Source: Lama glama (taxonomy: Eukaryota). From it: 64,000 bases of DNA. The DNA lies in assembly GCA_028534125.1 (NCBI GenBank), contig CM052816.1, forward strand, positions 56,608,001 through 56,672,000, in the 5' to 3' direction. The notes beneath the pieces were generated by a model. That model did no database searches and was not told where the DNA came from. It was given only the letters and a program-made list of their open reading frames with translations. Each line of letters opens with the position of its first letter. Position 1 is the stretch's first letter. The translations under genes and the position numbers were made by a program. Shown here in pieces: positions 1-64,000 of this stretch.

Positions 1-10441: not shown

Positions 10442-13400
10442 TCATCATGCTTCCATGTGTGTACATTTGAAAAAGAACGTTCCTTAGGGTGAATCTGTTG
10501 ATTTAATCTATAGACAATACTGGGGTAGTACCCACGGAATTGCAAAAAACCTACTCATCAGCCTTCTTCTCTCTGGCCTAGGTATCCCCTTGCATTTTTA
10601 ATTTTCTCTGTGCATCAATTCCTTAAACGTTTTATTGCATCATTTGCTTTCATCACATCACCCCCAGGTGAGGCCTGCACAGCCAAGCTATCCCACAGCC
10701 ATCCACCCCGCTGTCCCTTCACACAGCATGTGCCAGGCAGGCAGCACCTTTCGTGGTTTATCCTTCAGCCTACCGACGGCTGCTCTGCTGGGAATCCAAG
10801 TATTTTCTTCTTCATCCACTTTTTCCAATTCATCTCCATCACCTCAGTTTACTGGTTTCAGTCTCCTTCTCTAATTGATGAAACTTAAGCTGTGTTTAAC
10901 CTTTCCTTTCACAGTACAAGTTCCCCCTTTTCCACTCTCTGCAGAAAGGCTCAGTGGGTCCTTTCCCCAGTTAGACTTCTTGTTATCTGCAGTGACATTT
11001 ACTGGGCTTTTGTAGGCTGCCACTTAATTCTCTCCTCTAGCTGACACCGCATCGTCAGCGTCTCTCTGATCAATTTTAATGCTAAGCCATATGTTCGTAT
11101 TTCCTTCTGAGGCTGTCACAAGAACAAAAAGCCATCAGCACGTTTCACATGATTGCTAGTGTGAAATCGTACCAATGGAAAGTAGTTGATGTCTTCCCCA
11201 AATCCCTGGCCCTTATTTTGTTGATGGTCCTTTTTTTTTCTACACTATTTCCTAACGGCAATGTTTCAGATGCTTTTCAAGGTGTCTTGCTGGTTACAGA
11301 GCTTCTTTTCCATATAATTGTTTTTTTTCTGTTCCAACTGTAATTCTACTCTTGAATTTCCCGCTGTGCAAGAAGGTCATACCGTCAGGATGATGTCTTA
11401 GTTTCCCCCCAATAAAATGAGTGATTAATCTAGCTGTATTTCACATGAACTCGCCTAATGCTTCTGAAACAATTTGGGGTGGAACATTGTCTTTGGCTGA
11501 ATCAGATAAACACAATTGTTTCCTTTAATAGACTTTTTCAATAAAAGATAAAGATTTCATGTAATTTCTGTGTTTTAGATATGAGTTATGTCCTGTAGGT
11601 GTTAAAGAAATGAGTACTTATTAGACTATAAATCATATCAGACTTCTAGAGGAGGTATGACCCTTGCTCTCACCTACCATCTCAGTAGCATCTCACTTAT
11701 ATTACTCGACCTCTGTACATTTGAAATTCTCCCTTCAGGAAGTGAGCTTAATTAGCTGGTGGGCTTAAGAGACCTGGCTGCATGCTTGGTGGGGCTCAGG
11801 CCAGCTGAGTCTGAGCTGCGCTCTGGAGCCCTGCAGTCAGTGTGCTGGACTAATTTATACTCAAGGGTAAAAATTAAGCCTAGTTCTTGGGAGCTGGCCA
11901 GACTATTGCACAGGGTTAAAGCTGGGGATGTGGACAGCAGAGCTGAAATGTGCTGAATGCGTTCGTTCTCTTCATGCTGTGTGGTATGGAAAATGCTTCC
12001 GGGGCCTCTCATCTGCACATTTGTCTCAACTGCACTTATGTGACTTTTTTTTTTAGCAAAAGGTATGTTCATGAAAACAAGGATAAGTGATTGAGTTTGG
12101 GATCCAAATTAATACTTATTTCTCCACTCAGTTACACATGTCAATGGTCTATCAATATTCTATGCATCTTGTTTCTCTATAAGGTTCAGCTTTAACCAAA
12201 ATCGCTAGTGATTAGCTTTCACTATAACCTCATAGTACATCAGATCTCATGTCAACATACTGCATCTCAAAGTAACCGAGCATCCATCCTGAGAGAAGAG
12301 TAGAAGAATTTTCTTCTCTCATTCTTCTCTTAGTCTTTCTTGTGTCCAAATTTCTGATGCCCAATGTCTCCTACAATTTTCTTTTTCTCTCCATGTGCAC
12401 TTGAGTTATAGGAGGGCCCTGCAATGTGTCTTTGTTGGAAAGTCCTACAGATGCCCAAGGAGCATCATTAAGGTCAGGCCCTGTAGATCTGAACCATGAG
12501 GAGGCAGAGTCACATGCACCAGCACGATGCTATGATGTCCCTGTCAAGTGGGGGCACCATGACAGCAGCATTGAGCTTCCTTATCTGACTCCTCAGCTGG
12601 TAGCTTAATGGGCTGGAACCTCTTATCTTATGTAGATCCTTCTGCAACTCTGGACATCTATGGTGACCACTAAGATGGACCAGGAGAGCTGACAATGAAA
12701 ACATCATCCCTGAGGTATGCCCAGCTCCTACATTATGAACTGGTAACCACAGAGGAACAAATCTACACATCTGGGTGAGACAAAGTGTTTGAAATAACAA
12801 AGAGATTATCCTGGTTCTCCATGAGGGGACAAGATACCTACCAAAATATTCCTACTAATTTAACTCATTTGAAAAAAAAATAAAAGTACATCTAAATGAT
12901 GATTTGATTGCTATCCATGATATGTTCTTGAAAAGCATTTTCTGTAACAGAAAAGAAAAAATTGATGAGCACTGTTAAGTCAATAGATATGCTGTGCATA
13001 AGTAGGAATCTCATCGAGCAGCCATGCCTAAGTACACCACTGAGGGGAAGATCATATACTATCAAGGGTGGCGGAGTGAGGGTTTCATTTTCCACCCCTG
13101 GAGATATGGAGAAATAGATGATTAGTTAATTTAAATCCCATGGCTCAGGAATTATATCTGGCCTGGAGTATAGAGTCAATAAATGTCTGTTGAATAAATC
13201 TAGAATGGGGAAGCCAAAAGATGTCATCAATTATGACAGCACATCACAACCACCCGCCTCCTCAGGGACTCACCTCCACACCCAACTTTCTGCCCCGCCC
13301 CAGCATTCTCATTGAGCAGAGACAGCAAGGCCTGCCCCTGAACTGAGTTTTGTACAGTGGAGAGAAGTGGGAATTCCAAAGAACTTTTTGAGGAGCACTA

Positions 13401-14694
13401 GTGGTCAGATTTGAGCACAAGAAAGACGAAGAAGCACAGTGGAGCAGATAGCTGTATCCTCTCACGTCGGCGCTGATGGTGAGTCTCGTCTGCCTCTGTT
13501 TTAGTTGGGGAGAAAGGAGCCTGTGACCGAATGGTGACTCTTGGCATGCCAGGAAAGTGAGGTTTAACAAACTCTGTGCATCAACTTTTGTTTTTTGCTC
13601 TGGGAGCTGCTGAAATCACATGTCAGCTTGACGTAAGTGTCACAAGTCATAACCCAGTGGCAGTGTCATTCTTCCATCATGCAAACTGATTCTAGGATGC
13701 AATTAGTGGTTGTCTTATGAGTTTTGGCAGGACATATGGCATAGTCTTAGCCATTTTACTCAAGTCAAGGTTAGGAAGCAAGGATAAATGACACCTCTCT
13801 GCTCACAACTGTGTTTTTACTTATTTATTCATGGTAATGTTGGGTTTGCATAGCGATTCAGGTGCACTGTCTAACCTCTTCTTTCCTTATAATAAGCAGT
13901 TTACTTATGCAAGGTGGTTGACTTGATTTAAGGGTATTTTCTGTGGCCATAACAGGTGACTGGTCCTGGCCATCCATGATCCTATTATCTGGTCTTCCTT
14001 AGGACAGTGTCTACACCAATCAGAAATGTGGGCCAACAGAATTTATTGCTACCTTGTGTTTATCAGAGATGCCAGAGTAAATATTTAAATATCCCGGTGG
14101 GATGTGTAGCTCCCAGTTCTCAGTGGCTAAGGACAGAACTTGGAAAAATAATTGTTACAGTCAACTCCATAATTCAGTTTTGGTTTCAAGAGCCACCTCT
14201 TTCAATGGCTGAATCAAGAGCTAAAGTGTGGACCAGAGGTGTGGTCCCCTGTGGGTCTCCTGATCTTATGATGACTGGTCTGTAACAAGAAACTGGGACA
14301 TCTGGGATACAGTGTCGGTAAAGAACTTGCATTTGAGAGTTATTCAAACCTTGAATAATCCAAAGTTGCTTTTCCATTAGAAGAACATAGAGCAGAAATG
14401 CTCCCTATCTTTTTAAGAAGGATGCAGTTTTCAGAGAGTGTTGTATTCTACTTCTGTTCTTCAGTTTGGGTCACTTTCAAAGCCTAGAGGGACCAGGTGA
14501 TGTGGCTGCTTGAAGCAGCTCAGGAGGGGGCCATGGCAAACTGGAGAACTTGCTTTCTGAAGAGGTAGCCTGGCTTGCGTTCCCGCTGTGAGGTGGGGGT
14601 TGGGGGTGGCAATTGAGGTCACTGGAGCCAGATTTTCTGCTTGTCCAGAGAAACCAGAAATCTTAGCTTTTGATCACATCAATTGAGTATTGAA

Positions 14695-14800
14695 ATGCTG
14701 GCTGGCAAATAATTCAAAAACATTTTGAATGCTCTCTGGGCCAAATAAAACATGAGTGCAGACTAGAATTGGCCGTGGGCCACAGGCTTGCAGACTCCAC
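14695..14800. mobile_element. hAT-type DNA transposon MITE fragment (MER45/MER58-like)
   Basis: gggccaaataaaaca...gaattggccgtgggccacaggcttgcagactcc resembles a hAT MITE terminus. Confidence 0.4.
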
Positions 14801-17275
14801 CTTAAACACGTCCTTGTGATTTCTGCTGATATCCACACTTCAGTCTTTTTCAGAGTTGCTATAATGTCACTATGCAGCGTGAAAAAAAATGAATTATATT
14901 GTTACCATGGCAGCCTAAGTATTTTCAATAATGAGTAGAGACGATCTGTATTGAAACACTGTTGGCTAATATGGAATTCTATGAGTTAAAAATATAACAG
15001 ATTACTACTTTTTAGGAAAAGGGAGCGATTCTGTTTTAATCCTATCCAGCATAGAATTGGGCTTAGAGACATCTGTGATTTAATAAAGTCAGAAACCTTA
15101 TCCGTCAGCATTTCCCCTTTAATTTTAAGCCCTGTGTACTTCTAAAGGAAATGCAATATATCCATTTCTGGTTCATTTACATTAAATCACTAAAATGTTG
15201 CTTCATATAACCCCTTTTGATGTCTAAGATGCTTTTGGAAGTTGTTCAAAAAATTCTCTCATCCCTTTTCCCCTGTAGTCATATTTCTGACCAAAATAAA
15301 CAAGTTCAAACACCAAAAGATTCTACCTCTAGGCTAGAACCCAAGACTTGCAGATTCTGTAAATTCTACAGAGAGAAAAATGAATGATCCTTTGCCTAAT
15401 TATCACTATCACCATTTATTCCATCCCATAGAAATGGTGAAATAGACTCATGGAGTGAAGAATTCCCAGTTTAACAACTGCAAGACATAAAACCTATCCA
15501 TTTTAAGTATGCCTCTGAGCTGAGGTCAAACCCTTAGATTCTTAAAATAACATGAATGTGGTCATGCAGCTCAAAGCTCCTACTTGCTGTCCCTCTGAAG
15601 GCACACGTAACAAGGGCTGAAAAGACACACCATATGGGAAAGAAGTATGTATTCATGCGATGATTCTTTATGCAAAAAGGACATGCATTGCTTTACATTC
15701 ACATTCAAACAGACAGAATCCATCTCTGAGAGAGAGGAGCTATCCCCACATTACCAAGAGCTGTCACTTAGAATAAAATTTTGATTAATATCATGTGCAA
15801 ATTGAATACTGACTCAGTTCCGTTCCTTCCAACAGGAAATGCAGAGCTGTAGGGATCCAGGCAGAGAACATATGTAAACTCTAGGGAATGGACAATGATG
15901 AAATGACCCAAAACATGATTATTCCTTGCTACTTCCTGAAATCTGTTCCTCAAATCCCCAAACTAACAGTTCTCTGAATTTATCGTTCACCAAAGTGTTC
16001 AAGCCTTTTCAGACCACTCGCCCAGCTCCCCAGAAGTGTGGAAGGGAGGGATTTTAAAGATGTGTACAAGTGGGTCAGCCAAGGTTCATGCCTTGAGATC
16101 TTCCAGATATTTATTAGGAGTTCATGGGAGGGGGCGTTCATTTCTATAGACACAGGCTGGATCGCCCAAAATGTAAAGTGCAGGTACTTGTAAGTCTGTG
16201 GCTAGACTGAGATGAGCTTGTCTGCTGATGGCTGGATTGTTCAAATGTAGCCTGTCTAATTTACTCAGAGGCCACCAAGGAAAGCATCAGGGCAAGTGGG
16301 AGGCCTGCCGGGAAGTTTGAAATAGGAGAGACTTTGCCAGGCTAGCGAGGCAATAGGCAGGTCATCCCAGGGTCTCCATCAGGAGCGAGCTCTCCTGACC
16401 AAAGGGAAGCTGGGCGCTCACCCAAGAGAGAGGGGCTGCTCTGAGCACAGCTCCCATCTCTGCCTCCAAGGGGGAGGCCCACTCTAGGGGAGCTTGTGAA
16501 AGAAGCATGTGTACCTTCACCCAATCACACTTGTTTCTCTGGGCTTTACCGGGGCCCAATCTGCTTAGAAAGACTCCGTCAGAGAATTAGCAAGTGTTGA
16601 TTTACTACTGGGTGTGTACAGCATGATGCTAGGTGCCAGAGCACTACAGGGCGGCCCAATCAGTGATGTTTTCTTCTTTCTCCCTGCCACCCCCTGTCCT
16701 GGGGCACAGATGTCTCGCCATAGGTAAAAGAAGACAGAAGAAAAACAGCAACAGCCTCAAAAAACAAATGTGAGCTCCTTTCTCTTCCAGACTGTCCTGT
16801 TTGTGGCCTCCCCCAAGTCAGAGATACACACATTTCTTGGAGGAGAATTTAAATTGTTACAAGAAGGGAAAAAGAGACAGAAATATTTGATGTTTATCTT
16901 TTAAAGTTTCCAAATAGGCTCTTTTCCCCTTCTTCTTAAGCTGAGGTATCACATCCCTACAGTAAGTGCACTCATCTCAAGAACATAATTCAGTGGATTT
17001 TTACAAGTGTATATATGCACGGAACCACCACCCAGATCAAGACATAAACATTCCCACAGACTCCAGAAGGCTCCCTGGCCCCTTCCCAGTCAACACCCAC
17101 CCACTCTCCAGAGGTAACTTCTATATTACTTTCCATCACCATTGATCTGTTTGCCTGTTCCTGAACTTCATATAAATGCAGTCTTAGAGTATCTACTCTT
17201 TTTCTTGGCTTCTTTCACTCAACATAGTGTCTCTGACATTTACCTCTGTTTTTTGATAGAGCAGTTCATTCTTTT

Positions 17276-17497
17276 TTTTTTAATTGAAGTACAGTTGGTT
17301 TACAATGTTGTGATAATTTCTAGTGTACAGCATAGTGATTTAGTTATAAATATATATATTTCTTTTCATATTCTTTTTCATTCTAGGTTATTATAAGGTA
17401 TTGAATATAGTTCCCTATGCTATACCATAGGACCTTTCTGTTTATTTTACATGGTAGTTAGTATCTGCAAATCCTGAACTCCCAATTTATCCCTCCC
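17276..17497 (-). mobile_element. Younger 5'-truncated L1 3' end nested in the older L1
   Basis: Poly(T) followed by aattgaagtacagttggtttacaatgttg...gaatatagttccctatgctata; TSD tcattctttt at 17266-17275 and 17498-17507. Confidence 0.88.
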
Positions 17498-17584
17498 TCA
17501 TTCTTTTCTTAAATAAAATCCATTTCTAGTTCACTTACATTAAATCATTGAAATGTTTTATATGCCCATTTGAAATCTTGTGAT

Positions 17585-17618
<34 letters not shown>

Positions 17619-17622
17619 TATA
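17585..17622. repeat. (TA)n(CA)n microsatellite
   Basis: tatata...tacacacacatata seen directly. Confidence 0.95.
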
Positions 17623-19269
17623 TCTCTATTTATCCATTTTGTTGTTGATGGTATTTGAGTTATTTCCAGTTTTTGACTATTATGAATAAAGCTTCTATGG
17701 GCTTTCCTTGTGAATGTTTTTGCTGGATGTAAACATTTACTTCCCTTGGATATGAATCTAGGAAAACAACATGTGCTTGACTTAACTAGATAACACCGAC
17801 CAGTAGTTTCCAAAGTGCTCACACCATTTTATACTCCCAGCAGCAATGCGTGAGAGTTCCACCTGCTCACACCCTTGCCAACACTTGGTTTTGTCCATCT
17901 TTTTAGGATTTTAGTATTCTGGCAAGTGTGTGATGGTATTTCATTGTGGTTTTAATTTGTATTATCCTGATGACTAGTATATTGAAGACTTTTTCATATA
18001 GTCACTGGCCCTTTATATATTCTCTTTCCTGTAGTGCCTGCTCAAGACTCTCTCTCTCTCTCTCTCTGTATATTTAAATTTAGTTAAATTTATTGCTTCA
18101 TAGGAATTCTTTATATATCATGAATGTCGGTCTTTTATCAATCACGTATATTGTACATGTCTTCTTCCAGGCTGTGGTTTACCTTTGCAATCTCTTACTG
18201 GTGCCTTTTCATGACATAAGTTCTAATCTTAATGAAGTCCAATTTTTTAGCTTTTTCTCTTGTGGTTAGTCCATTTTGTGTCCTTATTTTTAAAACCTGT
18301 TGCTTATGTCAAGGTCATGAAGCTACTCTCCTTTGTTTTCTTTTAGAATATTTATTCAGTTGTTTCATGCTTAAAGCTACTGTCAACCCTAAGTGAATAT
18401 TTTGGAGTGAGGTAGGGGTCAAGGTTAATTTTTTCATATAGGCATCTAATTATCTCAACACGACTTATGAAATATAAGATCATCTTTTCCTCATTGTGCC
18501 TGTGTCATAAATCAAGTGACTATATATCTATGTGTCTGTTTTTGGAAATATTTTTAGAGAGAAATATTGGATGCATAGGTTTTGACTTCCAAAGTGAGCT
18601 CTTGCAGTCCATACCAGAAACAATTGTTCTGAAAGCCAACATTTTTTATTTGTTAGAGCAGGTTTGGTCAAGAGAGGAAACGCCCTTGAGAACTGAAAGG
18701 AAAGTGGCATTGTGTTAGCTTGGAATCAGAGAGAAGATAGAGACCTTGGCTAATGACTCCTATCTGGGGAGGAGAGTGGGATGGAGCATATGCACCAGAA
18801 GACTGGGTTCAGGTGGAAGCACCTTGTAGAGAGGAGAGAATCAGCATTAAGAGAGAATCAGCACAAATGGCACAGAGATCAGGGGCTTGTTTCTAGATCT
18901 CCATTCCAGGGACTACGACCCATCACTGGGGCTGAGAAGCCACATGTGTGGTGCACAGTGCAAGGGCTTTCTCCTGACAGCTGCTTGCAAATCAGCCACA
19001 TATTCACCATCCAACACAAGACACATCCTGAACTCCAAGGTTCCCGAGACTCAGGCAGACATCCTCCTTTATATGGGACCAACTGCCTGAAAGCAATACG
19101 CTCAAACAGCCTCTGTGGGGGTTTTAATGCCATTAAGATGGTGACAAGGAAAAACTTTCCACTCTTTTACATGGGTGGGACTAGACAGTGGTGACACTGC
19201 TCTCCTTTAAACAATATTTAGCTTCCTGGACCTGAAGACGAGAATCATCCCCATCATTAGGCATTTGAC

Positions 19270-19735
19270 AAGTCAATGCGAAGAGTGTTATATAGTCCTT
19301 ATTGTACCCAGCAACATCCTTGCCCTTCTAAGCTTGCTCCCATATCAGAGTTAGAAGCCTAGAAACTACATTTCCCAGACTCCTTTGCCATCAGGGTTCT
19401 TGTTCAGATGCAGCCAATGAAAGGCACTGATATGAGATTTCCATGGTGGAAGAGAATCAGCCATCTCTTCCCTCCTGAAGCTGTAGGCAAACTATGGAAA
19501 GAGGTGAGGGAGGTTTGCAGTGGATTCCCGGTGAATTCCTGTGACATGCCCATTTTCTGAAGAGGCTGCTAGAGGCAATTTGTGATCTCCTGAAAGCAGC
19601 CGAGGATCCCTGTGACTTTCACACCTTCAGCCCTTCCGATAGTTTTAGAGGCACGTATTTCCTACTATTAAATCCCTTCCTGCTAAAATGTTTAGAATGA
19701 TTTTCTGATTTTCTGACCAAACTCTGATTGATTTA
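19270..19735 (+). mobile_element. ERVL LTR, LTR33-like
   Basis: agaaactacatttcccagactcctttgc; 3' attaaatcccttcctgctaaaat...ctgaccaaactctgattgat. Confidence 0.7.
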
Positions 19736-19989
19736 GGTGGCCACCTTCTTAAAGAAGGTTCTGTAAATAGTAAGTGGATCCAATCCATTATTCAACTTAC
19801 GACAATTAAATTTTACACACTTGAGGAGTACATCTCCGGAGTGAAGGGCTGTACATCCCTTTGTCTACTTGAGTCTTTCTGTTGGTGGCCATTTCTTCAT
19901 TACACCCAATTCCATTTCTCCTGCGCTAGCATCAAGTCAGTACTCAACAGATACTGACTGAACAGATCAATAAAAACTGAGGCAACTTG

Positions 19990-20200
19990 ATATAGTAGAG
20001 AAAGTATGAAATTCAGAGTCAAAAGGATTTGAAGTTTCGACTCTGTACTTACACACTCTGTGGTCTTAGACAAGCCATTGAAACTCTCTGAGTTTCCTCT
20101 GTTGGATGTAACCACCACCTCTGCTTTTGTCTGTTTCACAGGGTTTAGTGAAATAGTGAATGCCCTGCCTTTAAACCAAGGTGTTTAACACATGCTTGCT
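19990..20200 (+). mobile_element. MIR SINE (degenerate)
   Basis: ctgtggtcttagacaagccattgaaactctctgagtttcctc core. Confidence 0.55.
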
Positions 20201-20294
20201 ATTGTTAATAAAGACCTCTCTTAGAAATGATAGAATTTCCATCATGATATGGATCACTGCTGTGGAGTGAACATCTTTTCAGTAATAAAAATTA

Positions 20295-20532
20295 TAATAA
20301 GGTAGCATTTATTACACAGGTCAAGCAGTATTCTAAGTTCCTTACATCTATTAATTTATTTGATTTTCTTAATTATCCTCTGAGATAAGCACTATTATTA
20401 CAATATATATGATGAAAAAGTTGAGACACAGAGAGGTTAAGTAATTCTCAATTTTCACACAGCCTGTAAAATGGTGGAGACAGGATTGGAACGCAGAAAT
20501 CCTGGCGACAGAGTCTGTGCTTTCAGCCACTA
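20295..20532 (-). mobile_element. MIR SINE, near full length
   Basis: ttgagacacagagaggttaagtaa ... aggattggaacgcagaaatcctggcgacagagtctgtgctttcagccac. Confidence 0.85.
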
Positions 20533-23500
20533 AGAGAAACTTGGAAGTTGGAAGAATACTATAAAAAGAAAACTTAAGATAGTTCAGCTGCCCCCTAATA
20601 TGTTCCATTCAACAAGAAGACAAAGAGCCAGCCAGTGTCAGCTGTCTGTCCACATTCTCGCTCTTGACATTGGCTTGGAAAGAGACCGTGGAAACAGGCC
20701 GTAAGCAGCAGCAGCAGCTGCAGCCTCCCACTTGGGGGTAAACGGGTGGGAGAAGCAAAGCATGGTCTGGAGAAGATCAGAAAGCACAGAATGTGCTCAG
20801 GCCCAGCCAGCTACCGTGCCCAGTGTAAGCCAGGCTGTGAGCAAAACCCCCAGGTGGACGTGGCAGCAGCTGCGCTTGGTGATGTCATCTGCATTCTCAG
20901 TGCCCATTTGCACGTGGCCATGCTGGCTGGAAACACTGCATCACATCCATCAGAGGTACCATGCCCGCATCCTGCTCCCCTGGGCTGCTGGGAATGAGAG
21001 AGCAATAACTTTAGACCATTGACCTTATTCTGAAATGGCATGTGGTGCTGGACTCCTTGCCCATTCATCCCAGCCAACAGAGATGGTAGCTTCCTTCCAT
21101 CACGCTTTGTCCTGAAGCCACCATGGCATCTGCTTGTCCATTGGTTTTGCTGCTTCCCACAGAAAATAAGAGAAATGGAAACACTTCCAGCTCAGTGCTA
21201 GGGAAAAGAAAAAAAAAATCTCTTTAAAAAAGGCTCCAGTTCTGGAAAAAAAATTTAAAGGTTCCCAATCCTTTGAAAACTTTTCATATAGTAACTGAAA
21301 TTACAAAATAGAATGATTGATGGAAATGGACAAGTCCAGAAACAGACCAGGATTTTCTTTGGGAAAAAAAGAAATGAGTGAATTTGGTTTCAGATCTTGT
21401 GTTTCAGATAAAGGGGGAAAGGACTAGGTGTGGCTCTGGAGAGCTGCATATCCAGGTTCAGCAGAAGTCAGAGCTGGAGCTAGAAATCACAGCATCATTT
21501 TCATATAGGTGACAGTTGAAACCAAAGGCAAAGATAAAATCTGGTTGGCAACACTGTAGCTAGCAAAACCAAAGAATCCAAAACACAGTCTAGGTAACTC
21601 TTTTCCTGGCTTCTTAAGTATTCTAGAAAAACTTTCTTTAGGGGGAGAGATGGGGCAGAGGTGGCGCTCAAAGACTTCAACCTAATTATTTTTCTACAGT
21701 TCTCTTGGAACTGCTCTCTAAATAAAGAGTTGGGAAATTGGAGAAAACTTGGAATTAAGAGTCTTTAGAAAAATACATAAAGACATATTATTATGTTACA
21801 TATGTTAATCACTCTGGCTTTGGGGTTATTTGTATTAAATAAATAATCTCACATCCAAGTGCTTGTCATTCCTGATCATTTTCAGTTTTAAAAATTCTTA
21901 TCTCAATTGAAAATATGCACCTGAATTTTTCAAAATATTATTCCAACCCTCTTGGGTTTTTCTATTAGTGCTCCTAGGTTAGAAGTTTATAAATAGATGA
22001 ACTTAGGAAGTGCATGACCTCACTGATGTAGACTAATTGAAGAAAATGCTCAAATAAATTCATAAATAACAAGAGTCCAGCCTAGTGAAAAATTGAGATT
22101 ACTAAATATGTATTTGATTGTGGGATTTGCTAGATATTTCTCCCTCCAGAAATGATAGATGTTTCTGGAACATGCAACATGGCATCTAGGTATGACATCT
22201 TCCCATCCCTGCTACCCTGGGGGCGTTTGCTCATTCCTCGAAGAGCAGGAGCTGGGTGTGTGAACTGACAGGTGTTGCAATAAACCTCATATGAATCCAG
22301 GGCGCCAGGAACCGTGCTGTGGGGCACCCCTCCACCCCATCCGAAGGGGACATGCTGGGAGAGAATGTTTTCCTTTCTAACTTACAGGAGACTGTGAATT
22401 TATAGGAGACTGTGGTGAGTGATAGCACTGGTGGCGGCCAGGGTGAATTAGCCGAACCTGGGCCAGGCAGAGGTCTTCTGGAAAGGGTCCAGGTCAAAGA
22501 CAGGAATGTGGCTTTGAGGGGCAGGGTCTGCAGGCCACCGCAGCTGCAAACAGCACAGGCCAAGGCCAGGTGGCAGAGGTCAGGGCGGCGGGTGGCAGGC
22601 GCCCTGGGAGGCTGAGTGTGGAGAGCAGAGGCAGTGAGAGCAATGCCCTGTGCCCCTAAGCTGACTCACAGATGGATGTAAGTCACTCTGTGAGAAGTTC
22701 CATATATCCGTGGGGGGACCACGGAAGGTCCCATGTGAACAGTACGAGTTTGGGGTTTCCGAGACACGGGCAGCAGCAGTCACAGCATTTCATTTGAATC
22801 CATGGGCTGGTACGCTGATGATGTTTGAGATGCAGATGGAGATTGCCGAACAGTGGGAAAGCAACTGGTTCGTTATTCGAGCTACACATATAAATACACA
22901 CAGGTCCATAAAGCATGGCCTGGTGGAATAGGAATGATGCGTGCACAACTAATTTTAAATTACTGAAGTATTCATGGATACTTTTAAGATGCTCAAACAC
23001 AGTTTGTCCTCGGGCATTTTAACATTTAAACCCACTTTCCTTGCCTCCCTCTAATCTTATTTACACTGTTAATTTGCTTAGCAAATATTCTCTAGCTAAT
23101 GTCACATTTGTAAGTGCCCCTGGCTTACGTAACAGTGGGGACTCCAGCTCTGCTCCAGGGTAAACACCAGACATCTGGAGCCCAGCAGGAACAAGGCCAT
23201 CTGGCCCCATGGAGGTCGCAGTTTCTCAGAAGGGACAGAACGTCTGTGTGACAGAGACTAGCAAAGCACTTGGCTAAAGGAGGACACAGCCCAGAATGGG
23301 ACCGTCCTGAGCATCCAAGAGCCTTTAATCTCTCATTCTCAACCCTGAGCATACATCAGAGTCACTGTGGAGCAGTCATGTGGCTGGTCCTGTGACAGGA
23401 ACCCTGTGACAATCCTGCTCGATCAGCTGCAGAGTTACAATGCTTCCTCCCTCTGTGAACACGCAGCCTTGGAAACCCGCCGTCAGGAGCTCATGCGACT

Positions 23501-24189
23501 GTGAGCTTGGACCATTCTATGCCCTCTAGATCACTTACATCTGGTGGAAGAAGGGGAGAGAGTGAAGTCATCACTCTATACGTCTTACTCGACCTCATGA
23601 TAATTCTGGCATGCTGGCTACTTTGTAACACTTCCATTTCTGAAAAGAGGCAGTGCCTCTCTGTGCCAAATGGAAGGGAAGGGCTACAATTGGCTGTCAC
23701 CTCTGTCCGTCATCCTCCTAAGCGGTAATGGAGGCTGGTCACATTGCAGAGAGAGCAACTGTTCTGAGCCTGTGTCCACAGAGCATGACTTTCAATGACC
23801 TACTTCTCTGAGAACCTCTTCAGAGGGGAGGATTTCTGCAGATCTGCTCGGACCTTTGAAATTATTTGGGACAAGCTGTCTCACCAGCAGAAGACTGAGC
23901 AATTCTACTGAATAATCTCTTGAGTAGAAATGTGATTTAAAAGAGTTTCTTGAAAATCCCTTCAGCCTGATCCCTTTTCTTGGAGTTCTTAATCTTTCCA
24001 CCTGCTACCTAATAAGATTCTATGAGTACATTTGGGGTCTGGCAGGGAGCAGGGTGTATCTCTAATTTTTGGCCAAATGTTCCTTTATAACAGGTCCCAC
24101 TCTTGTTCCAGTAAGTCTGGAATATTTTTGCCCTAAGATGCGCAAGTGCTGTTAGAGAATCAACATGCTGTGTTCTGGATTTGAAAGTG

Positions 24190-24330
24190 TCTGAAGCACT
24201 TTGTGTTAACTACCATGTTAGTCTGTCACCCGAGTATCTAGTTTAAACTCTCAACAGCCTCATTTTACCAGCTCAGAAATTGAGACTCAGAGTAGTTTGC
24301 AACCTGCTCAAGGTCACACAACCGGAAGGC
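24190..24330 (-). mobile_element. MIR SINE fragment
   Basis: ctcattttaccagctcagaaattgagactcagag...ctgctcaaggtcacac. Confidence 0.65.
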
Positions 24331-24989
24331 GTCTAGCTGTGCACCTCCTGAGGACAGGCCACAACCCCCTTAACCGCCTCGCTCAGTGGTATCCACTTAC
24401 TAGCCAGCTCTCCTCCTGCTGCACCTGCTGTGTACTGAGCGACTGATGGCTTGTTTCAAACACAGTGCTGCTGGGCATCCCCAAAACACTTGCCCTTTTC
24501 ATTCTTAGAGAAATCCTCCATGGGGATTACTAGCCCCATTCTAAGGGTGAGAAAAGTGAAGCAAAGCTACATCCCACTTCCCTGGTGGGAAGGGGACAGC
24601 TACAAAAAGTCCTCCTCATCTAGGAAGAGTAAACGACTTGCCCAAGGCTATTCAGAATCATTGCTCTCCGCGGACCAACCAGAAGAAGGCATCCTGTTTG
24701 GCAGACCAATCAGAAAACAGCCCCTCCTCCTCAGGTGAACACTGAGCTTGGTGAGAGGAACAGGGACTTGGGTTCCCTTTGGCCCAGCACCTTTGTGCAC
24801 AGCTGTAGGCAGAGGCCCCGAGAAAGGTCATTTTCCTCTGATCCTCTCATCATAGTCTGCATAGTCCCAACTTCCAAAAATAATTGTACTTTTCTCCCCT
24901 TCTCTGAGGGTCACTGTAGGATCAGATAATATATAACCAAAAATTACGACGCAAATCTACTTTTATTTACATGTGCTGATGTTCATAAT

Positions 24990-25230
24990 GTATCCTGTTA
25001 AGTAAAAAATCAAATTGAAAAATACTACATACCTTACAGTATGATCTCAGTTTTGCAGACATAAATTAATTTAAATTACGTGCATGTAAGAATTCTACCA
25101 GATTGTATAAGACGTTAGCATCTCTTGGGGAAAGAGATTATGGGTGGTTTTTAATCTCCTTCCTTAAAATATTTTCATCATTTTTCTGAATTTTTACAAC
25201 AAGCACATATTATTTTTATAATTAGAAAAG
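24990..25230 (+). mobile_element. Old L1 (L1ME-like) 3' fragment
   Basis: gattatgggtggtttttaat...ttttacaacaagcacatattatttttataattagaaaa. Confidence 0.55.
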
Positions 25231-25569
25231 ACAAGAATCCTTTTTCAGTGTGCAAAAGATGACCTTGACAGCTACATCTGCTGAACCTCACAGTCTGTCC
25301 TCGCAGCCAGAGGTCCAAGGTTCATAAGATATGTCTACACTCTGCCTCATCTGGCTGAAACTCATCCATTCATTCCCCCAGAGACCAGGGTTGGTATGCA
25401 GGGTAGACATGATTCCAGTCCAGTCCTGGTGCAGGAGGCCCTGAGAGTCCCTAGTGGGTGGGGATGGGAGGTGCTAGAAAGCTACGCCTTGCCTCGGGGC
25501 TAGAGCAGAGGTGGGGCAGAGACCAGCTCCCAATTCACCAAGCCGTTCCCTCCTCCTTCTTCGTCGTGG

Positions 25570-25880
25570 TCCCTCGTGATTCCGTTTGTTCTTGTGACTG
25601 AAGAAATGTGAGCAGAAGTGATAGGCCCCCTGCCCAGGCCTGGCCCTCCAACACCCGAGATGTGCTCTGCCACGTTCTTTCTCCTTGTGCTGGGTTCCTG
25701 CAGAAGGGCCATGTGAGACAGGTGGCCGAGCCACCCTGGGCCCCTGTGTCTCATATTGAAGCAGAGCCAGCTGCAGATTGGGAATATATACTGAATCTGC
25801 TATAAGCGAAAAATAATAAACCTTGATCACATCTGGGCTGTGAGCATTTGGGGGGTTTATCTGTGACAGAATCTTTACAG
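25570..25880 (+). mobile_element. MaLR LTR fragment (MLT1-like)
   Basis: gaaatgtgagcagaagtgat ... aataaaccttgat...gagcatttggggggtttatctgtgacag. Confidence 0.6.
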
Positions 25881-26154
25881 TAGGTTTTGAATGAGGCACT
25901 ATCGATGTGCAGGGGAAAGAGACACAGAAAGTAATTAATAGCAGAGCAGCAGCCCCCTGAAGGAGGACTACGTGGAATAAACTGGATTGTGTTGCCTCGA
26001 GTCTCACATCTAGGCAAATGGGAGCAATTACCGGCACAGATGACAAAATGGACGGACGAGGCTGGATGTTTGGGCCCCACCTGACAACCAACTGATGGAA
26101 AGTGAATGAAAAAATAATCTGTCTTCTCTGGGAAGATGGTCTGGAACAGGGATC

Positions 26155-26730
26155 TGACTGAACAGAGCAGGACCCTGTGGGATCCTCCCTGATACGAATC
26201 CCTTCTGTGTCCCCCGTTTCTTGTTTGTAGGAAATAGGCTTCTTTCAGCCTCCTTGACCTTCTCTGAGTTCCAAAGGGTAGATTCAAACAGTTACTAATC
26301 AGGGAAGGGAGGGAATGCAGAAATGAAGGAGAAACAGTTGAGAAACAACAGTGCAGCCTTGGGGCAGGGTCCTGGTTCCTCCTCAAGGAATACACAGAAC
26401 AGTATATCTTTGAGTTCTTCTGCAGGAACTAAGGCCCCCCACCCGGGAGGAGGATGGTAGCTTCAGGCTGAGCACAAGATTCCTGGAGCACCGCCCTCTG
26501 ACCTCACCACCGGCCAATCAGAAGAAAATCACACACCCCGCAGCCCCCACCCCAGATTTTATCTATAAAACATTTTCCTCAGAAACTATTAAGGAATTCA
26601 GGTTTTTCGAGCATCAGTGACCCTTCCTCCTTGCTTGGCCCCACAATAAACCTTTTTTGCTCCAAACTTCAATGTTTCGGTTTGTTTGGCCTCACTGTGC
26701 ATTGGGCACACAAATTTTTGCTTGATAACA
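26155..26730 (+). mobile_element. ERV1-type solo LTR (A)
   Basis: TG...CA ends (tgactgaacagagcaggaccc ... ttgataaca), CCAAT near 26514, TATAAAA 26564-26570, AATAAA 26645-26650. Confidence 0.8.
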
Positions 26731-26736
26731 TGATTT

Positions 26737-27357
26737 TGAGACAGGAAGGAAGGGAACAGAGCACAACCATTAAAAGAATGACACCGCAATTTAGTACCAA
26801 AATGGTGGAAGATTCAAGCTAGACCTTGAGCTTCAATATACGCTCATTGAAATACAATAGCACGCTGAATGGCACTCCCACAGGTGCCAGGACTGTTTCA
26901 AGGCTGACCATAAAAGGTCAACAAGTGGGTGGTGGCCCAGTTCCTGGGACTCCCAACCCCTTCCCCAAAGTAGTTGGAATAATCCTCCCACTTGTTAGCG
27001 TATGAAGTTACCAAGCCCCTTAAAAACCAACCAACCCCACACATCAGACCCAATCTCATTTTTCCTAGCCAACCCCACACTCTTGAGTCTGCCGCTCTCC
27101 CGTCTGAGTAAGATGGCCCCCATTCTGCCTATGGAATGTGTATCTCCTAGTCCTTTCTCTTGCTTTCTGAGACAGCCAGTACTTTGTCGATGGAGTGTAC
27201 ATCTCTCTGAATAAATCTACTTTTACTCAACTACGTCTTGCTCTTGAATTCTTTACTGCATGAAGCCAAGGACCCTCACTTGATGGGGAACATCCCAGGG
27301 ACTCAGCCAAGACCTGGGACACAGCCATTCTCTGGTGCCCCATTTTTTCCTGTATCA
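26737..27357 (+). mobile_element. ERV1-type solo LTR (B), different sequence from A
   Basis: TG...CA ends (tgagacaggaagg ... cctgtatca), TATA-like TTAAAAA 27020-27026, AATAAA 27210-27215, U5-like ctcttgaattctttactgcatgaagccaaggaccc. Confidence 0.8.
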
Positions 27358-29994
27358 ACATCATCGCTCACCAAACAGAGCTATCCTGCCATTACAGCAG
27401 CAAGTTGCGGGAGAAGGGCTAGCAAGAAGTTCCATTGGCAGCCTGGGTCTTCTTGCTTGAATGAAACAGCTCACCCATTTGAAATTGTCTTAGGTTAAAA
27501 CTCGGCACCAGGCTTCTCAGCCCAGATGTGAAATTTTATTGTCAAACAAATACAAAGAAATTTAAAAGGTTCTGGGGCTCTCAGGTTGTTGCATTTTAAG
27601 TGTTCTTTCACGGAAAAATTAGGCCAATAGATAGATGCTCTCATTTGAATGCAAAATTTTGCAAACATTTACTACTTAAAAAGAGAATATGACTCTCTAT
27701 ACTTTCAAGAGCTGTGAAATAACAGCCAATAACAAAGGAGAACAAATGTGCTTATTAATAAACTGTCTGTCCTTTTCCTGTCTCTCCACGCACGTGAAAT
27801 CTTGATGTTGAATAACAAACCTTGACCCATAAACACTTTCTCTGTTTTTCATGGTTTCCTTTCATGGCCTTTTACTAGGCACAGTCTGGACGATGTCTTG
27901 ACAACATCTGCCTGTTACTCAAAGAGGAGATAATTTCTGAGCAATGCTGTGCCCAGATAAGGAGCTGAAATTCAGCATCACAGGACAGCATGTTAACTAA
28001 AAGCCAAGGTGAAGCAGAGAAGCTGACACTTTGGACCAAAGGGCTCCTTTATCAGAACCAGAAAACACTCAGGCCGCCCAATACCTGCAATAACATAGCA
28101 CCGTAAAAATGAGGCACAGGATGGACATAGGTGATGTCACAAGGAGAAGCAAGCAGAATGGTATTAAAGTCTAGAAAACTCTCAGAAGAGGAAGCGTAAG
28201 TAAATTATAAATCCCTTCTGGGGCAGAAGCAGAGGCAAAGCTCCTGACAAAGCATGGCTGCTCCAGGAGACCATCCCACAGACCCCTGAAAGTCCACTGC
28301 AGACCACCAGGGAGGCCTGGACCACCCGTGGAGGACCACGGGGCCGGCAGGTAACGCTGGGAGCACAAAGGCAACCCTCTCTGTGGCCACAGCTCCTTTC
28401 ATTGCCTGAAAGAGGCAGTGATACTTACAACCCATTCTGGGAGTCTGCAGGGCTCCATAAGTTCTTGTGAAGCTTGGAGGAAAGACCAAAATTATATTAT
28501 TCCTGGCAGGGAATGTTCCCTCTAAAATACCTTATAATTACAGTGCCACCCTTGTAGACAGACTGCTGTGAGGTCCTGAGCTGTATCATAAACTTATTCC
28601 CACCTAATAAACCCCCACTCTTGGCATTTCCCTCCCTAAAGCGTTTGTTTTTACCCCAGAGTCTTCTGGGCCCTGGCCTACCAACTCAGAAGGCTAATCT
28701 CAGGAGGCTAAAACTGGAGCAGGACCAATCGAGTTTCAAGTCTAATCACTTTGTGTCACCAAGGGGGAGCTGAGGTTCCGAGGAAGGACACTGCATGGAT
28801 TTCTGAGCTGCAGGAAACACTCACCAGGTCCCCTGAATGACCCCTAGAGGCTCGGCCATTTTCTAGAGCTTTCAAAACACTGGTGTTCTGTGGTTCCCTG
28901 GGCTGCGCCCACCACACGTGGAGACGTGCTTAACATGGACATTTTCCCAACCTCAGTCTCTCTCAGGTGTGTGTGTACGTGCACACATACTCACACATGG
29001 TGTTGAGTTGATCTCTTCTGTTACAAGGCATTTGTGTGCATGTACTTGTGGATCTGTGCTTACATTCCAGTGACTGCTAAGACTTGTTGGGATGAGAATC
29101 CAAGAGGGTACGTCATTTAGCAAAATTGTGTACTTAGTTATTCTAAGTTAATAGGTCAACAACTCAGGGGTTTCCACAAAGAGCACGTGTCTCCCTGTTA
29201 CTCTGCCACTTGAACGTGTCACGTGAGAGGGTCTCTGCATCCCAGGCGTCCTCCGCCTGGATGTGGGCTCACAGGATTTGGGTGGATGTGAAGGAGGGAC
29301 ATTGTGAGACTCAGGACAGGTGAGAGCAGCTTCAGGGTCAGGTCACATGACAAACTGGCTATAAAGTCATTCGCCCGATCTCTTCAACAGAGGCCACCCT
29401 GGTCCAAGGCCATTAGGGCTGGAAGATTTGGGAGAACTGAAAGTCCTCCTCCTTACTTTCCCAAAAGGCACCATTCACAGCAGGACCGGTGAGCAAGCCC
29501 CAACAGCTTCTTGCTCAGGAGACGTTGATGCCCAAAGCTGTAGCAGAAGGTAAAAGCTGTTGTGGGGGGCCCCCACTGGCTGCTGACCGACTCACAGATG
29601 GGTTTGAGAACTACCTAAAGTGACCTTCGGAAATTTCAGGAAGTGTTTGTGCATGCACGGCGGAGGTGGAGTAAATGGAGTGGTGGTTGGCTATATTTAA
29701 GGGAAGAGATGCTGAAGAGACAGCAGACTGGGGCAAAAATAGGGCTTTGGGTCATTAATGTTAATCAGAGCTCGTTGGTAGTCCCTGCCTGGCCTGGTGA
29801 AAGCTGGGACATACTAGGAAGACAAAGTGAACACTTTTATTGGGAAATCAGTTTCTCCTGTTAGCACAGAACAGTATCCCAGGGGCTGAAAGTTCATCCC
29901 TGCAGGACCAGCTTGCAGTAAAGAGTGACCTTAGCTCCAGGGAAACTCAGTCCACCTGATGCATGCAACAGGAATATTCCGGTTAATGGAAAAC

Positions 29995-30240
29995 CCTCTA
30001 GGTGTGAATCCTGGCTCTCCTTACTGTGTGATTTGGGCCAAATTACTTAACCTATTTGATCCTCAATTGACCATCTATTATATGGGTGTAATGATACTAA
30101 ACTCACAGGGTGTACAGAGGAGGGGATCATTCATTTATCTAATCAACAAGTATTTACTGAGACCAACTATGGATCAGGCACCAGAGATATAATGATGAAT
30201 AAAAAACCCAGTCCCTTCACTTAAGGAGTTTATCACTTAT
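29995..30240. mobile_element. MIR fragment followed by L2 3' fragment
   Basis: gaatcctggctctccttactgtgtgatttgggccaaattacttaacc (MIR); tcattcatttatctaatcaacaagtatttactgaga (L2 tail). Confidence 0.7.
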
Positions 30241-31284
30241 CACCTGGTAGAACATGAAATAATGTATAAAATCCACATCAACACCATATCTGGGAATAAA
30301 AGGTATCGAACAGACACTTTCACCACTACTTTCCGTTGCTAGTATTTCCATTAAGGCTTTCATGCCTACAGATAGAAGCCCCATCACGGCAAGGAATTGT
30401 ATTTATTTTGTGCATTGCTAAATAAGCACACAGTAGGCAACCAAGAAATAGTTGGTGAGTGAATAAGTCCAATCATTCCTCATAACTTTTAACACGCTTC
30501 CTTAGCTCTTGCACAAGAAGCGTGTCTTGGACTGCAAACCCATATATCCCCACCACGTGCTGCCCAGGGCTGATTTTTTTTAAATGATAGTTTTCGCTGA
30601 AATATTTTCCTTGCAACTTATAGACACATACACTTATTTACATATTCATGTTTCCCCTTCCAGCTTAGTCGTTGTTCACATATATTTTCCGTGTGTTTTG
30701 AGGACCAGGATGGGCTGGGCAACCAGGAAGCACCCACAAGGCAGCCATCTGCAGGCTCTGGGCAGTGAGCATGCGCTCTCCCTTGCGCTCCTCCATTGCG
30801 CAGGCCCCGTGATGCACGTTGTCTGCTCCACTGTGATCTCTCTTCCAGCCATTCATCCTGTGTTCCGGGGGAAGAGTGCTTGACCCCAGATGGCTGAAGG
30901 AAGATGCACAAGTGCTGGAGCCATAGGTCCCCAGTGGAAGCAAAGAGTTTTCTACTGGACGGTGAGATGCGAGTTTTACAGAAGCCCAAGGGGTCTTCAA
31001 AGCAATGATGGTAAAGTGGAAAGAAGATCATAAGCTTGTGGGGGTTTGATAGGCATCCTTAGACATCTGCAAAGGAAACAGCACAGTAGCTGGGAGGTCT
31101 GACAGGCCATGGTAGACCTGCTAGCTTCAGAGACCATGGCCAGAGGCATGCCATGCATTAAAGAGCTTTGAAGCAGGGAAGAGCCATTACTAATGGTGAG
31201 AAAATATCTCCCCACAGGGGTGATGTTCCAGTAAGTTCCCTAGTGCTCCCACCTCCTACATTGTCACCACTATGGATGTACAGG

Positions 31285-31640
31285 GAGCTGAGAAATGGCT
31301 CAAGATGGCTTAAACTAGGAAAGAATTTATTCAACAATATTTCCAAAAACCCACAGGTAAGCATGCAGCAGACCTCAAAATAAACTAGAAGCCAGGGTAC
31401 AAAAGCCATAAGGAATCTGACTCTTCTGTCTGCTCCTCCTGGTGAGTCCACTTTCTTCCCTTTTTATGCCCTGGCTGTCTCTGCTTCTGTGGACAGCACC
31501 ATCGACAAAATAACCCATAATGGCGTCCACCCACCTGGAAAAGTCTAGCTCCTTCCCCACTTTATTCCACATTCCTAAGAAGAGATATTCCTATTGGTCC
31601 AACCTGGGCCTGGTGCCTTCTCCTAGGGCAGGGGGCTGGT
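31285..31640 (-). mobile_element. Old MaLR LTR fragment (MLT1-like)
   Basis: ggcttaaactaggaaagaatttattca ... ctattggtccaacctgggcctggtgcc. Confidence 0.45.
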
Positions 31641-32274
31641 TAGTATCCTACAAACATGGCGACCAACAGCCATGGTGGGGGGTGGGTGGGGATGAGAGGA
31701 GCAGGGAAGAAGTTCCAGAAAAGGCTGCGGGTGGAATAGGGGTAACTTCCTGGACATACGACCAGTAGGTTTCCACCACAGTTCCTGACTCAGGATACAG
31801 CCTATAAATGTACCAACTAGTAGTTTGAAATTGGGCTGTAGGTTCTTAGTTGGACGCAGGGTGAAGGAAGCTGAAATTGGCCTCATAGTTGGAGGCCCAG
31901 GGGTTCTTGTTTCTGCTTTGTGGCCTGAGGCAAGTTCCCGTCTCTAGATATTACTTTCTTTTTCTGAAAAAGAGAAATTGCATTGTGCTGGTTCTAATAA
32001 TTATAAAACATTTTCAAGTATTTCATATTTTAATGTTTAAAATGTAACATTCTCAAGTTTATCACCCCCTTGACAATAAGACTGCTTAAGTGGCATGGTC
32101 TTTACTTTCTACCGGAGTTACAGCAACTGATTTCTCAGATGAAAAGTTCTAATGGGGTGACATTCATGTGTCTGAAAACTAAAAGACAGGGAGAGTGAAT
32201 TCATTACTAATCCATAAATATAGTTTTGTTGGTCATCTCCAAAATAGAATCCATTCAGGTATGAATAATATTAA

Positions 32275-32480
32275 TAATAATGGCTACCATTTTTCTAGCT
32301 AATAATAGCATTTTCTGTTTGCCAGACTCTGTACTAAGATTTCAGCTGATATTTCATTTCGTTGTCACAATAATACAAGGTAGATATAATTTTCAGTCCT
32401 CATTTGACAGATAAAAAAGCAGCTCTGGCTTAAAGAGGTCACCCTGAAATATGACAGAGCCAATGCTCAAACCCGTTTCT
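32275..32480 (-). mobile_element. MIR SINE fragment
   Basis: aataataatggctaccattt ... ctcatttgacagataaaaaa ... gacagagccaatgctcaaaccc. Confidence 0.6.
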
Positions 32481-33651
32481 TCCATAAAAGACTGAAAACT
32501 ATATTGCATTAGCTGACCTCTGTCCCATAAATCAACATTAAATAAAATGCGGTGGAATTAGTAAATTATAAAGTGATCCATATGATGTGTGTGTGTTACA
32601 CATGTCACGTATGTTGCCTTTCATCTAAGATATTTCCTTCTTCAATGCACGTGCCAGAAAGATAGAGGTGCATGTAAGTGTTTAAACATTTAAATAGAAC
32701 CTATTCCCTTGTCTGAAAGGCATGATAGCGTCTCGCTCACAGAGCCAGACGTGTGGGGGATACTTTGCAAGCACGAGCTCCGCTATGTAAGGGCCCAGAG
32801 TTAAGGTTTTAAGTTTTTATTGGCCTGAGTAGGGCGGTTCAAGCCTTGAGGTTTTACGGCTCGGGCCATGTGGTTCGGGAGGTGCTGTTGCAGGGTGTGT
32901 GGGTTTGTGATGGCTCATGCGTGCACACGTGTGTGTGCATGGCTGGGTGTTTTCCAGAGTGGAACAAGAAGGATTAACTTTCAGCGTTTGGCTTGCCCTA
33001 ACCTATAGCATCTGGGCACTGGCTTTAAGTTCTCATAAAGTGAGCCCCCGGAGACTTGTTAAATAATTTATCCTCAACTTTGGAAGAGCAAAGGAATAAA
33101 GTGATTAAGAAAAATGGAAAGCCACATGATAATGTGCCATTGATGGGGCAGGGTTGTCTTGCACGGGGGTACATGGCAGGTGTGGGAGTGGCTGGCTTGG
33201 TCAGGGGAGGGGAGGGTTAGGCCTGGGTTCGGGGAGCCCTTGGAGCAGACCGCTCTAGACCTTATCCCCAGCAGCCACAGCAAAGAAAGTGAGAAAAGCC
33301 TCCATTCTCTACTCCAAATGGTCCCCAGTTTAAAACACACTGAGCCATGCTAATTTTAAGGCCTCTCAATATAACCATTTTATTTCATCCAGCTGTGAGG
33401 GCCGACTTTTGGCTTAAAAGGAGAGCCAGAGAGAGAAGGAGGGCAGAGCTGGAAAAATAAATCCACAGGATGCCTGTCAGTACCTGGTTTCCAGTGGGGG
33501 CATGGGAGCTGGAGCAAAGGCACGTGGGTGCTAGAAGACAGAGCACCTCCTGCTGACTTTAAACGACCTCCTTTCCTGCCCCCGCTGCCAGCAGCTAGCG
33601 CAGGAAAAGCCCTTCAGGCCTCGGTCGTGGTACTCGCACGCTCTCATTCCC

Positions 33652-33815
33652 CCCCCCCTTTTTTTTTTGTTTGAGTGAAGGTAGATTTATACAGAGAAAT
33701 ACATTGAAAGGCAGGAGAAAGGCCATGAGGTGTGGGGGCTGGGTGCTCAGATGAAAAGTAGGTACACATTCCATAGACTGAATGCGGGTCGTCTCTGAAG
33801 AGGGAGAGAGGGCAG
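33652..33815 (-). mobile_element. Poly(A)-tailed retrocopy of an ERV LTR R region (SINE-like)
   Basis: Poly(T) 33659-33668; TSD gctctcattccc at 33640-33651 and 33816-33827; TT/AAAA site; body similar to LTR B 27089-27230. Confidence 0.8.
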
Positions 33816-33907
33816 GCTCTCATTCCCTTTTAATAAAGACGCTTGAACATAGCTCACTCACTCCTCAAATACTCATCCATTCATGGAAACAGCTTCAAGG
33901 AGGCGGG

Positions 33908-34270
33908 GCTAGTCAGGATCTGTGGTTGCAAACAGTAGAAACTACTTCTAGCTAACTTAGGCTGAGAAGGAATTTACTGGAAGGAGATTGGATAGCTTGC
34001 AAAATTGATGAGAAGGCCACATGGAGAACTAGGCGTGGGCGATATACAGGTGCCGAGGAAGGCCAGATGCTAGATACACAGTCAGGGTCATGCCACAGGA
34101 AGGTCTGGACGTCACTGCAGCTTAACGTTGCTGGTCCTGCCAGAATTCATCTCTAAGTGTCCCATATTTCTCTGTATCACTCCCTTCAGATTCCAAGACC
34201 AGGGCAGCTGCATCCATTTCCACACGCCAGGGGCCAGTTTGCTGAGAGAGAAACTATCTGACCTGCTCCT
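33908..34270 (-). mobile_element. Old MaLR LTR fragment (MLT1-like)
   Basis: tagtcaggatctgtggttgcaaacagtagaaactacttctagctaactta...aaggaatttactggaagga. Confidence 0.6.
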
Positions 34271-37200
34271 GCTTTGAGATGAGAGGTAAGCCCTGCCTCC
34301 AGCATATCTCTGGGGATTCAGGTGTTGGGAAGGCAAAATTGACAGGTATTGACAACAGAGCTTTCTCTAAAATTGAGAATTCCCCCTTCCCAGAGATGGA
34401 TTAAGAACGAGAAGTTCCCAATATTGTAATGAGCCCAAAGACTGGTAGCGATATGGTCGGCATTTTGTACTTTCCAGGAGGCTTAGATTTCTTCGACCTG
34501 GTTTCAAAGGAGAGTCTCTTTGAGGCTGTTTGTCTAGGAAATTTAACATGAAGGTCTTTGGGCACATGCAGGTGTAGACCCTGTTGCTATGACATCCTTT
34601 CAAGGGGAGAAGGAAACAGAGTTGGAGAAGTTACATGCCTAGAAAATGGTGGTCCCTCTATGCAAGCAGCCTGGGTGACGTCACCCCATGATGAAAGTCA
34701 AAAGCAAGTGTTTGTCTCTTTAAGCTTCTCACCCGACATGGCATGAGTTAGGCTGAAGATTTAAAGACAGAGCCCAGGGTTTGATCTGGTGTCTCTACTC
34801 AACAAAATCCCATGGCAGGCCCCACAGCCTCGCCTACCACTTGGGGTGGGATTGGGGGAGGACGGTATTTCCCAGCCGTTTGCCTGCTTCCTCTGTTACC
34901 ATTTAATGGGAAGCCCTGAGGATATGAGGGGAAGGAAAAGTGCTCTAGGACTTGGAGACTCCGCCTTAGGTGAGCAACAGGATCCTGGGTCTATGAGCAG
35001 ACCTTTCTGGGCCTTAGTTTAAGAGGTGGGAGGAGAGCAAAAAACCCTCCCTGTTTTAAAATTATCTAAAGGACTGGGGATTTCAAATACAAAGTAGATT
35101 CCACGGTGGCTCAGAGGCTTTGGTGGCCCTAAAGGGAATAAGGAGAAGATGTAAACTCTAAGTGCACTGCCTTTTGAGGCCCAGAGTTTCCCATCGCTAG
35201 GATAAATACCAATTTGTTCTCAATTACTGAAGTGTATCTGACATGATAAGTGTCCACAGTGCCCCTCTCCCGTGGCTAATTCATTTTGTAGGAGCAATTC
35301 TTCTCCAGCTGAAGCATTTGCGTGAGATAAGATGGTTCTTATATAAAAAGCATGCCAAGTGTGGCCCTGGTTTAATAACAAAGTTGAAAATCCAATGGGG
35401 GAAGTTTAAGAAGAGTTCACTGAGACAAGTGAGCTTCCTGGGTGACAGTGTGCAAGGTGAAGGTTAAGGCAGCCCGGCTCAGATGTCAGTCGGATGGGCA
35501 GTGAGCAGTGAACAATGGCCCCCATTCCTCACCACCCACTCCTCAGCCACCCACCATCCCCGTCGCCTCCACCAAGCCTCCCAAAGTTAGTCCATCTGCT
35601 TGTTCAGGAAGACACCTGCGACTGACAAAACGGATATGATTCAATCAAGAACGTTCATTGCCACCTTATGTTAAGCAATGTGACCAAATAACTGGATGTT
35701 TGACTCAAGCATTCTATTTCTGTGTCCTACTGCAAGAGCCAATTTCTCAAAGTTCTTTCCCAGCCTGTTATAAGGGAGAGTGGCAGAAAACTTGACATTT
35801 GAACACATATTGTGTTTTGCAAAGCCTGTCCTTGGAGGCACTCCAGGCCATGGCAGAGACCTTTCCCAGGGCAGGAGGTGGGGATTCTTGTCTGCCCCTG
35901 CCCTGCCTTCTTTGGGGGCAACTCAGAGAGGCAGGGCTGGGGAGGAAGGGGTAGTTTAACTCTCATGCTGGTCTCTGGATATGTCTTCCTCAGCCAGGGG
36001 TCCTGATGAGCCCGGCTGGCAATGATGCCTGTCTCCTCCCATATTCCTGGATCTCTTGGACCAGTCCTTATTTTTAACACTCCATCCCTTGAATTCCTAA
36101 AAAGCTTGTAGTTGTCCGTCCTTACTTCTGATTTGAAGAGTAGGGCCACTGACCACTCAAGTGGTTCTCTTTTCCTTGTCTCATGTCAGTTGTTAACCAG
36201 ATTCTACTGGTGTAGAAGTATTGGTAGGGGTTCTGTTGCTGCCAATGTGGCAGACTATGTGTTCTGAAAAGCCCTCCTACTTCAGAATACCTAGAAATGC
36301 TGGGAAAACATAACAAACAAGAAAGTCAAGCAAACCCCAAGGGGCCAAAAATGAAGAGGGGGGCTATGACCCAGAGTGGGGAGCAAGTGCCAGGTCAGGC
36401 TGTGCTGAGGGTGTTGTGTGACTGTGGTGCCCTTGGGTGTGAACTTCAGGGGACAGGGGCTATGCAGGAAGAAAGGTGAAACTGAGACTCCTGTCACAGT
36501 TTGGGACTTCTAAAGTCAAAGTCAGATTGAGGGGGAACAAGGTGTCCTGGCAAAGAGGGGCACAACTCTGCCCACCTTCCCTTCCTTCTCCCCTTCTCAC
36601 ATCAGACTCTCCAGACAACGTGAGGAGCTTGGGGAGTGGGGGTCAGCATGTGATCAGCTCTGCTACAGGAGAAGAGGATGTTGGAAAACTTTTTAAATAA
36701 ATGGACTTTGTGTTGAACGCCTTCTTTCCTCCCTCTCTGAATCCTGTCCCACCTCCCAGCACCCCATCCCACCCATCACAAACAAGTGGAGATATTTTGC
36801 AGGCAGATGGAGGTCAGTGAAACCATCCTAAGGCACTAGTGAGGCTAAGGGGGTGGGGGGAGTTAAGACAGAGGAGTGGGGAGCCCATTCCTTTCCCCAC
36901 CCAACCCAGCTGCCTCCAGCAAACCCCAGAACCACTCTCCACTCCAGCTTCTGCCAACTTCTAGTTCCTCCCTAGAGCTTACCTCTGGGAGAACTAGGTA
37001 AGTATCCACAAATTTTACTTTGTTTATTTTGCAATTTGGAACTGTAAAATGATATATACTACAGGTTCATGAAGGTGTAATTTTGGAATAAATATTTTTA
37101 ATAAAACCCTTTAAATCTATTTCAGTATTTGGATTTAAATCATCTCTTAAAACTGAATACACAGGATAAATTATAGTCACAGGTCCCTCAATTTTCCATA

Positions 37201-37482
37201 AGCCTCGTGCCTCTAGTTACATGGTTTTAAGTTACAGGACGTTTTCAGCACAGCTTGGAGTTGGAACGCAATTTCATTTTACAGCTTGAGAACCATTTCA
37301 CAGGGTAAATACTCTTCGACTAAATCTACGGAATGAACGAATGTTAGAAAAGCAAGGAGAGTTTTACAAGGCAGGTGTGGTGAGGCAGGCGGGGGAAGAG
37401 GGAGGTTAAGTCTAAATAAGATGCAGACATTTCTGCGGGTATCTGTAAAACTAAGCAAACAGAGCAGCTGGTGGGACAGGCA

Positions 37483-37842
37483 GCCCTAGTCCGCTCCGTT
37501 CTCCAAACAGAGAACACCATCGATGGGGAGGCATAACCAACAGCATTTCTTTCTCAAAGTCTTAGAGGCTGGGAAGCCCAGGATCAAAGTGCGGGGACCA
37601 GTGACTGGTGAGGGCCCTGTTCCTTGCATATGGCCCGTTTTCTCACTGTATCCCCACTTGGTGAGAAACAGAACTATCAATAGTTCTAGAGTCTCTTTTT
37701 CTAAGGGCATTAATCCCCCTCACGGCGGCTCCACCCGCATGATCTAATCACCGCATAGGCCCCATCTCTTAAGATCATCACTTTGGGGGCTGGGATTTCA
37801 ACATAGGGGTTCAGAGAGGACACAAGCATTCAGTCCACAGCA
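37483..37842 (-). mobile_element. MaLR LTR, MLT1A-like
   Basis: gaggctgggaagcccaggatcaaagtgc, aagggcattaatccc, catgatctaatcacc, ggatttcaacata, cattcagtccacagca. Confidence 0.85.
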
Positions 37843-39232
37843 CAGCCCATGGGAGGCTGAGTCTCCTGAGAGGTGGTGAAGTCCTGTGGCAGGAACAGGG
37901 TACAGCCCCTGGGCCCTAAGTTGCAGCCTCAGCTGTGGGGAGGGAAGAGTGATTCTGTGCACGCCGAGAGCATCGCTTAGCTGTGTTCCTGGGGCAGCAC
38001 TTTGGACTGAGTGTGGGGCTCGGTGGAGAACAGTATGGGCAGCAAGTAAGAATGCAGAAGTCTTTCTTGGAAACTCTGGAAAGTAGAGGGGCTCGGGCCA
38101 TCCTGCTGTGATAACACTGAACTGAGCGTGATTCAGAACAGAAAGTGAGAGGAAACGTGGTGTGCGGGGGCCACGCGTGCAGTGGCCAGGGCGTGGCCTG
38201 GCAGAGGGAGAAGGTGGTGCCCAGTGGGAGACGGCAGTGTAGGAGCAACACCCATCGACAGACCGAAATACCGGAGGGGCATTTAACAGGGACGAGCCCG
38301 TCGTGGACAAGAGGGAGCAAGAGACGATGGGCTTGGAGTAGGTTTGCTTATGTGCCCTCAGGTGTGGGAGACTTGAGTTACAAGGGTACCTTCTAAACCA
38401 AAGTCCAGGCTCCTGTGTCTAGTGCCCTCTCCTCATGTCTTCCCGTGTCCAAGAGCTGTGGCTTGAGCCAACTTGACTTACCAGGATCACACTCACATAA
38501 ATCCTGTGGATAGACAGATCTTAAACTTACTCAAACTGGGAGCTCTTTGAGGTTAAGGATCATGAGCTCACAATGCCCTGAAAAATGGGGCGGATCGCAT
38601 GTGCATAGAGCTTTGCGGGGGTTTGAAACCCACTGTTAGATGCGTCTCATCTGGTCAACGTAACAGGCTGGTGGGGTCAGCACTGAGTGAGGGAGCCTGA
38701 GGGGAAACTAGACCGAAGTATAGCCGCAGAGCTGAGAATCTCTTTGTTCGGGGCTCTCGGCCTCTCACTAACAACTACCAGCTTCCGAGCCAAGCGAGGT
38801 CTAGCTCCTCCCCTGAGCCAGGCCGACGTGGTTATTTGAGATCTTATCAGTTCTGGAAGGGGAAGAAGTGAAATCTGCGTGGCCTGCTGGAAAGGATCAA
38901 CTGTTTTGTCTTCTACCTGGAGATTCCGTTCACCTTCACCAGGGGGTGGACTTGGTGAGCTCATGGAAGGAATCCGTTCTTACAGACTCGGTTTGTTTTG
39001 AATTGTATTTGTGAGGTTTGTTTTAAGACGTGTCTACCTGTCACAGTGACATATGCCAGTGCGTGTGCGCTGAAGCAGCCTTTTTAGGAAAACTACCCCA
39101 CCCCCAACCCCTGCCAAAGAAGTGCCTGGAAACTTTGCAGTTAAGCTCTGGCCTTAGAGATGAAGATGCTCTTCACTGTGCACTGCTAGTCCCACCACCA
39201 ACCAGAGTGGTCCTGACTTTTAAATAGGGATG

Positions 39233-39365
39233 TAAGGGAGGGACAGCTCAGTGGTAGAGTGCATGCCTAGCATACACAAGGTCCTGGGTTCAAGCCCCAG
39301 TACCTCCATTAAATAAATAGATGAATAAACCTAATTATCTCCCACTCAAAAATTAATTAAAAAAA
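39233..39365 (+). mobile_element. tRNA-derived SINE, camelid Vic-1-like
   Basis: agctcagtggtagagtgcatgcctagcatacacaaggtcctgggttcaagccccagtacc plus A-rich tail; TSD ttaaatagggatg (39220-39232) / ttaaataaggatg (39366-39378). Confidence 0.9.
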
Positions 39366-40134
39366 TTAAATAAGGATGGCAGAAAACCCCAGAAGAGTAT
39401 TTTTCAGCCCTCAGAAGCCTCACCAGACTTCTAGGTCTAAACTTCCCACTTCTGAAGCAAACTGGGGTGGGTTTCATGATTTCTAATGTCTCTTCCTCAC
39501 ATACTAATTCTGTCATCCAGTGGGGTGGGGTCTTTACCAGGCGACTTCTGAGGAAAGGTCCCTTCGGGCAAAGGAGATGCTGAAAATCTCAGGGAGCCCA
39601 GAGATTCAGTCACCATCTGTGGCAGTCACAGAATTCCTCCTTCTGTTGCAGTCACACTTAGTAAATGTCTTTGTGTGTCAACGGGCTATGGTGGGGGACC
39701 CATTTTGTGGTTTTGGAGTTCTACTTGGGACTTCAGTTTACACGCATGTCTGCATTCATTCATCTGCTCAGCACACATTTCTTTGCGTCGCTGTTCCATG
39801 TGCTAACTACTACTAACTGGACGCTAAAATTTAGTGTGCGTTGTTCAGTGGCAGCTACTCGGCTAAGCATTTTACTTCTGTCGTCCCATACTCTTCCCAA
39901 CAACCTAGGAGGCAGTAACTGTTCATACCCCTTTTTTGTAGGTGAGGAAGCGGAGGCTGAACAGGTATCCCCCCATCAGGCAGTCTGACTCCAGAGACCA
40001 AGATCTGGATCTTGACCCTCTACTGCCTCCGGGAAATCCAAAGGTGAGTCAAGCACGGTTTGTACCCTCATGAGCTCATAGTTGAGAAGAGGAAGCAGAA
40101 TGGTACAATAGGCCCCCCCAGAAAATAAAGGTTT

Positions 40135-40490
40135 AGGGGCCAGGCCAGGATGGCAGAGCAGTAGGACACCTAGCTCACCCTCGCCCACGAGTACAGCCAA
40201 ATCTACACCATTGTACGGAACAAGTCACACCTGCTCTGCACGGAACAGAGCACCTACTGAACTTTGGCAGAATCTCTCTTACATCGGAAATACAGGGAAA
40301 TACAAAACCGAAAACAACCAGTTTATACTACACAGTACAGGAAACTAAATTCAATATCTTACAGTAACCTATAATGAAAAAGAATACGAAAAGGAATACA
40401 TATGTATTTGTATGACTGAAACATGATACTGTACACTAGGAATTGTCACAACATTGTAAACTGACTATACTTCAATTGAAAAAAAAAAGA
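40135..40490 (+). mobile_element. Bipartite L1 derivative: L1 5' end fused to L1 3' end with poly(A)
   Basis: 40135-~40295 resembles an L1 5' terminus (ccaggatggcagagcagtaggac, agctcacc, cagagcacctactgaactttggcagaa). ~40297-40488 is an L1 3' terminus similar to 3080-3170 and 7848-7928, ending ctgactatacttcaattg-A10. Confidence 0.75.
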
Positions 40491-40825
40491 AAGAATTTTT
40501 TAACATGTTATCCGAAAGGAATATGCTCTTAAAATAGCATGGGAGGAAGGAACATCTCAGCCCGTCTGCTCAAGAGGACGTGACTCAGAGAGCTCACCAT
40601 GAGTCAAAGGAAAGAGCCTCCATGTGGAGATACAAATCTCAGTTACCCTGTATTTTATTTTCTGTAACTGAAAATTTAAAAAAGCTGAAATCAGTGTTAG
40701 CAGGCTCCTATCGGTCATGGAACAGATCCTTGGCAAGACAGATATGAGCTGCTCCTCAGGAACTTGTAAGTGAGGGAAACCTTGCCTGAAGAGAGCTCAA
40801 GTAACTGATGTAAGGACTTGAACAG

Positions 40826-41177
40826 AGTCTCAGTTTGGTCTGGCCGCTATAACAAAATGCCATGGGTGGAGGGCCTTACAAACAACGGAAACTTTCTTCT
40901 CATGGTCCTGGTGGCTGGGAAGCCAAGATCACAATGCTGACCAACTGGGCGTCCAGTGAAGGCCCACCTCCTGGTTCACAGCTGGTCATCTTTTTGCTAT
41001 AACCTCATATGGCCAAAGGTGCAAAGGAACTCTCTGGGGTCTCTTAAGGGCATGAACCGCATTCAAGGGGGCTCTGCTCTCATGACCGAATGTCTCACCA
41101 AAGGCCTCACCCCCTAATACCAACACACTGGGGGTTAGGATTTCAACATGAATTTAGCAGGACACCGTCTGTAACAA
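40826..41177 (-). mobile_element. MaLR LTR, MLT1A-like
   Basis: gctataacaaaatgccat, ggctgggaagccaagatca, cctaataccaacacactgggggttaggatttcaacatgaattt. Confidence 0.85.
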
Positions 41178-41544
41178 TCAAAATATGCAAGGTCCAGGTG
41201 GCTCTAGCTCCCTTGCAGAGCAAATCTATCTGAAATTGTTACCACAGATAAGTAAGTGACATTCTAAGCAGGAAGACTGATCAGCCAGTCCCATGATGAT
41301 CTTAGGCAAGGAGAGATTCAGAACTAAAGACTGGCGCTGCCTCTCTTGGCACTAGGCAGGAAAGACTACCCTCTTTTATACCACAGCCAGCATCCCAGTG
41401 TGTCAATTCCTTGTGTATCTTTTTGAATTAATTTTTATTCTGTGGTTGGCTTTATTCCTTCGATAACTATGCGAGTTTAAAAAGCTAAAGCTCTAAATGT
41501 TCTTAGAAACAATGAACAGTACATATATGTAACTTTAAAAATAT

Positions 41545-42080
41545 ATGTGCAGTGGAAAAAAAGAACTATCAAGCCATGAAAGACATGGAAGAAAAACTTA
41601 AAAGATGTATTACTAAATGCAAGAAGCCAGTCTGAAAAGGCTACAAACTGTATGATTCCAACCAAATGACATTCTGGAAAAGGCACAGCTACAGAAACAA
41701 TAAAAAGATCGTGGTTTCCAGGGGTTTGGGGAGAGGGAGGGAGGGAGGGATGAATAGATGGAGCACAAGTGATTTTTAAGGCATTGAAATTATTCTGTAT
41801 GATACTATAGTGGTGACTACATGTCATTATGCATTTGTTGAAGCCCACAGAATGCACAACATCAAGAGTGAACCCTAATGTAAAGTACGGAATTTGGTTG
41901 CTGTTAATGTGTCCATGTTGGTTCATCGATTGTACCAAATATGCCCCACTGATGAGGGATGCTGAGGGTAGGGGAGTATACGTGTGTGGGTGGGGAGGGC
42001 TATGAGGGAACTCTGTATTTTCTGCTCAATTCTGCTGTAAACCTGAAACTGCTCTAAAAAAATAAAATCTATTAAAAAAA
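41545..42080 (+). mobile_element. L1MC1-like 3' end
   Basis: gaactatcaagccatgaaagacatgga, tgacattctggaaaaggca, agagtgaaccctaatgtaaa, ctgtaaacctgaaactgctctaaaaaaataaaatctattaaaa. Confidence 0.88.
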
Positions 42081-42234
42081 TTCCTCATGACCACATTAAA
42101 CATTCCCATGAAGGGGAAAAAAACTCCCCCATTTTCTGATCCCATAAATTACCTACATGGGCTTGACAGTAGTATTTCTCAGTGCAAAATAATAGATATG
42201 CTTCTAGCCTCAGTGTAAAAGAATAAATTAGCCT

Positions 42235-42463
42235 CCCTCGTGAAGGGGATGAGTGCCTTTGTAAAAAGAGACACAGGAGCTTGCTCTCACTCTCTCCTCT
42301 CCACCAAGTGAAGATACGGGCAGGGTGTCCTCACCGGACACCAGATCTGCCAACGCCTTTATCTCGGGACTTCCTGCCTTTCAGAACGATGAGCAGTAAG
42401 TTTCTGCTGTTCAAGCTGCACCGTCTATGGTAGTTTGTTTGAGCAGCCCGGCTGACGAAGGCA
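42235..42463 (+). mobile_element. MaLR LTR 3' part, MLT1A-like
   Basis: cctcaccggacaccagatctgcc...ggacttcctgcct...gtctatggtagtttgtttgagcagccc. Confidence 0.8.
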
Positions 42464-42569
42464 GCTGTGTTACATACACACAAACACTGAGGATCTCAAA
42501 GATTTGGGCTCTTAAATGTACTAAAGTAGCCTCTGGCCTGGAGTCTAGAGCCATGATTTTTTGTGTTAC

Positions 42570-43520
42570 TCTTTATTTTGATACCATTTTAAATTTAAAG
42601 AAAATTTATAAAAATCATACAAAGACCTCTGTATACCTTTTACACAGATTCACCAGTTGTTTGCATTTTTGCCTCATTCGTTTTATCATTCTGTCATCTA
42701 TCTGTCTATAATATATAATAATATATAATATACATACATGCACTTTTTATATCTATACATACATGCATTTCCCCCCTAAACTCTTTGAAAGTAAATGGAG
42801 ACATTATGCTTCTAAATACTTCAGTGCATATTTCCTAAGGAGAAAGGCGTTCTCTTACACACAGTGCAATTATCAAATTCTTTTTAAAAATTAATGTCAG
42901 AATACAATTCTCTAAGCTATTTAAAGTCTTGTCAGCTGCCTCAGCAATGTCGTTCTTCATCCTGACATTGTTAATAGCACAGGCTAGTTACTTTCTAGGG
43001 TGTCCCTCACTTTGTTTTGTTTTGGGGTCTTTTGGGGGGGTAATTCGGTTTATTTATTTATTTATTGCACTGGAGGTACTGGGGATTGAACCCAGAACCT
43101 CATGCATGCCAGGCAGGTATTCCACGTCTGAGTTATACCCTCCCCCCAGGTGTCCTTCACTTTGGATTTGTCTGATTTTCCTTAGGATTGGATTCCGGTT
43201 ACGCAGTCTTGGCAGGAATGTCACAGAAGCGATGTGTTCTCAGCACATTGTCTTAGGAGGGACGTGATGCCAGTTTAGACTGTGTAGATAACTTGTTTCT
43301 CATCATGACTTCCCTTCTCCAGTTTTAGCATCCATTGATAATTTTATGAATCAATCATTTCTTGTGTATTTATAAGTTGTCATTCTAGTTAAAGAGAACT
43401 TTTCCTTCTTTCCCATTTGTCTATTTATTCATATCAATACAGAATCAGAACTCGCATTTTATTCAGTGGGTTATAATGTACTACTATCATTTATTTTGAT
43501 GCTCAAATTGTCCCAGATTT
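42570..43520 (-). mobile_element. Old L1 (L1MC4/5-like) 3'UTR, interrupted by a SINE
   Basis: ctaaatacttcagtgcatatttcctaag; atcatttattttgatgctcaaattgtcccagattt. Confidence 0.75.
43014..43148 (-). mobile_element. tRNA-derived SINE, camelid Vic-1-like
   Basis: ggaggtactggggattgaacccagaacctcatgcatgc...ctgagttataccctccccc; TSD ggtgtccctcacttt (42999-43013) / ggtgtccttcacttt (43149-43163). Confidence 0.9.
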
Positions 43521-44284
43521 AAGACACATGATTTTCATCACACTTTGGACTCTAAGAAGCTTTGAGAACTGGGGCAACTCACTTTGCTTTTTGAGTCCAA
43601 TTGTCTGTTTTGAGTAACAGGGGAGCTACACTAGAATATCTTTCATTTCTTTTTCTTTGTGGAGGTTTGAAAAACCAAGATACATAATTTTCCTTCTCTT
43701 CCTTTTTCAAAGAACTTTTTTAAATGATTGTTTTTGTTTTGAGAGTATTTTTTATTCAATTTACATGTAAGAAGAATCATTTAAATAGCCAGCACGGTGG
43801 CTGACCAGTCAAAAGCAACACATGAATAGTTAGTTCATTTATTTCTTAGCATGGGGAGAAGGAGGAGCAGAGTATGGCCTTTTGTATCAAAAAGGATGGA
43901 ATAAATTGAAGACCTCTGACCCTCAGCAGGAAATACTGGCCGCTTCCTCCCACAATGACAGGGCTTCTCAGACGGGGCATTGTTCTTGAAACTAATGGTC
44001 AGAGAAGAAGCAATTCTCATCTGCCCCTTTATCTTCCCTCACTTCCCCGTCATTTCCCCACCCACTGAGATGCCTCCCACCTAAAGCCCTAGCTTCCCTC
44101 TTTCCCTTACATCGTTTTATGACCTGGGTGGATTTGGTTGTATTAACGAGAGCTGCAGGGTGACTTGGGGAGGAAGGATTGCACGTGAGGTCCACTTTGT
44201 GCTCCCCGGTGATTCTGTTACGGGCGAGCTGGCCTAAGGCTTCTGCTCACAACCACATGCGCTACTGCACGGTTAGTGTCCTGT

Positions 44285-44321
44285 TGTGTGTTTGTGTGTG
44301 TGTGTGTGTGTGTGGGTGTGT
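44285..44321. repeat. (TG)n microsatellite, interrupted
   Basis: Seen directly. Confidence 0.95.
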
Positions 44322-47300
44322 TTGCTCGTACCCATCCTCTGCCAGAAACACCAATCAATAATGACAATTCTTCATTTCTGCCTTTAAAAAATTTAGATAC
44401 TGTGGGATGTGCATTGCTATTTAATTGAGGTATAGTTTTATTCTTTCATTGCAATGCTGAGGAAACCATTAGGAACATTTTTGCCTTAGAACTAAGACCA
44501 AGGAGAAAAAAGGTAACAAAAATGAGAAGCACTTTTATGATCCTTAAAAAAATGTTTCCTTTGGTCATTGATGATCCAGAATTCCTGGCAGTTTTGCAGC
44601 CTCACCCTTCTAGTCTGCAGTCAGGTCAACAATGGAGCAGATCAGACGGACAGGGTTTGTTCTTTGTTTGTTTGTTTTAAATATTCCTTTCACTTCCCAG
44701 AATAATATCAATCTCGTTATCAAAAGAGCTCTTACCTCATCTTTCCAAAGACAATGATTTGGGGAGGGGAAGAGGGAGAGAGTATTTTAAAATTTTAACA
44801 ACATTAACAATGTTTCCAGGCAAAAATAGGGCCAGTACAAATTCTCCCTCAACCAGATGCCCCATTGTTTGAAAATACAGACTTTTTCTGTTTGCTAACA
44901 TCCCTGGACAGTCTCTTCTTTGAGGAATTCCATGCAAAAACCAATGTGCATCTAAATATCAATCGTACACAAGAGCTTGGACTAACCCCACCGCAAATCA
45001 GGAACCAAACAGTATCTTAAAAGGTTAAGAGAAGGGCAGCCCCCCCCCAGCTTTTATTCCGTTCACTCAGCGATCTGCAGAGCCCTTTCTGAATGGAGAA
45101 GCTTCTAGAGTCTAATGACTCTGAGGAAATGAGTTATTCTTGCTATCAATTGGGGACAGTTGCCATTCACGCTAGAGAAGAAAGCAGATCTATTGCCGGG
45201 CATGAAATTAAATTTTCCAGGTAGCAGCAAGTAATTGATACTGTGGGGTGACCTCTGCCCACGGCAGCCAGTTTCAATCTGCGGAGCTGGCAACAGAGCC
45301 CGCTACCCCGTCTGACCCCCACGAGCCGAGCTGCAAAAACAAGACGCCTGAGTAACCTCGACTTCTTCCTCATCAACTCTCCCCGTGTTCCTTACCTTTG
45401 TTCCCTCAGCCTTTGTTCTCATTCACATGTCCCTGATGGTCTCACCCATTTTTCATGAAATCGTTCATTCATCCACCTGAGACACTAAGTGGGAATCAGA
45501 TTTATCAACTTACTCTGTGATTCAGGCTTTTCATGTTGACTTTTGAATACATTAACTTTCTGGGTTTTCAGATCTTGCGTTAAAAAATCAGAAAGGTTTC
45601 TGAACAGTAGAAAAAGTTAAGCCCAGATAAGCCACATCATCTCTCTCTTTTTTTAAACTAAATATTTATTTATACATTCAAAATTGGTTGGTTTCTTCTG
45701 GATTGTGGCAGGCAGAGCGTCTATCACTGAGAATGAGTTTTAAGGTGGGTATTGGATTCACTTAAGTAACAAGTTAGCAGAGGAAAGGTGACCGACAGGA
45801 AAGAAATAGTCTGCCTGTCTTTTGGAATTGCTCAAAAATTAAATTGTTTTGGAAATTCACTCCACAACCTATTGCTAGTCTTGAAATTCTTGACATTGGG
45901 GACGCAACAGCTCCCAAATGAGGATTATTTGATTCAAAGCTCCAGACCTTTTTAAACCCATTGGGTAAGGAAAGAGGACTGAAAGTCCTAATGTAGCCAT
46001 TTGGGGTATAAATTATGTAAGTGCAAAGTGCAGACCAGAAGATCACAGCTCCTTGAGACAATTTAGATTTTAATCAGATTTTTCATTCCAACTTTAATTA
46101 AGGTCTTTGACTTAGAAAAATGGCTATTAGAAACTGACTGCCAGTAAAGCAAAAAAAAAAAAAATTAATTGGGAAAAAATGGACCCTGACTGCTATGGAG
46201 ACTCATAGCACATGTTAGGAAAGGGAGCAGAAGAAAGCTTTAATGAATTATTGTAACATACAGTAGTATTTTTCTCGCTAGACGTCTAGAAAAATACATG
46301 TTGTGTTTTTCTTATTCTATGCTGACATAAATAAAAATAACAGAAAGTTCCTTTTTTAGAATTTAAAATCTAATAATACGCTCTATCAGACTGTAACTTA
46401 CCATTAACTTCTTCTGCCTGGCTTAGGCTAATTTCTGTAGCAATGAATCAATCTGCTAAAGTGTCAACTCTCAGTAGAATTACTGAAGAAGGTCTGAACA
46501 TGGGTCCTGCTCTTGGAAAGTTTCTAGCCTAATTGAGGAAAGAGATGAGAAAAGCCTAAGACAATGAGCTTGCAAGCTGAGAAACTGGATGGCCTATTTC
46601 TGATGCTTATAAAAGTTGCGATAAGAGGGGATCTGTCTGGCTATAGCAACTCCACTAGCATCCAGGTAGGTGGGAGACTGAAAAACAGACAGGCTTTGGA
46701 AAAATGCAGGGGTTTCCTGAGTTACTCCAATGCAGAGGACAGTTCAGCAGGCTGAGCAGGGAGAGGAGCAACCTGACCAGGATGCAGAGTTTGTTTGGGG
46801 TGTGAGGTTATAGGAGTTAAGCTGACCTGGACCATGAACACCAGACAAAGGCACTGACATCAAATATGATGTATCCAACATCTATTAAGGGCTATTACTG
46901 GCTGTCTGGGCTTTGCACATTTATATTATTTCTCCATAGCACCGAAGTTTCTTCTGTAGACTCTGGAGGTCTAGGGGTGAGAGGACACAATTTTTAGGAA
47001 GAGCAGCCTGGTAGTTTATGCGGATGGCATTGTCAGAAGGTGACTGGCAGCCTGGAGTCTAAGGCCACTGTCCCGTCCAGGGTGGAGTGGGCCTGTCAGG
47101 GCTGAGATAGATGGAACAGTGATGGATGCAAAAAGGAGATCTCGAACCAGCTCCACACAGCAAATGTCACTGAACACCTTCTATGGGCGGGTCCTGGAGA
47201 TAAAATCAGTAAGACTTGGTGGGGGCGGGGAAACTTGGGGTTAGGCTGTATCGAACTAATGACACAGTGTTAGTGCTTTAGGAAGCACAGGTGTGCAGTC

Positions 47301-50204
47301 TGTCTGACGTCTGGCTTGAGACAGCAGAGACTGGCATGGCAGGCATGGGCACAAGAGCCAAGAAAGGTGTCACCCAGAAGGTGACATTCAGCGGGGCTGG
47401 GAAGGACAAGTCAGAGTTTGCCAGGCAGAGAAAAAAGAACACACAAAAGCAGAGGATCAAGATTTGGAAAGTTAGGCTACCAAATCGAAGACAGAAATTT
47501 TAAAATTGAATTAAAGAGCTGCTGTTACCTTCTTTAGTCTTCACATCTCATCTCGGGGACTTTCTGAAGGGAAAAAAAAAAAAGAAGGAATCCTACACTG
47601 TGGCCGACACCAAAACATTCACAGAGATAAAGAGATGGAATACTTGGGATCGTGGGGCAAGGTCTAAGTGCTCAGGCTTCATCAGGAAGTACAAACACAA
47701 GAGGCAAGAGTGATGGAGAGGAAATCCGAGGAGGCTGGGAAGCGAATGGCAGAACGTGCATCACTGCATTAGCTGCTGGGTCACAACGAGCCAAGAAGAG
47801 ACCCCGCCAATGGCTGGGCAGGTGCAAGATGTCTCCAGACAAACCGGATGGAACTCAGAACAACCTATGTGAGGGAGGAAGGGAGAGAAAGTCCTGCTGC
47901 GGACTCCTCTCTGCCTTCCCTTTTCCATTTATGAAAACGAAAGCCATGGGACCCCCCCTTATTTCTGGGTGGGGTCACCTGGCCTCTCTGGGGGAAGCAG
48001 ACCTTATAATTTACAACCTGGCATTTATGGAATCAGAAGTGGGGGAAGAGCTGAAGACAACCCAGGGGAAGCTAGGAGGTCCTGCATGGAGGCTTTCCCC
48101 CAGCTGCCCGTCCGGGAGCGGAGGGCCCAGGGGGCTGGTGAGGCCCACTGGACGTGATCTATACTAGACATTGTGTGTTATTACCACACAAATGTATCGT
48201 AATAATTGTGGTCAGTCCTTCCCTTATACCAAGAAATTTCCAGACCTGTTGCTTCTTTGATTTCTCCATACTGTCCAATTTCTCCAATTATTTAGATCTT
48301 CTACAAGGGCAACATGAGACAGGAGGACAACCCCATGTCGTTTAATGCTGTCACTTAGAAGCTCACTGACAAAACCGGTTAAGCAAGGTACAGATGAATA
48401 AGGACAGGTGGCATTAAGTTGAGGGATGGAGGCGAGGTAGTTTCCTGACTATGTTTGCTTAAGCTTGGTTTTCAGCAAAATCGTTTCTTTCTTTTAAATG
48501 GGGGCTTTGGAACCCAGTGTGTCCATTTGCTTGAAATTTGCTCCTCTTCTTAGGGGAGGAGGAGCAGGAAGAGGAGGTGACATTGACCAGGAAGAAGAGC
48601 ACACGTAGGCACCGTGAGACACAAAGTTCACAGTCACTGTCATGGAAAGCCATGCAGAGGGCTGCCATGAGATGGGCAGAACTGGAATATTAACTATTTC
48701 CCTCACAGCCCGTCCTGCTCTATTCATAGACATGAAAATGACTTCAGGACCAACATTTGAAAACAAAAGAGATGACAACCAGAAAACAATGCTCTGAGTT
48801 CATACACGTAAATGGTCTTGGAGGTGACCAGCCCATGGAAACGATCATGGGCCTTCTCCGGAAGGTTGCTCTTCAACTTGGAAATGATGTTATCAGCCGC
48901 TGATCCATCTGAACTGTGGCTCTGTCGGTTCCCTCCTCGTTGACCTGTGTGCCACTGACTGGATTGCCCACCGGAGGACCACGGATGCGTCTCTTGTAAG
49001 TTAACTCAGGCTGTCTGCTCATTCAAGCTCCTCCTCACCATACTTTGCAAAGAATGAAAAGGAAAGATTAGCGGTACCTGAAGCTAGAAATGAGAAGGCT
49101 GCGTGGGTGGAAAAACAAGAATCATGATTTCTCTCTTTTGTCTGTTTGAAGCCACTATTTTTTAAGCTGTCCAGTGTAAGTAATTAGCAGAGAGAATTCT
49201 GAATGCCTCTTCTTCAGTGCTTATAATGAAACAGCCAATTTAATTTTTTTTTCTTTAAACAAATTGGCTATCATGTAAGCTTTTCACCTGATGTTTACAC
49301 CTTTTTTCAAAATTCACACTACCTTTATAATTTTGGCTGTGTCCCTGGGTCACTTTTAAATTGGCTTATTTTGACAAAAGTAAATAGCTATTTTAGAGTT
49401 GTCTGAGCAACAGTATTGTGAAATTACAATTTTGATATGCTTTGTGCGTGTACGAAGTGTTCATGCATATATCATTTTTACAGTGTGCAATCTCACATCA
49501 CGCAAATTTTTTAGGGCCTTGGAGAATAATAAAATATGGGCATGGCACTCCTTAATTAGAGCAGTGAAACAATAAAATGGAAAGAAAAACAGTATCAGAG
49601 ACCTTCCACATGCTTGGAAATGCATGGGCATCTAAACTGAATTGTTTATTTGTTTTTGAAAGGGAAACATTGCAATATTGGCCACCTGCCCTGAATCTTT
49701 AATCTATCTGTGTGCTCAGAAGCACTCTCTATAAATCTATATTCACATTTATTCATCTTTTCCTATATGTATTTTTTTCTAGTAAACCTGTAAAAACCAA
49801 CCAAAAAAAGTGTTAGTCATGTACTATTTAAAATCATCCTATGTTCTACAGTTTGTAAATAAGTGGTTCATAGATTTAGTTGGTTGATTGGGAGGGAGTG
49901 GGGGAGAGCATTTTGATGTGTGGCTTCACTTAAACTAGCTGCTGTTACTGAATTCGCAGCCTTCCTGCTCCTCACATCCTAGAGATCCAGTCACTAAACA
50001 CGGTGCTTTAGGAATACTGTGCAAATTAGTCAGATCGATCTGGGTGGACACGGCAGGACCTGGTCTCAGACCTCCCTCCCTTTTATTTTGTAAGGAAGTT
50101 GGCCCCATTTGACTCTCCTGAGCGACTATCACCCAGAAAATCTGGATTCATATCACATGGGTAAACAGACTCTTCAACACCAGAGAGTTCATGAAAATAA
50201 AGGA

Positions 50205-50520
50205 CCGTCGGCCCTCCATATCCACAGGGTCCATGTTTGTGGATTCAACCAACCATGAATCAAAAAAAAATTTTTTTTTAATTCCAGAAAGTTCCCAAAA
50301 GCTAAACTTGAATTAACCATGAACCAACAACTATTTACATAGTCTTTACATTGTATTAGGTATTATAAGTAATCTAGACGTGGTTAAAGTGTGCAGGAGG
50401 ATGTGCGTGGACCATATGCAAATACTATACCAATTTTATACAAGGGACTTGAGCATCCAGGGATTCAGTAGTCCTGGGGGTCCCGGAACCACCCCCCCCA
50501 AGAATGCTGAGGGGCAACAA
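50205..50520. mobile_element. Tigger-family MITE, MER2-like
   Basis: Degenerate TIRs (ccgtcggccctccatatcc ... gaatgctgaggggcaacaa); internal tttacattgtattaggtattataagtaatctaga, atatgcaaatactatacca, agggacttgagcatcc. Confidence 0.85.
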
Positions 50521-50559
50521 TACGGTTTAGATTCAGGGCAAGAAAATAAAAGGAATTCC

Positions 50560-52020
50560 ACCTTCAAAATGTCAGTGGGAAGAGCTCCGTAGACTCATCC
50601 CCCAGCAAAATGACCCTAACTAGTGAAAACTACTTTAAAAAGCAATCATATAAAGTTTCTGGAAATTGTCCTCAGGGCACACAGAAACATTTACTTGAGA
50701 AACTACTAAATCTTGGTAAGGGCAGTAAGATCTGCGGCCCTTGAGCCACAAGCCATCCCTCCCTCCTCCCACCTCTCCCGCACTCAGGGAGATGGGAACT
50801 CCACTCTGGGCAGGCGTGGCCAAGAAGAAGGGGAGGGACCCTCTCCCCTCATCTCCCAGTCAAGGGACACAGTGTCTCGCTGAGAGGGAACAGCCACCAG
50901 GGTTGCTCGTCCTCTTCAGCTCTGACTTGCAGGATAGGTTTCTGGCAGTGCGGCTGAGAGGCTGCTCCCTTCCTTCCTTCAATCCCCGACTCACAAGGGA
51001 GAGGTCCTACCTCAGACATGGCAGGGCAAGCATACTGGAGCTCCAGGTGCCCTCATCTCAGCCTGCTCCAAGGGTGGAGATTCCATGCTGGGAGAAACAC
51101 ACAGAGAAGACCGAAGCCCACTGCCCCTGCCCAGCACCCTGCTCCTAAGGCAAGGGTGCCACCCTCTTCCCAGGGACTCAGAGCTTTTGCCTGGGAGTAA
51201 GGCAGACCACAGGAACAGAGAGCTCTGAAGCGCTTCCCAAGGGAACTGACTTTATTTGAAACAGACGGTGGGGAAGTTCAAGCCTAAGGATGCTCTCAAA
51301 AGCGCTGGAAGTTTCGGTGGCAAGCAATTAAGAGGCAGCTGGTCGCTCTAGGAGCAAGACAAATTAAACTGCAGGCCAGCTGGTTCACCAGAGAGAGCAA
51401 GGGCAAGAGGTGGCTCAGAAAAGCCCTCCTGGGGCCAGAACAAACCTCAGCCTGCCCCTGCAAAGGTGCTGGATTTAATAGGATCAGGCTGAGGAGCAAT
51501 TCATGCCCTGGCATTGTCAAAAACAGTAGTGCAATCAGCCAGCAAGCAGAGGTGACCATCAGCTGGGTGGGATACCTAACGAGACAGACACCTTAATAGT
51601 CAAACCAAGGAAAAAACAGTCAAGGAGAGCCCTGTTTAGACCACTGCTAACCTCGGGTGGCTGTGTGCGTGACCAAGTCTCACCCTCTGGGAGGTGACGT
51701 CATAACGTCATACTATGGGGGAAGCAGATTTCGCTGAAAGGAACCAGCCAAATAAACAAGGAAACAGCACCAGAAACAAGCCCCGAAGGAGATCAGGATC
51801 CAAAGTAGCTGTTTTATATTTCCTAAAAATGTCCAGTTTTCAACAAAAAATTATGAGACAGGAAAGGAAACAACAAAGTATGACCCACACCCAAGGACCG
51901 AAGAAACAGAAACTGCCTGTGACAGGGCACAGATACTGGATTTAACAGACAAAGACTGCAAAATAAGAAAGGAAACTAGGCGATAAAGGAAGACATGGTA
52001 ACAATGTCTCATAGGTAATA
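50560..52020 (+). mobile_element. Ancient L1 5'UTR and start of ORF1 (L1M4/L1MD-like)
   Basis: aaagtttctggaaattgtcctcagggca...ctactaaatct; later aaaatgtccagttttcaacaaaaaattatgagaca and cagatactggatttaacagacaaagact. Confidence 0.65.
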
Positions 52021-52029
52021 TTCATAAAT

Positions 52030-52420
52030 GACTTGGAATTCTTTTGCACTGCAGCTCTCTTTTCTCCCCATTTATTTATTTAATCATTTCTCTGTATCAG
52101 TATGAACACGTGGATATTTATCTTCTTTCATACTCTGGGTTATAATCCAACGCTCATACGTTTTGCTGCTCTCATTGGTCCAGCTTTGGCCGTTGGAAGC
52201 CTTTTCAGTTGACATGATCAATGAATGTACAGTTTGGTCGGTTTGGGCTTTTTCTTTTGTTTTCGTTTGTTTTAGCGCTTTTTCACTTTCTGGCACGACC
52301 AGATGCTCCAGGTTCATCTCATATATTTCCTGTCCAGTCCTAGAATCGGTCATTTCCCCACAGAACTCCGGTTTCTTTTATTGGAGAATGGCATTGGAAA
52401 CCACACTCTGGGTGCGAGGT
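52030..52420 (-). mobile_element. Old L1 (L1MC/MD-like) 3'UTR fragment
   Basis: ttccagctttggcc-like motif, actttctggcacgaccagatgctccaggttcatct, ttttattggagaatggcattggaaacca. Confidence 0.75.
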
Positions 52421-52429
52421 TTCTTTTCA

Positions 52430-52565
52430 GAACAATGAAGAGGTTCTAAAATTGACTGTGGTGATGGTTGCACACCTTTGCGAATACACTAAACAGCCCT
52501 GAATTGTCCATTTTAAATGGGTGAATTGTATGATATGTGAATCTCAATAAAGTGCTCATTAAAAA
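52430..52565 (+). mobile_element. L1MB-like 3' terminus
   Basis: ttctaaaattgactgtggtgatggttgcaca...tttaaatgggtgaattgtatgatatgtgaatctcaataaa. Confidence 0.8.
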
Positions 52566-53409
52566 GAGGGGGGGAAAAAGAAAATTAATCTCGGGGCGTA
52601 CTCTTTCACAAGCAAAAGAGAACTATATGGACAAGAACTGTGCAGAGTAAATCCTTTGCCAGCTAGGATCAGGCATGTGGCCCCAGGCTGTCACATCAGG
52701 AATTACTGCCTGCAAGTGAAAAAGTCTTAAAAACTAGTGAGCGCTTTTTAAAGAAAGCAGGACCATCCCAAATCATTCAAATCACCTCTTTCTCCGGGCC
52801 TAGGGCAGTATTACGTGTGGCATCGTTTGATTCGAGCTCTGAGACAACAGGATGGAAAGTACTCCAGAGCCCCAGACTCCTACATGCCTGGAAATGCTGG
52901 GGAGTTTAAACTAGCTTGTCTTTAATGGGAAACACTGCAGTAGTTTCTAGGCAGCTGCCATGAACTTTTAATGTATCCTGGCTGGTGAGACGCCCTCTCC
53001 ACCCACCAGACTCAGACCAGAGACCTGGGGCCATTCTGTGCCTCTAAAGCTGTCAGAGCGCATAAGCCTAAACAGGTGTGAGTGCTGCTCGTTTCCTGAA
53101 CACACTCAGGAAGCCCAAGGCATCCTTCACCCGTGGGCTGAGGGTGATTTATTGGCATGGAAAAGAGTAGGAGAAAGAGAAGGAGTGAGAATTCAGACCC
53201 CAAGCCACCTCTAGTGTTTGTTATCGCAGTTCCCAGAGAGACGCCCTGCTGCCCTTCTTGCCCGCCCTCACTTTATCAGTTGTGCAAGAGCCAAGGCGTG
53301 CTCCTGACTGCATGAACACACGTGTAGACATAAGCACAAATATGTACAGGGATTTAGATAGGGACACATGCACACACACGTACACGTATATATACATGTA
53401 AGAGACTGC

Positions 53410-53625
53410 AATGGAGTGGCTAAGGCATTAACCCCTCTAGAGTGAAGCGTGGTGGGTCTGAAGTCTGGCTCTGCCATGGACCAGCCTCGGGCCATGAGTG
53501 TGCTGCATCTGTGCCTTCGTTTCTTCATCTATAAATGGGGGAGAAAGTAATCTGCCTCTGTGATGACTATAACGAACACATGAGATAATCAATAGAGTCT
53601 GGCAAACACATGGCATTTTGTCTAC
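53410..53625 (+). mobile_element. MIR SINE
   Basis: ctggctctgcca...ctgtgccttcgtttcttcatctataaatgggg...atgagataat. Confidence 0.75.
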
Positions 53626-54529
53626 TTCTCGTTCGTGGGGGTGGAATCTGCAGCGTCCAAGGTCAAAGGTGCACACTGTGCCCGGAGAAAAACACTTCCA
53701 ACTGAGATGAACTTTAATTTCTTCCAAACGTTTTCTCTACTTGGTGATCTTACTTTTATTTGCAGTTCTATTAAAAAAAAAAAAAGCTTTCTTCTGATTA
53801 CAAAAGTCTTTCTCGCTCATTGAGGACACTTGGAAATAAAAGGATTAAAGAGAAGCTAAAAATCAACGGTATTTTATGTAGGCAGTACAAATTCACACTT
53901 TGATACTTTTCTTCCTTTATTTTTTCCGGGCATTATAACCTGCTTGAGATCACACTGTTTATAATACCATGTGTCCTTTTTATATTAAGCATTATAAACT
54001 TATCTGTTATCAGAATTATTTATAGACTTCTCATTAAATGTGCCATATTGTCCACACGTGTTTCTGTTCTCGCTCTTCTAAAACCCATTTAAAATGAAAG
54101 TAAAATAATTTTTTAAGTGTACAATTATAGAGATAAAGAGAATGAGAGACAGGTGAGAGCAAATAAAAGACGTCCCCAGTTCACACTGTCAGCATTGTTC
54201 CATGCTAGGCCCTTCTCTGGATTTCTTTCTTTGTTCCATAGCATCTCCATCCTCCCACTCCTCCCCTCTCCTCCCTTTGAGCAACAATTTTGGTGTGTTT
54301 CAGATCTATATTTTTATTTAATGTGCTCTTGTAAAAATGTATTCTATTCATGCATTGTTCTGCATATTTTTTTTTACTATTATGGAAAATTTCAGAACAT
54401 TCAAAGAAAACAGTCTAGCATAATGAATATCCATGTACCAATTACTCAGCTGCAAATATGATCGGCATCATGACATTTCATTGTCATCTCTTCTCCCACC
54501 CACCCTCACCCTCCCATTGGATTATTTTT

Positions 54530-55765
54530 ATTTTAATTTTTAAATTATTTTCAATTTTTTTCTGTTGAGATGTAGTTGACATATAACCTCAAGTTTAAGG
54601 TTCTCAGCATGTTGATTTGATCATTTTTATGTTGCAATATGATTACCACCATAGCTTTAGCGAACATCTCTAGCACATCCCGTAATGGCCATTTCTTTTT
54701 TTGTAGTGAGAACAATTGAAATCTAGTCTCTTAGCAACTTTGAAATTTGTAATGCAGTATGGCTGACTATCATGGGTACACTGGGTTTTAGATCTCCAGA
54801 ACTTATTTATCTGCTAGTTGCAAACTTTTACCCTTAGATAACATCTCCCCAACCCCACCTCCATCCCCAGCCCTCGGTAGCCATCATTCTACTGTCTATT
54901 TTCACCAAGTTCAGCTTCTTTAGATTCCAAACACAAGTGACATCATACAGTATTTGTTTTTTCTCTGACATCTCACTTAGCATAATGCCCTCAAGGTCCA
55001 TCCATGGGTAGCAAATGGCAAGACTGCCTTCTTTTTCACAGTTGAATAATATTCCTTTGTGTGGGATCCATTGATAGACACTCAGATTGTTTCTCTATCT
55101 TTGCTATTGTGAATAATGCTGCAATAAACATGGGAATGCAGGTAACTTTTCAATGTCCTGTTTGCATTTCCTTTGGGTATATACCTAGAAGTGAAATTGC
55201 TGGATCACATAGTAGTTCTATTTTTAACTTTTTGAGGAACCTCCGTACTGTTTTCTGTAGCGGCTGCACCAACTTACATTCCCACCAACAGTGCACAAGT
55301 GTTTCCTTTTTCCTACGTTCTCACTGACACTTGTTATCTCTTGTGTTCTGGCCATTCTGTCAGATGGCCATTCTTACAGGAGTGAGGTGATAGCTCATTG
55401 TGGTTTTGATTTGTATTTCCCTGATGATTACTGATGTTGGTAGAGCACGTTTCCATGTACCTGTTGGCCATTTGGATGTCTTCTTTGGGAAAATGTCTAT
55501 TCAGTCCCTCTGTCCATGTTTTAATTGGGCTATTTTTTTTAAGGAGAAAATCAAACAAAAGTTTAATAATATATATACACTGGAGAGACCCAGAAAAACT
55601 GAGTAACTCTGGACTGTTTGTGTTTTGGTTATCGAGTTGTATGAATTCTTTATATATTTTGGATATTAACCTCTTATCTGATAAATCATTTGTCAATATT
55701 TGCTCCTATTTCATAGGTTGCCTTGTCATTTGTTGATTGTTTCTTCTGCTGCGCAGAAACTTTTT
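54530..55765 (-). mobile_element. L1 (ORF2 3' part + 3'UTR), contains a small insert
   Basis: Antisense L1: ctattgtgaataatgctgcaataaacatggga, ttttgaggaacctccgtactgtttt, gtgaggtgatagctcattgtggttttgatttg. Confidence 0.9.
55533..55609 (-). mobile_element. Short poly(A)-tailed LTR-like retrocopy inserted in L1
   Basis: Non-L1 sequence with T8 at 55533-55540, ATTAAA (minus strand, 55562-55567), flanked by tgggctattt / tggactgttt. Confidence 0.6.
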
Positions 55766-55784
55766 TTAAAGCAATCTTAGTTTT

Positions 55785-56383
55785 TTAATGGATAACTTAT
55801 ACACATTGTAATGCACAAACTTAGCCACACAATCTTGCCTCACACCCTATTATCATATAAAACATTCTCACTTCCGCAGAATGCCTCCTCCTGTCCCTTC
55901 CCAGTCAGTACTCCCTCCCTCAGACCCTCATCAGAGAAGACCACTGGTTTGATTTTTTTTTTCATTTTAGATTGGTTTTTGGTGGCCTGTTTTAGAACTT
56001 CATATAAATGAAATCACACAGTAGGTACCCGTGCTCATGTCTTCCCTGACTCTGCATAGCAATGCCTGCAAGATGCATCCCTACTGCACATATGTCAGTG
56101 TTTGTTCTTTTATTGATGAAAAGTAGTTTGTTTATGAAATATACTACAATTTGTTTATCTATTCTCCTGTTATTGAGCATTTGGGTTGCTTCCAGTTTTC
56201 AGCTATTGTGAAAAAAGCTGCCCTTTGCACTCTTGTACAAGTCTTTTGGACATATGTTCTTATTTCTCTTGGATACATACCTAGAAGTAGAATTACTGGG
56301 CCAAGTCTAGGTGTATGTTTAACTTTACAATAAACTCCCAAACCTTTCTGACTTTGATTATCTCATTTTAAACTCTCACCAAA
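55785..56383 (-). mobile_element. Old L1 (L1MB-like), left part
   Basis: ttagaacttcatataaatgaaatcacacagta; catttgggttgcttccagtttt; acctagaagtagaattactggg. Continues at 57894. Confidence 0.8.
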
Positions 56384-57893
56384 CAGCAGCGTACCAGGAG
56401 TGTTTGACAGTGGGAGTAGATATTTTAGCTCTCTTTGCTATAGAACAAAAGTATTTTCAGCAATTTTCATGCAATAATCAGTAATAATCATTATTTTCCT
56501 GATTCATTCTTTAGGTTTAAATACCTAGTCGATTAAAAAAGAAACTGAAAATGCTATTTCAAAAGGATATATACACCCTTATGTTCATCACAGCATTATT
56601 TACAAAAGCCAAGACCTGAAAGTAACCTAAGTGTCCATCAACAGATGAATGAATAAAGATGTGGTGTATATATATATACACAATGGAATACTACTCAGCC
56701 ACAAAAAGAATGAAATCTTGTCATTTGCTACAATGTGGATGTACCAGAGGGTATTGTGCTAAGTGAAATAAGTCAGAAAGCAAAAGACAAATATTGTATG
56801 ATTTCACTTATATATAGAATCTAAAAAACAAAACAAACAAAACGAAACAGAAACAGATCCACCGATACCAAGAAGAAACTGTGTTTGCCAGAGAGGAAGG
56901 GGGCGGAGACAAGTGAAACAGATGAAGGAGGTTAAGAAGTACAAATTTCCAGTTATAAATAAATGGTGGCAATAAATTATACAGAATAGGGAATATAGTT
57001 AATAATATTATAAAAACTTTAAATGAGGACAGACAGGATCTAGACTCATTGTGGCGATCACCTTGCAATATATATAAATGCTGAATCACTGTTGTACACT
57101 GAAAACTGCTATAACATTGTATGTCATTTACACTTCAATTTAAAATAAACGAATCAATAATAAATTGAAAGTAAACCAATGTTCAATTTGTAAAATGTTA
57201 CTCAAATTCAGCAAACTGTTTCACACATGAATTAAAACGTTCACTTCTGTAAATAAAAATACTAGACCTAACAGTTCGGCCTCTATTCTGGTCGTACATT
57301 TTAAACACAAATAAAACCTTCAAGTGGTCACACAGAGTAACAGAATTCAAGTAACTAAGGTTCTGTTTCTTTGACTTTACAATCACTGTGTTTTCATTGT
57401 TTAAATCTATTGTTTAAATACAGGCATGTGGACTGCACAGGAGTTGGAGACCGAAAAAAAAAAAAAAGTGTGTTCTGAAGGCAGCTGAAAAGATTTTGGA
57501 TCTTAAGGCGCTTGTTCTCAAAACACATGTAGCTGAGTGTGAGCGTGCAGGAGGCTGACATGACTGGGAGGACTGGACTCCATGTAAAATGTGGTGATTA
57601 TTAAAGGATCAATAATAAAAAGGTGCTAATCTGAAGCTTACATGTACTTTATTAAAACTCAAAACCAACCCTCAACAATTGTTTAGCAGTGAGACCAACA
57701 AAAAGATATCTTTCAGGGAGAAGTGCTTTATCGCTAATGTTTCGAATTGCTGGCATATGTTGATAATAAAAAGCAGACCGACTTATGCGCAGTTTTATTA
57801 TTGTTTTTAAATTCTCTGTAGACAATGCACCCACCCACTCACTGCTTGCACCCAGGATGGCCACTCGCTCCCCCGCCTTTGGCTCACCCGCTG
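56384..57893. mobile_element. hAT-Tip100 DNA transposon, MER97-like, interrupted by L1
   Basis: Ends cagcagcgtacca... / ...ttggctcacccgctg; subterminal gttttattattgtttttaaattctctgtagacaatgcaccc; degenerate 8-bp TSD tcaccaaa / ccaccagc. Confidence 0.65.
56536..57160 (+). mobile_element. 5'-truncated L1 3' end nested in the DNA transposon
   Basis: atgttcatcacagcattatttacaa, cctaagtgtccatcaacagatgaatg, aagtgaaataagtcaga, ttacacttcaatttaaaataaa. Confidence 0.9.
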
Positions 57894-58235
57894 CCACCAG
57901 CAATTTAGGAAAGTTCCAGTAGTTTCACATCCTTGTCAACATTTGGCATCAACAGTCTTTTAAAATTTTACACCTTCTAGTGGGTGTATCATATCTCACT
58001 GTAGTTTTAATTTGCCTTTCCCTGTGATTAATGACATTAAAAGCTTTTTCATGTCCTCGTCGGTCACGTTGACATTCTTCTTTGTGTTGAGTTTTTGTTG
58101 GAGTGGTTCAGCTTTTTGTTCTTGAGTTCAAGGAGCACTTTATATATTCTGGACTCAGGTTCTTTGTCAGATATAAGCTTTGCAAATATTTTCTTCCAGG
58201 TCGTGCCTTTCCTAGTCATTTTCTTAATGTGATCT
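57894..58235 (-). mobile_element. Old L1 (L1MB-like), right part
   Basis: ccaccagcaatttaggaaagttcca...tctcactgtagttttaatttgc...ctttatatattctgga continues the L1 broken at 56383. Confidence 0.8.
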
Positions 58236-59148
58236 CTAAGAAGTCTTACCTGTAGTAATTTCTCCCTTTTCACGCTGTATTTGGTACACTTGCATGTTAT
58301 TTTCCTGATCATTTCTTCTAGAATCAGTCACTACTAGGAACACGTTAAAGAAACAGCACTAAGCTTGGTTATTCTCTGTTCCTCCTTTGTGTCTGTGTAG
58401 GTGGATACATGTGCACTCTTTTATTCATTTCTGTAACTCTCTTCCTTTTTTCCCTTCCTTCTTGTTTCTTTGAATGTTCTGCTATTCTTTTTCCAATTTG
58501 TGAGTTAAACCCTTGGCTTATTTTTGCTCTTAACCATTCTTATTTCCTGATCAATATATTTTAAAGCTACGTATACCTGAGACCTCCTTTATCTGTGGCC
58601 CTTTAAACTCTTAGAAAGAAATGGCATTATTAGAAGGCAGTTTTTTAAATATAGAAAATCACCAAATTTGGGGATTGGGAAAAAGAAGCAGAGAAGAAGA
58701 AATGTCCTTTCTTAACTGCTCTTTCCCGTAGGGTTTTTGCTGCTCTGATATTACAGGGATATCAGTGGCCTGAGCTACAGAGCCTATTGCGATGGTCCTG
58801 GGGCAGGTAAGGATGCTCCTGAGATCACATAGGAAAGCAGAGCTTGGTCTCTCTCCAACCCATCCTCCCCAGCTACCTCCGGTGGCCCTGGGTCCTGCCT
58901 GCAACCCCCTCCTTCTCCTCCAGCCCTCCTCTCCCATCACACACGCCCTTACATAGGTTTCAGTCTGCCCAAGCAGTGCTCACTTATTTTTTAGTTCTTG
59001 GAATCCCTGCTTTCATCTTACTTCAGTAGTTTCTGTAGGGTTGATACTAGAAGATGCAGCCAGCAGGCCATGGTGATCCGCTGTGTCTACGCAGCATCCA
59101 GGAATAGTCTCCATTTTCAACATTGTCTTAGCTATTCGCTACTCATTA

Positions 59149-59707
59149 TGTTAGGTAGTTAGATAAGTGGGGGCACCAGGCAGACAGGTGGAGGAGAGGG
59201 AGGATGGTTCAGAAGATGGTATTATGCCCACCTCCGCCCAAAAAGGACTTTACTTCTTCTAAATGAGTGCCACCAAGAAACCAGTTAGAATCTGACAGCC
59301 ATGACTGCGTGGTAGCAGAAAGGACTTAACTGGAAATGACCCAATGTTCATTGTACTATAATTAACATTGCAGTTTAGCCACACACGCACCCCCATGGAT
59401 TTTTCTGTGTACACTATGGGTAAGGACATGCCCAAAAGGGGCCAAACATGACTAAGCATTCCAGGGACAAGCGCCATCATCCATCAGGAGACCGCCTGTA
59501 AGTGAGGGTATTAAGAGAAAGAGACAAAAACGGATGCTTTTCCTCCATGGATCAGCCCACCTCCCGTTCTTGGAAGTGAACTTTTCTTTTCCTAAATAAA
59601 TCCTTTAAAATCTTTCACTACACAATGCACTCCATCTCCCATCTGCAATCTTGTCTTTTGGCTAAGATAAGGACTGGCGTCTTTCCTCTTTATCTTTTGG
59701 GGTAACA
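59149..59707 (+). mobile_element. Complete ERV1-type solo LTR (559 bp)
   Basis: TGTTA...TAACA inverted termini, perfect 4-bp TSD atta (59145-59148 / 59708-59711), AATAAA near 59595. Confidence 0.88.
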
Positions 59708-60634
59708 ATTATACTTATAGGTTACTTTGAAAATAATTTTGTCCATTCTTTCCCTCCAAAACCTCTCTGGGATTTTAATCATGATTGTCTCACAACAGTA
59801 AGTTCATTTGTGAAGAACTACCAGGTTTAACAGATAATATTGCCATCTGGTCATCTAGGGAGTGAGTTGGGCTATTTGAGCCTTATTTTGTCTCTCAATA
59901 AAGTTTTCTCCCTATATTCATAGGGGTCTCACAACATTCCCTGTTAAGGTTTTCTGACAATTTTATGTCTTTTACTGTGGTGGTGAGTGGGATAGTCTTC
60001 CATTTTACTTTGTAACATTCTCGCTGATCCACAGAAAAGTCTGTTGACATTTGTCAACACGTTAGCTCCTCATGGCTCTGCTGTCCTCACCTCATCCATT
60101 CCAATAACTAGGGAGAAATGGGTTTCAAAATGTCCTCTCAAAAGCAGATTAAAACCTGTAACAACTTCTTTTCATAGAAAAGAGAGGGAAAACTCCTGTT
60201 TGTGTTTATCTGGGGCTTTGTACTTTTCTCCGAGAGTATACGAGTCATTAGCCTGAGTATCGTGGTCCCATCACACATGTAATATACGGTGGAACCTATA
60301 GAGGAGAAATTTATGAGGCTATTTAGATTGAGAGAGGTCATAGCACTCAGTGATAGCCAGTGTTTATATTTTTGTGCGAACACACACACCCAAGGGAGAT
60401 TGGCTTATGTCTAGAAAGTACTCAGACATGACTAGACATGTCCACTGGCCTGGCTGACAGCAGCCAGCCAAAATGAATGAGCGCTCTCCCAGTCATTGGT
60501 GGATGTGCACAAAGCAGAGAGAGATCTGAGTCTCCCAGTGAATACAACGCCCACCCCACCACGGGGTCCATCGAGATGAGGCTGTGCCTTGTTTCAGCTC
60601 TCACCAGAGATGCCCAGAGGATGGGGAGGTCGGG

Positions 60635-60810
60635 GAGAGTGCAGTGTGGTGCAGAGGGTCTGGGGTCAGTTGGATGGGTTTGAATCCCAGCTGTTTAGTC
60701 GTTAGTAGGTGGGTCAGGCAAGTCACTTCACACTCTGAACCTCGTTTTCTCTTTTGTAAAATAAAGAAAATAGAACCTGCCAGATGAGTTGGTTTTGGAA
60801 TTTAAAACTA
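60635..60810 (+). mobile_element. MIR SINE
   Basis: gggtttgaatcccagct...ggcaagtcacttcacactctgaacctcgttttctcttttgtaaaat. Confidence 0.8.
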
Positions 60811-60899
60811 TCATCTATCTGGGGGAGGAGAGCGGGTGTATTTTCCATAGGAGCAACAATTCAGTATCTGCTATGTCACCGTTCACTCCAAGTTTACAG

Positions 60900-61690
60900 A
60901 GAAAGTAATAAGAATCCACTATCTTTAAATGATATATCATTTCATTTGCTTGCTTTGGACTTCAGAAAAATGGCACCATACTATATGCAATCTTGTAAAT
61001 CTTGGATTTCTTCCTGCTTCACTCAGTGTCTGTGAGATTCTGCATCAGGTGTATAGTTCTAATTTCTGCCTTTCCACTGCTGTATGGTACTCTGCTATCA
61101 CTATCTGCCCTTAAAGTTGCCTATTGATGAACTTTTGCATCATTCGGATAATTTTTGCTCCTACAAACAGTGTGCAGTGACCACTTGTAGGTGTGCCAGA
61201 AGTTACCTAGAGGTTACATCCAGGACTAGAATTCCTGGGTGATTCAATGAAGCCAAATCATTTTCCAGTGTCTTGGTACCCAAGCATATACTCCAAGCCA
61301 GTATGGAATCCTACTCATGTCATTGCCTGATATTTTCAAACTTCCCGATTGTTTGCCTGTCTGGTGGGTATAGAACAGGTTCTCACCTGGGTTTAATTCG
61401 CATTTCCTTCTTACTGGTGAAATGGAGCATTTCTCCCTGTGTATATCCATCATTTGTGTTTCCGTTGCCATCTGATGTCTATTTCTGTCATTTATCTAGT
61501 TTTTTGATTTGGCTATTTATTTTCATCTTGCTGTTGATTTCATACCTTTATTGATTCCTTATCTATTCTTGATACTAGACATTTGTTGGTTTGTGTGTTG
61601 GAATTCTCTTCTGCAAGTTTGGACCCTATCTCTTTAGGGTCTCGTCCAATAAACAGAAATTGTTAACTTTAGTTTCATCATCCTTTATTT
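60900..61690 (-). mobile_element. Old L1 (L1ME-like) fragment
   Basis: ttcctgcttcactcagtgtctgtgagattctgcat; ggtttaattcgcatttcc; tattcttgatactagacatttgttggt. Confidence 0.65.
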
Positions 61691-64000
61691 CTGTGGTCCC
61701 AGTTTATCCCCATCCTACCTTTTCTGTGTAATTACAGCAGTGAAGTGACCACACAGACCAATATTTCCACCTTCGTGGTACTCCCTGGGAACAAACTTGA
61801 ACATAGCCCTCCATGGGGAGACCATCACTATCTCACTGCTCAGAGAGAAGAAAAACTTACTCGGCCCCAACTTACCAGAATAGCAGAAAAATATATTGTA
61901 CTTCAAAAAAATTTCAAGTCAGATTAGCAAACCCAGCTGTCTAGCTACCTTTAATAATCCCCAAGCCATCCTGCATCAATCACCGAATTCAGTCCCACCG
62001 GCTGGCTCTCTCATTCAGAGTGATGCCCACCACTCCTGTGTTCCTGTGTGCCCACTTCCTCAAATCTTTTCCTAGGGGCTTTACTGATGAGGAATAAATC
62101 TCTCTTCACTTTTTAAAGTTCTTTATCTCTGTGATCCCCGCAAGCTTGGCACCATTAAGTTTCCCACTCCTGAGAAAAAGCAGCATTCTTTTCCACACTT
62201 ATATAACCCTTCCATCCAGTCCTTTTGTTTGTTATGTATGTGTTAAAAGAGGAAAGCAGATTGTTCTCTCATCTCCTTGGCTTAAGGGTTTCCTAGAATT
62301 TATAAGCAAGCTGTCCTAAAAGAATAAAAAGGGGCTGGGGCAGGACAGAGGGAAGGATCCTTCAAAAAGAAAACAAAAAGCCCCTCGCTTGTGACGACCA
62401 CATCTTCCCCTTCTCTGTGTGGCTTGCTGAGGCAACGGCGGAGCCTCATTCAAGACCATCCCTTGCACAGGATGCCTCTGCGGTTCCCGCCTGTACAAAG
62501 GTGTGCAGACGAGTGTGTAAGTTAACCTGAGAAGGTCCCTCAGTATTCCCAGACTTCAGTGGGTTTGGAAACTGTTTTGCCCAGAGCACGAAGGATGCTG
62601 AGAAAGAAAGAGAAAAAAAAAAAAAGACTCAAAACACTAGTTCACCTTCTCAAAGAAAACTCACCACCTGAGAGGGCGCCCCTCTTCTGGCTGGTCAGTG
62701 AGCTTGTGTTTTTAAAGGCACAGCGCTCATCTTCCAGAAGAACAGAGCGTCCCTGGTCCTCTAATGACCTCTCCCTTTGGAAACTCTTATTTATGGTCTG
62801 ATGTGTTGAAACAATAAACATGGGTGCCTGCGTCTGGGGCCGGGGGAGGCGGAGAGAGGGGCTTCCCAGCTTTGTGTGAGATGTGAAAATGAGGTGGCAG
62901 CTTTCGCAGACCGACTCGGGGCCCTTTTCCTCTTGCCAGGGTGCCAGTGCCAGCTGAGGCCCGACACCTTGTTTTATTGTGTGCAGACAGGAAAGAGATC
63001 TCTCAATTATCTTCAAATTAACTGCCTCTTGCCATTATCTGTTCCCGGAGGACCAATCAGAGCATGTGTTTGCAAAAGCCGGGAGGCAGCCTCCCACTTC
63101 AGCCCCTCTCTGGGACCCCCTCCCACCCAGCCCTCCCCGCCACGCGCCCAGCCAAAGTCATCTGTGGCTGCCATTTTTCTCGTGGCCAACTTTAATGCTT
63201 TAATTAGGAGGCATCTGCGTGCCCACCCTTCACAAACACCATATGGTGCTCGGGACGAAGTATGTTTCATTTTCATGAAGGCAAAGCCTGAGGAGAGGGC
63301 AGTGTTTTGAATATCAATTGTTGTTCCCACGTTGGAGGAAGAATCAATCCGCCTGCCCTAAAAGGGGCGACAGGGGTTCAAAGGAGGAAGGGCTTGTTCT
63401 CCACCTGGCAAAACCTGGGAGAAAAGATGTCCCGTGTTAGAATAAATCAGAAGTCTCCTTTCAAGGCTCAGAAATTGAAAGCCCTTTAGAAGTTACAGTC
63501 CCAGAATCCTCCAGTCTAAAGGTTTAAGCTGAAAGAGGTCCTGTTCTGACATTTCAGCATCTCTCGCACATTGAATCTGGAAAAGCTGGGACCACATCTT
63601 AGAGTGTTGAAAGGCGCCCACTTACCCCAGCGGTCTGCCTGCCCTGCCCTGCCCTGCTCAGGAGAATGGCTCTTTAAGGGTGTCCTGAGTGGGGAAAAGC
63701 AACTACTTTTCTTCTCTGACAGCCACAGACTGACTAGGGAAACATGGCCCGATGGGACATGGCCTTGGGTTTGTTTTCCTTCCAAATAATGTGTCCTTGA
63801 AATAACAAATCTAAGCTTTCCAAAAGTCTCATTTCTCTAAGATTCAAGAGCTTAAATGAGGCCACACTTCGAGATCTCTCCTCCAGTGAGAAACTGAGGG
63901 AGATACAGGCCAAATTCCAACATGAGCCTTTTCCTGCCTGTATGCAAATCTCTCAACATGCAAATGATTAAATAATTAAACCATTCTGGTGTTTCAATAA

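What the first reader, a model, noticed from the sequence alone, without database searches (positions are those of the whole stretch)
33652..33815. ERV LTR R-region transcript retroposed like a SINE (poly(A), TSD, L1 endonuclease site)
Seen: the minus strand reads CTGCCCTCTCTCCCTCTTCAGAGACGACCCGCATTCAGTCTATGGAATGTGTACCT...CCTTTCTCCTGCCTTTCAATGTATTTCTCTGTATAAATCTACCTTCACTCAAAC-A10. This aligns with LTR B in this window (27089-27230: CTGCCGCTCTCCC...AGATGGCCCCCATTCTGCCTATGGAATGTGTATCT...CCTTTCTCTTGCTTT...TCTCTCTGAATAAATCTACTTTTACTCAA). Similarity stops about 15 nt after the poly(A) signal, where a poly(A) tail replaces U5. There is no U3 and there are no TG/CA ends. The flanks are a 12-16 bp TSD (gctctcattccc, 33640/33816), and the minus strand 5' flank reads TT/AAAA. 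Established: poly(A), a variable-length TSD and TT/AAAA are hallmarks of L1 target-primed reverse transcription, not ERV integrase. Inference: a short Pol II RNA that starts and ends inside one LTR was mobilised in trans by L1. If multi-copy, this is an LTR-derived SINE-like family that repeat annotators would label as an 'LTR fragment'. The source is a relative of LTR B, since the middle segments differ.
Basis: partly seen in the sequence, partly recalled or inferred. Interest (0 to 1): 0.75.

Follow-up and report, generated by a model that had tools for sequence, protein, structure and literature searches.

The report
LINE-made copy of retroviral LTR segment
A 147-base piece of an old retroviral terminal repeat was copied back into the genome from RNA by LINE-1 enzymes, a known kind of event; it may span exactly the repeat's transcribed part, but whether it is a one-off or one of a family is untested.

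Summary
On the minus strand, 147 nt resembling the LTR at 27089-27231 (100 of 133 aligned columns; 0 of 1000 shuffles reach the score) end 17 nt after a TATAAA hexamer in an A10 tail, between identical 12-nt direct repeats at a TT/AAAA site. This is L1-type target-primed insertion of an LTR-polyadenylated RNA, the anatomy described for HERV-W processed pseudogenes. The 5' end is open. It lies 70 nt behind a TATA-like box in the window's LTR, but that LTR carries a 38-nt duplication there; without it the spacing is 32 nt, a normal cap distance (chance about 5-10%, TATA call not unique). So a whole-R, cap-to-poly(A) RNA and a 5'-truncated longer RNA are nearly equally likely. It is not a SINE by the SINEBase definition (no tRNA/7SL/5S head) and carries no promoter. 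Verdict: real, a new member of a known class, with about 12% odds of a new multi-copy R-only family.

The parts
33669..33815 (-). LTR-derived body, 147 nt, homologous to the R-like part of LTR B
33686..33691 (-). poly(A)-signal position, reads TATAAA (AATAAA at the matching place in LTR B)
33659..33668 (-). A10 tail, replacing U5; its last four A may belong to the TSD
33652..33658 (-). seven extra G between tail and 3' TSD copy (G run expanded from 3 to 10, or altered tail)
33640..33651 (+). TSD copy at the element's 3' side, 12 of 12 identical to the other copy
33816..33827 (+). TSD copy at the element's 5' side (16 nt, to 33831, if the four A are counted)
33828..33833 (+). TTTT/AA, the L1 endonuclease consensus (TT/AAAA on the element strand)
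   Evidence: consensus as stated in PMC2912911
26737..27357 (+). LTR B, a relative of the source LTR, not the source itself; TG...CA ends with a short terminal inverted repeat; no clear TSD of its own
27019..27025 (+). TATA-like box of LTR B nearest the R-like part (2 mismatches; one of 3 candidates)
27031..27080 (+). exact 12-nt repeat with period 38 (27031-27042, 27069-27080) between the TATA-like box and the point matching the element's 5' end
   Evidence: 1 of 2000 shuffles reach 12 nt
27089..27231 (+). segment of LTR B matching the element, AATAAA at 27210-27215, T/GT-rich DNA after the matching end

Best explanation
A sporadic, promoterless retrocopy of about the whole R region of an ERV1-type LTR. 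Steps: (1, inferred) a germline-active LTR of a subfamily related to LTR B made a short Pol II RNA from its cap site to its own poly(A) site; (2, shown by anatomy) L1 ORF2p nicked TTTT/AA at 33828-33833, primed on the poly(A) tail and copied the RNA; (3, shown) second-strand repair left a 12-16 nt TSD; (4, inferred) the copy lacks U3, cannot transcribe itself and has since decayed (short tail, G-run expansion, TATAAA hexamer). It works like a processed pseudogene, not like a self-propagating SINE. The wider claim, an L1-made copy of some RNA that ended at this LTR family's poly(A) site, I put at about 0.95; the figure below is for the cap-to-poly(A), low-copy version.
For: Tail in place of U5 17 nt after the hexamer, TSD and TT/AAAA. 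LTR homology far above shuffles. The 5' end matches 27089, 70 nt after the TATA-like box at 27019; LTR B has a 38-nt duplication in between (1 of 2000 shuffles), and 70-38 = 32 falls in the 28-34 nt TATA-to-start range studied in PMC1779604 (passages); a uniformly placed break would hit that window 7 of 144 times, 14 of 144 if either register counts. Element and LTR B also differ by gain and loss of about 30-nt blocks in the middle, so unit number varies in this family. Solo LTRs outnumber proviruses at least tenfold (PMC13756887, passage).
Against: The source LTR was not found, so its unit number is assumed. The TATA call is not unique: 3 candidates in LTR B, and the one at 26909 has fewer mismatches; with it the element would start about 150 nt into R. 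The spacing argument was made after seeing the data. No extra G stands at the 5' junction, the first base outside the TSD is a pyrimidine where starts prefer a purine, and 3 of the last 4 TSD bases match LTR B just upstream of 27089 (chance 0.05), which leans to truncation. That cap-proximal poly(A) sites are used poorly is recalled, not checked.
Confidence: 0.38

Rival explanations
1. 5'-truncated retrocopy of a longer RNA that ended at this LTR's poly(A) site: proviral RNA (HERV-W type), a host mRNA or lncRNA using the LTR as its 3' end, an L1 3' transduction, or a composite element ending in an LTR piece as SVA does. Reverse transcription stopped after about 150 nt.
For: All hallmarks fit equally. 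Over half of HERV-W processed pseudogenes lack the 5' LTR, and an earlier data set had 0-0.5 kb as its commonest length class (PMC5016936 passages; its authors put part of that down to fragmented annotation). In LTR B as it stands the 5' end lies 36-42 nt past the expected start. 3 of 4 junction bases match; microhomology is commoner in truncated than in full-length insertions (PMC2912911).
Against: The break lands in a cap-like register (7-14 of 144 positions). Microhomology is weaker in trans-mobilised truncated copies than in truncated L1, and 3 of 4 against a 75%-identical relative is thin.
Confidence: 0.37
2. A multi-copy family (100 or more) of R-only retrocopies with a shared 5' end, made repeatedly from one or a few strongly transcribed master LTRs: the first reader's SINE-like family.
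For: Cap-like 5' end; clean TPRT anatomy; ERV1 LTR elements were abundant and recently active in camelids (PMC8605555 passages; that the window is camelid is recalled from its tRNA-Ala-like SINEs).
Against: No second copy in 64 kb, none in this scan's notes, none in a metagenome motif scan (2 hits, both chance); all are weak negatives. Copies have no promoter, and the RNA shows no special fold (z -0.01).
Confidence: 0.12
3. R-to-R collapse: a full-length proviral-RNA retrocopy (R-U5...U3-R-poly(A)) lost everything between its two R repeats, by recombination after insertion or by a jump of the reverse transcriptase, leaving a 'solo R' with tail and TSD.
For: Gives exactly cap-to-poly(A) ends. 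HERV-W pseudogenes keep R at both ends, and LTR-LTR recombination is common. The mechanism is my inference.
Against: Needs two rare events; 150-nt repeats are poor recombination substrates (recalled); I found no description of such products.
Confidence: 0.08
4. Not an RNA-derived insertion: a decayed LTR remnant or a DNA-level patch whose tail and flanking repeat are coincidence.
For: The A run is short (10) and separated from the TSD by extra G; the hexamer is non-canonical; the empty site was not seen.
Against: Unique exact 12-nt repeat, unique among 26 A runs, TT/AAAA in the right place and orientation, homology ending at the expected cleavage point, no U3 or U5 in the flanks.
Confidence: 0.03

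Closest known systems
HERV-W processed pseudogenes (Grandi et al. 2016, PMC5016936, passages; Grandi and Tramontano 2017, PMC5537654, passages; Pavlicek et al. 2002 not held, known through these)
   Same: ERV RNA copied by L1; ends at the R/U5 border; poly(A) tail; TT/AAAA motif; TSD of 5-15 nt; no promoter.
   Different: No internal sequence and no U3 here, only about 147 nt of R; a different ERV family in a non-primate. PMC5537654 calls HERV-W the only human ERV group mobilised this way.
mRNA retrocopies / processed pseudogenes made by L1 in trans (Kojima 2010, PMC2912911, parts 1-2 of 5 and passages)
   Same: TSD near the 14-16 nt peak, endonuclease consensus site, tail.
   Different: The template is LTR sequence, not a host coding mRNA; the parent transcript is unknown.
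SVA and its SINE-R module (Raiz et al., PMC3287187, passages)
   Same: L1-mobilised, Pol II type, 3' end and poly(A) signal taken from a retroviral LTR.
   Different: SVA is a composite of kilobase size with hexamer, Alu-like and VNTR parts and many copies; none of these parts is seen here.
SINEs as defined in SINEBase (PMC3531059, section 4 read), e.g. camelid vic-1
   Same: Short, non-autonomous, A tail, TSD, dependent on a LINE enzyme.
   Different: No tRNA, 7SL or 5S head, no Pol III box match, copy number unknown.
Solo LTRs of ERV1 (LTR B recalls MER41/MER4-group LTRs; recalled, no call)
   Same: Sequence origin.
   Different: No U3, no U5, no TG/CA ends, and a 12-16 nt rather than 4-6 nt TSD.

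Membership tests
L1-made ERV processed pseudogene (HERV-W type) | 3' end at the R/U5 border with a poly(A) tail | tested here: met
   Homology to LTR B stops at about 27231, 16 nt after its AATAAA, and A10 follows.
L1-made ERV processed pseudogene (HERV-W type) | TT/AAAA insertion motif | tested here: met
L1-made ERV processed pseudogene (HERV-W type) | TSD of about 5-15 nt | tested here: met
   12 nt exact, 16 with the A run
L1-made ERV processed pseudogene (HERV-W type) | Colinear with proviral RNA (R-U5-internal-U3-R, or its truncated 3' part) | tested here: inconclusive
   Only R-like sequence is present; it cannot tell proviral RNA from any other RNA ending in the LTR.
L1-made ERV processed pseudogene (HERV-W type) | Empty orthologous site with one TSD copy | not testable with these tools
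SINE (SINEBase definition) | Short (under 1 kb) and interspersed | tested here: met
   164 nt with tail and extra G
SINE (SINEBase definition) | Head at least 60% identical to tRNA, 5S rRNA or 7SL over 60 nt, or shown Pol III transcription | tested here: not met
   Rfam at E up to 1 gave 1 match in 32500-35000, off the element; ARAGORN none here; no A- or B-box pattern on the sense strand (recalled patterns, and the B pattern also missed a control SINE).
SINE (SINEBase definition) | [quoted passage not shown] | not testable with these tools
   No genome held; 1 copy in 64 kb.
Solo LTR (integrase-made) | U3-R-U5 with TG...CA ends and a 4-6 nt TSD | tested here: not met
   No U3 or U5 similarity in the flanks, TSD 12-16 nt; 4-6 nt as stated in PMC13756887.
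R-only (cap-to-poly(A)) LTR retrocopy, proposed | 5' end at the source LTR's cap site | tested here: inconclusive
   70 nt from the TATA-like box in LTR B, 32 nt after removing one 38-nt unit; 3 TATA candidates; source LTR not in hand.

The most novel reading that the evidence does not exclude
A lineage-specific family of promoterless retroposons made of one LTR's R region alone: solo LTRs fire a roughly 150-nt capped, polyadenylated RNA that L1 copies again and again, so that many tailed, TSD-flanked copies share both ends and record the LTR's cap and poly(A) sites. Repeat annotation would file them as LTR fragments. I found no such family described in searches (open-licence full text only; Repbase and Dfam could not be searched).
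Probability: 0.12. Interest if true: 0.7.

Novelty: new member of a known kind. Interest (0 to 1): 0.3.

Why it matters
As a single copy it is a tidy non-primate example that L1 mobilises ERV-LTR-terminated RNA beyond HERV-W, which reviews still call the only human group treated this way. If the 5' end is the cap site, the insert is a fossil of germline transcription that started and ended within one LTR, giving both RNA boundaries of an extinct LTR promoter. If many copies share those ends, some 'LTR fragments' in mammalian repeat annotation are really an unrecognised class of Pol II retroposons, which could be screened for in any mammal.

Tried and rejected
Whole genome: none held. Other copies: none in the window; a 21-nt motif scan of metagenome contigs gave 2 loci, L001 and L002, whose similarity is confined to the motif (score 42 = the motif alone), so chance; this scan's notes hold nothing similar by sequence, place or words. 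Structured RNA: no Rfam match on the element, folding no better than shuffles (z -0.01). Middle segment: no significant source in LTR A, LTR B U5 or the duplicated unit (99, 168 and 76 of 500 shuffles reach the score); a weak match to 27140-27200 (12 of 500). A shared 36-nt stretch at 51850 is not a second LTR of this family. Gene context: 0 of 8 stop-free frames of 150 aa or more hit Pfam. Four short motifs searched in paper text: 0 papers. Supplements of the camelid TE paper PMC8605555 could not be read; its repeat library may already hold this LTR family or the short form. Pavlicek et al. 2002 is not held. Five listed runs with next to no shared words or not indexed were not used as evidence.

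Full report
Observation. On the minus strand the locus reads: TT/AAAA, a 12-nt repeat (33816-33827), a 147-nt body (33815-33669), A10 (33668-33659), seven extra G, and the second copy of the 12-nt repeat (33651-33640). The body aligns to the LTR at 26737-27357 ('LTR B') over 27089-27230 with score 77; 1000 dinucleotide shuffles gave mean 25 and maximum 44, none reaching it. 100 of 133 aligned columns are identical. The two ends align best (31 of 39 and 26 of 32); in the middle the element has about 30 nt that LTR B lacks and LTR B about 27 nt that the element lacks (diagonals), so LTR B is a relative of the source, not the source. Nothing else in the window matches. The 200 nt beyond the 5' TSD score 21 against U3 and the 3' flank 16 against U5, no better than the shuffle mean, although that control used other lengths.

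Is the insertion signature chance? No. The repeat is the only exact 12-mer direct repeat with three or more base types and 60-400 nt spacing in the 64 kb. Of 26 A runs of 8 or more on both strands, 1 has a perfect 12-nt TSD beside it (this one) and 1 a one-mismatch match. Counting the four A, the TSD is 16 nt, at the 14-16 nt peak for L1-mediated insertions, and the nick site is the TTTT/AA consensus (PMC2912911, parts 1-2 of 5). Homology ends 16 nt after LTR B's AATAAA, just ahead of T/GT-rich DNA, where a transcript would be cleaved. ERV integrase leaves 4-6 nt TSDs and whole LTRs (PMC13756887 passage). I put L1 target-primed reverse transcription of an RNA ending at this LTR family's poly(A) site at about 0.95.

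Age and spread. 19 of the 24 runs listed hold 0.79-0.93 of the sampled words of 33000-34600; they carry four organism labels and come from 8 studies. Words found only in the filled allele are 12.3% of the total, so best shares of 0.93 (A, B) and 0.92 (C) are unlikely from empty alleles (p about 0.02 and 0.04), while 0.90 (D) does not decide (p 0.21). Twelve identical TSD bases set only a loose bound (probability 0.35 at 20 and 0.04 at 60 million years, with an assumed rate). The window's tRNA-Ala-like SINEs recall the camelid vic-1 family; that assignment is from memory, SINEBase naming vic-1 in camels.

Where did the RNA start? This decides between the readings. LTR B has 3 TATA-like candidates upstream of its AATAAA (26769, 26909, 27019). 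From the nearest, 27019, the start is expected at 27047-27053 by the 28-34 nt range in PMC1779604 (abstract and passages). The element's 5' end matches 27089, 70 nt away: on its face a truncation about 40 nt into R. But LTR B has an exact 12-nt repeat with period 38 in that interval (1 of 2000 shuffles). With one unit removed the spacing is 32. A randomly placed break would fall in such a window at 7 of 144 positions, or 14 of 144 counting both registers. I recall that LTR B resembles MER41/MER4-group ERV1 LTRs, which have a single such unit; this comes from no call and is a lead only. Against the cap reading: the argument was made after seeing the data; the candidate at 26909 fits the consensus better (1 mismatch against 2); no extra G sits at the junction (seen in some full-length SVA insertions, PMC3287187 passage); and 3 of the last 4 TSD bases match LTR B just upstream of 27089 (chance 0.05), the kind of microhomology that is commoner in truncated insertions. 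The two readings come out close: short cap-to-poly(A) RNA, low copy, 0.38; truncated longer RNA 0.37. A third route to the same ends, collapse between the two R repeats of a full-length proviral retrocopy, is my inference (0.08).

Is it a family? Untested. There is 1 copy in 64 kb. A motif scan of metagenome contigs gave 2 loci, both chance. Look-ups in this scan's notes by sequence, nearby place and words gave nothing; the look-up by genome showed other L1-made retrocopies of odd RNAs in the same genome, unchecked here. These negatives are weak. Mechanism argues against self-propagation: the copy has no U3, no tRNA, 7SL or 5S head, no Pol III box match on the sense strand (a weak test) and no unusual fold. 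Any family would be repeated copying from master LTRs. I give it 0.12.

Comparison with what is known. HERV-W processed pseudogenes are defined by LTRs cut to R-U5 and U3-R, a poly(A) tail, TT/AAAA and a 5-15 nt TSD, make up 135 of 213 elements, and over half lack the 5' LTR (PMC5537654 and PMC5016936, passages; PMC3031232 passages). The element meets the tail, site and TSD criteria; colinearity with proviral RNA cannot be judged from R alone. It works like a processed pseudogene. It is not a SINE under SINEBase (section 4): the head criterion fails and copy number is unknown. SVA shows that an LTR-derived 3' module can ride L1 in many copies, but no other SVA-like part is present. A camelid TE survey reports many short ERV1 elements in alpaca (PMC8605555 passages); its supplements could not be read and may bear on novelty. 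I found no description of R-only LTR retrocopies in searches (listings, open-licence papers only); Pavlicek et al. 2002 was not held, and Repbase and Dfam could not be consulted. PMC3747384 was seen in passages only.

Context. No protein family was found in the 8 stop-free frames of 150 aa or more, so I cannot place the insert in a gene; short exons were not searched for.

Verdict. A real L1-made retrocopy of an ERV LTR's R-like segment, a new member of a known class. The cap-like 5' end makes it a little more than routine, and one genome-wide BLAST would settle whether it is a one-off, a truncation or a family. Interest 0.3; novel case 0.12 probability, 0.7 if true.

Noticed in passing
window 6777-6852 (-): tRNA-Arg(TCG) called by ARAGORN, intact-looking, followed by T-rich DNA and inside the most CpG-rich kilobase of the window (obs/exp 0.65); probably a real tRNA gene.
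   Followed up: partly
window about 26150-26736 and 26737-27357 (+): Two unrelated LTRs lie head to tail with no internal sequence between them; the first has a perfect TATAAAA at 26564 and AATAAA at 26645; neither TSD was resolved.
   Followed up: partly
window 33649-33658: G10 run (element strand) where the other TSD copy has G3.
   Followed up: no
window 27031-27205: LTR B is built of short internal duplications: period 38 at 27031/27069 and period 59 at 27126-27146/27185-27205.
   Followed up: partly
window about 1107-1216, 39240-39308, 43039-43148: Three tRNA-Ala-like SINE copies, recalled as camelid vic-1.
   Followed up: no
window about 33910-34030: An older, MaLR-like (MLT1-type, recalled) remnant begins about 80 nt beyond the 5' TSD.
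   Followed up: no
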